From: Candidatus Nomurabacteria bacterium GW2011_GWE1_32_28
GTDB lineage: Bacteria; Patescibacteriota; Minisyncoccia; Phycocordibacterales; UBA9973
DNA length: 59,259 nucleotides
Assembly: GCA_000989515.1 (NCBI GenBank)
Contig: LBOM01000001.1
Span: forward strand, 1-59,259
Direction: 5' to 3'
The translations under genes were made by a program, and so were the position numbers. Below, one piece after another: positions 1 to 59,259 of the stretch (position 1 is its first letter; each line of letters opens with the position of its first letter). The notes beneath the pieces were generated by a model, which did not search any database, was not told the DNA's origin, and saw nothing but the letters and a program-made list of their open reading frames with translations.

Positions 1-990
1 AACAATATTTCTTGAATTTAATATTGAGTAGCTTGTATCAGAATTAATATTTAAATAGGCGTTCCCACCATCCATGTCATCACCAATATTTACCACATTT
101 GCTCCATTAGATGTAGTAACTTTAAAATAATTTCTATTATTATTTTCAAATCTTGCATCACCTATCAATGTAAGTTTTTGAGCTGGCCCCGTCGTCCCGA
201 TCCCGACGTTGCCAGTTGTTAATATAGTCATAGCAGTAGTTCCTAAATTCCATGTATCACTATTTACAGCAAAAGTTAGATTCTTACCACTACCAGTTTG
301 AATTCTGGACTCAGAAGAAGAATTAGTTCCAATAGCAATTCTAGCATCACCAATAGTAACTACGTGTTGTCCAGCACCAGTACCTACTTGTAACTGTTGT
401 AATGGACTCGTCGTCCCGATGCCGAGTCTTGCGTTGCTATTATCCCAAAAGAAATTTGAAGAGAATGAAGTAGTATTCGCAGCTGTTTGGAAGGGAACAT
501 ATCCAGCAGAACCGCCAATAATATTTATTGCATTTTCAGCCACTACTGCACTTGGAACAGAGCCGAGTTTTTTACGAGGAGTCATTTCTCCATCCCAAAC
601 AGGAGTCAAATCTACTCCTCCGATATTTACACCCAAGTAAAGAGTTTGATTAAAATCTACTGAGGTTAATGCTGTCACTTCTCCGAGAAGAACGCTAAAA
701 AGTCCGCTTGTTACTTGTACTCTATTTGTTGTCGTTCTCGTTTCTGTCCATAAAGCCACTCCTCCAGTACTCACATCGTAAAGTACAAATTCCATATTAT
801 AAATACCATCAGCTACAGCTACTCCACTTGCGTTTGTGAGTTTACCTTGATAGTTGATTTGTTTATTTATAGCAGCATGTGATGTAGAAAAAGGGGAGAG
901 TAGAAAAAATAAAATTAAAAACAAAATAAAGAAATTCTTTTTTGATTTATAAAAATTTTTTATTTTAATTTGTAATTTGGGATTTAACAT
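1..990 (-). CDS. large secreted surface/adhesin-like protein, N-terminal part (gene continues beyond position 1)
   Basis: My own minus-strand translation from ATG 990-988 stays open for 330 codons to the window edge. It reads MLNPKLQIKIKNFYKSKKNFFILFLILFFLLSPFSTSHAAINKQINYQGKL..., giving a signal peptide, an INYQGKL-type domain and repeated GIGTT(S/G)P motifs. It is absent from the ORF track because it has no stop in the window. Confidence 0.7.
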   Translation of the reverse strand, partial: MLNPKLQIKIKNFYKSKKNFFILFLILFFLLSPFSTSHAAINKQINYQGKLTNASGVAVADGIYNMEFVLYDVSTGGVALWTETRTTTNRVQVTSGLFSVLLGEVTALTSVDFNQTLYLGVNIGGVDLTPVWDGEMTPRKKLGSVPSAVVAENAINIIGGSAGYVPFQTAANTTSFSSNFFWDNSNARLGIGTTSPLQQLQVGTGAGQHVVTIGDARIAIGTNSSSESRIQTGSGKNLTFAVNSDTWNLGTTAMTILTTGNVGIGTTGPAQKLTLIGDARFENNNRNYFKVTTSNGANVVNIGDDMDGGNAYLNINSDTSYSILNSRNIV

Positions 991-1090
991 TTTTTTTATC
1001 TTCAATTTTATTGAACGTCAGATTATTTTTTTATTTTTAAACTTCTTTGTTGGTGAGGTAAAGAATTTTGTTTTGTATTTGCATTTTTTA

Positions 1091-1125
1091 AAATTCGTAA
1101 TTCGTAATTGTTAATTCGTAATTTT
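1091..1125. repeat. tandem CGTAATT (complement of AATTACG) heptad repeat, intergenic copy
   Basis: aaattcgtaattcgtaattgttaattcgtaatttt nearly matches the right arm of the 16S insertion (41779-41810). Confidence 0.8.
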
Positions 1126-1127
1126 CT

Positions 1128-1487
1128 TTACTCAATTATTTCTATATCAGAAGAAAGTGTCTTTTTAACTTCTTCTGAAATTATTTTCTTATTTTTTCCA
1201 TAAAGATATATGCCAAAGAAAAGGGAACACACAAGAAGTATCCCTGTTATTACAAAAATTTTTTTTGTTTTCTTTTGTGATAAGAAATCTCCAACAGCGA
1301 GCTTGTTGTGACGAATTTTTTGTTTAAAAATGTAATTATTTATTTCTTCTTCAGTGGTAAACCAATTACCTCCTATTTTTCTTCCTTTTATCTCCTTTTT
1401 TCGTATTAGAGAGCTTAAATAGTCTGAATGGTATCCAGTAATCTTTGATGCTTGATTTAGTGATATAATTTTTTTAAGATTTTCCAT
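1128..1487 (-). CDS. membrane-anchored helix-turn-helix protein (excisionase/MerR-like HTH followed by one TM helix)
   Basis: The N-terminal LNQASKITGYHSDYLSSLIRKKEIKGRKIGGNWFTTEEEI looks like an HTH_17-type motif. The hydrophobic segment IFVITGILLVCSLFFGIYLY follows. Confidence 0.55.
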   Translation of the reverse strand: MENLKKIISLNQASKITGYHSDYLSSLIRKKEIKGRKIGGNWFTTEEEINNYIFKQKIRHNKLAVGDFLSQKKTKKIFVITGILLVCSLFFGIYLYGKNKKIISEEVKKTLSSDIEIIE

Positions 1488-1626
1488 TTTTATAAAGATA
1501 TATAATAGTTTGTCGGATAGACGATATTCAAAAAAGATGTATCTCGTACAAACGATATTTTTTTATACCCTTATATTATAGTGTATTGTACACAGCATAT
1601 CCACTAGTTATCCACATTTCTAATAC

Positions 1627-1668
1627 AAAAAGGACCTATTAAAAAGTATTTTTTAATAGGTCCTTTTT
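1627..1668 (-). terminator. perfect 19-bp hairpin with A/T tracts (bidirectional-type intrinsic terminator)
   Basis: aaaaaggacctattaaaaa-gtat-tttttaataggtccttttt lies directly after the stop of the 1679..3031 gene. Confidence 0.7.
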
Positions 1669-1678
1669 AGCCTTATTT

Positions 1679-3031
1679 TTATTGATTTTTGTGCTTTTTC
1701 TTAAGGTAGACAAGCAATAACAAAAGTGTTAGAAGTAGAATTAATATATATATGTAGTTTTTATATAAAATACCGGTGATTTTTTGAGGAGGATTTTGAT
1801 TTTCTTGTGTTGTTTTTTCTTCAACAAAAAGTGATCCCTCATTAATTTTTGTTAAAATATTTTCTTTGTATCTGTAAATTTTTATAGTATAAGTTTCTGA
1901 TTTTTCTAGTGGGGGAATGACGCCTTCGTAGCGTCCACTGTCTGAATTGAATGAGAATAAATATTGTCCGATAACTTCACCTTTTTCATTTGTAACTATT
2001 ATTAAGTCATCAGAGAATGTTTTTACATTTGTATCAATTACTGTATTTTTATTTTTATCTATTGTTATACTTTTTATATCTGTGAGTAATTCTACAATTT
2101 GATTGTATTGATGTACAAAAAAGTTTTCTGTTGTTTTTATTTCTGTCTCTAACGTTTCTGTTGTAGTTTCTTCTAGCTCTTCTTTTTTTGTTTCTTCATC
2201 AATTTCTTTATCTGAATATGCAATTTGAGAAACTCCGACACCTCCAGAAAATCTTTTTTGATTATCTCTAGCAAATAAAACATAATAATATTTTTTACCG
2301 GCTATAACGTTTTTGTCCAAGAATTTCTCTTTAGTGCCTTCATAGATTAATTTACCTAAGGTTGGGTCTCCTCTTAATCGGTCTTCATGTCTCATGATAC
2401 GAACATATAAGAAATTTTCATCTGGTGGATTTTCCCAAGTAATATTGATTCCAGAAATATCAGCTGATGTTTTTACATTACGAGGACTCAAGGGGAGTGA
2501 TGTATCTTTTAGGAATTTTGTAAAGAAATAATTTGTTGGGTAAATATTAATCTTTCCATTAGCACTCTGACTTTCAATACTAAAATAATAAAGAGTGCCT
2601 GATTTTAAGTTTATTAATTCTGCTTTATGGTTTATGTCAAAAACAATACTACTCAATGTGCCTTCTTTTAATTCTGCAGTTTCTCCCCATTTTATTGTAC
2701 TTCTTGTACCAATAGAGCTTTTCCAACTAATGGTAGCTTTAGTAAAATCTGGTTCTATCTTTAGGTCTATTATTGATATGTCTGGATATATAATACCAGG
2801 GACACCATCGTTAGGAGGAGGAGGTGGTGGTGTACAATCTGAAGGACAACTAAGCAACGATTCATCTGATTCACATATTCCATTATTATTACAACCACTC
2901 ACACCTAGATCTACTTGTATAGAATTTGTTTGTGCATTTATTACTGGAATGTAAATATTTATCGAAAATAGTATGCCGAATGAAACAAATAATCTTAATA
3001 TCTTGTTTTGTCTTTTAGGTACTCCTGACAT
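1679..3031 (-). CDS. secreted cell-surface protein with Cys-rich region, poly-Pro linker, fibronectin-III-like repeats and a C-terminal TM anchor
   Basis: Signal peptide, CPSDCTPPPPPPNDG, FN3-like blocks (ATISWKS...TLYYFSI; INITWENPPD...YYYVLFA), and C-terminal YIYILILLLTLLLLLVYL. Confidence 0.6.
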   Translation of the reverse strand: MSGVPKRQNKILRLFVSFGILFSINIYIPVINAQTNSIQVDLGVSGCNNNGICESDESLLSCPSDCTPPPPPPNDGVPGIIYPDISIIDLKIEPDFTKATISWKSSIGTRSTIKWGETAELKEGTLSSIVFDINHKAELINLKSGTLYYFSIESQSANGKINIYPTNYFFTKFLKDTSLPLSPRNVKTSADISGINITWENPPDENFLYVRIMRHEDRLRGDPTLGKLIYEGTKEKFLDKNVIAGKKYYYVLFARDNQKRFSGGVGVSQIAYSDKEIDEETKKEELEETTTETLETEIKTTENFFVHQYNQIVELLTDIKSITIDKNKNTVIDTNVKTFSDDLIIVTNEKGEVIGQYLFSFNSDSGRYEGVIPPLEKSETYTIKIYRYKENILTKINEGSLFVEEKTTQENQNPPQKITGILYKNYIYILILLLTLLLLLVYLKKKHKNQ

Positions 3032-3070
3032 ATTTTTTATAATTAAAAAACTTTTTAACTTCGTAACTGA

Positions 3071-3850
3071 TTATAGTGTTATGGCTGTGACAATAATAGG
3101 GGCAGAATATGCACCAGAGGTCTGTATGTGGTCTGCTCCAGATTCTGCACGAAAACGAACAGTAGCAGTGCTTCCTCCTTCGTGGTTGCTAGTATTTCTT
3201 TGGAATATTGTTTTTGATGTAGTAGAAAGACCATCCCAGCACTTGGAGCTAGTTTCTCCTGATCCTGAATTACAGATAGAACCATTGTCTAAAAAACGAG
3301 TAGATGTATCAATCCCTTCTGGTGAAAATCCGAATGCTGATGTAGTCGAAGCTATAGAGAAATTATAATCTGGGTCAGATCCTGTTGGTGTATAATCATC
3401 AAAAGAATCTTCCAGTGAAGTCAAAGCTGGTGTTGAGGCTGATTTTATATTCATACTATATCCGGCAAAATTATCTGTTGTTACTTGCCAAACTAATGTA
3501 CCTTCACTTGCTTCACCCGTTATCCCGCCGATAGAAGATAATTCTAGATCGGCAGGAGATGTGATGGCTATATAACTTTTTTGCATTTGCCAAAATCCTG
3601 CGTGTAAAAAGTAATTATTACTATTGGAATCCCCAGTACCTATTTCTCCTAATGTATCACCGAGCATATAATTAGAAGAATTTGAAGAATCTTCTCCTCC
3701 AGCATTTATGCTATCAGACATCATTTTATAGGTATTGCTTTGCATTACTTGTGCAAAAAGCGTATTAGAAGATATTATATTTATTATAATAATAATTAAA
3801 ATAAATAATAAAATTTCTACTCTTATTTTTTTTAAAAAAGATATATTCAT
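3071..3850 (-). CDS. secreted beta-rich surface protein, WxL-like/SCPU-like (paralog of 4839..5489)
   Basis: Signal peptide. AGYSMNIKSASTPALTS and C-terminal GAYSAPIIVTAITL align with LGYTLAVKASASPALVS and GTYTATITATATTL of the 4839..5489 product. Confidence 0.55.
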   Translation of the reverse strand: MNISFLKKIRVEILLFILIIIIINIISSNTLFAQVMQSNTYKMMSDSINAGGEDSSNSSNYMLGDTLGEIGTGDSNSNNYFLHAGFWQMQKSYIAITSPADLELSSIGGITGEASEGTLVWQVTTDNFAGYSMNIKSASTPALTSLEDSFDDYTPTGSDPDYNFSIASTTSAFGFSPEGIDTSTRFLDNGSICNSGSGETSSKCWDGLSTTSKTIFQRNTSNHEGGSTATVRFRAESGADHIQTSGAYSAPIIVTAITL

Positions 3851-3860
3851 TTTTATTTTT

Positions 3861-4823
3861 TTATTTCTTCTTTAGTTCAAAACGTGTAAAGAAATAATAC
3901 AAGAATAAAACAATGAGTATAATGCCTGCAAATATAGGAATCAATATCTTCCATGGTATTACCCAAAAAACTATCTTGTCTTCTGTGTACTCTTCGTTAT
4001 AGCCTTTATTTAAAGATAGATTTGCTGTATAACGACCAACACTAAAACCATTACTCCAATTTATTTCTCTATATCTTATAGAATCTGGAAGAACAAAATA
4101 TGCATCTACGGGTAATGTATCTACAGTTTGACCAAACATATTTTTTATTTTTATTGTTCCGTATGGTACGAGGTGTACATTACCATTATTTTTAAATGCA
4201 ATTTCAAATCCTGTTGGTCTTTTGCTGTAAAATAACTGTGTCGGTCCAAGTAATTTAAAATCTTCAATTGATCCTTCTTCTTTTCCTTCGCCATTTATTT
4301 TAAGTAAAAATAACGAACCAATTCTAGAAATGATTCGTGTTTTTCCTTGTACTTCTAATGAATTTTCATTATCTAATTTATCAGGATCATTAGAAATAAT
4401 GAGCGCTCCATAATATCCTCTTGGTTCTGCATTTTTTGGGATAGATATTGTTACAGGAATGACTATTTTTTCTCCAAATTCAAGAGTAAATTCTTCAATC
4501 TCTGGAATGATTAAATCTTTTAAAGAATATGGACTATGGTTATCTCCTAAAAGTACTACTGGTTGCTTCGGATCATTGGTACCTATAAAATCTTCTGTAC
4601 TGAGTCTAAATTTGACAGCTTTATCTATGCGATTAGTGATAGTAATATTTTTGACTATGTTATCTCCAGGATTTAAAAGTATTTCTGTTTTTCCTGGTTC
4701 TACTACGAAATCGTTTTGGGGAATCATCTCTATTTTACTTTTTTCAAAAGCAAATAAATACTCTGGTGTAATTATACTACCAAAAATGATGGATATGATT
4801 ATTATATAAAAAATCTTTTTCAT
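3861..4823 (-). CDS. cell-surface protein with C-terminal TM anchor, DUF916/DUF3324-like (WxL-locus partner type)
   Basis: Signal peptide, two beta-sandwich-like halves (NITITNRIDKAVKFRL; FEIAFKNNGNVHLVPYGTIKIKN) and the C-terminal TM IPIFAGIILIVLFLYYFF. The family assignment is from memory of the architecture. Confidence 0.5.
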   Translation of the reverse strand: MKKIFYIIIISIIFGSIITPEYLFAFEKSKIEMIPQNDFVVEPGKTEILLNPGDNIVKNITITNRIDKAVKFRLSTEDFIGTNDPKQPVVLLGDNHSPYSLKDLIIPEIEEFTLEFGEKIVIPVTISIPKNAEPRGYYGALIISNDPDKLDNENSLEVQGKTRIISRIGSLFLLKINGEGKEEGSIEDFKLLGPTQLFYSKRPTGFEIAFKNNGNVHLVPYGTIKIKNMFGQTVDTLPVDAYFVLPDSIRYREINWSNGFSVGRYTANLSLNKGYNEEYTEDKIVFWVIPWKILIPIFAGIILIVLFLYYFFTRFELKKK

Positions 4824-4838
4824 AAAAAGGATAAAAAC

Positions 4839-5489
4839 TTAAAGAGTTGTAGCTGTCGCTGTGATCGTTGCAGTATAAGTTCCAGAAGGTGCATATACTG
4901 TATTTTGTGCAGCTGCAAAACATATTGTTGTCGTTATCCCAGTAGTAGGAGTGACAGTGGCTCTTGTGGCAATAGTATTGTCTGATGTCGTAAAACCATC
5001 ATATTTTTGAGCAGCAGCAGGTACACCAGCAGCTCCACAAGAAGCAGATGTTCCCCATGTAGCTGTAGGTGTATCTGTACCGTATGCTGAATATCCAAAT
5101 TCTTTAGTACCACTTGCTATTGACCATATGTCTGGAGTTCCAGGAACTGCTTCAGTATAATCAGCAAATGAATTTGCTCCACTTACTAATGCAGGAGAAG
5201 CAGATGCTTTTACTGCTAAAGTATATCCGAGAGCTGAATTTGTTTTTACAAGCCAAGAAGAAGATCCGATAGAGGAGTCTGCAGATATTCCTAGAGCAGG
5301 AGCCATCGTGACAGCTGCACCATCTGAGATAGTGATGCCAGAAGTGACATCAAGTGTCACGATGACATCGTCAGTATCTGTAGCTGCAATTGCAGTTTTT
5401 ATAATTGAATAAAATTGAACAATAAAAAAAGAGAAGAGAGTAAAAATACCGACTACAATTTTTTTATTTAAATAAATTTTTGTTTTCAT
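4839..5489 (-). CDS. secreted beta-rich surface protein, WxL-like/SCPU-like (paralog of 3071..3850)
   Basis: Signal peptide ending AIAATD, a Thr/Ala/Gly-rich body, and C-terminal SGTYTATITATATTL. Confidence 0.55.
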   Translation of the reverse strand: MKTKIYLNKKIVVGIFTLFSFFIVQFYSIIKTAIAATDTDDVIVTLDVTSGITISDGAAVTMAPALGISADSSIGSSSWLVKTNSALGYTLAVKASASPALVSGANSFADYTEAVPGTPDIWSIASGTKEFGYSAYGTDTPTATWGTSASCGAAGVPAAAQKYDGFTTSDNTIATRATVTPTTGITTTICFAAAQNTVYAPSGTYTATITATATTL

Positions 5490-5563
5490 TTTTTAAAAAT
5501 TAAATTAAAATACTAATTTGCTTTCTTAAGTATAAAGATTTTTTTTATTTAAGCAAAGTGCTT

Positions 5564-5590
5564 TTATCCACCTTATTCACACTTTCCACA
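5564..5590 (+). promoter_or_regulatory. three abutting DnaA-box-like 9-mers
   Basis: TTATCCACC TTATTCACA CTTTCCACA compared with the consensus TTATNCACA. They lie in the divergent intergenic region between the surface-protein operon and the tRNA-prfB unit. Confidence 0.3.
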
Positions 5591-5627
5591 GTTATAAGAA
5601 TTTCTTGTTTTTCTTTTGAAAAATTTT

Positions 5628-5656
5628 TTGCAAAATAGATAAAAATAAACTAAGAT
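5628..5656 (+). promoter_or_regulatory. candidate sigma-70 promoter for the tRNA-Thr/tRNA-Thr/prfB unit
   Basis: TTGCAA, 17-nt spacer, TAAGAT, about 30 nt upstream of the first tRNA. Confidence 0.4.
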
Positions 5657-5687
5657 AATGTGGTAATTTATTTTTTTTGTTTATTAT

Positions 5688-5760
5688 GCCGTTGTAGCTC
5701 AGTTGGTAGAGCACGATATTGGTAATATCGAGGTCCGCAGTTCAATCCTGCGCAACGGCT
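5688..5760 (+). tRNA. tRNA-Thr (anticodon GGT)
   Basis: Hand-folded cloverleaf: acceptor gccgttg/caacggc, D arm gctc-agttggta-gagc, anticodon arm cgata-ttGGTaa-tatcg, T arm cgcag-ttcaatc-ctgcg. No encoded CCA. Confidence 0.9.
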
Positions 5761-5771
5761 CTAGAATGGTG

Positions 5772-5844
5772 GCCACCCTAGCTCAGTTGGTAGAGCACGT
5801 CTTTCGTAAAGACGGGGTCCCGAGTTCGATCCTCGGGGGTGGCT
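5772..5844 (+). tRNA. tRNA-Thr (anticodon CGT)
   Basis: Acceptor gccaccc/gggtggc, anticodon arm cgtct-ttCGTaa-agacg, T arm ccgag-ttcgatc-ctcgg. No encoded CCA. Confidence 0.9.
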
Positions 5845-5845
5845 C

Positions 5846-6727
5846 ATGGAAAAAGAAAACATAGAAAAAGAAATAAAAGAATTAGAAGCTCAAACACAAG
5901 ATATATCTTTTTGGAGTGATAAAAATAAAGCACAAGAAATTTTGAAAGAGATTTCAGAATTAAAAGATAAACTTGTTGGTGCAAAAAAATATGACAAAGG
6001 TAATGCGATCATTACCATAGTGTCTGGTGCTGGTGGTGATGATGCTGAAGATTTTTCTTCGATGCTTTTAAATATGTATATGAAATATGCTAGCAAGAAT
6101 GGATGGGAAATATTTTTTATTCACGAACACAAAAATGATCATGGTGGTTATAGGAATGTTTCTTTCGAAGTAAAAGGTAAAAATGCTTATGGAATGCTAA
6201 AGAATGAATCTGGTGTGCATCGCTTAGTACGCATTTCTCCATTTAATTCCAAAAAGTTGAGACATACCTCTTTTTCTCTCATAGAAGTGTTGCCAAAATT
6301 TTCAAAATTAGAAGAAAAAGATTTTAATATTTCACTCGCAGATATAAAGATAGAATATAGTCGTTCTGGTGGGCCTGGTGGACAAAATGTAAATAAGAGA
6401 GAGACAGCAGTTCGTTTAGTACATATACCTACCAATATTTCATCTCATTCATCAGAAGAAAGATCTCAAGAACAAAACAAAGAAAGAGCAATGGCTATTC
6501 TTTTGGCAAAAATATTTAAAAAAGCAGAAGAAGAACAGAAAAGCATAGAGGAAATTTATAACAAAAATTATGGTACTGACATAGAGTGGGGAAGTCAGAT
6601 ACGTTCTTATGTATTGCATCCATATAAAATGGTAAAAGATCATCGTACAGAAGCGGAGACTTCAAGAGTAGATGAGATTTTAGATGGCGACATAGACTTA
6701 TTTATTGAGGCAGAAAAAAATCTATAA
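5846..6727 (+). CDS. prfB: peptide chain release factor 2, short form without frameshift site
   Basis: SPF motif (VRISPFNS), GGQ motif (SGGPGGQNVNK), and WGSQIRSYVLHPY. 293 aa. Confidence 0.9.
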   Translation: MEKENIEKEIKELEAQTQDISFWSDKNKAQEILKEISELKDKLVGAKKYDKGNAIITIVSGAGGDDAEDFSSMLLNMYMKYASKNGWEIFFIHEHKNDHGGYRNVSFEVKGKNAYGMLKNESGVHRLVRISPFNSKKLRHTSFSLIEVLPKFSKLEEKDFNISLADIKIEYSRSGGPGGQNVNKRETAVRLVHIPTNISSHSSEERSQEQNKERAMAILLAKIFKKAEEEQKSIEEIYNKNYGTDIEWGSQIRSYVLHPYKMVKDHRTEAETSRVDEILDGDIDLFIEAEKNL

Positions 6728-6786
6728 ATATATAAATAAATATATATAAAAATATATATAAAAAATCTATAAAAGAATTATCTCTA

Positions 6787-6818
6787 TCTACAAACACTGC
6801 TATCGCTAGGTTTGTAGA
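6787..6818. repeat. 32-nt hairpin repeat, copy 1 (9-bp stem tctacaaac/gtttgtaga, 14-nt loop)
   Basis: tctacaaacactgctatcgctaggtttgtaga differs at one position from the copy at 7339..7370. Confidence 0.9.
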
Positions 6819-6835
6819 CATGTTATCATGTATAT

Positions 6836-7333
6836 ATGAAAAATACTTTTGCGGCTGTTATATTGAAAGAATTTTTACAGCCTAGATTTAGATATAAAGG
6901 TATGCCTGTTAATTTACTAGGATTCCCTGTTTTAGATAATAAAAAATTTAATAGAGTTAAATTATCAAAACAAATTTATCGTTTGAAACAAAAAGAATTT
7001 ATTAAAAAAGAAGGTCATTTTTTACATGTAACCTTGAAGGGTAAAGAATATGTAAAAAGAAAACAAGAAAGCCTTTCTTTGTTTGAATCTAAAAATTTTA
7101 AATCAGAAAAAAAAGATCTTATTGTTATGTTTGATATTCCTGAAAGTAAAAAAGCAGAAAGAGAATGGTTTCGTTTTCATTTAAAAAAATTTGGATATTT
7201 AATGATACAGAGAAGTGTCTGGGTTGGACCTTCTCCACTTCCTGGTGATTTTTTAGATTATTTAAAAGAGATAAAACTTAAGATCTGTGTAAAAACTTTT
7301 AAATTAGCAAAGTCATATAAAGACAAAGATTAG
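6836..7333 (+). CDS. PaaX-like regulator: winged-helix N-terminus plus Cas2-fold domain
   Basis: The C-terminal half LIVMFDIPESKKAEREWFRFHLKKFGYLMIQRSVWVGP matches the Cas2/PaaX-central-domain pattern (xxYDIpe..R..f...L...G...Q.SVW). The N-terminal half looks like a wHTH. Confidence 0.55.
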   Translation: MKNTFAAVILKEFLQPRFRYKGMPVNLLGFPVLDNKKFNRVKLSKQIYRLKQKEFIKKEGHFLHVTLKGKEYVKRKQESLSLFESKNFKSEKKDLIVMFDIPESKKAEREWFRFHLKKFGYLMIQRSVWVGPSPLPGDFLDYLKEIKLKICVKTFKLAKSYKDKD

Positions 7334-7338
7334 CATTG

Positions 7339-7370
7339 TCTACAAACATTGCTATCGCTAGGTTTGTAGA
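7339..7370. repeat. 32-nt hairpin repeat, copy 2
   Basis: tctacaaacattgctatcgctaggtttgtaga begins 6 nt after the stop of the 6836..7333 gene. Confidence 0.9.
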
Positions 7371-7424
7371 TGTAAATAAAAAAGGAAGCTAGATAGCCTC
7401 CTTTAATTTGTGTAGAAAATGACT

Positions 7425-7640
7425 TTAATAATTTGCTCGAAATATAAGTAGCAATATTATTATTATTAAAAAAAGAGCCCTTGATGAATAGATAATACCA
7501 AGTTTGTCTTTTTTTAATATTGCTATAAATAAAGTAATTGATCCACTTATTAAACATATAGATGAAATTCGAAATAATTCAGTACCCAAAGCCACAAATA
7601 GTGCTAATATTATTGTTATATAAGGGTTTAATTTTTTCAA
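7425..7640 (-). CDS. small two-TM membrane protein (TTG start)
   Basis: Hydrophobic 71-aa ORF. GAGGTGA lies 4 nt upstream of the TTG start. Confidence 0.4.
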   Translation of the reverse strand: MKKLNPYITIILALFVALGTELFRISSICLISGSITLFIAILKKDKLGIIYSSRALFLIIIILLLIFRANY

Positions 7641-7752
7641 GGTTCACCTCGTATTTGTTCTTTTTCTGATTTTTAGATTACAACTTTTTATAAAAAAAAC
7701 AAGTATTATGTAATTATTTTGAGCGTTTTTCTTTTTGTGTTAAAATAGGAAG

Positions 7753-8433
7753 GTGATTTATTTTAATAATGTTTCAAAAGTTTATAATAAAGATTCCGTA
7801 GTTTTGAATGATGTAACTTTGACTATTACATCAGGAGAGTTTGTTTCTATTGTGGGACATTCTGGTGCTGGTAAAACGACTCTTGTTAAAATGATTTTAG
7901 CTGATGATGTTCCAGATGAAGGAACAGTATTTTTTGAATCTATCAATATTTTTAAGTTGAAAGATAATGAACTAACTAAATTAAGAAGAAGGATAGGCGT
8001 CGTTTTTCAAGATTTTAAATTACTCTCTAATAAAACTGCATATGAAAATATTGCTTTTGCTATGGAAGCCGTAGGTAAGACTAATCAAGAGATTGAAAGT
8101 GACGTTCCGCATGTTTTAGAGCTCGTTGACTTAGGAGATAAAATGTTTCGTTTTCCTAGTCAAATGTCTGGTGGTGAGCAACAACGTCTTGCTATTGCAC
8201 GTGCAATAATAAATCAACCCGAACTTATAATTGCAGATGAACCGACTGGAAATCTGGATGCTATCAATACTTATGAAATAGTGCAGATTTTAAAAAAGAT
8301 AAACGACTTAGGTACTACTGTTATTTTAACAACACACAATCGTGGAGTGGTTGATTCTATCAATAAGAGAGTTATTACAATGGAAAAAGGTAAGATTATC
8401 AGAGATGACAATAACGGTAAATATAAAATATAA
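7753..8433 (+). CDS. ftsE: cell-division ABC ATPase FtsE
   Basis: MIYFNNVSKVY start, Walker A GHSGAGKTT, signature MSGGEQQR, Walker B IIADEPTGNLD. Followed by ftsX. Confidence 0.9.
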   Translation: MIYFNNVSKVYNKDSVVLNDVTLTITSGEFVSIVGHSGAGKTTLVKMILADDVPDEGTVFFESINIFKLKDNELTKLRRRIGVVFQDFKLLSNKTAYENIAFAMEAVGKTNQEIESDVPHVLELVDLGDKMFRFPSQMSGGEQQRLAIARAIINQPELIIADEPTGNLDAINTYEIVQILKKINDLGTTVILTTHNRGVVDSINKRVITMEKGKIIRDDNNGKYKI

Positions 8434-8463
8434 TTAAATAAGGTATAATATAGTTATAAATAT

Positions 8464-9387
8464 ATGTTGATGATTGAATTAAAAAGAATTATTAAAAATG
8501 GGTTTGTAAATTTTACTAGAAGTGGGGTCATTTCTTGGGCTGCTGTTCTTGTTGTTACTATTACTCTTTCTGTAATTACTGCAATTATATTATTACAAGC
8601 TGTACTTCATTTTTCCTTAGATCAAATCAAAGATAAAGTAGACGTAACAATTTATTTTAATGTTAATGCTGATGAAAATAAGATTCTTTCTTTTAAAGAA
8701 TCTTTAGAAAAGTTACCAGAAGTAGAAAGAGTGTCTTATATTAGTGATTCAGAAGCATTGAAGTTGTTTCGTGAACGTCACAGCAATGACTATCCAACCA
8801 TAGCTGCCTTGGATGAGATAAGTACTAATCCATTAGGTGGATATTTAAATGTTAAAGCTAAAGAAGTTTCTCAATATGAGAGCATTTCTAATTTCCTTAA
8901 GAGTGATAATGCACTTGTTTTAGGTTCTGTTTCAATAATAGATAAAGTAAATTATCACCAAAATAAAATAGTAATAGATAGATTAAATAATATAATATCA
9001 GGAGCACAAAAATTAGGTTTTTTAATAACATTAATTTTAATAATAATTTCTATAATTATTACTTTCAATACTATTCGTTTAGCTATATTTATTTCTAAGG
9101 AAGAGATAGGTGTTATGCGTCTAGTCGGAGCGAGTAAAATGCGTGTTCGTGGACCTTTTATGATAGAAGGCGCTATATATGGTGTTCTTTCTACTATAAT
9201 AACATTAGTTCTTTTTTTACCTTTAACTATTTATTTTGGTAAAAATATGACAAGTTTTTTAGGAATCAATATGTATGATTATTATATTTCTAATTTATTT
9301 CAAATTTTAGTAATTATTTTATTATCAGGTGTATTTTTGGGTGTGATTTCTAGTTTCTTTGCAATTAGAAAATATTTAAATAAGTAA
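8464..9387 (+). CDS. ftsX: cell-division permease-like protein FtsX
   Basis: N-terminal TM, periplasmic domain, three C-terminal TMs with MRLVGAS motif. Adjacent to ftsE. Confidence 0.85.
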   Translation: MLMIELKRIIKNGFVNFTRSGVISWAAVLVVTITLSVITAIILLQAVLHFSLDQIKDKVDVTIYFNVNADENKILSFKESLEKLPEVERVSYISDSEALKLFRERHSNDYPTIAALDEISTNPLGGYLNVKAKEVSQYESISNFLKSDNALVLGSVSIIDKVNYHQNKIVIDRLNNIISGAQKLGFLITLILIIISIIITFNTIRLAIFISKEEIGVMRLVGASKMRVRGPFMIEGAIYGVLSTIITLVLFLPLTIYFGKNMTSFLGINMYDYYISNLFQILVIILLSGVFLGVISSFFAIRKYLNK

Positions 9388-9391
9388 AAAC

Positions 9392-9488
9392 AAATTACAG
9401 AAATTAAAAAATTTTAAAAGTCGTGTTGGTTTTCTATCCTTACGGCTCCCTGTGTGAAGGCTTTAAAATTTTTTGAATTTTGTAATTT
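9392..9488. repeat. AT-armed palindromic element with GC-rich core (family copy 1)
   Basis: Arms aaattacagaaattaaaaaattttaaaag / ctttaaaattttttgaattttgtaattt flank the core tcgtgttggttttctatccttacggctccctgtgtgaagg. Homologous to the reverse complement of 24294..24385. Confidence 0.8.
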
Positions 9489-9504
9489 ATTTTATAAATA
9501 AGAT

Positions 9505-11157
9505 ATGTTAAAAAATAAAACAAAATATATATTTGTAGTAGGTGGAGTTATTTCTGGAGTAGGAAAGGGTATCACTTCTTCATCGCTTGGGCTTATTTTA
9601 AAAAATCGTGGATTAAAAGTTACTTCTATAAAAATTGATCCATATATAAATGTTGATGCTGGAACTATGAATCCGACAGAACACGGAGAGGTCTTTGTAT
9701 TAAAAGATGGTGATGAAACAGATCAAGACATGGGTAATTATGAAAGATTTCTTGATATAAATTTAACACGAATAAATTATATGACTACTGGTCGTGTCTA
9801 TAAGACAGTTATAGAAAAAGAACGTAATTTAGAATATAAAGGTAAATGTGTGGAAGTCGTTCCACATATACCACTTGAAGTTATTGGACGTATTAAGGAA
9901 GCAGGAGAAAAAGTAAATGCTGATATTGTTATTATTGAAATTGGAGGAACTATTGGTGAATATCAAAATATGTTATTTTTGGAAGCTGCTAGAATGATGA
10001 AATTATCTTCTCCAAAGGATGTTCTTTTTGTTATGGTTTCTTTTTTACCAACACCACAAAAAGTTGGTGAAATGAAAACTAAGCCTACTCAGCATGCTGT
10101 TAGGACACTAAATGGCTCAGGTATCCAACCAGATATTTTAATAGCACGAGCTGATCTTCCTCTTGATAAAAAGAGAAAAGAGAAGTTGTCACTTTTTTGT
10201 AATATATCAGCCGACAGAGTTATATCGGCTCCCGATGTTGATAGTATTTATGATATTCCACTTAATTTTGAAAAAGAAAAACTCTCAGATAAGCTTTGTG
10301 AGATTTTAGATCTTTCTACTAAAAAAATAGATACAAAGGCTTGGGGAAAATGGAAGAATTTTGCGAAGCGTTCTCATAATGGTAAAGAAACAGTAAAAAT
10401 AGCAATGATAGGAAAATATTTTGAAACAGGGGATTTTATTTTATCTGATTCTTATTTATCTGTCATTGAAGCTATAAAATATTCTAGTTATATGCAAGAC
10501 AGGAAACCAATCATGACATGGCTTAATTCTTCTGATTTTGAAAAAAATCCTACAAAATTAAAAGAATTAAAAAAATATGATGGTGTAATTATTCCTGGTG
10601 GTTTTGGTTCGCGTGGAGTAGAAGGGAATTTAAATGTTGTAAAATTTGTTCGTGAAAATAAGATTCCTTATTTTGGTCTTTGTTATGGTATGCAGATGAT
10701 AGTAATAGAATATGCACGAAATGTTTTGGGACTAAAAGATGCTAATACAAAAGAAATCAATTCAAATGCGAAATCTATGGTTATAGATATTATGGAATCT
10801 CAAAAAGAAATTTTGAAAAATAATTCTTATGGTGGATCAATGCGTTTAGGAGAATATAAGGCAATATTGCGTGATGGTACTATTGCAAAAGAAGCCTATA
10901 AAACAAAAGAAATATTGGAAAGACATCGTCATCGATATGAAGTAAATCCTGCTTTTGTTGGTGATCTTGAAGCAAAAGGTCTTGTCTTCTCTGGCAGATC
11001 TCCTGATGGCCATTTAATGGAGATAGCTGAACTTCCAAAGAGTAAACACCCATTTTTCTTGGGTACACAATATCATCCGGAATTTTTAGCTCATCCTTTG
11101 ACACCACACCCTCTTTTTTCAGCTTTTATAAAAGCTTGTATTAATAATAAAAAATAA
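9505..11157 (+). CDS. pyrG: CTP synthase
   Basis: YIFVVGGVISGVGKGI, GTMNPTEHGEVFV, and glutaminase domain GLCYGMQ...HRHRYEVN. Confidence 0.95.
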   Translation: MLKNKTKYIFVVGGVISGVGKGITSSSLGLILKNRGLKVTSIKIDPYINVDAGTMNPTEHGEVFVLKDGDETDQDMGNYERFLDINLTRINYMTTGRVYKTVIEKERNLEYKGKCVEVVPHIPLEVIGRIKEAGEKVNADIVIIEIGGTIGEYQNMLFLEAARMMKLSSPKDVLFVMVSFLPTPQKVGEMKTKPTQHAVRTLNGSGIQPDILIARADLPLDKKRKEKLSLFCNISADRVISAPDVDSIYDIPLNFEKEKLSDKLCEILDLSTKKIDTKAWGKWKNFAKRSHNGKETVKIAMIGKYFETGDFILSDSYLSVIEAIKYSSYMQDRKPIMTWLNSSDFEKNPTKLKELKKYDGVIIPGGFGSRGVEGNLNVVKFVRENKIPYFGLCYGMQMIVIEYARNVLGLKDANTKEINSNAKSMVIDIMESQKEILKNNSYGGSMRLGEYKAILRDGTIAKEAYKTKEILERHRHRYEVNPAFVGDLEAKGLVFSGRSPDGHLMEIAELPKSKHPFFLGTQYHPEFLAHPLTPHPLFSAFIKACINNKK

Positions 11158-11176
11158 AAAATACAAAACAATATTT

Positions 11177-12889
11177 TTAATTTTGATTTTGTATAATTTG
11201 AATTATTTCAGTTGGAATTTGTATCCCTCTTTTATAAAGTTCGTTTGCATAAATGCTCATTTCTTTATATTTTTTTTGTTCATAGTTGTATATCATTAGA
11301 GCATTAAAAGCATCTATATAATCGGGGTTAATTGTTAAAGTTTTTTCCCAACTAGTTTTTGCTTCATCATATTTTTTTTCTTGCCAATAAAGTAATCCTA
11401 AATTAAAATATGCATTATCATAATTAGGATTTATTTCTAATTCTTTTTTATATTCTTTTTCAGCTTCTATCAGATTGTTTTTACTAGCATATATAAGGCC
11501 TAAATTATTATGAACCATTACTTCTTTAGGGTTTAGTTCTAATGCAATTTTATATTCTTTTTCTGCATTTTCCATATTACCATCTAGGTATTCCATAGCC
11601 CCTAGATTTTTATGATTAAAAGCAAAACTTGGAGAAGTTTCTGTGGCATTTTTCCAGAAGTTTAATCTGTTTTTGTAATATTTGTTACGATATATTGTTA
11701 TAAAAGAAAAAATTATTATTAGTAATAAACTGGTAAATATTACAATTTTTTTAGAATTTATTTTTTCTTTTATAAAATATGAGAGTTTAATTTTACCTAA
11801 TCCCAATATTATAAAAATGAATCCAAACATTGGTATATAAATTCTATTTTCTGAAAATTCTGGTACTGTGTCTATCGGTTTTATTAGTGTTAAAAAGATA
11901 AAAATAAAAAACCAGATAGAACCAAAGAAAATAAACTTTAGATTTCTTTTTTCACTTAAAAAAAACCAAATCGTTAAGAAAATTAAAGAAATTATTCCAT
12001 AAATTATTAACATATCATCCATAATAGGGAAGACGGATAAATCAAAAGGTAGAAATATTTTACCAATTGCAGGAATTAATGAAGGTAGGTTTTTATAGAT
12101 AGAAGTAAATAAATTATAATTAGCATTGCCAATAAAATTGTGTAAAACCGACATACGGACCAAGAACCAAAAAGCTACAATAAATATCCATATAGATCCA
12201 ATTTTTATATAAGTTTTATAATCTATTATTATTTTTTTCCATCCCATAAAAATTAGAAGATAAAAAATAGAAATAACTGGTAAAACTATAGCTGTTTCTT
12301 TTGTAAAAAGAGCTATAGTAAACAAAATATAATGCCATATTATGTATTTATTATTTTTTGTTTCTAAAAAATTTATAAATAAAATTAGTGATAAAAAAAT
12401 TGGTATAGCAAGCAATGAATCATTTCTACCTGAGATGAAGGCTACTGTTTGAGCTGTTAGTGGATGAATACTAAAAAATAATGAAAACAAAAATGCTATT
12501 TCTTTTTTTATGTTTAATTTAAGTAGAAAAAGAAAAAGTAGTGAAATCGCTAAAAAATGTAGTAAAATATTACTAAAATGAGACATAAAAATAACAGAAT
12601 TTTCTCCAAATTGAGCATCCAACATAAATGTCAGTCGTTCTACTGGACGATAAAAAGTTCCTCCATTTTGTGGCGTTCTAAAGATGTCCTCATTGAATGC
12701 TTGAGGTATATTTGATAAGTTTTTATTAAATTGATATTGTCCTGTTACTAAAACATTATCATCTAAATAAACAATATTAAAGAGGAGAGTAGCTCCATAA
12801 ACAAAAAATATTGCTAAAGCAATCCAAGAAAATGGATGCCATGATTCTAGAAATATTTTATAAAATTTGTTTTCATTATTATTAGTCAT
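11177..12889 (-). CDS. polytopic membrane glycosyltransferase-like protein (PMT/ArnT-type) with C-terminal TPR repeats
   Basis: About 11 TM helices followed by TPR units (AEKEYKIALELNP, AEKEYKKELEINPNYDNAYFNLGLLY). Confidence 0.65.
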   Translation of the reverse strand: MTNNNENKFYKIFLESWHPFSWIALAIFFVYGATLLFNIVYLDDNVLVTGQYQFNKNLSNIPQAFNEDIFRTPQNGGTFYRPVERLTFMLDAQFGENSVIFMSHFSNILLHFLAISLLFLFLLKLNIKKEIAFLFSLFFSIHPLTAQTVAFISGRNDSLLAIPIFLSLILFINFLETKNNKYIIWHYILFTIALFTKETAIVLPVISIFYLLIFMGWKKIIIDYKTYIKIGSIWIFIVAFWFLVRMSVLHNFIGNANYNLFTSIYKNLPSLIPAIGKIFLPFDLSVFPIMDDMLIIYGIISLIFLTIWFFLSEKRNLKFIFFGSIWFFIFIFLTLIKPIDTVPEFSENRIYIPMFGFIFIILGLGKIKLSYFIKEKINSKKIVIFTSLLLIIIFSFITIYRNKYYKNRLNFWKNATETSPSFAFNHKNLGAMEYLDGNMENAEKEYKIALELNPKEVMVHNNLGLIYASKNNLIEAEKEYKKELEINPNYDNAYFNLGLLYWQEKKYDEAKTSWEKTLTINPDYIDAFNALMIYNYEQKKYKEMSIYANELYKRGIQIPTEIIQIIQNQN

Positions 12890-13796
12890 TTTTTTGTGCG
12901 ACGATGGTTATTACTTCTCCATTTTTACTAAAATATAAACAAAAATTAATTAGGAAACATGGTAAAAATAAAATAGTGAAAAGAAATGTGTGCCATATGA
13001 TTTTTAAATTAAAGATTCTATTTTGGTCTTGTAACCATTCAAAAAAGTAAGAATCTGAGTTAGTTATTAGGTTTACTACACTTTGAGTAGATGTAAAAGT
13101 GGAATATTCTAAAGAAAATGTCCTGATTTTTTTTGTTTCCAAATTATACTTTTTAAGTAATTTAACCAAAGATGATGGTGTAAAAAAAGCTAAATGATGT
13201 TTCAAGTCTAATGATAGCCAATGTTTCCCTGTGAGAATTCTTGCCCAAGAGTTAAAATTGGGAACTTCAATAAATAGTATACCTTTTGTATTAAGTAATT
13301 CATAAATTTTTTCTACATATAATTCTACATTTTCTACATGCTCTAATACATGTAGTATGGATATGACATCAAATTTATTGTCAAAAGATAATTGTAGTAA
13401 GTCTTTATTATATATTTCTAAATTTAATTTATCTTTTGAGAATTTATATGCGTTTTCTGAGATTTGAGTGCCTACTGTTGTATCGTATTTAAAATATTTT
13501 TTTAAGAAAAAAAGTATCCAGCCTCTTCCGCTACCAATATCTAAAATGCTTTTAAATTTTGGATTTAGATTATGTATTTTATATGCACGCATAAAACGAA
13601 ATATTTTGACTACAGATTCTACTATATTGCCAAATCTACTTGCAGCTTCTTTTTTGTAATAATTACTATATATTTCTTTTGGATTTTCTTTTTCTTTGTC
13701 TTTATGACTAAAAATCAGATCACACAATAAACATTTATAAAGTTTATAGCCTTTTGTTTCTAAGATTGTTTTGTAATTTTTATTTTGGCAGATCAT
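12882..13796 (-). CDS. class I SAM-dependent methyltransferase with N-terminal zinc-ribbon
   Basis: CQNK...CLLC ribbon and SAM motif ILDIGSGRGW. Overlaps the downstream gene by 8 nt. Confidence 0.75.
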   Translation of the reverse strand: MICQNKNYKTILETKGYKLYKCLLCDLIFSHKDKEKENPKEIYSNYYKKEAASRFGNIVESVVKIFRFMRAYKIHNLNPKFKSILDIGSGRGWILFFLKKYFKYDTTVGTQISENAYKFSKDKLNLEIYNKDLLQLSFDNKFDVISILHVLEHVENVELYVEKIYELLNTKGILFIEVPNFNSWARILTGKHWLSLDLKHHLAFFTPSSLVKLLKKYNLETKKIRTFSLEYSTFTSTQSVVNLITNSDSYFFEWLQDQNRIFNLKIIWHTFLFTILFLPCFLINFCLYFSKNGEVITIVAQKND

Positions 13797-13808
13797 TTTA
13801 ATACACGA

Positions 13809-14546
13809 TTAATTTTTCTTTAGAATTTTTCTTATACAATCTTTAAAAAAGAATTTAAATGCAGTATATAGAGTGAGTATCCCATATTCTAAACTCCTTC
13901 TAAAATTGATAGAAGAAGTTTCAGCGGTATATTTTGCAGGTATTGGTATGTCACCTATACTATATTTTTTCTCTACTATTTGAAATAAGACTTCTGTATC
14001 GAAGACAAAATCATTGGAATTGCTCATGAAATCAATATTTTCTAATACTTCTCTTTTATAAGCACGTAATCCAGTATGCCATTCAGATAAGTTATAACCA
14101 CTTAATATATTTTCACAAAAAGTGAGAAAACGATTGGCAAAATATTTATAAATAGGCATACCGCCATCAAGAGTTTCTTTTCTGGATCTTATACGAGATC
14201 CTAGCATTACATCACAGTATCCTTCATCTATAAATCCTACTAAATATTTTATTACTTTTGGATCATATTGATAATCAGGATGAATCATCACGATTATATC
14301 TGCACCTCTTTCTAGTGCAATCGTATAACATGTTTTTTGATTTGCTCCATAACCTCTATTTTCGTTATGAGCATATACAGTCAAATTAAGCTTACGAGCT
14401 ATGGCGACTGTTTCATCTTTGCTACCATCATCTACTAAAATGATTTCACTAACTATGTCTCTTGATATATCTGAAATAGTTTTTTCTAGGGTTTTTTCAG
14501 CATTAAGAGCAGGAAGAACTACTATTACTTTTGGTTTTTTATACAT
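13809..14546 (-). CDS. family 2 glycosyltransferase (polyprenol-phosphate sugar synthase type)
   Basis: VVLPALNAEKTL, ILVDDGSKDET, HPDYQYDP. Confidence 0.85.
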   Translation of the reverse strand: MYKKPKVIVVLPALNAEKTLEKTISDISRDIVSEIILVDDGSKDETVAIARKLNLTVYAHNENRGYGANQKTCYTIALERGADIIVMIHPDYQYDPKVIKYLVGFIDEGYCDVMLGSRIRSRKETLDGGMPIYKYFANRFLTFCENILSGYNLSEWHTGLRAYKREVLENIDFMSNSNDFVFDTEVLFQIVEKKYSIGDIPIPAKYTAETSSINFRRSLEYGILTLYTAFKFFFKDCIRKILKKN

Positions 14547-14556
14547 ATGGTTAAAT

Positions 14557-14937
14557 TTATTTGAATACGACTTTATTAAAAAATATATAATTTATAAATG
14601 CACAAATTGCAGAAGATAGGGCTTGTGCTAAAAGATACCAAAGACCTATTGTGTCAACGAAGGTATACATTAGTGTGGTATTTATACCAAGCATAAATAT
14701 GTTAAAAATTAAAAATTTTAAGAATTGTTTATGTATATTTTCTTTTGAATAATCATTAAACACAAAAAATTTTTGAAGTGTATAGCTTATTATTACCGCG
14801 AAACTGAAAGAAATAATTACTCCAAACAAATACCACAAGTGAAAATATTGGACACAAATAAAAAGAATAATTAAATTTGAAATTGTGGCAAATCCTCCAG
14901 CAAAAATATATTTAATTATTTTAGTGTATTTGGACAT
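14557..14937 (-). CDS. GtrA-family membrane protein
   Basis: 126 aa with four TMs and an IKYIFAGGFATISNLIILF-type N-terminus. Adjacent to the GT2 gene. Confidence 0.7.
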   Translation of the reverse strand: MSKYTKIIKYIFAGGFATISNLIILFICVQYFHLWYLFGVIISFSFAVIISYTLQKFFVFNDYSKENIHKQFLKFLIFNIFMLGINTTLMYTFVDTIGLWYLLAQALSSAICAFINYIFFNKVVFK

Positions 14938-14939
14938 AT

Positions 14940-16031
14940 TTATTTTTTTATTTCGTTTGTAAGTATTGGTGCTATATCTACTGGTATGAGATTAAATCGT
15001 ATACGTCCTATTATTTGCCCAGATAGAGTTTTTACATTTACTCTCCATTTTCCATATTCTAAATTTGAACTTTTGGAATATGTACGAAAACCACCATCTC
15101 TTCCACCAATAACAGGTAGGCTTACTATAGTTTTTATTATCCATTTATTTTGTATTTCATTGTAGTATTGCCATTCATGGCTTACTGTGAGGTTGAGATT
15201 TTTGGGAGAAAAAATAGCACTATACACGTATACAGGAGACTCAGGTTCTTTTTTGAAATCCTGATATAGTTTAAAATAATTTTTCCAGTTACTATCTTCA
15301 TATGTAACTTCATAGTTATTATCTTTGTTTTTTTGTATAGAATAATAAACTCCAGTATCTTTAAGAGAAAGTGGGATAGGGGGAATTAAATTTGTAAAAT
15401 AAAGAAAATTGATAAAGATGGTGATGCTTGTAACTAAAAATATAATAATTTTTTTGCTTTCTTTAAACTTATTTTTTTTAAAGTGAAATATTGTTAAAAT
15501 AAAAAGCGTTATAGTAATAATACTTGAGAGCCCGGATAGTAAAAATATTTGTGGTCCTATCTTATGTGTAAGTATCGGTATTAAATATATTGCGAATGAA
15601 TATATAGAAAGGAATAATAAACTTATTTGAAAACTAAATCTTATGTAGTGACGTTTGAGAGATTCATTTGCAATAAAAGCAACAAGAAGAAGTAGAAGAA
15701 AAGGCCACATAGTAAATATATCCGTACTTCTAAAATAAAAAACTATATAAGCAGACAAAAGACCACCAAAGAAAAATTGTATTATGTTTACATACCAGAA
15801 ATGTTTTTTTTGAGGATTTGCTTCGTCACCAATTTCACCTTCTTTTATATGAATAAGTGCCATAAAAAAACCTACTATTATTATATGACCTAGTATCCAA
15901 AAATTTTCCCATAATGTATCTAGTCTTTTTAATGTAAGAGCATCAAAAATAAATCCGGAGATAAGAGATAAAGAAGAAATAGGTCGTTCAAAGCGACCGT
16001 ACCAATTTCTAGTTTTTTCTATAAGAAACAT
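14940..16031 (-). CDS. polytopic membrane protein with C-terminal soluble beta-rich domain (DUF2914-like?)
   Basis: About 7 TMs then a roughly 130-aa soluble tail. The family guess is from memory only. Confidence 0.5.
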   Translation of the reverse strand: MFLIEKTRNWYGRFERPISSLSLISGFIFDALTLKRLDTLWENFWILGHIIIVGFFMALIHIKEGEIGDEANPQKKHFWYVNIIQFFFGGLLSAYIVFYFRSTDIFTMWPFLLLLLVAFIANESLKRHYIRFSFQISLLFLSIYSFAIYLIPILTHKIGPQIFLLSGLSSIITITLFILTIFHFKKNKFKESKKIIIFLVTSITIFINFLYFTNLIPPIPLSLKDTGVYYSIQKNKDNNYEVTYEDSNWKNYFKLYQDFKKEPESPVYVYSAIFSPKNLNLTVSHEWQYYNEIQNKWIIKTIVSLPVIGGRDGGFRTYSKSSNLEYGKWRVNVKTLSGQIIGRIRFNLIPVDIAPILTNEIKK

Positions 16032-16065
16032 TTAATAATTATAACACTGTTAAAGTTTTTCTAGA

Positions 16066-16605
16066 TTAACCTTGTTTTTTAAGCCAAGTAATCATTTTGG
16101 TAAAAGTACTAGATCCAGCTTGTCCATCTGCTGTAAGTCCTTGATCTTTTTGAAAACTTGCTACTGCTTTCTGTGTGCTTACACCATAAGAATTGTCAAT
16201 TTTATTTGATGTTTTATTGTAAACATTTAAGAAATTTTGTACTGTTCCTACTCTTGTTCCACTAGATTTTAATTTCATGTAAACATTATCAGTAATTAGC
16301 TTTTGTAATTCATTTATTAATTTTTGGTTTTTGTATGTAGTTGATTCAGTTGGTTCTGGTGTAGGTTCTTTTTGTTCTTCAACTGGTTTTTCTACTACTA
16401 TTTGAGATTGAAGGGTGATTAGCTCGTCTGAAAGATCTTCTACTTGTTTTTCAAGATCTTCTTTTTCTTGTTCAAGCTGTTCTATTTTTTGATTTGTTTT
16501 AAATTCACTACCTGATTGTATTGTGATGACAGACCAATAGCCGATAAGTCCAACTAATACTAAAACAACAATGAAAAACAATATAAATTTTAATTTATCT
16601 ATCAT
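16066..16605 (-). CDS. membrane-anchored coiled-coil protein with C-terminal peptidoglycan-binding (PG_binding_1-like) domain
   Basis: N-terminal TM, coiled coil, and C-terminal YGVSTQKAVASFQKDQGLTADGQAGSSTF. Confidence 0.7.
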   Translation of the reverse strand: MIDKLKFILFFIVVLVLVGLIGYWSVITIQSGSEFKTNQKIEQLEQEKEDLEKQVEDLSDELITLQSQIVVEKPVEEQKEPTPEPTESTTYKNQKLINELQKLITDNVYMKLKSSGTRVGTVQNFLNVYNKTSNKIDNSYGVSTQKAVASFQKDQGLTADGQAGSSTFTKMITWLKKQG

Positions 16606-16670
16606 AAATATATTGTACTAAAAATTCTTATTATTTCAAAGTTTATATAAAAAAGTATTGTTGAAAATGT

Positions 16671-17240
16671 TTATTTCTTTAAAATATAGTTTAATATAGG
16701 GTCTAATCCTTTTTTTGTTTTTGAAGAACAAGGGAAGACAAGATATTCTCCTGCAAATTTTTTGGTTTCAACTAATCTATGATGAAAATCTGATTGATTT
16801 ATTTTGTCTATTTTATTGAGTATGATGATAAAGTCTTTTTCATGTTTTTCTAATTCTTCAAATACTTCGATATCTTGTTCAGTCATACCCGTTTTTGCAT
16901 CTATTATTAATAGAATTTTTTTCTGATTAAAATTAGGGTTGAATATGTATTCTGTGATTAAGTTACCGATTTTTTCTTTTCCAATTCCTGAAACACGAGT
17001 AAATCCATATCCTGGTAGATCTACAAAATAAATAGATTTGTTAATTAGAAATATATTTATTTCTTGAGTACTACCCGGAAAAGCACTTTTTCGAGAGATG
17101 CTACTATGAGTCAATCCATTTATTAAACTTGATTTTCCAACATTGGAACGACCAAGAAAAGCAATTTGTGGAATACCATCAGTAAAAACTTTATCTTCTC
17201 CTATGACTCCTTTTATAAATTTAGCTGATATTATTTTCAT
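16671..17240 (-). CDS. engB: ribosome-biogenesis GTPase EngB/YsxC
   Basis: GRSNVGKSSLIN (G1), DLPGYGF (G3), NKIDK (G4). Confidence 0.9.
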   Translation of the reverse strand: MKIISAKFIKGVIGEDKVFTDGIPQIAFLGRSNVGKSSLINGLTHSSISRKSAFPGSTQEINIFLINKSIYFVDLPGYGFTRVSGIGKEKIGNLITEYIFNPNFNQKKILLIIDAKTGMTEQDIEVFEELEKHEKDFIIILNKIDKINQSDFHHRLVETKKFAGEYLVFPCSSKTKKGLDPILNYILKK

Positions 17241-17277
17241 AATTTTTTTATACTTTAACTAAGTATTTGTCTAAATG

Positions 17278-17348
17278 CTGCGGGACCTGGACTCGAACCA
17301 AGATAACCTCCTCCAGAGGGAGGTGTCCTACCATTAGACGATCCCGCA
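17278..17348 (-). tRNA. tRNA-Gln (anticodon CTG)
   Basis: Reverse-complement fold: acceptor tgcggga/tcccgca (U1-A72 as in bacterial tRNA-Gln), anticodon arm cctcc-ctCTGga-ggagg, T arm cttgg-ttcgagt-ccagg. Confidence 0.85.
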
Positions 17349-17509
17349 TTACAATAGAAGAATAGTATAAAAATGCTCTTTTATCAATGATTTCTACTAT
17401 TATATATAGAAAAATTTTGTGAAATTATTATTTGTATAATTTAAATTATTATGATATAATATTTTTATATAATAGTACATTAAAATAGTCAATAAAAAAG
17501 GAGGAAAAA

Positions 17510-18607
17510 ATGGAAAAAGTATTTCGAGTTTTTGAAAAGTCATATGATGGAGTTTTCATTAGTGATTATTCCGGAAAAGTAATTTTTCTAAATGATTCAT
17601 TAGAAAAGATTATTGGCTTTAAAAAAGAAGAAATTCTGGGTAAGAATTTAAAAAACTTAGAAGAATTGTTGTTTTCTAAAGAAAACATTTCTGAATATTT
17701 GAAAGATTTTAATTTAGAATCTTTGTGGACATCAGATGTTTTTAAAAAATTTGTTACCAATCTTGAGGGAAGACTTCAGGAATTTTCAATTAGAAGAGAA
17801 GATTGTTCAATAGTTTTTGTTGAACAAATTTTTTTTATTTTTGAGGATGATGATACTTTTTTTGTTATATCTATAATAAGAGATATAACTGAGTGTAAAA
17901 AATTAAGAGAAGACTTTTTAAATTTTCAGAGGACATTTAGTCATGATGTCAGGAGTCCTTTATCATCATTAATAAGTATTTCTTCTTTTCTTTTAGAAGA
18001 GCTAGAAAATAAAGATTTTTCTTTAGAAGATACCAAAGAATTTGTTTTAACTCTCAATAAGATTGGTAGAAAAATGCTCCATATGATGGAGGATTATTTA
18101 CTACTAGAGGCTCTTGAAAATGGTAAGCAGATAGAAAAAGCGCCGAAAGTTATATCTGAACTTCTTGGAGAATTAAAAAGTATTTTTTCTAATTTCAAAA
18201 GTAAAAAAAAGATACAGATCTTATTCAAGAAACATGAAATTGAGAATTCTAATTTTGACCTTCTTCAAAAGAAGGTTATGATAAATGAAAATTTATTTTC
18301 ATCTGTTCTTAATAATCTGATCGGAAATGCTATTGAAGCTGATCAAGAAATTGATAATAAAATAATAATAAATATTTATGAAGAAAGTAGATATTTATTT
18401 TTATCATTTTCTAATCCTGGTGAGATTCCAGAGGAAATCAGGAGTAAGCTTTTCCAGAAGTTTACTTCTGGAAAGAAAAATGGAACGGGAATTGGTCTTT
18501 TTTCTTCAATGCTCATAATTAAAGCTCATCTTGGAGATTTATATTATGAGCCCCTTGAGGGAGTAACCAGGTTTACAATCAAGATTCCAATGTTTCCAAT
18601 GTTTTAA
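17510..18607 (+). CDS. cytoplasmic PAS-domain sensor histidine kinase
   Basis: PAS-like N-terminus, H-box FSHDVRSPL, ATPase motifs NLIGNAIEA and GTGIGL. GGAGG lies 7 nt upstream of the ATG. Confidence 0.8.
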   Translation: MEKVFRVFEKSYDGVFISDYSGKVIFLNDSLEKIIGFKKEEILGKNLKNLEELLFSKENISEYLKDFNLESLWTSDVFKKFVTNLEGRLQEFSIRREDCSIVFVEQIFFIFEDDDTFFVISIIRDITECKKLREDFLNFQRTFSHDVRSPLSSLISISSFLLEELENKDFSLEDTKEFVLTLNKIGRKMLHMMEDYLLLEALENGKQIEKAPKVISELLGELKSIFSNFKSKKKIQILFKKHEIENSNFDLLQKKVMINENLFSSVLNNLIGNAIEADQEIDNKIIINIYEESRYLFLSFSNPGEIPEEIRSKLFQKFTSGKKNGTGIGLFSSMLIIKAHLGDLYYEPLEGVTRFTIKIPMFPMF

Positions 18608-18612
18608 TAAAA

Positions 18613-18642
18613 AAAGCCAATTTCAAGATTGAAATTGGCTTT
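18613..18642. terminator. hairpin between convergent genes
   Basis: aaagccaatttc-aagatt-gaaattggcttt. Confidence 0.55.
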
Positions 18643-18695
18643 TACTTTTAAAATGAAAATCTTTAGATGATATCTATATTGTATTTTAAATCTTT

Positions 18696-19031
18696 TTACT
18701 CATCATCTTTTTCATATTTATCATTTTCTTCATGTTTATCATCTTCGTAATATTTATAATTATCTTTATTTTTTTCATATTTTTTGTCAGTTTCTTTTTC
18801 CTTTTTATAATTATCTATTGTAGGTGTAATATTTTTTTCTTTAGTCGTAGTTTCTAAAATGTTTTCGTTTAAAGAAACGACATTTGTATTTGGTGTTTCT
18901 GTCGATGGAATATTTATATTTTCAGTAGCTAATGTTTTTTGGTCTTCTATTTGATTAGTTTGTACTGTCGCATATGTGACAAAACTTACAAATAGTGCAC
19001 CACTTATTATTGAGATTATATAATTTTTCAT
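18696..19031 (-). CDS. membrane-anchored low-complexity (K/E/D/Y-rich) protein
   Basis: N-terminal TM then a charged repetitive tail. Confidence 0.4.
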   Translation of the reverse strand: MKNYIISIISGALFVSFVTYATVQTNQIEDQKTLATENINIPSTETPNTNVVSLNENILETTTKEKNITPTIDNYKKEKETDKKYEKNKDNYKYYEDDKHEENDKYEKDDE

Positions 19032-19047
19032 AATATTTAATATGTTT

Positions 19048-19401
19048 TTAACTTGCTTTTGATTGCCTGCTTGATGTTACAGGATATTGTATTTGTATTA
19101 TCTGTGCTGGTGCTTGTGTTGCTTTTTGTGTTTGTACTTTTGTATTTGGTTGAGTTTTCTGTTGTACTAGTACTGGAACCTGATTTGTCGTATTTGTATT
19201 AATTTGCTTATATACAATTTGATTTGTTTTATTTTGTATTGATAATTGTGCTTGATTTTTCTTTTGTATTTGTAGTTTTTCTTGTTGTAAAGCTAAAATA
19301 GAATTTCTTTGTATTTTATTTTGATATAGAGAAGAACCTTGCATAAATATAAATGCTATAAGTCCAAAAGTTATTATTACATTTTTAAAATCCTCTTTCA
19401 T
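19048..19401 (-). CDS. membrane-anchored Gln-rich low-complexity protein
   Basis: N-terminal TM then a Q/T/N-rich tail. Confidence 0.4.
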   Translation of the reverse strand: MKEDFKNVIITFGLIAFIFMQGSSLYQNKIQRNSILALQQEKLQIQKKNQAQLSIQNKTNQIVYKQINTNTTNQVPVLVQQKTQPNTKVQTQKATQAPAQIIQIQYPVTSSRQSKAS

Positions 19402-19408
19402 ATATTAT

Positions 19409-19579
19409 TTAATCTAATTTTTGCCACATATGAGTATCACTTTTTCTAATAGAACATTCTGCACATTTAAAATCCATAGGAAGTTCTTCCCATTTTGTGC
19501 CTGGAGCTATACCTCTTTCAGGTAGTCCTTTAGCTTCATCATATATCCACCCACATTCTAAACAAACATATTGAGACAT
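19409..19579 (-). CDS. rubredoxin (56 aa; below the ORF-track size cut-off)
   Basis: My translation: MSQYVCLECGWIYDEAKGLPERGIAPGTKWEELPMDFKCAECSIRKSDTHMWQKLD. It has CxxCG ... CxxC with the rubredoxin core GIAPGT.WE.LP. Confidence 0.8.
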   Translation of the reverse strand: MSQYVCLECGWIYDEAKGLPERGIAPGTKWEELPMDFKCAECSIRKSDTHMWQKLD

Positions 19580-19660
19580 AATTTTATTCTTTATTTATTA
19601 TTACTATTAATATAGTTACTATAAAGTATAATTATGAAAATTAAATGAATGAGTATTTTA

Positions 19661-20698
19661 TTATACACACCTTAAGATAACCTCAAAACTAGTACCATTG
19701 CCATAAGAGCTGTTTATATTTATTGACCCATGGTGTTCTTCAACTATTTCTTTTACTATAGCAAGCCCTAGTCCTGCACTAGAAGAATTTTGTGTACGAG
19801 AATCATCCACTTTATAAAATCTATCATATATATTTATAAGATTTTCTTTTTTAATACCTATGCCAGTGTCTATCACAGACAGAATAATTTTATTACTTTT
19901 CTTTTTTAAAGATATTGTCACACTACCTTCTTTTTTATTATAATCGATTGCATTTTTTAGAAGATTTATGACAAGACGTGTCAAATTATTCTTGTTGCCT
20001 AATGTATTTAAATTATTTTCTACTTCATCTTTTATTGTGATTTTATGTATGAGAGCATATGCTTCTATTGTATTTATTTGTTTCTTGCATATTTCTGAAA
20101 AATTTACTTTAGAATTTAAATTTACTTTCTTTTTATTACTTTGAGCTAGGAAAAGTAAATCATTTGAAAGTGTTATTAATCTTTCTATCTCTTCTAAAGA
20201 TTCTTTAGTATATTTTATATATTCTTCTTGTTTTCTGTCATTTCTTAATATGACTTCTGACCCAGCTTTGATGACAGCTAGTGGAGTGCGAAGTTCATGT
20301 GCTGCATTTGCTACGAATATTGATTGTTTTTTATATGCTTCTTCTATTGGTCTCAGAGTACGTTTAGACAAAACGTAGGCTATCATCAATGTGAATATAA
20401 GTATGGCTATGTCGGAAGTGATGAGAATTCCTGCTAGATTTTCTTGTATTTCGTGAATTTTATTTTCTTCGAGCTTGCTATCTCTTTTTTCATTTTCTTC
20501 TGAAGATTGTTCTTTAATATTTTCATTTGTAGAATAGATACTATTTGTGAATAAACTATAAACAAGAATATTAAAAATTACTAAAATGATAAAAACGCCA
20601 ACAGTGTAATATGTGGTCAAAAGTATTGTCGCTTTTTTGAATTCACTTAGATTTGAAAGTGTAGCCCACTCCTCTAATTGTTTTAATATATTTTTCAT
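19661..20698 (-). CDS. membrane sensor histidine kinase
   Basis: Two TMs, H-box AAHELRTPL, N-box LLKNAIDY, G-boxes DTGIGI and GLGLAIVK. The first ATG overlaps the upstream regulator gene by 56 nt, so the true start may be later. Confidence 0.85.
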   Translation of the reverse strand: MKNILKQLEEWATLSNLSEFKKATILLTTYYTVGVFIILVIFNILVYSLFTNSIYSTNENIKEQSSEENEKRDSKLEENKIHEIQENLAGILITSDIAILIFTLMIAYVLSKRTLRPIEEAYKKQSIFVANAAHELRTPLAVIKAGSEVILRNDRKQEEYIKYTKESLEEIERLITLSNDLLFLAQSNKKKVNLNSKVNFSEICKKQINTIEAYALIHKITIKDEVENNLNTLGNKNNLTRLVINLLKNAIDYNKKEGSVTISLKKKSNKIILSVIDTGIGIKKENLINIYDRFYKVDDSRTQNSSSAGLGLAIVKEIVEEHHGSININSSYGNGTSFEVILRCV

Positions 20699-21311
20699 TT
20701 GTATCTTTTAATTTTTTTCGTAATTGTTTTATATAAACATCTGTTATATTACTAAATGCACTATACGCAAAATCCCAACAATGTTCAAGTAGTTGTTCTC
20801 TTGTAACTACTTGATCAGCATTTAACATTAAATATTCTAATATAGAATATTCTTTTAAAGTTAAGTTTAATAATATACCTTTTTGAGTAGCTATATGTTT
20901 ACTATTATCTAATACAATATTTTGGACTTCTAATTTAAGTATCACTTTTTCTTTTGGTCTACGAAGTAGTGCTCTTACTCTTGCCAATAATTCTTCCATA
21001 TCAAATGGTTTTATCAAATAATCATCGGCACCACTATCTAATCCTAAAATCTTATCATCTAATCCTTCTTTTGCTGTGATCATTATTATAGGTAAATTTA
21101 TATTATCATCACGCAAGCTTTTACATAGTGATATGCCGTCTTTTTTAGGTAACATTATGTCTAATATAACGAGATCATGACTTCCTGATCTTGCCATACG
21201 TTCTCCAGCTTCTCCGTCATAAGAAGAATCGACAGCATAGCCTTCTTCTTCAAGCATTTGTTTTGTATACTTAGCTAATTTTTCATTGTCTTCTACTATT
21301 AATATTCTCAT
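20643..21311 (-). CDS. OmpR-family response regulator
   Basis: MRILIVEDN, DLVILDIMLP, and winged-helix C-terminus IKTIRGVGY. I moved the start to the MRILIVEDN Met. Confidence 0.9.
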   Translation of the reverse strand: MRILIVEDNEKLAKYTKQMLEEEGYAVDSSYDGEAGERMARSGSHDLVILDIMLPKKDGISLCKSLRDDNINLPIIMITAKEGLDDKILGLDSGADDYLIKPFDMEELLARVRALLRRPKEKVILKLEVQNIVLDNSKHIATQKGILLNLTLKEYSILEYLMLNADQVVTREQLLEHCWDFAYSAFSNITDVYIKQLRKKLKDTNEKYIKTIRGVGYTFKSK

Positions 21312-21329
21312 ATATATATAATACACCTA

Positions 21330-21351
21330 TTCATCTTTTATTCATTTTTTT
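21330..21351. promoter_or_regulatory. direct TTCAT repeats at 11-bp spacing (candidate OmpR-family binding site)
   Basis: ttcatctttta ttcattttttt lies in the 56-bp divergent region between the response regulator and apbE. Confidence 0.3.
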
Positions 21352-21367
21352 CTTTTATTATGAAATT

Positions 21368-22264
21368 ATGTTAGAAGAATTTGAATATAACGGCAAAGCA
21401 ATGGGAACGGAATATTTTATTTCGATTGTTTGTAATTCGAAAGGTATTGCAGATAATATATATAATATTGCAAAGAATGATATAGAACAATATGAATCAT
21501 TATTTTCTAGATTTATACCTACAAGTGAGCTTTCAATATTGAATGAAAAAAAAGAAATGATTGTTTCTGATTTATTTCTAAACGTGACAATGAAAGCATA
21601 TCGACTTTTTACTCGTACTAGAGGGATATTTAATCCACTTGTACAAATATCTAGACTTGGCTATGATAGTAACTTTTTAGATATAAAAGATGATATTAAT
21701 ATTAATGATGAAAGTATTTATGATATTGATTTCTCTTCTGTATTTATAAATCCAAATAAATCACTTATATGTTTGAATGAAGGACAAAAACTTGATTATG
21801 GTGGATTTTTGAAAGGATATTTAGCAGAGATTATTGTAAAAAATATAAAATCTAGTTTTTCAGATATTGTTGGTATTATCATCAATATTGGTGGTGATAT
21901 ATACACACAAGGGTTAGATAAAAATGGAAATAAATTTATATTTAATATTTATAATCCAATTTCTAAAGATGATGTGTTTGTGACCTTATATAATCAAGGT
22001 CTTGCTACGAGTGGCACTTATAAAAGATCATGGTCTTGTTTTAATAAAAAAATGCATCATATATTAGATATTACTGGTAAACAAAATCCAGAAAGTGACA
22101 TTGTATCCATAAGTGTGATACATAATGATGGAGCAAAAGCTGAAGCATATACAAAAGTATTTTTATCTATGGATTACAAAAATGCACTAGGGTTATTGGG
22201 AGAAAAAGATATTTCGTTTGTAATTATAAAAAAAGATGGAAAAGTATTTAAAAATATAATATGA
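21368..22264 (+). CDS. apbE: FAD:protein FMN transferase (ApbE family), no signal peptide
   Basis: KAMGTEYFISIV, DYGGFLKGY, GLATSGTYKR. Confidence 0.8.
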   Translation: MLEEFEYNGKAMGTEYFISIVCNSKGIADNIYNIAKNDIEQYESLFSRFIPTSELSILNEKKEMIVSDLFLNVTMKAYRLFTRTRGIFNPLVQISRLGYDSNFLDIKDDININDESIYDIDFSSVFINPNKSLICLNEGQKLDYGGFLKGYLAEIIVKNIKSSFSDIVGIIINIGGDIYTQGLDKNGNKFIFNIYNPISKDDVFVTLYNQGLATSGTYKRSWSCFNKKMHHILDITGKQNPESDIVSISVIHNDGAKAEAYTKVFLSMDYKNALGLLGEKDISFVIIKKDGKVFKNII

Positions 22265-22884
22265 GAACATATTTAAAAACAATAAAATATTTGCAAAAGA
22301 TTTTTCTTTTTATTTCTATTATAACAATGATGGTTCTTCCTATTATGATTGTTTTTTATCCATATTTTGTTTCAAATACAGTTGTTTCAAAACTTTATTT
22401 TATATCACATGTATTTCTTTTTTTTGTTATGATGATACGACCATTGGCAGATATTTTCATTAATGTTAAATGGATACGACCATTGGTAATATTAAGAAAG
22501 GGTGCTGGTGTATTGTCTGCATCTATTATTATTTCTTTTATATTGGCAAAATTAATCATTGATCCTGTCGCTTATTTTACAAGTATTGGAACTTTGAAAT
22601 ATTGGTCTATGGTAAATTATGTAGTGTTAGCACACATTGCAGATCTTTCAGCAATAATACTTATAGTCACTTCAAATAATTTTTCTAAAAGAATATTAGG
22701 AGATTGGTGGAAAAAAGTTCAAAAACTTTCATATGTATATTTTTATGGAAGCGTATTATATGTATATCTTTCTTATAAGGATATTGATTTATTGATTATG
22801 TTATTGATTACGACTGCTTTAATATTTGTAGCTTCTATAAAAAATGAAAAAAGATTAATAAAAAATAAAGAAAATGTTATATGA
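22261..22884 (+). CDS. six-TM membrane protein, MsrQ/YedZ (ferric-reductase TM domain)-like
   Basis: Topology and the segment TSNNFSKRILGDWWKKVQKLSYVYFYGSVLYVY resemble my memory of the MsrQ segment TS....R.LG..W..LH..Y. ATGA overlaps with both neighbours. Confidence 0.5.
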   Translation: MRTYLKTIKYLQKIFLFISIITMMVLPIMIVFYPYFVSNTVVSKLYFISHVFLFFVMMIRPLADIFINVKWIRPLVILRKGAGVLSASIIISFILAKLIIDPVAYFTSIGTLKYWSMVNYVVLAHIADLSAIILIVTSNNFSKRILGDWWKKVQKLSYVYFYGSVLYVYLSYKDIDLLIMLLITTALIFVASIKNEKRLIKNKENVI

Positions 22885-23582
22885 ATATAAAAAAAATTAC
22901 TGGAAAAATAAATAATGTAGTGGATTTATCTAAGACTGCAAAAGAAATAAGTATTAATCTATCAGAGCCAATTGATTTTATTTCTGGTAGTTTTATGAAT
23001 GTTTTTATAGATATTAATGGTGAAAAGGTGAGACGTGCTTATTCTATATCTTCATCTTCTTTAGAAAATAAAAATATTACTTTTACAATACGATTGAGCC
23101 CAGTTGGACTTTTAACTCCACTTTTTTGGAAGAAAGACATGATAGGAGAAGATATAGAAATGATGGGCCCTTTAGGATTAAATACAGTCGACAAAATGAA
23201 ACAAGATAAAATATATTTATTCGCATTTGGTGTCGGTGCTGGAGTGGTCAAATCAATTGCTAGTTATTTTTTTAATCAAAAAAATATTAAAAGTCTCACA
23301 ATACTTACTGGGAGTAAAAGTGAGGATGAAATATTATATAAAGACTATTTTAATAGTTTGTCTCTTGGTTCTGGGAATGTTTTTGTAGATCATATTGTTT
23401 CTAGAACAAGAGAAGGATCAACTATCAAGAAAGGATATATTCAGGATTATATAAATGAATTTGATTTTAACAATTCTGATGTTTATGTATGTGGAAAAGA
23501 AAAAGCTTGTAATGATTTAGTGGAGAAGATTAAATTAATGAATCCTAGTGACTGCAATTATTTTATTGAAGGATTTCATTGA
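22881..23582 (+). CDS. FNR/Fre-like FAD- and NAD(P)H-binding oxidoreductase
   Basis: FAD motif RRAYSISS, MGPLG, and nucleotide-binding LFAFGVGAGV. 233 aa. Confidence 0.75.
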   Translation: MNIKKITGKINNVVDLSKTAKEISINLSEPIDFISGSFMNVFIDINGEKVRRAYSISSSSLENKNITFTIRLSPVGLLTPLFWKKDMIGEDIEMMGPLGLNTVDKMKQDKIYLFAFGVGAGVVKSIASYFFNQKNIKSLTILTGSKSEDEILYKDYFNSLSLGSGNVFVDHIVSRTREGSTIKKGYIQDYINEFDFNNSDVYVCGKEKACNDLVEKIKLMNPSDCNYFIEGFH

Positions 23583-23629
23583 TTATAAGTAAAAGTGCTG
23601 ATATATTATATATTTGATATAATATACTT

Positions 23630-24289
23630 ATGAATATTGCTTTAAGGAATATAAAAAATGTTGAAGATGTAGCTAATTTTATTGCTTTTTCTATTTTAAA
23701 ACAATTAAATTTAAATAAAAAAGTTTTATTTTTTATCCCTGGTGGTTCTGCTATTATTGTAGCTATAAAAGTGGGAGAAATTTTAAAAAATAATTCTTTA
23801 AAGAATTTAGTTGTTACTTTGACAGACGAAAGATATGGAGAGATAGATCATTTTAATTCAAATTACTTTCAGATTAAAGAAAAAGGTTTTGATTTTGGAT
23901 ATGCGAAGGTAATTCCTATTTTAACAGGAGAAGATATAGATATTGTCACAGAAGAATTTGATAAAAATTTAGAACAAGAATTTTCCTCAGCTAATTACAA
24001 AATAGGTTTGTTTGGTATAGGTACAGATGGACATACGGCTGGAATTTTGCCTGAGAGTATTGGTGTAGATTCAGATAAACTGGCTTGTCATTATGATACT
24101 CCAACTTTTAGACGCATTACTATGACAGGCAAAGCTATAAAAAAATTAGATGAAGTGATAGTATTTACACAAGGGATAGAGAAGGACGCAGTAATAAAAG
24201 ATTTACAAGAAAGAGATATAGACGATAGAAAACAACCAGCGCAAATTTTGAAGAAAGTGCCATTATTAATAATATTTAAAAAACTGTAG
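23630..24289 (+). CDS. pgl: 6-phosphogluconolactonase
   Basis: FFIPGGSA, TLTDERYG, LFGIGTDGHTAGILP. Confidence 0.8.
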   Translation: MNIALRNIKNVEDVANFIAFSILKQLNLNKKVLFFIPGGSAIIVAIKVGEILKNNSLKNLVVTLTDERYGEIDHFNSNYFQIKEKGFDFGYAKVIPILTGEDIDIVTEEFDKNLEQEFSSANYKIGLFGIGTDGHTAGILPESIGVDSDKLACHYDTPTFRRITMTGKAIKKLDEVIVFTQGIEKDAVIKDLQERDIDDRKQPAQILKKVPLLIIFKKL

Positions 24290-24293
24290 TTGG

Positions 24294-24385
24294 AAATTAT
24301 AAAAATCAAAAATTTCTGAGTCTTCGCCCTCGGAGTCATAAGGACAGGGGACCCACGACTCTTAAAATTTTTATCTTTATAATTT
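24294..24385. repeat. AT-armed palindromic element with GC-rich core (family copy 2, inverted relative to copy 1)
   Basis: The reverse complement aaattataaagataaaaattttaagagtcgtgggtcccctgtccttatgactccgagggcgaagactcagaaatttttgatttttataattt aligns along its full length with 9392..9488. Confidence 0.8.
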
Positions 24386-24400
24386 TTAATTAGTAATTAT

Positions 24401-25306
24401 ATGAAAATAGCAATATCAGGTTTAGGAAAAATGGGAGCACAGATAGCCAAAAAACTTTATGAAAGTAGTGTGGACGTCATTGCCCATAATAGAAGTAAAG
24501 AAAAAGTAGATGAGATGGTGGCTCTCGGTATGAAAGGAGCTTATTCAAAAAACGAAGTTATTGATTCTTTTAACGGAGATAGGGTGATGATATGGATGAT
24601 GGTTCCAGCCGATGTCGTAGATAGCGAGATAGAAGAATGGATAAAAATAATACCTAAGAATAGTATTTTGATTGATGGTGGTAATTCTGATTATCGTCTC
24701 ACAAAAAAGAGAGCTATTCTCGTTTCAGAAAATGGTTCTGTATTAATGGATGTCGGTACAAGTGGTGGAATTTGGGGTTATGAAAATGGATTTTCTATGA
24801 TGACAGGAGGGGATTCTTCGATTTTTGAAATTATTAAACCTATTTTGCAAATACTTGAGAAACCAAATGGTGCTCATGAATATTTTGGAGAAGCAGGTTC
24901 AGGACATTATGTAAAAATGACTCACAATGCTATAGAATATGGAATGATGGAAAGTATTGCTGAGGGTTACAGACTTTTAAAAGAAGGTCCATACAAAAAT
25001 ATTGATTTGATAAAAGCAGGAGAAGTGTGGCAACATAGAAGCGTCATCACTTCTTGGTTGAATGAACTTACTTTAAATGCTTTGAAAGAAAATGTTAAGG
25101 CAGAGGGAGTAGATGGAGTAGTCGTAGAATCTGGAGAGACACGTTTTGCATTAGAGACAGCAAAAGAATTTAATATAGAAACACCTTCCATCCAAGCTTC
25201 TTTTGATGTAAGATTAGCTTCTCAAAAAGGTAATGTTAATTTCACTACAAAATTGCTTTGTTTAATGCGGAATGCTTTTGGGGGACATAAAATAAATGGA
25301 AAATAA
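24401..25306 (+). CDS. gnd: 6-phosphogluconate dehydrogenase (decarboxylating), short form
   Basis: MKIAISGLGKMGAQIA Rossmann motif and GSGHYVKMTHNAIEYGMM. Confidence 0.85.
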   Translation: MKIAISGLGKMGAQIAKKLYESSVDVIAHNRSKEKVDEMVALGMKGAYSKNEVIDSFNGDRVMIWMMVPADVVDSEIEEWIKIIPKNSILIDGGNSDYRLTKKRAILVSENGSVLMDVGTSGGIWGYENGFSMMTGGDSSIFEIIKPILQILEKPNGAHEYFGEAGSGHYVKMTHNAIEYGMMESIAEGYRLLKEGPYKNIDLIKAGEVWQHRSVITSWLNELTLNALKENVKAEGVDGVVVESGETRFALETAKEFNIETPSIQASFDVRLASQKGNVNFTTKLLCLMRNAFGGHKINGK

Positions 25307-26327
25307 AAAAACAACTTATATAATTTTTGGTGCTTCTGGTGATTTATCAAAAAGGTATTTATTGCCTGCGCTTAAAAATATGCAAAATATAAATTATGTA
25401 GATTCAGTAATCCCTGTTTCTCGTAAAGATTATGGCAATTTGAAAAATTTAATAAAAAGTGAAGGAGAGAAAATTTTTCATTTAGCTATACCACCAGAAG
25501 CGGTGACCGATGTTGTCAAACTAATTTATAATGATTTTGGTAAAGATAATGTGAAAATAATGTTGGAGAAGCCTTTTGGTAGAGATTTGGAATCTGCTCA
25601 AAGTCTTGTAGAACATGTAGACCAATATTTTTCAGAGCATCAGATTTATAGAATAGATCATTATTTGGCAAAACAATCGATGCAAAATGTGGTAAATGAA
25701 AAATGGGATAAAAATGATATTTCTGAAATAGAGATCATAGCTAGTGAAAAGATAGACATAGAAGGTAGGGTCGCTTTTTATGAACAGACAGGCGCATTGA
25801 AAGATTTTGTACAAAGTCATCTTTTGGAAATGGCAGCTGTCGTGTTGTCTCAATCTTTTAAAATGGATGATCGTTACAATGCATTGAAGAATTTGCAGAT
25901 TGTTTGTGATATTAAAGAACATCGATGTGTAAAAAGAGGACAATACTTGGGATATCGCGAAGAAGTGAGCAATCCTAAAAGTATGACAGAGACATTCGTC
26001 TCTATCAATATGATATCTAATGACAAGATTTGGAATGGAGTATCTATCATCTTGACTACAGGAAAGGCTTTGTCAGAAAAATTGACACAAATAATAATAA
26101 AATACAAAAATGGAAATAAAAAAGTTTTTAATATTGAGCATGAATCTGATGCTTATGAAAGGGTCATCAAATCTACAATAGAAGGTAAGCGAGATTTGTT
26201 TATCTCTAGTGGAGAAATACTTGAAACATGGCGAATTTTGGATAATTTGCAAAAATATTGGCAAAAAAACGAAGATAATTTAATAATTTATAAAAAAGGT
26301 AGTATGATTGAAGAAATTTTAAAATGA
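25296..26327 (+). CDS. zwf: glucose-6-phosphate dehydrogenase, short form (343 aa)
   Basis: IIFGASGDLSKRYLLPAL, EKPFGRDLESA, RIDHYLAK. Confidence 0.85.
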   Translation: MENKKTTYIIFGASGDLSKRYLLPALKNMQNINYVDSVIPVSRKDYGNLKNLIKSEGEKIFHLAIPPEAVTDVVKLIYNDFGKDNVKIMLEKPFGRDLESAQSLVEHVDQYFSEHQIYRIDHYLAKQSMQNVVNEKWDKNDISEIEIIASEKIDIEGRVAFYEQTGALKDFVQSHLLEMAAVVLSQSFKMDDRYNALKNLQIVCDIKEHRCVKRGQYLGYREEVSNPKSMTETFVSINMISNDKIWNGVSIILTTGKALSEKLTQIIIKYKNGNKKVFNIEHESDAYERVIKSTIEGKRDLFISSGEILETWRILDNLQKYWQKNEDNLIIYKKGSMIEEILK

Positions 26328-26331
26328 ATAA

Positions 26332-27555
26332 GTGCTGAAGGATCGTAGTTCTGGTATAATATTCTTAATGAAAAATAAGTTTGTTGGTAAGATAAAAAGT
26401 ACCATTTCTTGCGATAGCAAAGGTTGCTACCTTTTTTTGTTTTTGGTAGGTATTGTTTTAGTTTTATTTTTTGTAATTCCAGAATTTTTTAGTAGTAAAG
26501 TTTATAATGAAAAATCTTTAAAAGAAGAAGCTATCACAAGAGAAGAAGAAAACATAATTGACGTCTTACCATTTGACAAAGAAGCTTATGATGAAAAGAT
26601 GGAAGAGTTGGCAAATAATCCTATAGATCCTATAGTTTATAAAACTATTAAAACTATTACAGGAAAAGACAAAAATGGTAAAGATATAATCAAGACAGAA
26701 AAAGTTCCACTTGATCCTAAGCCAGTAGTTTCTCATCTTTGGCCAGTAAAAGCTCCATATCCAAACAAGGGAGCCATCTTGCCTTTTAATAGAATAATCG
26801 CATATTATGGTAATTTGTATTCAAAAAAAATGGGAGTACTTGGAGAATACGAAGAAAATGATATGTTGCAAAGACTCAAAACTGAAGTAGAAAAATGGGA
26901 AAGTGCAGATCCGACAACTCCTGTTATTCCGGCACTTCATTATATTGCAGTAGTAGCACAAGGAAGTGCTGGTGCTGATGGTAAATACAGAACTCGTATG
27001 CCAGATTCAGAGATAGATAAAGTTGTTGAGATTGCAAAGAAAATAAATGCTATTGTTTTTTTAGATATTCAAGTTGGTTTTAGTACTTTACAAGAAGAAG
27101 TACCAAAATTCGAAAAATATCTTAAAATGTCACAAGTGCATTTAGGTGTTGATCCTGAATTTTCCATGAAGGGCACTATTCGTCCTGGTAAGATTGTCGG
27201 CACACTTGATGCAAGTGATATAAATTTTACAGTGAATTATTTGTCGAGAGTTGTTAAAGAAAATAATATTACGCCTAAGATTTTAGTAGTACATCGTTAT
27301 ACACAAAAGATGGTGACTAATTATAAAGAAATAAAACCATTATCTGAAGTTCAGATTGTAATGCATATGGATGGTTGGGGAGAGAAGGCAAAAAAGATAG
27401 GTACATATAAACAATTTATTTATAAAGAACCCGTACAATTTACTGGTTTTAAATTATTCTATAAAAATGATTTATTTACACCAGGTAGTGTTTTACTTTC
27501 TCCAGAAGAGCTCTTGAAGCTTAATCCAAAGCCTAGTTATATACAATATCAATAG
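26332..27555 (+). CDS. membrane-anchored hypothetical protein (extracytoplasmic domain of unknown function)
   Basis: Long ORF with one N-terminal TM. The start is uncertain and may be the MKNKFVGK Met at 26368. Confidence 0.5.
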   Translation: MLKDRSSGIIFLMKNKFVGKIKSTISCDSKGCYLFLFLVGIVLVLFFVIPEFFSSKVYNEKSLKEEAITREEENIIDVLPFDKEAYDEKMEELANNPIDPIVYKTIKTITGKDKNGKDIIKTEKVPLDPKPVVSHLWPVKAPYPNKGAILPFNRIIAYYGNLYSKKMGVLGEYEENDMLQRLKTEVEKWESADPTTPVIPALHYIAVVAQGSAGADGKYRTRMPDSEIDKVVEIAKKINAIVFLDIQVGFSTLQEEVPKFEKYLKMSQVHLGVDPEFSMKGTIRPGKIVGTLDASDINFTVNYLSRVVKENNITPKILVVHRYTQKMVTNYKEIKPLSEVQIVMHMDGWGEKAKKIGTYKQFIYKEPVQFTGFKLFYKNDLFTPGSVLLSPEELLKLNPKPSYIQYQ

Positions 27556-27603
27556 ATCTTTTTCAAGCTAGTATATTTGTTTTTTACATGATACTATTTA
27601 GAT

Positions 27604-28299
27604 ATGTTTTCAAGTTTTTTAACTACAAGTTCACATGGATTTTTGCCTGTAATAATGCTTTCTGCATTGATAGATAGTATTAATCCTTGTGCTATATCAG
27701 TATTGTTTTTAACTATTACTTTTCTATTTAGTTTAGGAAAAAATAGAAAATTTGTTTTGATTTCTGGTGGTGTATATATATTTGCTATAGCCACTGTATA
27801 TACTTTTATAGGATTAGGTGCATTGAAAGCGCTTACGTTTTTTAATGTTCCCAATGTAATGGCGAAGGTGGGTTCTTCTATATTATTACTTTACAGCATC
27901 ATAAGTTTGATAAATGAATTTTTTCCTAAATTTCCAATCAAATTAAAAATGCCAGAAAGTACTCACGCCACCATAGCCAAAGTGATGACTAAGGGTTCTA
28001 TTCCAGCTTTCTTGTTATTGGGAGCACTTGTAGCTATGTTCGAATTTCCTTGTACTGGTGGTCCTTATCTTTTTGTATTATCTCTACTGCATGATTATGC
28101 AAACTTTTGGAAAGGTTTCTGGTATTTGATTTTGTATAATTTTATTTTTGTTTTACCACTTATTATTATACTGTTATTTACTACAAATAAAGTTATGGCA
28201 GAAAAAATAGACAAATTACGTAAATTGGAAACAAAGAAAGCGCGTGTTATTTTATTATTAATTCTTATTGGTTTTGGTATTTTAATATTTTCATTATAA
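27604..28299 (+). CDS. ccdA: CcdA/DsbD-type transmembrane thiol-disulfide electron transporter
   Basis: TM1 INPCAISVL and TM4 FEFPCTGGPY cysteine motifs, six TMs. Confidence 0.8.
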   Translation: MFSSFLTTSSHGFLPVIMLSALIDSINPCAISVLFLTITFLFSLGKNRKFVLISGGVYIFAIATVYTFIGLGALKALTFFNVPNVMAKVGSSILLLYSIISLINEFFPKFPIKLKMPESTHATIAKVMTKGSIPAFLLLGALVAMFEFPCTGGPYLFVLSLLHDYANFWKGFWYLILYNFIFVLPLIIILLFTTNKVMAEKIDKLRKLETKKARVILLLILIGFGILIFSL

Positions 28300-28321
28300 T
28301 TAATAAAAAGATTATTAAAAT

Positions 28322-28387
28322 CTACTTTTTAGAATGGTCTGGCCGGGGTTCGGGGCCCCGGAGAACCGAGGACCTTATAAAAAGTTA
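28322..28387. repeat. AT-armed hairpin with very GC-rich core
   Basis: Arms ctactttttagaatggtc / gaccttataaaaagttag flank the core tggccggggttcggggccccggagaaccgag. The core includes a T-arm-like cgggg-ttcgggg-ccccg. Confidence 0.7.
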
Positions 28388-28410
28388 GTTTTAATAATCT
28401 TCCTAAATAT

Positions 28411-28917
28411 ATGTCACAAGATTTAAAATTATTAAGTTTCGAAGAATTACAAAAGAAGATTGCCATATTAAAAGAAGACAGAGGTGTAGATTTGTCTACA
28501 GAAGAGGATTTGAGTATAGCCGTGATGAATTTAATTAGTTTAGAAGAGCATTTCTTTTTTTCTGGAGCAAAGACAGGCAAAGATGAATATTACAATATGT
28601 TGATGGAAGTTAGAGAAATGAGGAAAGTATTACTCGCTCGCATGATAGACAAAACAGAAGCTGAGAGTTGGTGTATTTCTAAGCATTTATTAGCGACTAC
28701 GATGAGACTTATGGAAGTCGGAACTAAGCTACAAGGAGATGGCAAAACAGAAGATGCAAAACAAATGTTTACTTTTGCATACAAGGTTTATAATCTTTTC
28801 TTTGGGCTTAGATTAAAAATTATTAATATACCAGATATAAAAAATAATCTAGAAGCTGAGAAGCCTATGACATTTGATGACATCATGGGTAAGCTTGTGG
28901 ATTGTTGTAAAGAATAA
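28411..28917 (+). CDS. cytoplasmic helical hypothetical protein ending in vicinal cysteines (..VDCCKE)
   Basis: 168-aa ORF between ccdA and the thioredoxin-like gene. No TM. Confidence 0.5.
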   Translation: MSQDLKLLSFEELQKKIAILKEDRGVDLSTEEDLSIAVMNLISLEEHFFFSGAKTGKDEYYNMLMEVREMRKVLLARMIDKTEAESWCISKHLLATTMRLMEVGTKLQGDGKTEDAKQMFTFAYKVYNLFFGLRLKIINIPDIKNNLEAEKPMTFDDIMGKLVDCCKE

Positions 28918-28921
28918 AAAT

Positions 28922-29293
28922 ATGAATCAAAAAAGTATTTTCTTTTTAATAATAGGTCTTTTAGTGTTAGGTACCGTAGCTACTGTTTTACTTAAAAAAG
29001 GTGATAGCCCAGTATCTACAAAATATGATAGTTTCGCACAATGTTTAGCTGAAAAGAATTTAACTATGTATGGTGCTGTTTGGTGTTCACATTGTAATGC
29101 GGAGAAACAACGCTTTGAAGATTCTTTTAAATATGTTCCTTATGTTGAATGTACAGAAACTCCAGACCTATGTATTGAAAAAGGCATAGAAGGTTATCCA
29201 ACTTGGATAGATGGGAATGGTACGAAATATGTAGGAGAACAGGGTTTAGAAAAATTATCAGAAATAAGTAGTTGTATATTACCAACTGAATAG
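28922..29293 (+). CDS. membrane-anchored extracytoplasmic thioredoxin-like protein (CxxC)
   Basis: MNQKSIFFLIIGLLVLGTVATVLL anchor and YGAVWCSHCNAEKQRF, which resembles the Trx-like domain fused to bacterial VKOR. I moved the start to the Met after the upstream stop. Confidence 0.7.
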   Translation: MNQKSIFFLIIGLLVLGTVATVLLKKGDSPVSTKYDSFAQCLAEKNLTMYGAVWCSHCNAEKQRFEDSFKYVPYVECTETPDLCIEKGIEGYPTWIDGNGTKYVGEQGLEKLSEISSCILPTE

Positions 29294-29308
29294 TATATAA
29301 TTATATAT

Positions 29309-29938
29309 ATGAAACAAGGACGATTAGATCAATTGGCAGACGGTATATTTGCTATAGTTATGACTATTTTAGTTTTTGAAATACGTATTCCTGAATATGT
29401 TGGTGTAGTAAGTGATCAGACACTTTTGGATTCATTATTAAATCTTTATCCTGTTTTTCTAAGTTATCTTTTAAGTTTTTCTCTTCTTTTTACTTATTGG
29501 AGATCTCATCATTTTATTGAATCAATACTTGCTAAAAATATTGATACACATTTTTCTAATTTAAATGCTATCTTTTTTTTCTTTGTAGCTCTAGTTCCAT
29601 TTTCTTCTCATATTCTTGGTAAGTATAGTTATTCTTATACCGCTACTATATTTTTTGCATTAAATATAATTTTAATAGGTTTTTCATTGTTTGTGATGCG
29701 TCAATATGTTATTAATTCTAAAACTATTGAAAATGCGATATTTACAAAAAGAGAAAATGAGCATGCGAATATGCATATATTGTTTCCTGTCGGTGCAGCA
29801 TTTATCGCAATATTTATATCTTTTTTAAGTACCAATATTGCGATAGTGTTATTTACACTTGCGATTTTATTTAATTTATTAAACAAGAGTACTAAGTATA
29901 CTTTTTTTCTTATTGATTTTTTTCGTAAGAATAAATAG
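29309..29938 (+). CDS. TMEM175/DUF1211-family potassium channel
   Basis: RLDQLADGIFAIVMTILVFEI signature, six TMs. Confidence 0.8.
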   Translation: MKQGRLDQLADGIFAIVMTILVFEIRIPEYVGVVSDQTLLDSLLNLYPVFLSYLLSFSLLFTYWRSHHFIESILAKNIDTHFSNLNAIFFFFVALVPFSSHILGKYSYSYTATIFFALNIILIGFSLFVMRQYVINSKTIENAIFTKRENEHANMHILFPVGAAFIAIFISFLSTNIAIVLFTLAILFNLLNKSTKYTFFLIDFFRKNK

Positions 29939-29950
29939 ATTTATAAATCT

Positions 29951-30334
29951 ATGATAGATTCTAAAAAAGAAATAAAAGCTTGGCGTGAAGTTAAAAAAAG
30001 TGAAAAGTTTATGAATGCTTTTCGTGGTTTATATGTTTTTGGAAAAACAACAAGGAATCTATATTTTCATATAAGTACAGCATTGCTTGTAATATTTTTG
30101 GGTTTTTGTTTTAATATTTCAAATTTTGAATGGATTATTTTGATTTTTTGTATTGGTTTTGTTTTAGTTTCTGAAGCGTTTAACACAGCAATAGAAATAG
30201 ATATAGATTTAACTTCTCCAGAATATCACCCTTTTGCTAGAGACACCAAAGACGTTGCAGCAGCAGCAGTTTTGTTGTCTGTTTTTACTGCAATAATAAT
30301 TGGTTTGATTATTTTTTTACCTAAGATTTTTTAA
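29951..30334 (+). CDS. dgkA: diacylglycerol/undecaprenol kinase (DgkA family)
   Basis: SEAFNTAIE and KDVAAAAVLL, three TMs. Confidence 0.8.
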   Translation: MIDSKKEIKAWREVKKSEKFMNAFRGLYVFGKTTRNLYFHISTALLVIFLGFCFNISNFEWIILIFCIGFVLVSEAFNTAIEIDIDLTSPEYHPFARDTKDVAAAAVLLSVFTAIIIGLIIFLPKIF

Positions 30335-30383
30335 AATTAGTAATAATGATATTCATTAATTAAATTTATGATATAATTAAACT

Positions 30384-30590
30384 ATGGATCAGGAATTAAA
30401 TAAAAAAATAGAAGAACAGGGAATTAAGATTGATGCGATATATAAATCTGTAGAAAAAACAAGAAAATATTTTTTAATGATTATTTGGGTTACAGTTTTA
30501 ACCCTCATAATACCAGTAATAGGATTATTTTTTGTTTTACCATCTTTTTTGAGTAATTATGCAAGTTCTTTAGACAGTTTGGGTATTTAA
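30384..30590 (+). CDS. small single-TM protein
   Basis: 68-aa ORF. An extended -10 tgatataat lies 6 nt upstream of the ATG. Confidence 0.4.
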   Translation: MDQELNKKIEEQGIKIDAIYKSVEKTRKYFLMIIWVTVLTLIIPVIGLFFVLPSFLSNYASSLDSLGI

Positions 30591-30638
30591 ATTATTCAAT
30601 TTTGAAGTGTTTGATTATTAGAATAACATTTTTATTTT

Positions 30639-30701
30639 ATGGCAAAAGGAATTACACATAAAAAAGAAGTAAAAAAGGCAAAGAAGGCAAAGAAGAAATA
30701 A
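30639..30701 (+). CDS. Lys-rich micro-ORF (20 aa: MAKGITHKKEVKKAKKAKKK)
   Basis: Found by eye. The stop abuts a perfect 16-bp hairpin. A second, similar micro-ORF is at 43753..43824. Confidence 0.3.
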   Translation: MAKGITHKKEVKKAKKAKKK

Positions 30702-30736
30702 CTATAAATCCTCAATTAAAAATTGAGGATTTATAG
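30702..30736 (+). terminator. perfect 16-bp hairpin (terminator or attenuator; weak U-tract)
   Basis: ctataaatcctcaatt-aaa-aattgaggatttatag. Confidence 0.45.
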
Positions 30737-30751
30737 TTAGATATAAAAATT

Positions 30752-30976
30752 ATGTATATTAGAGTAAAGGTAAATCCTTCTGCAAAAAAAGAAATATTTA
30801 AACAGATAAATGAGGATCATTTTGAAATTTCTGTAAAAGAAAAAGCAGAACGTAATCTTGCCAATGACAGGATTGTTGAAATTTTTTCAAATCATTTTAA
30901 TGTTTTTAAAAATAAAGTTCGTATTGTAAATGGACATCGTAGTTCTACAAAACTTTTGATAATTGATAAAAATTAA
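30752..30976 (+). CDS. DUF167 (YggU-like) protein
   Basis: VKVNPSAKK...ERNLANDRIVEIFSNHF...VRIVNGHRSSTKLLII matches the DUF167 pattern. Confidence 0.65.
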   Translation: MYIRVKVNPSAKKEIFKQINEDHFEISVKEKAERNLANDRIVEIFSNHFNVFKNKVRIVNGHRSSTKLLIIDKN

Positions 30977-31005
30977 AGAATTGTATGTTTCTAAAATATT
31001 AAAAT

Positions 31006-31611
31006 ATGTTAAATTTTACACACAAAGAAATAGTTTTAATGAATAAATTAAATACACCAGCAAAGGTGCAAGATTTTTTAAATAGCTTAAAATTTAATCT
31101 TGAAAAAGATGGAAAAGATACTTTAAAATCTCCGATAAAAGTATTGCGTATGGGAAATGCTCATTGTACTGAAGGTGCTATTTTAGGTGCTTATATACTC
31201 TCTTTGCATGGTTTTAAGCCCTATATTTTACATCTAAAGACAGTAAAAGGAGACTTCGATCATGTTATTGCACCATTTAGACAATATGGTTTTTGGGGTG
31301 CATTATCTAAAACCAATCATTCAGTTTTACGATACAGAGAACCAATTTACAAAAATATACATGAATTAGTAATGTCTTATTTTCACGAATATTTTTTAGA
31401 CAATGGTTTAAAAACCTTACGGAGTTATTCTATACCTCTTAACTTGAATATTTTTGAAAAAGGGTGGGAGATAGAAGAAGATAATCTTTGGGGAATAGAT
31501 CAAGAGTTAGATAAAATAAAACATTACGATATAGCTCCTAAGATTGTTTTTAGAAATCTTAAAAAAGCAGATAAAATAGAAATAAAAGCTGGTAAAATTG
31601 TAGAATTTTAA
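31006..31611 (+). CDS. hypothetical protein with possible Cys-His (papain/transglutaminase-like) centre
   Basis: MGNAHCTEGA and DFDHVIAP. Assignment is weak. Confidence 0.4.
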   Translation: MLNFTHKEIVLMNKLNTPAKVQDFLNSLKFNLEKDGKDTLKSPIKVLRMGNAHCTEGAILGAYILSLHGFKPYILHLKTVKGDFDHVIAPFRQYGFWGALSKTNHSVLRYREPIYKNIHELVMSYFHEYFLDNGLKTLRSYSIPLNLNIFEKGWEIEEDNLWGIDQELDKIKHYDIAPKIVFRNLKKADKIEIKAGKIVEF

Positions 31612-31671
31612 AAAATAAAGATTTCTTTATAGAAAGTACATCTTAAATATCTTTTTGTTTTTATTTTTAAT

Positions 31672-32103
31672 CTATATTTTTTCTAATTTCCAAGATATTA
31701 TATCTCCAGGTTTTATTTTATAATCTGATATACCTATGTCTGCTTTTTTATTATTTACATAATAAAGCCAGTATTTTTCGTTACTTGATTTTATTCCATT
31801 TATTTCTTCTATGAATTTTCCGATTCCAGAATAAGTTTTATCTTTAAAATTTATTTTTCCTTCTTCTTTTAATTTAACCATGAAATCATAGATATTTACT
31901 TCTTGATTAATTTCAGTCTCGTATTTAATTCCGTTTACTTCTAATACTGCTTTATTTATTATTATTTTTGGAATTTCTTCATATGTCTTACTATTTATAT
32001 CTATTTCAGATTGTTTTACTATTTGTATTTTTTTATTTAAAAATAGTATTACCAAAAGAGTAATTATTATTATTGTTATTTTATATTTTCCTTTTATTTT
32101 CAT
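31672..32103 (-). CDS. membrane-anchored DUF4430-like (transcobalamin-like fold) protein
   Basis: EKYWLYYVNNKKADIGISDYKIKPGDIISWKL C-terminal pattern. Confidence 0.6.
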   Translation of the reverse strand: MKIKGKYKITIIIITLLVILFLNKKIQIVKQSEIDINSKTYEEIPKIIINKAVLEVNGIKYETEINQEVNIYDFMVKLKEEGKINFKDKTYSGIGKFIEEINGIKSSNEKYWLYYVNNKKADIGISDYKIKPGDIISWKLEKI

Positions 32104-32200
32104 ATATTTAATTTGGATACAAAAAATTTACAACAAGTAGAATTTTATAACTTTTAATTTTTAAAATATATGAAGACTACTTATTAAATGAAATGATAAT

Positions 32201-33355
32201 CTATTTAACATCTTTTATTTTTAGAGATATTAAAAATCCGATTAATAATATTACAGCTAAAACAAAAAATAAATATTCAAAAGATGGTACTAGAACAAGA
32301 ATAGGTATTGCCAATAAGGGGGCCAATACATAAGAAAGAGAAGAAGCATTGCGAAAGAAGATAATCTCATCAGCATTTTCTTTTGTAATTTCTTTGAAAA
32401 AATAACTTTCATTCATTGTTTCAATAGTTGCAGCTCCTACTCGTGTCGCAAAAAGTATCGTTGCCCAAAGCCAGAATATGGATTCTTTTATTAGAGGTAT
32501 AGCTATAACAGATAATGTTATTATAGAAAAACCAATAATTAACATCTTTTTTTCTCCGATTTTGTCTGAAAGTTTTCCTAGTGGAAAATCTAATAATATA
32601 AATGGTAAGAGCATTATTGAAAAAATAATACCAATTTTTTCCCAACTGAAATTTATATATTGATTTAAATATATTGGTGTATATATTATCATCCAAACAT
32701 AAAAAAATTGTAAAATAAAATTAGAAAAATATATTTTTAATATATTTTTATTTTGTGAAAAAGATTTAATAGTTTTTAATATATAGAATTTTTTATATTC
32801 AGGGTCTTTGAAATCACGTAGGAAGAAAATAAAAATAATAGCTACTAGTATTATAAATCCTGCACCCAAAAGATAGATATTTGAAAAATTATTTTTATTT
32901 ATAATAGAACTTGAAATAATTTGTGCAATAATCCAAGCAAAATTTATTATCATTAGATAAAAACCCCTAAGAGACCCCGTCGAGGTTTTTGGCGAAAAAT
33001 CTTCTAAAAATACATCCAAAGAAGAGAGTATATAATTAAGTGATATAAAATAAAGAATAAAAGCAATAATTATCGTAAAAACATTATTTTCTAATGCAAG
33101 AAGAGTCAAGGATATAAATATTATAAATAAGGATAGTAATATAGTAATACGATTACCTAGACGTTTAAGTATTTTAGGCATTTTTAATAGACCCAATATA
33201 GTTAATATTGAAGCAATTATATAAATAATACTTATGTATTTTGAATCTAAAAATGTTCCAAGGAAACTTGAATTTATATAAGAAACAAGAGCAATTGGTA
33301 TAGAGAACAGAAAACCTGCTAAATATATTATTTTTCTGTTGTGTTTTTCCTTCAT
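32201..33355 (-). CDS. MFS transporter
   Basis: About 12 TMs, and the loop motif GKLSDKIGEKKM between TM halves. Confidence 0.8.
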   Translation of the reverse strand: MKEKHNRKIIYLAGFLFSIPIALVSYINSSFLGTFLDSKYISIIYIIASILTILGLLKMPKILKRLGNRITILLSLFIIFISLTLLALENNVFTIIIAFILYFISLNYILSSLDVFLEDFSPKTSTGSLRGFYLMIINFAWIIAQIISSSIINKNNFSNIYLLGAGFIILVAIIFIFFLRDFKDPEYKKFYILKTIKSFSQNKNILKIYFSNFILQFFYVWMIIYTPIYLNQYINFSWEKIGIIFSIMLLPFILLDFPLGKLSDKIGEKKMLIIGFSIITLSVIAIPLIKESIFWLWATILFATRVGAATIETMNESYFFKEITKENADEIIFFRNASSLSYVLAPLLAIPILVLVPSFEYLFFVLAVILLIGFLISLKIKDVK

Positions 33356-33368
33356 TTTTACAAATTTT

Positions 33369-35297
33369 TTAAATACTTAATATTACAGGTATAACTAATG
33401 GTCTTTTTGCAGTTTTTTGAAATAAGAATTTTGAAACAGTTTCACCAATATTAGATTTTATGTGATCTAGGTCAATTTCATTATTTTTTATAGCTATGTC
33501 ATCTACTCCTTTTTTGATTATAATTCGTACCTGTCGTAAAAGTTCTTGATTTTCTTTAAGATATACAAACCCACGTGATATTAGATCTGGTGATTTTTTT
33601 AATTTACGAGTCTTAAGATCTATTAATGCTATTATTACAAACATTCCATCTTGCGCAAGCATTTGTCTATCTCTGATAACTACATCTTGTACATCACTGA
33701 TTGCAAGTCCGTCTACCATCATTGGAGCAGATGGTGCTTTTTCTTTTCGTAAAATAATTTTTTCTCCATCATTAGATATTTCAATAATAGAACCATTGTC
33801 TGGTACTACTATTCTTTCTTCTGACATTCCTGCCTCTATCGCTAGTTCTTTGTGGAGCTCTAACATGAAATGATTGCCATGAATTGGAATAAAAAATTTT
33901 GGATGTACTTTTTTATGAAGCCATCTTATATCTTCTTTGTTTCCATGTCCTGTAGCATGAATGAAGTCTTCTCCAGCTGTTCGATAACTTATTATTTTGA
34001 CACCTTGTCGTGAAAGATTATCTTTAATACGTTGAACTTTTATTTCATTTCCAGGAACCACAGAAGATGAAAGTATAATAGTGTCTCCTTTTTTGATTGA
34101 AAATTTAGTGTGAGATTTGTTTGCAGCACGCGAAAGTGCTGCAAATTCTTCACCTTGAGATCCTGTCATAAGTATTACAACCTTGTTAGGAGGATATTTA
34201 TCAGCATCTTCAATAGGTATCAATGTATCTTTTTTGGGCTTAAAGTATCCAGCTTCTATTGCTACATCTATATTTGTTTTCATAGAACGTCCATCAATAG
34301 CTATTTTTTTCCCTAAATTCTCAGCCACTTTTACAACATGAGTTAGTCGAGTGATGTGTGATGCAAAAGCAGCAATTATTATACGTCCATTTACCTTTTT
34401 TATTAAATTTTCTAACCCTTGATGTACTTTTATTTCAGGCAATGAAAAACCCTCATTTTCTATGTTTGTAGAATCTGTCATCAATAAAAGAACTTTTGCT
34501 TTATCAAAAATAGAATATTCTTTTTCTTCTTGGTCTGATACTATTCCATCTACTTGGTCTAGCTTATAATCTCCAGGGGTAACTATCCAACCATTTTTAG
34601 TTTCTATTATTACACCCATTGAATCTGGAATAGTGTGTGTTACTCCAAAAAATCTAACTTTTATTTTTCCACATGTTACTACTTCATCTTTTTCCACCAC
34701 GTGTTCTTTTATTGCTGCAAATTGTGGGAATTCAGCTTGCCTTTTTTTCATTAGAAGCATAGAAAGATTACGAGAATATACTGGAGGATTGCCTATACGT
34801 GAAAGTACAAGTGGTACTCCTCCTATGTGATCTAAATGTCCATGAGTTATAAAAAGCCCTCGTATTTTGTCTTTATGCTCTTCTAAATATGTCGTATTTG
34901 GTATAACATAATCAACTCCTGGTGTATCTTCATTGGAAAAATGCATACCTGCATCTACTAAGATAATATCTTCTCCTATTTCTATCGCCGTCATATTTTT
35001 CCCTATTTCTTCAACACCACCTAGTGGTATAATACGAACTACTCCTTCTAACGGAGAAGGAATTTTATTTTCACTTATATTTTTATATTTATTTTTATTA
35101 TCGAATGGACGATTTCCATTTCTAGATGGTCTATAATTTTTTTTAGTATACTGATAAGTAGAACTTTTTATAAGTTTTTTTCTTTCAGGATTTTTATTTT
35201 GAGTTTCTGTTTTTTGTAATAGGGGATTACTTATTGTTTTATTTTCTTTCTTTTCTTCGATGCTGATAGCACTAAAAGATAGTCTAGTTTTTTTCAT
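33369..35297 (-). CDS. rnj: ribonuclease J with Lys/Asn-rich N-terminal extension
   Basis: Metallo-beta-lactamase THGHLDHIGG, beta-CASP region, HATGHG. About 75 extra basic residues at the N-terminus. Confidence 0.9.
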   Translation of the reverse strand: MKKTRLSFSAISIEEKKENKTISNPLLQKTETQNKNPERKKLIKSSTYQYTKKNYRPSRNGNRPFDNKNKYKNISENKIPSPLEGVVRIIPLGGVEEIGKNMTAIEIGEDIILVDAGMHFSNEDTPGVDYVIPNTTYLEEHKDKIRGLFITHGHLDHIGGVPLVLSRIGNPPVYSRNLSMLLMKKRQAEFPQFAAIKEHVVEKDEVVTCGKIKVRFFGVTHTIPDSMGVIIETKNGWIVTPGDYKLDQVDGIVSDQEEKEYSIFDKAKVLLLMTDSTNIENEGFSLPEIKVHQGLENLIKKVNGRIIIAAFASHITRLTHVVKVAENLGKKIAIDGRSMKTNIDVAIEAGYFKPKKDTLIPIEDADKYPPNKVVILMTGSQGEEFAALSRAANKSHTKFSIKKGDTIILSSSVVPGNEIKVQRIKDNLSRQGVKIISYRTAGEDFIHATGHGNKEDIRWLHKKVHPKFFIPIHGNHFMLELHKELAIEAGMSEERIVVPDNGSIIEISNDGEKIILRKEKAPSAPMMVDGLAISDVQDVVIRDRQMLAQDGMFVIIALIDLKTRKLKKSPDLISRGFVYLKENQELLRQVRIIIKKGVDDIAIKNNEIDLDHIKSNIGETVSKFLFQKTAKRPLVIPVILSI

Positions 35298-35357
35298 TGT
35301 TTTTGTTTCTTATTTTTTTGTTAATAATAGTTACCTTTTTACGAGAGGTAGATAAGT

Positions 35358-37115
35358 TTATAGTTGATATTCGGAAAATATTTTCCAAACATTATCTGTT
35401 TTAGTATACCATAAATATGAATTTAAAAATCTATCACTAGGTGTGATGATATGATTTTTAGAAAATCCTTCAAGATCCTTCGATACTATATATATAAAGT
35501 TAGGACTATAAATGAATACTGCTGGTATATCTTTTTTAATTTCATCTTCAAATTGAGCATACTTTTTAACTCTTGATTGTTCATTTATTGTAATAAATGC
35601 ATCTTCTAGTATCTTGTCTACTCTTGCGTTTGTATACATTGCTACATTAAGTCCTGGATCTTTTCTTTGTGAAGAGTGCCAAAATGCAAATAGATCAGAT
35701 TCATGATTAATAATTTGTCCAAATAGTAAGGCATCATATCTGCGTGGACGAATTACTGATTGATTTAAGTTTCCAATTTCAAAAGTTTTTATAGTAATTT
35801 TCATTCCAATTTTTTCCAAATTTTCTTTTATCAATTCTGCAGATTTTGAAAGTTCTGGTGCATTGCCTGTTGATATGGAAAATTCTAAATCTATTGTCTT
35901 TTTTTTATTTTTTTCAATTATTGTTTTGTGTAAGAATCCATTATCATCCTTTTTCCAACCATCTTTATTTAAAATATCTTCTGCTTTTTTTATTTTCTCT
36001 TGATACGTAGTAGTATCCTCATTGCTCAATGTTTGATAATCAATCATATTTGGTGGTATAGGATCATTTATAACAACACCATATTCTAAGAGAACATCTT
36101 TAACGATATTATCTTTATTGATTACAAGATCGATTGCTTTTATTATATTTTTATCAGTAAAAATTTGATTTTGGTTTTGGTTAAAAAATAATCCAAATAT
36201 TCTTGGAAGTGTTAAAGATTCTATACGATAACCTTTTTCTTCTAATATTTTTGCATTTGCTGGTGTAATAGAACTTATTTGATCGACTTCTCCTTTTATG
36301 AGAGCAGATATTTGATCCTCTTCATTGGGATAGAAATGCAAAGTCATGTTTTTTATATATGGTTCATTTAAATTGAATTCTTTAAAAGATACTAGATCAT
36401 AATAATCTATTATCCCTGTTGATTGTTTACTTACTTTACTTACTTTATATGGTCCTGATCCAATTGGTTGAGTATTTGCTTCGTTTAATTCTAGAGGAGA
36501 GGCATCCCATAAATGTGATGGCATTATTCCAAGTGTTGTATTTTCTAAAAAAGATGCATATGGTTGTTTTAATGTAAATTTGATAGTTTTTTCATCTATT
36601 TTTTCAACACTTACACCTTCCCAACTTCCTTTTTTGGGGCTTTTTATGATTGGGTCTTTTATTTTATTAATAGTAAAAATAATATCATCACTAGAGATAG
36701 ATTTTTCATCATGAAAATATAGATTATCTTTTAATGTAAATGTATATATTAAATTGTCTTCTGATACTTCATATTTTAGAGCTAAGTCTGGGACAAGACT
36801 ACCATCAGGACTTTTTCTCATTAAGCCAGAGTAAATCAAAGATACTAGATCTTGGTCAGCGATAGAACTTGCAAGTATTGGATTTATAAAACGTGGAGTA
36901 CCGACTATTCCTTCAGAGATAGATCCTCCTTTCATTGCGACACTTACCATAAAAGATTTATTTAAATTTTCGAGTATCATTAACGTACTTATAATAAAAA
37001 CAACTACAAGACTTAAAAAAACAAAATACTCTCTTTTTGAAAAATGAGATATAGCTTTTTTGATTTCATTTTTAGGAGGTAATAAATTAAGTATAAAATT
37101 ATAAAAATTTTTCAT
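35358..37115 (-). CDS. ABC-transporter substrate-binding protein, family 5 (peptide/nickel type), membrane-anchored
   Basis: Size, N-terminal TM, and GSGPYKV and FHDE.. family-5 blocks. No permease genes are adjacent. Confidence 0.8.
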   Translation of the reverse strand: MKNFYNFILNLLPPKNEIKKAISHFSKREYFVFLSLVVVFIISTLMILENLNKSFMVSVAMKGGSISEGIVGTPRFINPILASSIADQDLVSLIYSGLMRKSPDGSLVPDLALKYEVSEDNLIYTFTLKDNLYFHDEKSISSDDIIFTINKIKDPIIKSPKKGSWEGVSVEKIDEKTIKFTLKQPYASFLENTTLGIMPSHLWDASPLELNEANTQPIGSGPYKVSKVSKQSTGIIDYYDLVSFKEFNLNEPYIKNMTLHFYPNEEDQISALIKGEVDQISSITPANAKILEEKGYRIESLTLPRIFGLFFNQNQNQIFTDKNIIKAIDLVINKDNIVKDVLLEYGVVINDPIPPNMIDYQTLSNEDTTTYQEKIKKAEDILNKDGWKKDDNGFLHKTIIEKNKKKTIDLEFSISTGNAPELSKSAELIKENLEKIGMKITIKTFEIGNLNQSVIRPRRYDALLFGQIINHESDLFAFWHSSQRKDPGLNVAMYTNARVDKILEDAFITINEQSRVKKYAQFEDEIKKDIPAVFIYSPNFIYIVSKDLEGFSKNHIITPSDRFLNSYLWYTKTDNVWKIFSEYQL

Positions 37116-37162
37116 AAGACAGAAAATTTAAAATTATTTTTTTAGAATTAAATCTAGAAGAA

Positions 37163-37402
37163 TTATGCTGCTTTTATCATTATCGCTAGTAGCGCAGATA
37201 GAGTAAATAGAACCCCACAAATAATAGATAAGATAAATAGAAAATATTCAAAACCTCTTCGAGTATGATGAAATGCATCACCATCACTTCCTCCTAATGC
37301 ACCACCAAGACCTGCTGCTGATTGTTGCAGTAGGATTGCTGTAACTAATATTACAGAAAGTATGATTTGCGCATAAGGCAATATTGTAGTCACTAATTCC
37401 AT
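37163..37402 (-). CDS. secG: preprotein translocase subunit SecG
   Basis: Two TMs with the central LLQQSAAGLGGALGGS motif. Confidence 0.8.
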   Translation of the reverse strand: MELVTTILPYAQIILSVILVTAILLQQSAAGLGGALGGSDGDAFHHTRRGFEYFLFILSIICGVLFTLSALLAIMIKAA

Positions 37403-37532
37403 AGAGGCTAGTATCGCATAATTTAGTCAAAAATGCAATCTTCAAGAATGATATATTAGGTGATTTTAATATCAAGGTATATAATTAGAGGAGTTTTAAA
37501 AATATTATTAATTTAAAAAACGAAAAGATTTT

Positions 37533-38735
37533 ATGGATAAAAATAATGATCTTGTGAGATATATAAGTAATGAACAAGCGAAGGGAACATCGGTTGAGGT
37601 AATTAAAAATTCTTTACTCAGTATTGGATGGAAAGAAGAGCAGTTTTCTTCATACTTTTTAGAACAACCAATCATTAGAGAATCCACCCAAACACAATCG
37701 ATACAAGAAACACCCATTAAATCAAAACACCACTTAGGTAAAAAGATATTATTTATTGTATTGATTTTATTTTTATTAATTTGTGGAGCTTCTATTTATT
37801 ATTTTAGAAATGATTTAAAGAAAGATCTGATTAATTTACCGATTATTAAAGATATTTTTTTCATAAATGATTTTAATCAACAATCAAATATTGAGATGCC
37901 ATACGTTAACGGTTCTTTTAAGATTCTTAGTCCTATTGCAGGAGAAACTTATATTGCCGGGCAAACTATAACAATTAATTGGACTCCAGGCACTCCAGGT
38001 TTAACTTATATTAATTTCTATAAGAGTGATAATTCTTATTCTACTATGGCTAAACCTCAAAATAATCCAGATACATCAGGTTCTATGCAATATACTTTTC
38101 CAGTTGACATACCTCTTGGTCAGTATAAAATTTATGCGTTTTATACAAATACTTTAAATGGCGTTGACGAGACTATAAGTTTATTTGATAGTGGAGAAGG
38201 AAGATTTAATATTATTACTGATTTAACAACAAAAGTTGCACCAGTTGTTCAAAATGATACTGTTCAACCAGTTTTAAATAAAACAAGTTTTACAGATTGT
38301 GGGGAAGCAAATTATGATATAAAAGCCAATAATTTAGAAAATAATCTAAATTCTATGAGCATAAAATCTGTGAATGCTTTTAAGTGTTTTTCTTCAATTA
38401 TAGAATTTTGTGAAAATGGTACTTTCTCTATGTTAGAAAAAGATAAAGATTCTGTTTCTGTTTCTTCAAAAGGTGATTTATGTTATTTGAATTTTAAGAT
38501 GGCTGGAGATAAAAAAACCTACGATTGTTCTTATCCTAAAATTCTTCCAAGTGTATTCTTTAAAGCTATATATAGTGATCCTGAGAATATTTCTTCAGAG
38601 GAAGAAAAAAAAATTAGTAAAGGAGTTAGTTTTGAAATGGCTTTACTCTTTGGAATAGCAATGAATACACCTAAAGATGGCATATGGACTATAGATAATT
38701 TTTACGGTAGCAAGGTCACTTGTAAAGAAATTTAA
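37533..38735 (+). CDS. bitopic membrane protein with extracytoplasmic beta-rich domain (hypothetical)
   Basis: Cytoplasmic N-terminal domain, one TM, and IAGQTITINWTPG-type Ig-like segment. Confidence 0.5.
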   Translation: MDKNNDLVRYISNEQAKGTSVEVIKNSLLSIGWKEEQFSSYFLEQPIIRESTQTQSIQETPIKSKHHLGKKILFIVLILFLLICGASIYYFRNDLKKDLINLPIIKDIFFINDFNQQSNIEMPYVNGSFKILSPIAGETYIAGQTITINWTPGTPGLTYINFYKSDNSYSTMAKPQNNPDTSGSMQYTFPVDIPLGQYKIYAFYTNTLNGVDETISLFDSGEGRFNIITDLTTKVAPVVQNDTVQPVLNKTSFTDCGEANYDIKANNLENNLNSMSIKSVNAFKCFSSIIEFCENGTFSMLEKDKDSVSVSSKGDLCYLNFKMAGDKKTYDCSYPKILPSVFFKAIYSDPENISSEEEKKISKGVSFEMALLFGIAMNTPKDGIWTIDNFYGSKVTCKEI

Positions 38736-38754
38736 GTAGTATTATAATAAAAAA

Positions 38755-39750
38755 ATGAAAAAAGAAACTACAATGTTGGGTTTATTTCAAACATTATTCC
38801 ATAATTTTAATGCTCGTGCCTTTAAGGATGCGACTTTGGCTTTCAAGAAACATTTAGATGATGGGGGAAAGATGCTTGTAGCTATGGGGGGGGCTATGTC
38901 GTCTGCTCAGATCGGTATAACGCTTGCACCCATGATAAAAGAGGGAAAAATACATGCAATATCATGTACTGGTGCAAACTTAGAAGAATCTGTCTTTAGA
39001 CTTGTTGCTCATAATAGTTATAAAGATTATCCTGATTATAGATATTTTACTAAAGAAGATGATGAAAAGATTTTAAATAAAGGAGAGCGAAGAGTTACGG
39101 ATACATCTATTCCAGAGGAGGAAGCTTTTAGAGTAGTAGAACCAATAATTTTAAAAAGATGGAAAGAAGCGGAAAAAAACGGTGAGCGTTTTTTTCCGCA
39201 CGAATATTTTTATCAGATTTTATTGTCAGATGAATTAAAAGATAAATATGAAGGTAATCCTGAGCACTGTTGGCTTCTTGAAGCTGCAAAGAAGAATCTA
39301 CCTATTGTTGTTCCTGGTTGGGAAGATTCTACATTAGGAAATATTTTTGCTGGTTATTGTAAAGCAGGAGAGGTGAGCCCTACTGTCATGAAGACTGGTG
39401 TGGAATATATGATGTATCTTTATGATAAATACACAGAGCTTTCGGAAGGAGGTCCTGGTCTTGGATTTTATCAAATAGGTGGAGGTATCTCTGGAGATTT
39501 CCCTATATGTGTAGTGCCTTCTATTAAATATGATTTGAAAAAAGAAGTAAGACCTTGGGGATATTTCTGTCAGATTTCAGACTCTACTACTTCTTATGGT
39601 TCATATTCAGGAGCTACCCCAAATGAAAAAATAACTTGGGATAAACTTACAAAGCATACTCCTATGTTTGTTATTGAATCAGATGCGACTATCGTCGTGC
39701 CTTTGATGTTTGAAGCTATTTTAGATAGATATGTTTTAAGTGGAAAATAG
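38755..39750 (+). CDS. deoxyhypusine synthase-like protein
   Basis: GGAMSSAQIG, ISCTGANLEES, YQIGGGISGDFP, DSTTSYGSYSGATPNEKITWDK. Confidence 0.7.
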   Translation: MKKETTMLGLFQTLFHNFNARAFKDATLAFKKHLDDGGKMLVAMGGAMSSAQIGITLAPMIKEGKIHAISCTGANLEESVFRLVAHNSYKDYPDYRYFTKEDDEKILNKGERRVTDTSIPEEEAFRVVEPIILKRWKEAEKNGERFFPHEYFYQILLSDELKDKYEGNPEHCWLLEAAKKNLPIVVPGWEDSTLGNIFAGYCKAGEVSPTVMKTGVEYMMYLYDKYTELSEGGPGLGFYQIGGGISGDFPICVVPSIKYDLKKEVRPWGYFCQISDSTTSYGSYSGATPNEKITWDKLTKHTPMFVIESDATIVVPLMFEAILDRYVLSGK

Positions 39751-39766
39751 TATATAATTATAAAAT

Positions 39767-40099
39767 ATGGAGAAAAAAGGTAAAAAGATAAAAACCAATC
39801 TCTCAAAAAGTATTGTTTATTCTTCGTCAGAAATGAAGCGGTATTTAGGTGCACTTTCTGAAACACACAATGAACATCTTAAAGGTATCAAAGAAGGGTT
39901 TATTGTTGTAAATAGAAAAATAGATAATGTTACAAAAACCCTAAATTCACATACTGAAATGATAGGTGTTTTAATGGAAGATACTGCAATTCTTAAAGAA
40001 GATATGCAAATTGTTAAAAAAGAATTAAAGAAAAAAGTTGACTATGATGAATTTTTATCTTTAGTTAGAAGAGTTCAAAAGATAGAGTCAAAAATCTAA
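39767..40099 (+). CDS. coiled-coil hypothetical protein
   Basis: 110-aa ORF. Its 3' end overlaps an out-of-frame PG-binding-domain remnant. Confidence 0.45.
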   Translation: MEKKGKKIKTNLSKSIVYSSSEMKRYLGALSETHNEHLKGIKEGFIVVNRKIDNVTKTLNSHTEMIGVLMEDTAILKEDMQIVKKELKKKVDYDEFLSLVRRVQKIESKI

Positions 40100-40236
40100 A
40101 AATCTTTATTTCATATTACTTTGGTTCTGCTACCTTAGATGCTTTTAAGAAATTTCAAGAAAGTCAGAAATTAGAAGCAGATGGAATATTTGGACTTAAT
40201 TCTCGTAAGGCCTTGAAAGTTGTTGCACAACAATAA
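40069..40236 (+). pseudogene. startless C-terminal fragment of a peptidoglycan-binding (PG_binding_1-like) domain
   Basis: This frame reads ..YYFGSATLDAFKKFQESQKLEADGIFGLNSRKALKVVAQQ* with no start codon. It is open only from 40069 and overlaps the end of 39767..40099 in another frame. Confidence 0.5.
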
Positions 40237-40276
40237 AACCTGACTTTTTGACTTATAATTAAATATTCTGAGTTAT

Positions 40277-40308
40277 CAAAAACATCCTTCTAAATAAAGG
40301 GTGTTTTT
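40277..40308 (+). terminator. hairpin plus T-tract
   Basis: aaaaacatcc-ttctaaataaa-gggtgttttt. Confidence 0.45.
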
Positions 40309-40322
40309 AATTTAATTTCTAC

Positions 40323-40351
40323 TTGACACTAGACGTTGCTTCATATATACT
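40323..40351 (+). promoter_or_regulatory. near-consensus sigma-70 promoter of the 16S rRNA unit
   Basis: TTGACA, 17 nt, TATACT. Confidence 0.55.
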
Positions 40352-40539
40352 CTTCCTTAGACGTCTATCTTTTTAGATATGGCGTTTTTATTTAAGTATT
40401 CTTTGATAACTGAATAAATTGAGAACCCTCCCTAATATAGATCGGGGAGGAGCAAGTCTCACAATAAATTTTTATTGAATGTTTATTTTTAAGAGTAATA
40501 ATTTTCGAGCTAGGATTGAATACAAAAATCAAAAACATT

Positions 40540-40564
40540 GCTGTTTTTTGTTTTGTTTCGTTCT
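40540..40564 (+). other. 5' strand of the rRNA processing stem
   Basis: gctgttttttgttttgtttcgttct is complementary (two mismatches) to 42390..42414. Confidence 0.7.
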
Positions 40565-40590
40565 AAACTCCGACTTCGGTCGGAGAAACT

Positions 40591-42183
<1,593 letters not shown>

Positions 42184-42389
42184 TGAAAATCGTCCTAATT
42201 CTTCTTTGGAGAATTACAGATCCCACCAAAAGTGGGATCTAGATCAAGGTTTGATCGGACTTATTGAGTCGGTATTGTGTCGCTCAATTGACGACACAAT
42301 GCTTGATCATGACAAGCTAAAAAAATGAAGTTTAAGATAACTTAAAAATCTAAGACAATTTGGAAAGACAAATAAATAAAAAAGTTTAA

Positions 42390-42414
42390 AGAACGAAACA
42401 AAACATAGAACAGC
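42390..42414 (+). other. 3' strand of the rRNA processing stem
   Basis: agaacgaaacaaaacatagaacagc pairs with 40540..40564. Confidence 0.7.
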
Positions 42415-42421
42415 AAATTTT

Positions 42422-42451
42422 AAAAACACCTCGCGCAAGCGGGGTGTTTTT
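42422..42451 (+). terminator. intrinsic terminator closing the 16S transcription unit
   Basis: aaaaacacctcgc-gcaa-gcggggtgttttt. Confidence 0.8.
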
Positions 42452-42465
42452 GGTATAATTTTTAT

Positions 42466-43386
42466 ATGATAGAAAAGAAAGAAAGAAACAAAATACGAGT
42501 TGGAGTATTGAGAGGTGGCATAAGTAAAGATTATAGATCTTCTTTACTCAAGGGTGGAGATATTATTTCTAATATTTTTGAAAATTTATCTGAAAAATAT
42601 AAGGTAGTTGATATTTTGGTTGATAAAGATGACGTTTGGCATCTAAATGGATTGCCAATAAAGCCTAGTGACTTAATGTATAAAATAGATGTTGTTTGGA
42701 ATACATCACATTCAAATTATTCTAAGATTCTTAAAGATTTATCTATTCCAAATATTGGAGTTGGTCATTTCTTAAAAATTCTCGAAAGTAAAGAAATCTT
42801 AGAAAATCACGTAAAAAATATTGAAGTTAAAATTCCTAGATCTATAGTTTTTTCCACGTATCAAAAAGATTTTGATGGACCAATAGAAAAATATGCTATT
42901 AAAAAAGCAAAAGAAGTTATGAATAAATTTCCTGCACCTTGGATAGTAAAATCTTTTACATTGGATTCTAATACGAGCATACATTTGGCTAAAACTTTTG
43001 GGGAATTAGTAGATGTTGTAAAAGATGGAGTTGCTCACGATAAAAGTATTTTAGTAGAAGAATTTATTTTAGGTAAAGTTTCTTCTGTTCATTCTATTTC
43101 TGGTTTTCGTGGTGAAGATATATATGTTCTTCCTCCTATTAATTTTTCAGTTAGTGAAAAAGATAAAATAATTTCTTTAGCTAAAAATTTACATATTCAT
43201 TTAGGAGTGAAATATTACTTAAAATCTGATTTTATTTTACATCCTAAGTTGGGATTTTTCTTAACAAACATTGATTTTTCTCCTGATTTTAGAGTCGATT
43301 CTCATCTTAAACAATCTTGTGATTATGTTGGTGCTGAAATGCATCATATCTTGGATTATTTTTTAGAAAAAGCTTTAAAAATTTAA
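42466..43386 (+). CDS. ddl: D-alanine--D-alanine ligase family ATP-grasp enzyme
   Basis: IRVGVLRGGISKDYRSSLLKG N-terminus and ATP-grasp core (WIVKS, ILVEEFI). Lies near the mur genes. Confidence 0.75.
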   Translation: MIEKKERNKIRVGVLRGGISKDYRSSLLKGGDIISNIFENLSEKYKVVDILVDKDDVWHLNGLPIKPSDLMYKIDVVWNTSHSNYSKILKDLSIPNIGVGHFLKILESKEILENHVKNIEVKIPRSIVFSTYQKDFDGPIEKYAIKKAKEVMNKFPAPWIVKSFTLDSNTSIHLAKTFGELVDVVKDGVAHDKSILVEEFILGKVSSVHSISGFRGEDIYVLPPINFSVSEKDKIISLAKNLHIHLGVKYYLKSDFILHPKLGFFLTNIDFSPDFRVDSHLKQSCDYVGAEMHHILDYFLEKALKI

Positions 43387-43434
43387 TATTTTTTTAAAAT
43401 TAATTTAATTTATATTTTGTGATATAATTTATTT

Positions 43435-43530
43435 ATAAAATTGTTTTTATCTGTAGCGGGTGATCGCACTCACATAGGCACATATGTTGGAGTTTCGCCA
43501 TCACCCGCTATAAATGAAAACAATTTTTTA
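43435..43530 (+). ncRNA. candidate ~95-nt long-hairpin RNA (or long ddl terminator)
   Basis: An extended -10 tgatataat (43420-43428) lies about 7 nt upstream. 28-bp arms aaaattgtttttatctgtagcgggtgat / atcacccgctataaatgaaaacaatttt, a 35-nt loop, then tttttt. Confidence 0.3.
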
Positions 43531-43752
43531 TTTTCTAAAATTATTTTTTTATTTTTTTAAAAAAATAAGAAAGTTATCCACAGTTTTATTAAAAAAGTAT
43601 TGTATTCTTTTTTAATATGCGAGATAATTAAACTGTTCAGCAATAATTATTTAAAAATATTTTTTATTTTATTTTTTATTTGAAAAATATTTTTAAGGTC
43701 GTATTATTGTAGACTAAATTAAAAAAATAATTTCGCGCAAGCGACTAAAAAA

Positions 43753-43824
43753 ATGGCAGCAAAAAAGAAAGCAAAGAAAGTAGTAAAGAAAGTAGCAAAA
43801 AAGACAACAAAAAAGAGAGCATAA
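43753..43824 (+). CDS. Lys-rich micro-ORF (23 aa: MAAKKKAKKVVKKVAKKTTKKRA)
   Basis: Found by eye. Followed by a canonical terminator and then secA. Confidence 0.3.
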   Translation: MAAKKKAKKVVKKVAKKTTKKRA

Positions 43825-43840
43825 TCTTTTTCCTACTTCT

Positions 43841-43872
43841 AAAAAACTTCCGACGAAAGTCGGAAGTTTTTT
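43841..43872 (+). terminator. canonical intrinsic terminator
   Basis: aaaaaacttccgac-gaaa-gtcggaagtttttt. Confidence 0.8.
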
Positions 43873-43895
43873 AGTTTTATGGTAATATATTAATT

Positions 43896-46439
43896 ATGAG
43901 TTTATATAGTAAAATTTTTGGAGATACAAGTTCTAAATTTATTAAAACAACAAAAAAAACAATAGATAAAATAAATGCTCTTGAGGCAGATATTTTAAAG
44001 TTGAAAGATGAAGATTTTCCTAAAAAAACACAGGAATTAAAAGATAGGTTAACAAAAGGTGAAAATTTAAATGATATTTTACCAGAAGCATTTGCGTTAG
44101 TCAGAGAGGCACAAAAGCGAACATTGGGTATTAGGCTTTACGATGTTCAACTTGTTGGTGGCATAGCATTACATGAAGGCAAGATAGCTGAAATGAAAAC
44201 CGGAGAAGGAAAAACAAATGTTGCTACATTGCCACTTTATTTGAATGCTATAGTTGGAAATGGTGCGCATCTTGTTACTGTTAATGACTATCTTGCACGT
44301 AGAGATGCTGTATTGATGGGTCAGGTTTATAATTTTTTAGGGTTAACTGTAGGTGTTATTAATTCACAAAATGTTTCGTATCTTTATGATTCAAAACATT
44401 TTGAAGAAGACAAAGAGAGAGATAAAATTGGAGAATTTAAAATTATTTATGATTTTTTAAAACCATGTGGGCGAAAAGACGCTTATGCTGCAGATATAAC
44501 TTATGGCACAAACCATGAATATGGTTTTGATTATCTTAGAGATAATTTAGCTACATCAATGAATGACCTTGTTCAAAGAGGACATTATTTTGCAATAGTT
44601 GATGAAGTTGATTCTATATTAATAGATGAAGCTCGTACACCATTAATTATTTCCTCTGCTTCTGGTGACTCTGAAGATTTTTATATCAAATTTTATCAAA
44701 TTGCAAAACAATTAAAAAGAGATACTGATTATGAAGTAGATGAGAAGTTGAAAGCTGTCGCTTTGACCGATGAAGGTATAAATAAAGCAGAAAATTTACT
44801 TGGAGTAGACAATATTTATACTGAAAAAGGTATTAAATATGTTCATCATTTAGAAACCGCAGTAAAAGCGCAAGCTATTTTTGAGCGCGACAGAGATTAT
44901 GTTGTAAAAGAAGGAGAAGTAATAATAGTAGATCCATTTACGGGGCGTCTTCAGCCAGGAAGAAGGTGGTCCGAGGGAATTCATCAAGCCATAGAAGCGA
45001 AGGAAGGAGTAAAGATTGAAAAAGAAACTCGTTCGTCTGGTTCTATTACTTTTCAAAATTATTTTAGATTTTATAAAAAATTATCTGGTATGACAGGTAC
45101 AGCGAATACTTCGTCAGAAGAATTTTTGAAAGTTTATAATTTAGATGTAATAATAATACCTACCAATCGTCTTGTAATAAGAAAAGATCATACTGATTTA
45201 ATTTTTCAAAGTGAAAAGGGTAAATTTCAAGCAATTGCTAAAAAAATTAAAGAATTAAATCAAAAAGGTCAACCAGTTTTAATTGGTACTATTTCAATTG
45301 AAAAAAATGAACTTTTATCTGTTTATTTAAAACAAGAAGGTGTCGCTCATATAATTTTAAATGCAAAGAATCATGAAAAAGAAGGAGAAATAATAGCACA
45401 AGCAGGTCGTAGAAATGCAGTTACTATCGCTACAAATATGGCGGGACGTGGAATAGATATTAAACTCGGAGGTAATCCTTTAGTAAAGGAAGAATATGAA
45501 TTTGTAAAAAGTGCTGGTGGTTTATTTGTGCTAGGTACTGAACGTCATGAAGCTAGAAGAATAGACAATCAGCTACGAGGACGTTCTGGTAGACAAGGAG
45601 ATCCTGGAGAGACTCAATTTTATGTATCACTTGAAGATGATTTGATGCGAGTATTCGGATCCGAAAGAATAAAGACAATGATGGGACGTTTTGGTATCCC
45701 TGATGATATGCCTATTGAAAATCGTTTTATAAATAGATCACTAGAGGGTGCCCAAGCTAAGATAGAAGGTTTTCATTTTGATGCTCGTAAAAATACTCTT
45801 GAATATGATGATGTTATGAATCATCAACGTAAAATTATTTATGAGAGACGACAAAAAATGATGCGTTCTAAAAAGGAAGAGATTGAAGAGTTATTAAATG
45901 GAGTTATTGAAAAAAGAGAAGAAAAAGAAAAAATAAAAACCATAATTGAAGAAAAAAGAAATAAATTAGGGGAGGAATCATTCTTAGAAACAGTAAGAAG
46001 AATCGCACTTTATACTACAGATACTCTTTGGATGGAGCATTTAGAGGCTATGGATTATTTACGTAGTTCTGTTAATTTGAGAGCTTATGGTCAAAGAGAG
46101 CCTATTGTTGAATATAAAAAGGAAGGTTTGCAAATGTTTAAAGAAATGGAAGAAGTTTTTAAAGAACAAGTTCTTTCTCTTGTTGAAACTATAAACATTG
46201 AAGGTGCTGAACGAAGTCGTGAGCAGACTGAAACACCAAAACAGACTTTAATACCTAGTCATGAAGAGGCTTCTCTGTTTTCTGATACAAAAAAGGAATT
46301 ATCTGTTGGTAGTGGGGAAGTCGGTAGAAATGATCCTTGTCCATGTGGATCTATTAATCCATCTACTGGGGAAGTTTATAAATATAAAAAATGTGGATTA
46401 ATAAATGTACCCCAACATCGTAAATCATTAATAAATTAA
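43896..46439 (+). CDS. secA: preprotein translocase ATPase SecA
   Basis: MKTGEGKT, DEVDSILIDEARTPLIIS, TNMAGRGIDI, and C-terminal Zn finger CPCGS...KKCG. Confidence 0.95.
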   Translation: MSLYSKIFGDTSSKFIKTTKKTIDKINALEADILKLKDEDFPKKTQELKDRLTKGENLNDILPEAFALVREAQKRTLGIRLYDVQLVGGIALHEGKIAEMKTGEGKTNVATLPLYLNAIVGNGAHLVTVNDYLARRDAVLMGQVYNFLGLTVGVINSQNVSYLYDSKHFEEDKERDKIGEFKIIYDFLKPCGRKDAYAADITYGTNHEYGFDYLRDNLATSMNDLVQRGHYFAIVDEVDSILIDEARTPLIISSASGDSEDFYIKFYQIAKQLKRDTDYEVDEKLKAVALTDEGINKAENLLGVDNIYTEKGIKYVHHLETAVKAQAIFERDRDYVVKEGEVIIVDPFTGRLQPGRRWSEGIHQAIEAKEGVKIEKETRSSGSITFQNYFRFYKKLSGMTGTANTSSEEFLKVYNLDVIIIPTNRLVIRKDHTDLIFQSEKGKFQAIAKKIKELNQKGQPVLIGTISIEKNELLSVYLKQEGVAHIILNAKNHEKEGEIIAQAGRRNAVTIATNMAGRGIDIKLGGNPLVKEEYEFVKSAGGLFVLGTERHEARRIDNQLRGRSGRQGDPGETQFYVSLEDDLMRVFGSERIKTMMGRFGIPDDMPIENRFINRSLEGAQAKIEGFHFDARKNTLEYDDVMNHQRKIIYERRQKMMRSKKEEIEELLNGVIEKREEKEKIKTIIEEKRNKLGEESFLETVRRIALYTTDTLWMEHLEAMDYLRSSVNLRAYGQREPIVEYKKEGLQMFKEMEEVFKEQVLSLVETINIEGAERSREQTETPKQTLIPSHEEASLFSDTKKELSVGSGEVGRNDPCPCGSINPSTGEVYKYKKCGLINVPQHRKSLIN

Positions 46440-46448
46440 TTTTTATTT

Positions 46449-46661
46449 ATGCAACAATTAGAAATTGTGGGAATTTATAAACATTATAAGGGGGGAGAAT
46501 ATAAAGTAATAGGAATAGCTAAACACAGTGAAACACTAGAAGAATTAGTTGTATATCAAGCTTTATATGGTGACAATGATCTATGGGTACGACCAATCAA
46601 AATGTTTCTTGAAGAAGTTGAATTTAATGGTCAGAAAGTAAAAAGATTTAAAAAAATATGA
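46449..46661 (+). CDS. DUF1653 protein
   Basis: [42 protein letters not shown] overlap with murE. Confidence 0.7.
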
Positions 46662-47908
46662 AAAACTTTTTTAAAAAATCATGGTGGGCTCTTAAACTTT
46701 TTTTTACTAGAATTTATTATAGCAATCCATCAAAGAAATTAAAGATAATAGGAGTGACTGGCACAAATGGTAAGACAACTACAGCTACACTTTTATATAA
46801 AATTTCAACTGAATTAGGATACAAAACAGGACTTATTGGAACTGTGGAAAATATTATAGATTTAGAAGTTTTACCACATGATGAAAAATCTCCTAGCACT
46901 ACACCTGATTCTATTTCCTTAACTAAACTTTTTAAAAAGATGGTAGATGCTGGTTGCGAATATGTTTTTATGGAAGTTTCTTCTCATGCATTAGATCAAG
47001 GAAGAGTTAATGGGATAAATTTTACTGGAGGAATTTTTACAAATTTAACACATGATCACTTAGATTATCATAAAAATTTTCAAAATTATTTTTTAGCTAA
47101 AAAGAAATTTTTTGAAATGCTTCCTAATACTGCTTTTGCTCTTTCTAATATGGACGAAGAACACGGTAATGCAATTTTGGATAAGATTAAAGCTAATAAA
47201 TTCTTCTATGGGTTTGAAGACCTGTCGGGTGTTGGACACCCGACGATAGATTTTTATGGCAGAATTTTGAATTTAGATTTTTCTGGTTTAAAATTAGATT
47301 TTAATGGAGAAATAATAAGTTCTAAACTTTTAGGAAAGTTTAATGCCTATAATTTACTTTCTGTATGGAGTGCTAGTAAGCTTCTTAATTTTGATATGAC
47401 TAAGGTAAATAAAATTATAGAAAAAATAGAACCACCTCGTGGGCGCTTTGAACATTTTTTATCTAAGGATGGAATTATTGTTATCATAGACTATGCACAT
47501 ACACCAGATGCATTGGAAAAAGTTCTTTTAACTATAAAAGAAATTAAACCTGATAATGGAAGGATTATATCTGTATTTGGTTGTGGGGGAGATCGTGATC
47601 CATTAAAACGATCTAAAATGGGAAAGATAGGAGCAAGTTTATCTGATATTGCTATTTTTACTTCAGATAATCCAAGAAATGAAAATCCGGAAAAAATTAT
47701 TGATAACATGAAAAATGATTTAACACATGAAGAAAATCAAAAAGTTGTAACTATTGCAGATCGTCGTTTGGCTATAGAAGAATCAGTAAGATTAGCAATA
47801 AAGGGAGACATTATTCTTTGTGCAGGAAAGGGACATGAAAATTACCAAGAAATAAAAGGAGAAAAAAAGCATTTTGATGATATAGAAGAATTTCGAAAAG
47901 TTATTTAA
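46658..47908 (+). CDS. murE: UDP-MurNAc-L-Ala-D-Glu:meso-DAP ligase MurE, lacking most of the N-terminal domain
   Basis: [12 protein letters not shown]-loop only about 30 aa from the start, [22 protein letters not shown], and DAP-specific TSDNPRNE. Confidence 0.8.
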
Positions 47909-47913
47909 ACAAA

Positions 47914-49275
47914 ATGCAAAACTACAAACAACATTTTAAGGGCAAGAAGATTACAGTTATGGGACTGGGGCTTTTGGGTAGGGGGATTGGTTATACTAAA
48001 TTCTTGGCAGAATGCGGAGCTGATTTGATAGTGACTGATCTAAAAACAAAAGAACAACTCAAGGCTTCAGTAGAAGCAATTACGAATTACGAATTACGAA
48101 TTAAAAATAAAAAGAAAATAAAATTTGTTTTAGGTGAACACAGGCTAGAGGATTTTAAAGATAGAGATATGATTATCAAGGCTGCCGGTGTACCGCTTGA
48201 TTCTATTTATATAAAAGAAGCAGAGAAAAATAATATTCCTGTAGAAATGGACGTTTCTTTGTTTGCAAAATGTGTGCCTGAAGTGATGTTGATAGGAGTG
48301 ACAGGTACCAGAGGTAAATCTATGACCACAGCACTTATTTATGAGATTCTTAAACAAAATGAGAAATTCTTGAAGCGTAAAGTTTATATTGGGGGAAATG
48401 TAAGAGGGGTAGCCACTCTTCCTCTTCTTAAAAAAGTAAAAGACGGAGATATTTTAGTTTGTGAACTTGATTCTTGGCAATTACAAGGTTTTGGAGATGC
48501 TAAAATGTCTCCTCATATTTCTGTTTTTACTTCTTTTATGCCGGATCATATGAATTATTATGGTAATTCTATGGAAAGATATTTTGGAGATAAAGCAAAT
48601 ATTTTTAAATATCAAAAAGATAATGATGTTTTGATTGTTCGTCCGCATATTAAAAAAATTATTAAGAAAAAAATAAAATCTAAATTAATTGTAGCAGATT
48701 TAGAAAAAGTGAATGATTTTGATTTTATTGTACCTGGAGAACATCAGAAAGAAAACCTGGCTTGTGCAGTAGAAGTAGCTGAGCTTTTCAAAATTCCTAA
48801 GATAAAAATAAAAAATATTGTTGCTAAATTTAAAGGATTAGAAGGACGATTGCAATATTTAAAAACAATTAAAGGAATAAGAATTTATAATGATAATAAT
48901 GCAACTACTCCAGAAGCAACCATTGCTGGAATCAAAGCTCTTTACCAAGAAGGAAAAGAAGAGAAGATAATTTTAATTTCTGGTGGAGCAGATAAAAACC
49001 TTGATTTGAGTCTTTTCATTAATGTTGTAAATACTTTTTGTAAAGTAATGGTCCTGATACCAGGAAGTGGGACAGAAAGATTAATTAAAAATTACAAATT
49101 ACGAATTACGAATAAAAAAGTAAAAAATTTAAAAGATGCTATAAAAGAAGCTATAAAAATTTCAAAAAGAGGGGATGTTATCCTTTTTTCTCCAGCTTTT
49201 GCATCTTTTGGTCAGTTTAATAATGAATATGAACGTAATGATTTATTTGTAAAAATAATTAAGAAATTGAAATAA
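47914..49275 (+). CDS. murD: UDP-MurNAc-L-Ala:D-Glu ligase MurD
   Basis: KITVMGLGLLGRGIG Rossmann-like N-terminus, GVTGTRGKSMTT, NDNNATTPEAT, SPAFASFGQF. Confidence 0.8.
   Translation: MQNYKQHFKGKKITVMGLGLLGRGIGYTKFLAECGADLIVTDLKTKEQLKASVEAITNYELRIKNKKKIKFVLGEHRLEDFKDRDMIIKAAGVPLDSIYIKEAEKNNIPVEMDVSLFAKCVPEVMLIGVTGTRGKSMTTALIYEILKQNEKFLKRKVYIGGNVRGVATLPLLKKVKDGDILVCELDSWQLQGFGDAKMSPHISVFTSFMPDHMNYYGNSMERYFGDKANIFKYQKDNDVLIVRPHIKKIIKKKIKSKLIVADLEKVNDFDFIVPGEHQKENLACAVEVAELFKIPKIKIKNIVAKFKGLEGRLQYLKTIKGIRIYNDNNATTPEATIAGIKALYQEGKEEKIILISGGADKNLDLSLFINVVNTFCKVMVLIPGSGTERLIKNYKLRITNKKVKNLKDAIKEAIKISKRGDVILFSPAFASFGQFNNEYERNDLFVKIIKKLK
48078..48103 (+). repeat. (AATTACG)x3 heptad repeat inside murD, in frame (ITNYELRI)
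   Basis: aattacg aattacg aattacg aatta. Confidence 0.9.
49090..49113 (+). repeat. AATTACA-AATTACG-AATTACG heptad repeat inside murD, in frame (NYKLRITN)
   Basis: aattaca aattacg aattacg aat. Confidence 0.9.
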
Positions 49276-49278
49276 TAT

Positions 49279-50064
49279 ATGCAAAAATTTGAAATAAAAA
49301 ATAGAAAAGGTTTGAATATTGTTATAAATGTAAGTGTTCCAGAAGTATCAAAAGGTATTTCTTTTTTGCTTCATGGACTTGGGGGATTTAAAGAACAAGA
49401 TCATATAAAAGCTCTTGAGAGTGTTCTTTTTGAGAATAACTATATTGTAATAAATTTTGATGCTACAAACTCAATAGGAGAAAGTGAGGGAAAATATGAA
49501 AATACAACTATGCAGAATCATTATGAAGATTTGTTTGATGTAATAAGTTGGGCAAAGAAACAAGAATGGTACAAAGAACCTTTTATTATAGCTGGGCACA
49601 GTTTAGGTGGGTTTGCTGTTGCAAAATATGCAGAAGAATATCCAAAAGAAGTAAAAGCTTTATTTCCGTATGCTGCAGTTTTTTCTGGAGAAGATAATGT
49701 CAAAACTTCTTATAGATTAAGATCAGAAGAAATAAATAAATGGAAAGAAACAGGGTGGACACATAGAAAAAGTAACTCAAAACCAGGAACAGAAATGAAG
49801 TTACCATGGTCACACATAGAGGAGAGATTAAAACATAATTTAAAAACAAAAGCAGGAGAGATTACCATGCCTATATTATTTGTTGTTGGAGAAAATGATA
49901 CGAGCTGTCCACCTGATGATCAAAGAAAATTTTACGATTTGTTGCCTAAAAATACAGAGAAAGAATTTTATATTATCAAAGAAGCTCCTCATACTTTCCA
50001 TGATTTAGAGCACTTAAATCAGCTGAAAATTATTTTTAATAATTGGTTAAAAAAATTAAAATAA
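49279..50064 (+). CDS. alpha/beta-fold hydrolase
   Basis: Nucleophile elbow GHSLGG, and a late Asp/His (ENDTSCPP, APHTF). Confidence 0.75.
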   Translation: MQKFEIKNRKGLNIVINVSVPEVSKGISFLLHGLGGFKEQDHIKALESVLFENNYIVINFDATNSIGESEGKYENTTMQNHYEDLFDVISWAKKQEWYKEPFIIAGHSLGGFAVAKYAEEYPKEVKALFPYAAVFSGEDNVKTSYRLRSEEINKWKETGWTHRKSNSKPGTEMKLPWSHIEERLKHNLKTKAGEITMPILFVVGENDTSCPPDDQRKFYDLLPKNTEKEFYIIKEAPHTFHDLEHLNQLKIIFNNWLKKLK

Positions 50065-50065
50065 T

Positions 50066-51373
50066 ATGGATTTAGATTTATCAAAAATTAAACATGTTCA
50101 TTTTGTAGGAATAGGTGGGATAGGTATCTCGGCTATCGCTCGTATGATGCTTCATGAGAAAAAGATTGTGACAGGACAAGACATGCAAGAAGGAATCGTA
50201 GTAGAAAGTCTCCGTAAGCTTGGAGCCTTGGTGACGATAGGTCAATCATATGAAAACATGCCAAAAGATACTGAATTGATAGTTTATACTACTGCTATTG
50301 TCACTTATGATTCAGATTTTTTTGCGAAAATAAAAAATGGCAAAATCGAAAGTAAGTCTTATCCAGAGATGTTGGGTGTCGTGACTAAACATAAATATAC
50401 GATAGCTGTGTCTGGGACTCACGGGAAAACTACGACCACAGCCATGATAGCAAAAATTTTAATTGATAATCACAAAGATCCATCTGTGATAGTAGGTTCT
50501 TTATTAAAGGAGACTAATTCTAATTTGGTTATAGGTAATAGTAGTGCTTTTGTAGTCGAAGCTTGCGAATATGAAAGATCTTTTTTAAATTTAAAACCAA
50601 AAATTTTAGTAATAACAAACATAGAGGAAGATCATTTAGATTATTACAAAGATTTGAATGATATAGAAAATGCTTTTTCTCAATTAGTAGAAGAGACAGA
50701 TAGCTATATCGTTTGCAATTTGAATCAAGTATCAGTAAATAATATTTTAAAAAAGAAATACAAAGCAAAAGTAATTAATTATGCAGATTATTTAGACAAA
50801 GTTCCGAAATTGTGTGTTCCAGGGATTCACAATCGTTTGAATGCCGCCGCAGCCTTGGCTGTGTCCAATATTTTTAATATAAAAGAAGAAGATGCTATGA
50901 ATTCTATGGCTAATTTTTCTGGTACATGGAGAAGATTAGAAAATAGAGGGAAGACTAGTGCTGGAACTATCATATACGATGATTATGCGCATCATCCCAC
51001 AGAGATAAAGGCAAGCATTGAAGCTTTGCGTGAGCTTTACCCCAAAGGAGAGAAAAAGATAACTATTTTGTTTCAACCGCATCTTTATAGTAGAACAAAG
51101 GCCCTTTTTAATGATTTTGCGAAATGTTTTAAAGGAGCAGATAATATTTACCTCTTACCTATATTTTTTGCTAGAGAAACCAAAGATGAAAGTATTTCTA
51201 GTGAAAAATTAGCTTCAGCGATAGTTCTCGCAGGGGATAGGGCAAAGGCTTTTCCTGATTTTTCTTCAGCTGAGATATCTATAAAAGAGTTGGAACTAGG
51301 AGAAAACGATGTTTTTGTCACTATGGGAGCAGGAGAGGCTTATAAAGTAGCTGAAAAAATTTTTAAATTCTAA
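50066..51373 (+). CDS. murC: UDP-N-acetylmuramate--L-alanine ligase MurC
   Basis: HFVGIGGIGISAIARMM, AVSGTHGKTTTTAMIA, DDYAHHPTEI. Confidence 0.9.
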   Translation: MDLDLSKIKHVHFVGIGGIGISAIARMMLHEKKIVTGQDMQEGIVVESLRKLGALVTIGQSYENMPKDTELIVYTTAIVTYDSDFFAKIKNGKIESKSYPEMLGVVTKHKYTIAVSGTHGKTTTTAMIAKILIDNHKDPSVIVGSLLKETNSNLVIGNSSAFVVEACEYERSFLNLKPKILVITNIEEDHLDYYKDLNDIENAFSQLVEETDSYIVCNLNQVSVNNILKKKYKAKVINYADYLDKVPKLCVPGIHNRLNAAAALAVSNIFNIKEEDAMNSMANFSGTWRRLENRGKTSAGTIIYDDYAHHPTEIKASIEALRELYPKGEKKITILFQPHLYSRTKALFNDFAKCFKGADNIYLLPIFFARETKDESISSEKLASAIVLAGDRAKAFPDFSSAEISIKELELGENDVFVTMGAGEAYKVAEKIFKF

Positions 51374-51675
51374 AAGAATGATCGATTTTCTTCAAAACAT
51401 AGAGAGGTTTAGTGATTCTTTTGTCCACAAGACTTAAATTATCCTTATTTTAATCTTTTTTGTCAAGTAGTCTTATGTAAAATAACCTTATTTAACAAGG
51501 TATTTTCTATTTGACATATACCAAAATCATTGTTTAACTATTGACTTTTAGTATCTAGTATGCTAAGATATACAAATATTATTATAAATAGATTATTAAG
51601 TCTTTTTGTAGTAATTATTTCGGTTAAAGTTGAATAAAACCATCCAAGAGTTGGCGGAGCATAAACCGCTCAAAT

Positions 51676-52302
51676 ATGAATAAAAATAACTTAATACGAT
51701 TTGCTCAGTCTTTAATTTTCTTGCCTTTTATGACAGGAACGATGCCTTTGGGAGATATTACTAACAATCCTACTGCAGAGACTTTTCAAAATGTATTTAT
51801 CCAAAAACAAAATATTGAAGCTAGTGGTATATTGGCCTTTAACCAGGTTTTTGACCAGAAAGCTAATGATTTAAAAGTAAAAAAAGCGGAAGCTATTGAT
51901 AATTATTTTAAATCTTATAATATGCCACTTTCAGGTATGGGTATGAAAATGGTAGAAGAAGCTCTCAAAAATGATCTTGATTGGCGTCTTTTGCCTGCTA
52001 TCGCTGTGAGGGAATCTACTGGAGGAAAGTTTGAATGTAAAAAAGTTAAAAATAATGCTTTTGGTTGGGGTTCTTGTAAAATTGGTTTTGACTCCAATGA
52101 AGAAGCTATAGAAACTGTTGCTAGAAACTTAGGAGGTAATAATCCTAAAACAGAAAGATATTATGCAGATAAAGACATAAAAGGTATTCTACAAGCATAT
52201 AATCCACCTTCAATAGTGGCTCGTTATGCACATCAAGTTATTTCTATAATGGAATCTATAGGAGATGAAAATCCAATACTAGGAGAAGAAGCTAATTCAT
52301 AA
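51676..52302 (+). CDS. secreted hypothetical protein, possibly a lysozyme/transglycosylase-like cell-wall hydrolase
   Basis: Signal-like N-terminus and the AIAVRESTGG...AFGWG segment. Assignment is weak. Confidence 0.4.
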   Translation: MNKNNLIRFAQSLIFLPFMTGTMPLGDITNNPTAETFQNVFIQKQNIEASGILAFNQVFDQKANDLKVKKAEAIDNYFKSYNMPLSGMGMKMVEEALKNDLDWRLLPAIAVRESTGGKFECKKVKNNAFGWGSCKIGFDSNEEAIETVARNLGGNNPKTERYYADKDIKGILQAYNPPSIVARYAHQVISIMESIGDENPILGEEANS

Positions 52303-52313
52303 AAAATAATAAT

Positions 52314-52397
52314 CAAAAAAACCTAATTATTAAAACTTTTCTGGCGAACAAAACGAAGCCAGTGTCCGCAGGCAAAAAGTTTTATAATTAGGATTTT
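52314..52397. terminator. long AT-armed hairpin with GC-rich core between convergent genes (bidirectional terminator type)
   Basis: aaaaaaacctaattattaaaactttt-[ctggcgaacaaaacgaagccagtgtccgcaggc]-aaaagttttataattaggattttt. Confidence 0.5.
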
Positions 52398-52439
52398 TAG
52401 TTTTCGTAAGTTGAACTTGTGGGGGTTTTAAAATTTATC

Positions 52440-53525
52440 TTATTCTAAATGAATTAAAGTCATTTTATGTTCTTTTGGTTCAAATAGTGTAATTTGGAAA
52501 TTATAGTTCTTTCCAAGTTCTAATTTTTCACGAAGCTTTGTTTCTGTTCCAAAAGTAGAATTGTGGACAAGTCCAGCTACTCCTTCTTTTATTGAAACCA
52601 ATGCTCCATGTTTATTGTATTTTATAACAACACCTTTGATGATATCTCCTTTTTTTAATTTTTCTTCAAATTCTGTCCAAGGATTTTCTTTTAATGCTTT
52701 GATTGAAAGTGAAATTTTTCCATCTTTTTTCTCTATAACCTTAGCCTTAACAGTGTCTCCAACCTTAAATATTGTACGAGGATCTTCGACAAGACCCCAA
52801 TCAAGTTCTGATATGTGAACAAGGCCCTCTAGTCCATCTTCTAGTTTTAAGAATACTCCGAAATCAACAAGTCCTGCAACAGTACATTCTAATTCATCAC
52901 CTATATTGTATTTACTTAAAATTTCCTTTTTTTCTTCAGGGTTATTGTCTTTTTCAGAAAAGATTAATTTACCCTCTTTTGGAAGTGTCGAAATAATCAT
53001 TACTGAAATTTTTTCACCTACTAATTTCTTTAGCTCTTTTAATATTTTATCTTTATCAGAATCTAAAACATGTGGATAATGTTCAGATTTTAATTGAGAA
53101 GCAGGTAAAAATCCTTGTATACCTTGCCATTCTAGAATTAATCCTCCTTTGTTTGCATCTTTTATTTCTAATTCTAAGATAGTCTTTGCTTTTATTGCTT
53201 TTTCAGCATCATTCCAAGTAAGTGCTTGTTTTGCTTCTTTAAGAGAAAGCTCAGTGTATCCATTTTCATTTTCTTTTTCAACGACCTTAGTTTTGATAGT
53301 ATCACCAATCCTTATTTTTTTTATTATATCTTTAGCATTAATGAATTCACGTCCATATATGATACCTGTTCCAAATGGTGACAAATCTACAAAAACTGAT
53401 GATTTTTCTACTAAAATAACCTTACCTTCTATTAGAGAATCAGCTTCAGGTCTTGAAAGACTTCTATCAACTATAGATTTTAATACTAAATTTTCTTGTA
53501 TTACTTCTTCTTTTTCTTTATTCAT
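52440..53525 (-). CDS. rpsA: 30S ribosomal protein S1 (four S1 domains)
   Basis: Repeated S1-domain blocks (G.V..V....VFVDL, GLVHISEL, GVVIKYNKHGALVSI). I moved the start to MNKEKEEV. Confidence 0.85.
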   Translation of the reverse strand: MNKEKEEVIQENLVLKSIVDRSLSRPEADSLIEGKVILVEKSSVFVDLSPFGTGIIYGREFINAKDIIKKIRIGDTIKTKVVEKENENGYTELSLKEAKQALTWNDAEKAIKAKTILELEIKDANKGGLILEWQGIQGFLPASQLKSEHYPHVLDSDKDKILKELKKLVGEKISVMIISTLPKEGKLIFSEKDNNPEEKKEILSKYNIGDELECTVAGLVDFGVFLKLEDGLEGLVHISELDWGLVEDPRTIFKVGDTVKAKVIEKKDGKISLSIKALKENPWTEFEEKLKKGDIIKGVVIKYNKHGALVSIKEGVAGLVHNSTFGTETKLREKLELGKNYNFQITLFEPKEHKMTLIHLE

Positions 53526-53574
53526 GATAATAATTAATTTAAACAAAAACATCCGCAATAAAGCGGACATAAGA

Positions 53575-53660
53575 CTTAGGTTCTAATTGAGATCTTGCGT
53601 CTCGATCAGGGTTACCCTAAATCCATGCTTTTCCGTCTAAGACGGATCAGCTATCAGCTG
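53575..53660 (-). promoter_or_regulatory. structured GC-rich 5' leader upstream of rpsA (five short hairpins)
   Basis: tccgc/gcgga, gagat/gtctc, aggg/ccct, ccgtc/gacgg and tcagc/gctga stems in series. Confidence 0.35.
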
Positions 53661-53777
53661 ATAATATAATTTATATTACTATAGTTTAGTAAAAAAGCAA
53701 GTTTTTATTATTTGTAAATGTTTCTTTTTAAAAAAGAAAAGATGTTTTTTATTTTATTTTTTGTTATAATATATTTG

Positions 53778-54422
53778 ATGATAATCACATATTTTGGTGA
53801 GCAATTTTTTAAGATAGGTCAAGGAGAAATGGTTCTTGCTTTTAACCCTGTAAGCAAAGCTGCTAAATCAAACATATCAGCTCATTTTGGTGCGGATATA
53901 GCTTTTGTTACTACAAATCATCCTTTATATAATGGAGTAGAACAACTTTCTCATGGTGATCGTATGCCTTTTGTCATTAATGGTCCTGGGGATTATGAAA
54001 TTAAAGATATTTTTGTAAAAGGTGTAATGTCTGATGCTCTTGTTTCTAATAAAAATTATATTAATACAATTTATTCTTTTACCTTAGATAATATAAAAGT
54101 TGCATTTTTTGGTGCATTATCAAATCCTGAAATTTCAAAAGAGACACAAGAATCTATTAACAGTCCAGATATTATCTTTATTCCAATTGGTGGAGATAGT
54201 GCATCAAAAGAAGCAAGTGTTCTCAGTGCTAAATCAGCAGCTAAGTTTGCTTTATTGTTTGATCCCAAATTGATAATACCTATGAGCTATAATGATGAGA
54301 CATTGAAAGTATTTTTGAAAGAAATAGGAGAAGAAAAAGCTCTTGAAGTAGATAAATTAACATTAAAACTTAAAGATTTAGACGGCAAAGAAGGAGAAGT
54401 GGTAGTCTTAAAAGCAATATAA
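53778..54422 (+). CDS. MBL-fold (UPF0173/UlaG-like) protein with degenerate metal motif
   Basis: MIITYFGEQFFKI start typical of the family. TTNHPLYNG replaces HxHxDH. TATAAT lies 7 nt upstream of this ATG. Confidence 0.55.
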   Translation: MIITYFGEQFFKIGQGEMVLAFNPVSKAAKSNISAHFGADIAFVTTNHPLYNGVEQLSHGDRMPFVINGPGDYEIKDIFVKGVMSDALVSNKNYINTIYSFTLDNIKVAFFGALSNPEISKETQESINSPDIIFIPIGGDSASKEASVLSAKSAAKFALLFDPKLIIPMSYNDETLKVFLKEIGEEKALEVDKLTLKLKDLDGKEGEVVVLKAI

Positions 54423-54436
54423 AAAACTTGATTTAT

Positions 54437-54685
54437 ATGAAAAAATTTATTAATCATTTAAGAAGACAGCCAGAGGAAACCAGAAGACATATTTTACATA
54501 TTCTTATATTTGTTGTTGCTATTATTATGATAATATTTTGGGTTTTTAGCTTGGGGACAAATTTAACAAGTGTTGATACACAAGTAAAAATGAAAGAAGA
54601 TTTGAAGCCATTTACAGTTTTAAAAGATAATATAGTTGATGGATATAAAAGTACTTCAGAAACTGACTCTCCTGAAACAGAGTAA
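54437..54685 (+). CDS. small single-TM protein
   Basis: [37 protein letters not shown]. Confidence 0.4.
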
Positions 54686-54690
54686 TATTT

Positions 54691-57147
54691 ATGGTAAAAA
54701 AAATTATAGAAAAAATAGAAGAGCCAAAAGATAAAATCATAGAAGTTGATGTTATAAAAGAAATGCAAGAATCTTATTTGGCATACGCTATGACTGTCAT
54801 AACTTCACGCGCATTACCAGACGTAAGAGATGGTTTAAAACCAGTTCATCGAAGAATTTTATTTGGAATGAATGAAATGGGTCTTACTTCTACAGCACGT
54901 TTCAGAAAATCTGCAGCAATAGTAGGAGATGTTCTTGGAAAATATCATCCACATGGAGATACCGCAGTTTATGACACTATGGTTGGAATGGCACAAGAAT
55001 TTTCTTATCGTTATCCTTTAGTTTGGGGGCAGGGAAACTTTGGTTCTATTGATGGAGATAGTGCTGCTGCTATGCGTTATACAGAAGCAAAAATGACTAA
55101 AATATCTAATGAGCTTTTACGAGATCTAGAAAAAGAAACAGTCGATTTTCGCTCAAATTATGATCAAACTCGTAAAGAGCCGATAGTACTTCCTACAGCA
55201 GTGCCGGCTTTGCTCTTAAACGGAACTCTTGGTATTGCTGTAGGTATGGCGACGAATATTCCACCACACAACTTAGCTGAAGTTTTAGATGCAACGACTT
55301 ATTTAATTGAAAACGAAGAAGCTACGACTGAAGATTTAATGAAATTTGTGAAAGGTCCAGATTTTCCTACTGGTGGTATTGCTTATAATTACAAAGACAT
55401 GCTTCATGCATATAGTACAGGTAGAGGTGGTGTAGTGTGCAGAGGAGAGGCTGAAATAATAGAACAAAAAGGAGGAAATTTTCAGATTATTATTACGTCA
55501 ATTCCTTATAGAGTAAATAAATCAAATTTAATAATGGCTATTGCAGAGCTAGTTCAAGAAAAAAAACTTGATGGTGTAAAAGGGCTTAGGGATGAATCTA
55601 CAAAGGACATAAGAATCGTTATTGATTTAAAAAATACAGCTGTCGCTGAAAAAGTATTAAATTATATTTATAAAAATACACAGCTTGAATCAAATTTTAA
55701 TTTTAACGTTGTAGCATTAGTTGATGGTGTTCCTCAAACTCTTTCTCTAAAATCAATACTTTCTTTGTTTATTGAACATAGAAAAGAAGTTGTAAAAAGA
55801 AGAGGAGAATATGATTTAAGAAAAGCACAAGAACGTGAACACATTTTACTTGGTTTGAAAAAAGCACTTGACAAGATAGATCGTGTAATTACAGTAATAC
55901 GTTCTTCAAAAGATAGTCAGATTGCTAAATTAAATTTAATGAAAGAATTTAAATTTTCAGAGTTGCAAACTATAGCAATTTTAGAAATGAAATTACAAAA
56001 ACTTGCTGGACTTGAGAGAAAGGCTGTTGAAAATGAACTTTTGGAAAAACAGAAATTTATCAAGGAAATAAAAGATCTTTTAGCTTCATCAAAGAAAATA
56101 CTTTCAGTTATAGCAAGTGAATTAAAAGAGATTCGTGAAAAATATGCAGATGAACGTAGAACAAAAATAGTTAAAGGAGGTAATAAAGAAATTTCTGATG
56201 AAGATTTAATTCCAGATAAAGAAACTATGTTAGTTTTTTCTGCTGGTGGGTATGTAAAAAGAACTGATCCGATAGAGTATCATTCACAAAAAAGAGGTGG
56301 AGTAGGAGTTGTCGATCTTGAAATAAAAGAAGAAGATTTTGTGACGATGCTTGTTTCTGGTTCTACTCATAGTGATTTGCTTTTCTTTACAAATCTAGGT
56401 AAGGCTTATCAAATGAAAATGTATGATATACCAGAAGGCCGTCGTGCTACTCGTGGTAAATCAATAATGAATTTTATAGCACTTAATAGTGAAGAAAAAG
56501 TTACTTCTATTTTACCAATGCCAAAAGATTTTGAAAAAAATGGATCTTCATTAATGCTTATAACTAAAAATGGTTCAGCTAAAAAAATGTCTAGTGCTAG
56601 TTTTAAAGATGTTCGTAGAAGTGGAATTATTTCTATTCGTTTAGACAAAGGAGACAGTCTTGTTTCTGCTCTTCTAACAAATAAAGGTGATGATGTGATG
56701 CTTGCTACGACAGGAGGACAATCTATTAAATTTAAAGAATCAGACATAAGAGAGATGGGTAGAACAGCAGGAGGTGTTCGTGGTATAAAGCTTGGTAAGG
56801 GTGATGAAGTAATAGGTGTTGATGTTGTTAGAAAAGAAAACAAAGATGGTTCATTCCTAACTATGAGTGCTAACGGATTTGGAAAGAAAACTTCTCTTAA
56901 AGAATATAAGATTCAAAAAAGAGGAGGCTCTGGTATTAAGACTGCAAAAATAACACCTAAGACAGGTAAACTCATAGTTGCTAAAGTATTAACAGGAGAA
57001 GAGGAAGAATTGATAGCTATGTCAAAAAAGGGACAAGTCATAAGAACAGCCTTAAAAGATATCTCATCTCTTGGTAGACAAACTCAAGGTGTGACTATCA
57101 TGCGTCTTCGCACTGGAGATAGTATTGCATCTCTTGTCTGTGCATAG
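54691..57147 (+). CDS. gyrA: DNA gyrase subunit A
   Basis: AMRYTEAK active-site Tyr region, [11 protein letters not shown], and a C-terminal beta-pinwheel with GRQTQGV repeats. Confidence 0.95.
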
Positions 57148-57184
57148 TATATGCATAATATATTTTTTATACTATAATATATCT

Positions 57185-57709
57185 ATGTTTACTGATCCAG
57201 TAAAAAATTTGAAGGCTCTTGGTTTAAGAGAAAACATGATAGTTGCAGATTTGGGTGCTGGTTCTGGATATTATTCCTTACCTCTTTCTAAAATAGTTTC
57301 AATGGGAAAAGTTTATGCTATTGAAATACAAAAAGATTATTTAACAACTCTTATAAATAAGATAAAAGAAGACCACATTAAAAATATTGAGTGTCTTTTA
57401 GGTGACGTTGAAAAGATAGGTGGTACAAAATTGAAAGATAATATTGTGGATGCGGTTATTGCTTCTAACATTTTTTTTCAAATAGAAAACAAAGATAAAT
57501 TTATAAATGAAACAAAAAGAATATTAAAACCTAATGGTAAATTACTTTTAATTGACTGGTCTCAAAGTTCTCATATTATTGGTTCTAGTTTAAATGATAT
57601 TATTTCAAAAAATAAAGTACAGGAAATGTTTGAAAAAAAGGGTTTTAAAAAAGAACGTGATATCGATGCAGGTGAACATCATTATGGTATAATATTAATC
57701 AAGTCATAA
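57185..57709 (+). CDS. class I SAM-dependent methyltransferase
   Basis: VADLGAGSGYYS motif. I moved the start to MFTDPVKNL, which has TATAAT 5 nt upstream. Confidence 0.75.
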   Translation: MFTDPVKNLKALGLRENMIVADLGAGSGYYSLPLSKIVSMGKVYAIEIQKDYLTTLINKIKEDHIKNIECLLGDVEKIGGTKLKDNIVDAVIASNIFFQIENKDKFINETKRILKPNGKLLLIDWSQSSHIIGSSLNDIISKNKVQEMFEKKGFKKERDIDAGEHHYGIILIKS

Positions 57710-57745
57710 AGTAGAAAGTTTATAAAGTAAAATGTAAATTAATTC

Positions 57746-59038
57746 ATGAAAGGAAATTTTCAAATTATAGTTTTAATTATATTTATTGCAGCAGCTGTTC
57801 TTGGTGTTTTTGTCTTTTCTGGTGCAATACCTATTGGTAAGAATACTAATACAGGAGGACAGGGGACTGTTGTATTATGGGGTACTGTAAAATCTCAAAT
57901 TTTAAATCCATTAATCCAAGAATTTAATCGTAATAATAATACTTTTATTGTAAAGTATGAAGAAAAGTCAGTTGATACTTTTGATAATGATCTATTAGAA
58001 GCACTAGCAGCAGGAGCGGGTCCAGATATATTTTTTATTACTGATGATTTAATATTAAAATATAGTAATAAAATTTTTACTATTCCATATAGCAGTCTAC
58101 CTCTTAATATCTTTAAGAATAATTTTATTGGTGCTGCTGAAGTATTTTTGACTTCAAATGGAGTCTTGGCTTTTCCTCTTGCTGTTGATCCAATGATGAT
58201 GTATTACAATAGAACTATTCTTGATGCAAATAGTATTGCTTATCCTCCAGTTTATTGGGATGAATTTAATAACTTGGTTCCAATTTTGACCAAGAAAGAT
58301 GATAATGGGGCCCTCCAAAAAAGTACTGTTGCTATGGGGCAATTTTCTAATATTTTATATGCTAAAGAAATATTGTCTACTTTTTTTATGCAAGCAGAGA
58401 ATTCAATTATTTCTGAAAAAGATGGAGTTTTTCTTTCTACATTGGGTAATGATAACAAAAAATATGATTTAGGTTTAATCTTAAAATTTTATACAGATTT
58501 CGCTGATCCTTTGAAAGATGTTTATTCTTGGAATAAATCTTTTTCTAATTCACGTGATGCATTTAGTGAAGAAAATCTAGCATTTTATTTTGGATTTGCT
58601 AGTGAACTTAAATCATTAATTAATAAAAACCCTAATCAGAATTTTTTAGTTGCACCTATGCCTCAGATAAGAAATAGTACTTTAAAATTAACATCTGGTC
58701 ATACCACAGGTATCGCTATTTCTTCCTTTTCTAAGAATCTTAACACTGCTTTTATTGTTGCTAATTTAATGTCAAATGGCAATTTTGCTTCTGATTTTGC
58801 TAATTCTCTCGGAATAGCTCCAGTACGTAGAGAGTTACTTAAAGTTGTACCAACAGATGCATATCTATCTACTTTTTATACTTCAGCTTTTTTTGCGAAA
58901 AGTTGGACTGATCCATCATCTAAGGATACCAATGATATTTTTAAAAATATGGTTGAAAAAGTACTTTCAAATAGTATGACAACAAAAGAAGCAATAAGAG
59001 ATGCTAGTGCTAAGCTTCAACTTTTATTAATTAAGTAA
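57746..59038 (+). CDS. membrane-anchored ABC-transporter substrate-binding protein (family 1-like)
   Basis: N-terminal TM, size, and sugar-SBP-like blocks (VVLWGT, GPDIFFITDD). Confidence 0.65.
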   Translation: MKGNFQIIVLIIFIAAAVLGVFVFSGAIPIGKNTNTGGQGTVVLWGTVKSQILNPLIQEFNRNNNTFIVKYEEKSVDTFDNDLLEALAAGAGPDIFFITDDLILKYSNKIFTIPYSSLPLNIFKNNFIGAAEVFLTSNGVLAFPLAVDPMMMYYNRTILDANSIAYPPVYWDEFNNLVPILTKKDDNGALQKSTVAMGQFSNILYAKEILSTFFMQAENSIISEKDGVFLSTLGNDNKKYDLGLILKFYTDFADPLKDVYSWNKSFSNSRDAFSEENLAFYFGFASELKSLINKNPNQNFLVAPMPQIRNSTLKLTSGHTTGIAISSFSKNLNTAFIVANLMSNGNFASDFANSLGIAPVRRELLKVVPTDAYLSTFYTSAFFAKSWTDPSSKDTNDIFKNMVEKVLSNSMTTKEAIRDASAKLQLLLIK

Positions 59039-59042
59039 AATT

Positions 59043-59259
59043 ATGAGAAAAATAAATTTGAAAATATTTTTAATTATTGCATTTGTTTTAACTGGAGTTT
59101 TTTCTTTATTTTTTATTTCTAATACAAAAGTAATAGCTCAAACAGAAGATGAGATTATTGTAACAACTACAGGATATTCTGTGTTGAGTCCTGATATTTT
59201 TGTTTTTACTGGAGATTATTCTGGTAATTTTGAAAAAAAAGGATTTACTACTTATTTTC
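59043..59259 (+). CDS. secreted hypothetical protein, N-terminal part (runs off the window)
   Basis: MRKINLKIFLIIAFVLTGVFSLFFISNTKVIAQTEDE... is open to the window end. Confidence 0.5.
   Translation, partial: MRKINLKIFLIIAFVLTGVFSLFFISNTKVIAQTEDEIIVTTTGYSVLSPDIFVFTGDYSGNFEKKGFTTYF

Follow-up and report, generated by a model that had tools for sequence, protein, structure and literature searches.

Rickettsia palindromic elements (RPEs) are dispersed palindromes of about 100-150 bp that have a recognisable family consensus and occur in-frame in open reading frames (ORFs) as well as in RNA genes, and palindromic or hairpin-borne sequences are also known from yeast mitochondria, as GC clusters, and from Nostoc, as small dispersed repeats. 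Heptanucleotide repeats inside ORFs are found in phase-variable genes such as neuO of E. coli K1, which carry a dozen or more units and are dispensable surface-modification genes. Heptanucleotides are reported to be the most abundant class of long simple sequence repeats (SSRs) in bacteria, with polymerase slippage as the proposed cause (Mrazek 2007, cited in PMC4679880 and PMC4692102). Known families include STRR in heterocystous cyanobacteria, TAACTGA in Beggiatoaceae, Cyanobacteria and Bacteroidetes, and GGGAATC in Xanthomonas (PMC4679880, PMC4692102); for the TAACTGA repeats, single-strand binding by Csp or S1-type proteins has been proposed.

Here we examined a 59,259-nt stretch of DNA (the window) from a groundwater CPR bacterium, Candidatus Nomurabacteria bacterium GW2011_GWE1_32_28, in which arrays of the heptad AATTACG occupy four loci, two in murD, one in the 16S rRNA gene and one in a spacer (Table 1). 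As in the described heptanucleotide SSRs, 7-nt units stand in tandem, period 7 is favoured and one unit dominates (PMC4679880, PMC4692102). Those SSRs are described as almost entirely intergenic, a tendency rather than a strict property of the class, whereas only one of the four loci in the window is intergenic and the other three lie inside an essential enzyme or the 16S gene. The arrays are probably a heptanucleotide SSR (microsatellite) family caught in those parts of essential genes and rRNA that tolerate it.

Table 1. AATTACG arrays of the window and the features that host them.
Feature	Position	Strand	Description
Intergenic array	1092..1123	-	AATTACG AATTAAC AATTACG AATTACG AATT
16S rRNA gene	40591..42183	+	Rfam RF00177, 1312 bits, full length
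AT-rich 16S insertion	41712..41818	+	terminal loop, SSU model positions ~1148-1170; closed by CCCCCGCC/GGCGGGGG
16S hairpin 5' arm	41721..41751	+	(AATTATC)2 (AATTACG)2 AAT
16S hairpin 3' arm	41778..41810	-	minus-strand reading: AATTAAA (AATTACG)3 AATT
murD, UDP-N-acetylmuramoyl-L-alanine--D-glutamate ligase	47914..49275	+	453 aa; homologues named MurD, Pfam Mur_ligase_M/C
murD site 1	48078..48103	+	(AATTACG)x3 = 48078-48098, then AATTA to 48103; peptide ITNYELRI(K)
murD site 2	49083..49113	+	AATTAAA AATTACA AATTACG AATTACG AAT; peptide (I)KNYKLRITN

Period-7 arrays in the window

The positions and translations that an earlier note had given for both murD arrays were confirmed in the sequence, with the exception that the second array, which it began at 49090, has its true start one unit earlier, at an AATTAAA at 49083. 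TRF resolved the window arrays into head-to-tail 7-nt units, with period 7 and 100% matches at 48078-48103 and 41778-41802, and 84-91% matches at 1092-1123 and 49083-49113; in the window alone, four period-7 arrays were counted against 0-1 for other periods. The 14-mer AATTACGAATTACG, allowing at most one mismatch, has 8 matches where 0.04 are expected, a number reached by none of 100 shuffles, which excludes a chance origin of the arrays. Counted singly, the heptad occurs 16 times against about 14 by mononucleotide expectation, and 13 of these 16 lie within tandem arrays. The intergenic array begins 4 nt past the stop of a minus-strand ORF (1128..1487). A DNA uptake sequence was also considered and set aside, because the 59 kb contain just four loci and these are arrays, not scattered single motifs. 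An A-rich tail had been proposed as a trait of the repeat and was rejected as part of any element: arrays in other genomes end variously and without such a tail, and the GC content here is 29.5%.

Two arrays inside murD

The murD product aligns with the solved MurD of S. agalactiae (3LK7; E = 5.7e-49). Relative to 3LK7 and most orthologues, the alignment opens a gap at site 1 corresponding to eight residues, and in the structure model, where helix 50-62 is followed by coil 63-69, the site falls at the helix end and in the loop. Site 1 is a derived insertion of eight residues. The N-terminal-domain loop in which it lies is hypervariable and a hot spot for insertions among orthologues; the idea of a loop insertion thus stands, at eight residues. 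In lengthening a surface loop in-frame by 8 aa without disrupting the protein, the array resembles RPEs, which are likewise short non-coding sequences sited in RNA genes and, in-frame, in the loops of housekeeping proteins, where a surface position makes them tolerable. It had also been argued that three heptads preserve the frame, and asked whether in-ORF copies are always multiples of three, but the net insertion at site 1 is 24 nt, not 21, and among the further copies that were found elsewhere is an in-frame AATTACG array of four units, with no net insertion, in the rsmA/ksgA-like ORF of locus L193.

Site 2 has a different history. No indel was found there across 120 proteins and 80 loci, so the second copy brings no change of length against orthologues and is not an insertion. 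In the structure model it runs from the end of helix 385-393 through a loop into strand 399-402. Orthologues carry differing units at these codons (AATTACC/T, AATTACA, AATTAAG, AATTTCT, AGTTTCT and GCTAAAA), and period-7 self-match lies above the synonymous-codon null in 33 of 68 orthologues and ranks, likewise in 33 of 68, among the highest 1% of windows within the gene itself. L185 and L186, with a protein identity of only 60%, share 33 identical nucleotides with the window at this site. The array at site 2 is in-frame, of period 7 and old; relatives retain it while its units change, and such an in-ORF array at the same codons across deep lineages, with units turning over, sets it apart from known heptanucleotide SSRs. 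Conservation of the exact site 2 DNA across orthologues that are 60-68% identical favours a role as functional cis-elements, either as single-stranded heptamer sites for Csp or S1-type proteins that tune translation or mRNA stability, or as a contingency locus switching murD on and off through changes in unit number. We regard such a role as improbable, and the differences in units between lineages argue against one conserved binding specificity.

The AATTACG repeat is stop-free in all three sense frames, each of which encodes the cyclic peptide NYELRIT, whereas antisense CGTAATT contains TAA in every frame; the "same phase" remarked upon for the two murD copies is therefore uninformative, since any sense frame of a 7-nt period gives the same cyclic peptide. 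Both murD arrays use the rare codons TAC (13%), CGA (9%) and ACG (6%), and the probability of the observed codons given the peptide is 4.6e-5 at site 1 and 9.4e-5 at site 2. Because the peptides are written in rare codons, the repeat is a feature of the DNA. This codon test, together with the use of the same rare codons for LRIT in orthologues (CGA+ACG at five of the six loci encoding LRIT at site 2), bears out the proposal of a DNA-level repeat common to an rRNA gene and an essential enzyme. The rival view sees the repeat as a by-product of peptide conservation (motif NYxLxIxN, an amphipathic strand or helix end) in AT-rich codons. It can point to the widespread NY[KE]L[KR]I at site 2, to a codon series (AAT-TAT-AAA-TTA-AAA-ATT) that automatically yields AATTNNN at period 7, and to a synonymous null that is already high (0.53-0.58 self-match). 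Against it, the divergent site 2 peptides LVSSSKFLVTS, LKAKSYKLKPKI and LKRLKIKVES are still encoded by DNA whose period-7 signal exceeds the synonymous null (p = 0-0.01), rare codons occur at both murD sites, and the same unit recurs in non-coding rRNA and spacer. A peptide motif combined with codon bias was ruled out by codon usage and synonymous resampling, and we hold a motif of this kind, like an assembly artefact, to be very improbable.

The three-unit form of site 1 is present on 23 or more contigs and the two-unit form on two; the former is supported by independent assemblies and runs, with the exact protein in four runs, and an artefactual origin was rejected on these grounds. Further heptad arrays occur on other Logan contigs at similar depth. 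L201 comes from an independent assembly of this strain. It agrees with the window over 21 kb, and outside the 16S gene its sole difference is one heptad fewer at site 1 (2 versus 3), which frameshifts murD into products of 66 + 368 aa. This is the variation in unit number between strains that is expected of SSRs, here as a single case derived from assemblies, not reads, that could be an assembly error. Also, an Acidobacteriota locus (L036) has two near-identical flanks, with 3 and 4 units. As in neuO-type loci, a 7-nt repeat lies within the ORF, only frame-keeping unit numbers give a full-length product, and a one-unit change truncates it; this frameshifting variant, and the precedent of neuO, whose heptanucleotide repeats in the ORF turn translation on and off, lend some weight to a contingency locus. 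However, contingency loci typically have 10 or more units in a dispensable gene and switch frequently, whereas the murD arrays have 3-4 units (three being far below typical phase-variable lengths), the housekeeping gene murD is essential for peptidoglycan synthesis, and nothing pointed to regulated switching.

The 16S rRNA hairpin and short inserts in relatives

At the 16S insertion, cmscan found 110 nt where the SSU model has 2, in a helix that we take to be helix 40 in E. coli numbering. The insert folds as one long continuous hairpin (-56.8 kcal/mol, z = -11.2), both arms of which are built from the AATTACG unit and paired with each other. An insertion of this kind, which extends a variable 16S helix at its tip into a longer hairpin and varies between close relatives, is typical of rRNA expansion segments and intervening sequences: L173 has a homologous insert, five other relatives have a short helix at this position, L123 has a long, unrelated insert, and lengths range from ~14 to ~115 nt. 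Unlike in those segments, both arms here are a microsatellite unit that is found in protein genes too. RNA runs sharing words with the 16S region came from other communities, and none spans the insert. Pairing of (AAUUACG)n in the murD mRNA with a 16S arm was considered unlikely because the rRNA arms pair together, and the same pairing makes them unavailable as single-stranded sites, contrary to what a role in protein binding would require.

Among the array regions tested, only this composite insert folds significantly; no significant RNA fold was found at the murD arrays (z = -1.6 and +0.8) or the spacer array (+0.4). The resemblance to RPEs drawn in the earlier note consequently fails on defining features. 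The arrays measure 26-33 nt and not the ~100-150 bp of an element with a consensus, and those in murD are direct repeats of 26-31 nt that do not fold, are not palindromic, differ in unit number and have no defined ends. The AATTACG family is not a Rickettsia-type palindromic element. With the yeast GC clusters and Nostoc repeats it shares tiny size, an AT- or repeat-rich genome, and a spread over spacers, rRNA genes and an in-frame position in a protein gene, but AATTACG arrays are plain tandem repeats, and the closest likeness to those systems lies in short GC-rich palindromes found in relatives.

These palindromes occupy the same loop as site 1, where relatives have at least five other types of insert, all of them palindromes that form hairpins and are patchily distributed over the tree. 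One palindrome of 25 nt is identical in L128 MurD and in L181/L191 SecA, and others were found in MurE, in a GyrA-like ORF and upstream of 16S. The site 1 insert itself is of constant length with shared imperfections, yet it is polyphyletic and scattered across the MurD tree: the closest relatives of its carriers (85-89% identity) are without it, and identity between carriers equals that between carriers and non-carriers everywhere but at residues ~31-80. Polyphyly together with relatives lacking the insert means that recombination or site-specific re-insertion is needed, beyond local slippage. Furthermore, the 16S 3' arm and murD site 2 match over 31 nt with one mismatch (compared by eye). 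All of this speaks for a laterally spreading small element, an AATTACG cassette copied by an enzyme or by recombination after DNA uptake and landing in rRNA helices and, with the frame kept, in the loops of essential proteins, as a functional analogue of RPEs and yeast GC clusters. We nevertheless think such an element unlikely, as the arrays are without defined termini, target duplication or conserved flanks, vary by single units, add no net length at site 2 or in the ksgA array, and in murD neither are palindromic nor fold; their density is low (~10 non-murD arrays per Mb in relatives), and an associated enzyme was not found. It is possible, though doubtful, that the AATTACG arrays and the GC-rich mini-palindromes of related Paceibacteria are together tiny repeats spreading between loci and lineages, a CPR counterpart of RPEs. 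If so, they would spread by DNA-uptake recombination or an enzyme, writing in-frame into surface loops of MurD, MurE, SecA, GyrA-like and KsgA-like proteins and into rRNA helices, and would contribute to the lineage-specific insertions in proteins and rRNA that are typical of CPR.

Distribution of the heptad and origin of the arrays

Across related loci totalling 1.06 Mb, seven exact arrays with three or more copies have period 7, five of them AATTACG, against 0-1 at the other periods from 5 to 12. Imperfect arrays numbered 27 at period 7, 17 of which lie at the two murD sites, against 0-3 at other periods, so that relatives show the over-representation of period 7 that marks SSRs of this class. 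Exact (AATTACG)3 was also found in Cyanobacteria, Bacteroidota, Acidobacteriota and other phyla among the matches listed; no Patescibacteria were among the matches listed in this contig scan, which describes distribution across phyla and is not a census of the source genome. The repeat is thus not specific to CPR and belongs to a known bacterial class of heptanucleotide SSRs (PMC4679880, PMC4692102). Loci of other phyla hold at least 204 exact period-7 arrays, against at most 15 of any other period, and include 50 other units. Among the matches listed, no conserved flanks were found at 132 arrays from other genomes, and at most 11 stop-free frames span arrays, at ~8 of the 132. In IMG/VR the AATTACG repeat occurs 64 times, compared with 22, 19, 12, 4 and 4 for five control heptads (3-16 times commoner). 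A literature search found no papers with AATTACG arrays and nothing on in-frame repeats in CPR.

A patchy distribution across phyla, including Cyanobacteria and Bacteroidota, is a further likeness to the described heptanucleotide SSRs, as are inverted pairs in some cases and arrays near start codons in others. The inverted AATTACG pairs form hairpins in several phyla and, like the presence of the exact unit across phyla, count in favour of lateral spread. In relatives, some arrays immediately precede start codons (L125 3819, L160 1677 and L141 6943), which is consistent with cis-elements and has a precedent in heptamer repeats upstream of start codons (PMC4679880); a binding protein was not identified.

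Under the microsatellite reading that we favour, replication slippage or short-patch conversion would create and homogenise the arrays, which would persist only under low sequence constraint, that is, in spacers, at the tip of the 16S helix and in helix-end or loop segments of proteins. Within ORFs only the sense orientation would be tolerated, AATTACG being free of stops and CGTAATT giving TAA in every frame. A one-unit slip would frameshift the gene and leave three-unit steps as the only viable ones, and with one-unit slips lethal, an array of 3-5 units in an essential gene could not shrink stepwise and would remain trapped in-frame. It might then endure for long while its units turn over, as at site 2, and site 1 may represent a younger addition of eight residues in a loop accepting many kinds of short insert, with a patchy distribution that implies either gain on several occasions or lateral exchange through recombination. 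The data do not call for any dedicated function of the arrays. Counting against the microsatellite reading, beside the polyphyly of the site 1 insert, is the recurrence of one CpG-containing unit at four loci here, in distant relatives (in other genes and in rRNA) and across numerous phyla, such that pure neutral slippage leaves the preference for this unit unexplained; the homogenisation of site 2 without change of length, for which the mechanism is only proposed, also weighs against it.

Heptanucleotide repeats have hitherto been an unexplained, mostly intergenic oddity of some bacteria. For a heptad SSR of known kind the location described here is unusual, in-frame in an essential cell-wall enzyme and in both arms of a 16S helix extension, within a reduced CPR genome. 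Heptad arrays are also a real source of frameshifted gene calls in metagenome assemblies, as the broken murD of one public assembly illustrates. An in-frame array can become long-lived when it lies in an essential gene, and microsatellite dynamics can make lineage-specific insertions in both proteins and rRNA. Together, the two murD sites and the palindromic inserts of the same loop provide a tractable natural system for work on the lateral movement of tiny repeats in CPR.

Heptad arrays in murD, the 16S rRNA gene and spacers

Both murD arrays lie where the earlier note had placed them, the second beginning one degenerate unit further 5', and both fall within a single ORF (Table). The closest named relatives, at no more than 78% identity, belong to Candidatus Nomurabacteria (Paceibacteria), and the sequencing runs containing the window sequence are groundwater metagenomes. 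The heptad is, as had been proposed, common to the 16S rRNA gene and the gene of an essential enzyme, with further copies in a spacer. Allowing one mismatch, the double heptad occurs eight times in the window against 0.04 expected; single heptads are not over-represented, yet 13 of the 16 lie within arrays. Another heptad array, of unit AATTTGT (~3.9 copies, 80% matches; 954-979), occupies the same spacer, some 110 nt away from that of AATTACG.

Since 7 and 3 have no common factor, a 7-nt tandem repeat has in effect a single sense frame, the three differing by a shift of one unit; the shared phase of the two murD copies, pointed out in the earlier note, is therefore automatic. In any sense frame (AATTACG)n encodes the stop-free cyclic peptide N-Y-E-L-R-I-T, and the antisense strand, (CGTAATT)n, carries TAA in every frame. 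Arrays within ORFs are thus possible in the sense orientation only, which is that of all such arrays seen in the window and in relatives.

Codon choice separates a DNA repeat from a conserved peptide. In the codon usage of 40 long window ORFs, TAC accounts for 13% of Tyr, CGA for 9% of Arg and ACG for 6% of Thr codons, and the probability of the observed codons given the peptide is 4.6e-5 at site 1 (the first murD array) and 9.4e-5 at site 2 (the second). Of 80 murD loci from metagenomes, six encode LRIT at site 2, five of them with CGA and ACG; at this site L185 and L186, loci whose MurD is just 60% identical, have 33 nucleotides in common with the window. The same peptide in unrelated codons, which the earlier note had named as evidence against a DNA repeat, was found at locus L152 only (AGA/ACA), which still shows a period-7/14 pattern. 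The rare codons, shared among orthologues with this single exception, show that the repeat is imposed at the DNA level, in agreement with the earlier proposal.

In the 16S rRNA gene, an insert of 110 nt replaces the 2 nt of the bacterial SSU model in the terminal loop of a helix at model positions ~1148-1170, which we take, by E. coli numbering, to be helix 40. Its predicted fold is a single near-perfect hairpin (-56.8 kcal/mol, z = -11.2), wherein heptads pair with inverted heptads. Among relatives, locus L173 (MurD 66% identical) shares a homologous insert whose units are rearranged; in five others the helix is short and AT-rich or of the minimal bacterial form, and the insert of L123 is long but unrelated. 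At a different site, L165 carries a 16S insertion of ~417 nt (483-900) between the equivalents of window 16S positions 1462 and 1463. Compared with L201, a second, independent assembly of the window's strain, there are five 16S substitutions (window 41301-41338, L201 3120-3157), and a 20-nt segment, AAGGTTAGAAATCCTAGTGA (L201 3383-3402), is absent from the window (at 41564); these differences may stem from chimeric assembly of a conserved rRNA stretch or be genuine heterogeneity. Over the 16S gene and the 17 kb remaining downstream, Rfam detected nothing beyond the 16S itself and three tRNAs; with neither 23S nor 5S beside the 16S gene, the rRNA genes appear unlinked.

Coordinates of arrays, genes and GC-rich palindromes, and repeat units at murD site 2
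Feature	Locus	Coordinates	Detail
murD ORF, 453 aa	Window	47914..49275	Named from homologues' name and Pfam content, and similarity to solved MurD structures
Site 1	Window	48078-48103	(AATTACG)3 + AATTA, in murD
Site 2	Window	49090-49113	AATTACA AATTACG AATTACG AAT, in murD; extra degenerate unit AATTAAA 5' at 49083-49089
16S rRNA gene	Window	40591-42183	Heptad copies on both strands, 41735-41751 and 41778-41802
AATTACG array	Window	1092-1123	Spacer
GC-rich hairpin	Window	47224-47244	GTCGGGTGTTGGACACCCGAC, in murE, encodes SGVGHPT
GC-rich hairpin	Window	40568-40585	Just before 16S
GC-rich hairpin	Window	42219-42239	Just after 16S
GC-rich hairpin	Window	43847-43866	Upstream of secA
GC-rich hairpin	Window	34122-34143	
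GC-rich palindrome	L138	1335-1355	
GC-rich palindromes	L152	6499-6525, 7356-7378	
GC-rich palindrome	L157	3269-3291	
GC-rich palindromes	L128	7817-7849, 6966-6980	
GC-rich palindromes	L181	2065-2089, 14164-14181	
GC-rich palindrome	L191	7172-7196	
GC-rich palindrome	L169	5462-5484	
GC-rich palindrome	L147	3081-3103	
GC-rich palindromes	L164	8295-8317, 8582-8597	
GC-rich palindrome	L123	921-939	
Site 2 unit	Window, L125, L147, L165, L185/186		AATTACG
Site 2 unit	L126, L132, L141		AATTACC/T
Site 2 unit	L140, L143		AATTACA
Site 2 unit	L145, L155		AATTAAG/A
Site 2 unit	L121, L122, L129		AATTTCT
Site 2 unit	L130, L134		AGTTTCT
Site 2 unit	L164		GCTAAAA
Site 2 unit	L138, L172		AGATTAA

The two murD sites and GC-rich palindromes

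Where most orthologues read ...ALSKF-KN-IKF at site 1, the window reads ...AITNYELRIKNKKK-IKF, eight residues longer, and the same gap separates it from the solved Streptococcus agalactiae MurD structure, 3LK7. An AlphaFold model of MurD (mean pLDDT 85) places a helix at 50-62, coil at 63-69 and a strand at 70-73, so that the insert is predicted to extend the helix end and the following loop, supporting the suggestion of an insertion into a loop. The heptad insert is present in 15 of 119 homologues, at constant length and with units partly decayed (AATTAAG AATTACG AATTAAA AATTAAG in both L126 and L135). Carriers are dispersed over a neighbour-joining tree of MurD built with both sites masked, and identity between carriers exceeds that between carriers and non-carriers only around residues 31-80. 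Furthermore, the nearest relatives of several carriers, at 85-89% identity, lack the insert or have a different one (carrier and relative proteins P0005/P0010, P0036/P0045 and P0095/P0065). Such scattered carriers with insert-less close relatives can be accounted for only by recurrent gain, precise loss or lateral exchange of short patches. Other orthologues have unrelated, palindromic GC-rich inserts of 20-35 nt in this loop, e.g. CGCCCCGCCAAAGGCGGGGCA and CCAGTCCCAAGCAAGGCTTGGGACTGG, which makes site 1 an insertion hot spot.

Site 2 shows no length difference across 120 proteins and 80 loci, nor against 3LK7; in the AlphaFold model it runs from the end of helix 385-393 through a loop into strand 399-402. 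Here conservation resides in the DNA's period of 7 nt; the units vary by lineage. Period-7 self-match ranks in the top 1% among windows from the orthologue's own gene in 33 of 68 orthologues, and in 33 of 68, including lineages with a very different peptide, it exceeds a synonymous-codon null (p <= 0.05) that is high for amphipathic N-Y-K-L-K-I peptides, for which AT-rich codons alone give AATTNNN. The excess over this null, together with the turnover of units, indicates an in-frame array of long standing that would be evolving in concert.

In related Paceibacteria, GC-rich palindromes of 17-33 nt are inserted in-frame into protein loops, at no fewer than four sites in MurD and also in MurE, SecA and a GyrA-like protein; similar ones lie in spacers, e.g. 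immediately upstream of 16S. Five short perfect GC-rich hairpins are found in the window (29.5% GC). One 25-nt palindrome is identical between MurD of L128 and SecA of L181 and L191, and every palindromic insert type is patchy over the MurD tree. These palindromes look like a mini-insert family of the Rickettsia palindromic element (RPE) or GC-cluster kind.

Microsatellite character, distribution and proposed maintenance

Four lines of evidence identify the AATTACG arrays as a microsatellite. In 1.06 Mb of Paceibacteria loci, seven exact arrays with three or more copies have period 7, five of them AATTACG, against 0-1 for the other periods from 5 to 12; among imperfect arrays, period 7 accounts for 27, of which 17 lie at murD sites 1 and 2, and every other period for 0-3. 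L201 matches the window across 21 kb except at a few 16S positions and for one heptad fewer at site 1, a loss that frameshifts murD into ORFs of 66 and 368 aa, the latter recorded in the protein database as P0003; the intact form is found on at least 23 contigs. AATTACG also occurs in relatives' murE-downstream spacers, immediately ahead of start codons. In L193, a lineage whose MurD is just 54% identical to that of the window, the interdomain linker of an rsmA/ksgA-like methyltransferase (…VDSAIIRLELRITNYELRDTEQ…) contains (AATTACG)4 (14631-14659), in-frame and with no obvious length change.

Arrays of AATTACG and AATTAAG fill short spacers directly 5' of the start of a Cys-rich (zinc-finger-like) gene, after murE in L125 (3819-3836) and L141 (6940-6979) and between two copies of the gene in L160 (1677-1701), resembling the reported start-codon-proximal position of TAACTGA repeats.

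A scan with one genome per species found exact (AATTACG)3, among the matches listed, in Nostocales and other Cyanobacteria, Bacteroidota, Acidobacteriota, Planctomycetota, Chloroflexota, Ignavibacteria and others; it is not a CPR feature. Arrays among these matches have 3-11 units and varied flanks, several loci have hairpin-forming inverted pairs, and about 8 of 132 arrays fall in a long stop-free frame. The loci of the listed matches hold 69 more period-7 arrays, with 50 other units; no other period has more than 15 arrays there. In IMG/VR, AATTACG yields 64 stretches and five control heptads 22, 19, 12, 4 and 4, indicating that the unit is favoured, though not unique. In several Nostocales loci (L040, L043, L050, L063, L077, L101 and L116), the AATTACG array is preceded by similar short flanks (…ACTTTCTT or …CAAAACT[CT]), which could point to orthology or to a favoured context. 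Lateral spread of both the arrays and the palindromic inserts is kept alive by the recurrence of a CpG-containing unit in so many contexts and by the polyphyly of the site 1 cassette.

Heptamers are the commonest long simple-sequence repeats in bacteria, with polymerase slippage as the proposed cause (Mrazek 2007, as cited in PMC4679880 and PMC4692102), and the unit-specific families TAACTGA (PMC4679880) and GGGAATC/GGGGAYT (PMC4692102) are similarly patchy. A literature search found no paper with AATTACG arrays, nor any that describes in-frame repeats for CPR bacteria. AATTACG arrays work like bacterial heptanucleotide repeats and have their defining features, the usual intergenic location being the exception. 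The likeness to RPEs drawn in the earlier note holds for in-frame, surface-loop tolerance at site 1 and fails for size, palindromy and family consensus. Classic phase-variable loci differ from these arrays in length and gene type.

The AATTACG repeat is a DNA-level tandem repeat with a favoured period of 7 and an existing unit-number variant; its in-ORF arrays are sense-only, and arrays sit at structurally tolerant places. Such arrays would be made and homogenised by slippage or short-patch conversion, while purifying selection would purge antisense and out-of-frame states. An array of 3-5 units in an essential gene may then persist without stepwise decay because every single-unit step would be lethal, a persistence that would lead the murD sites to dominate the arrays common to relatives.
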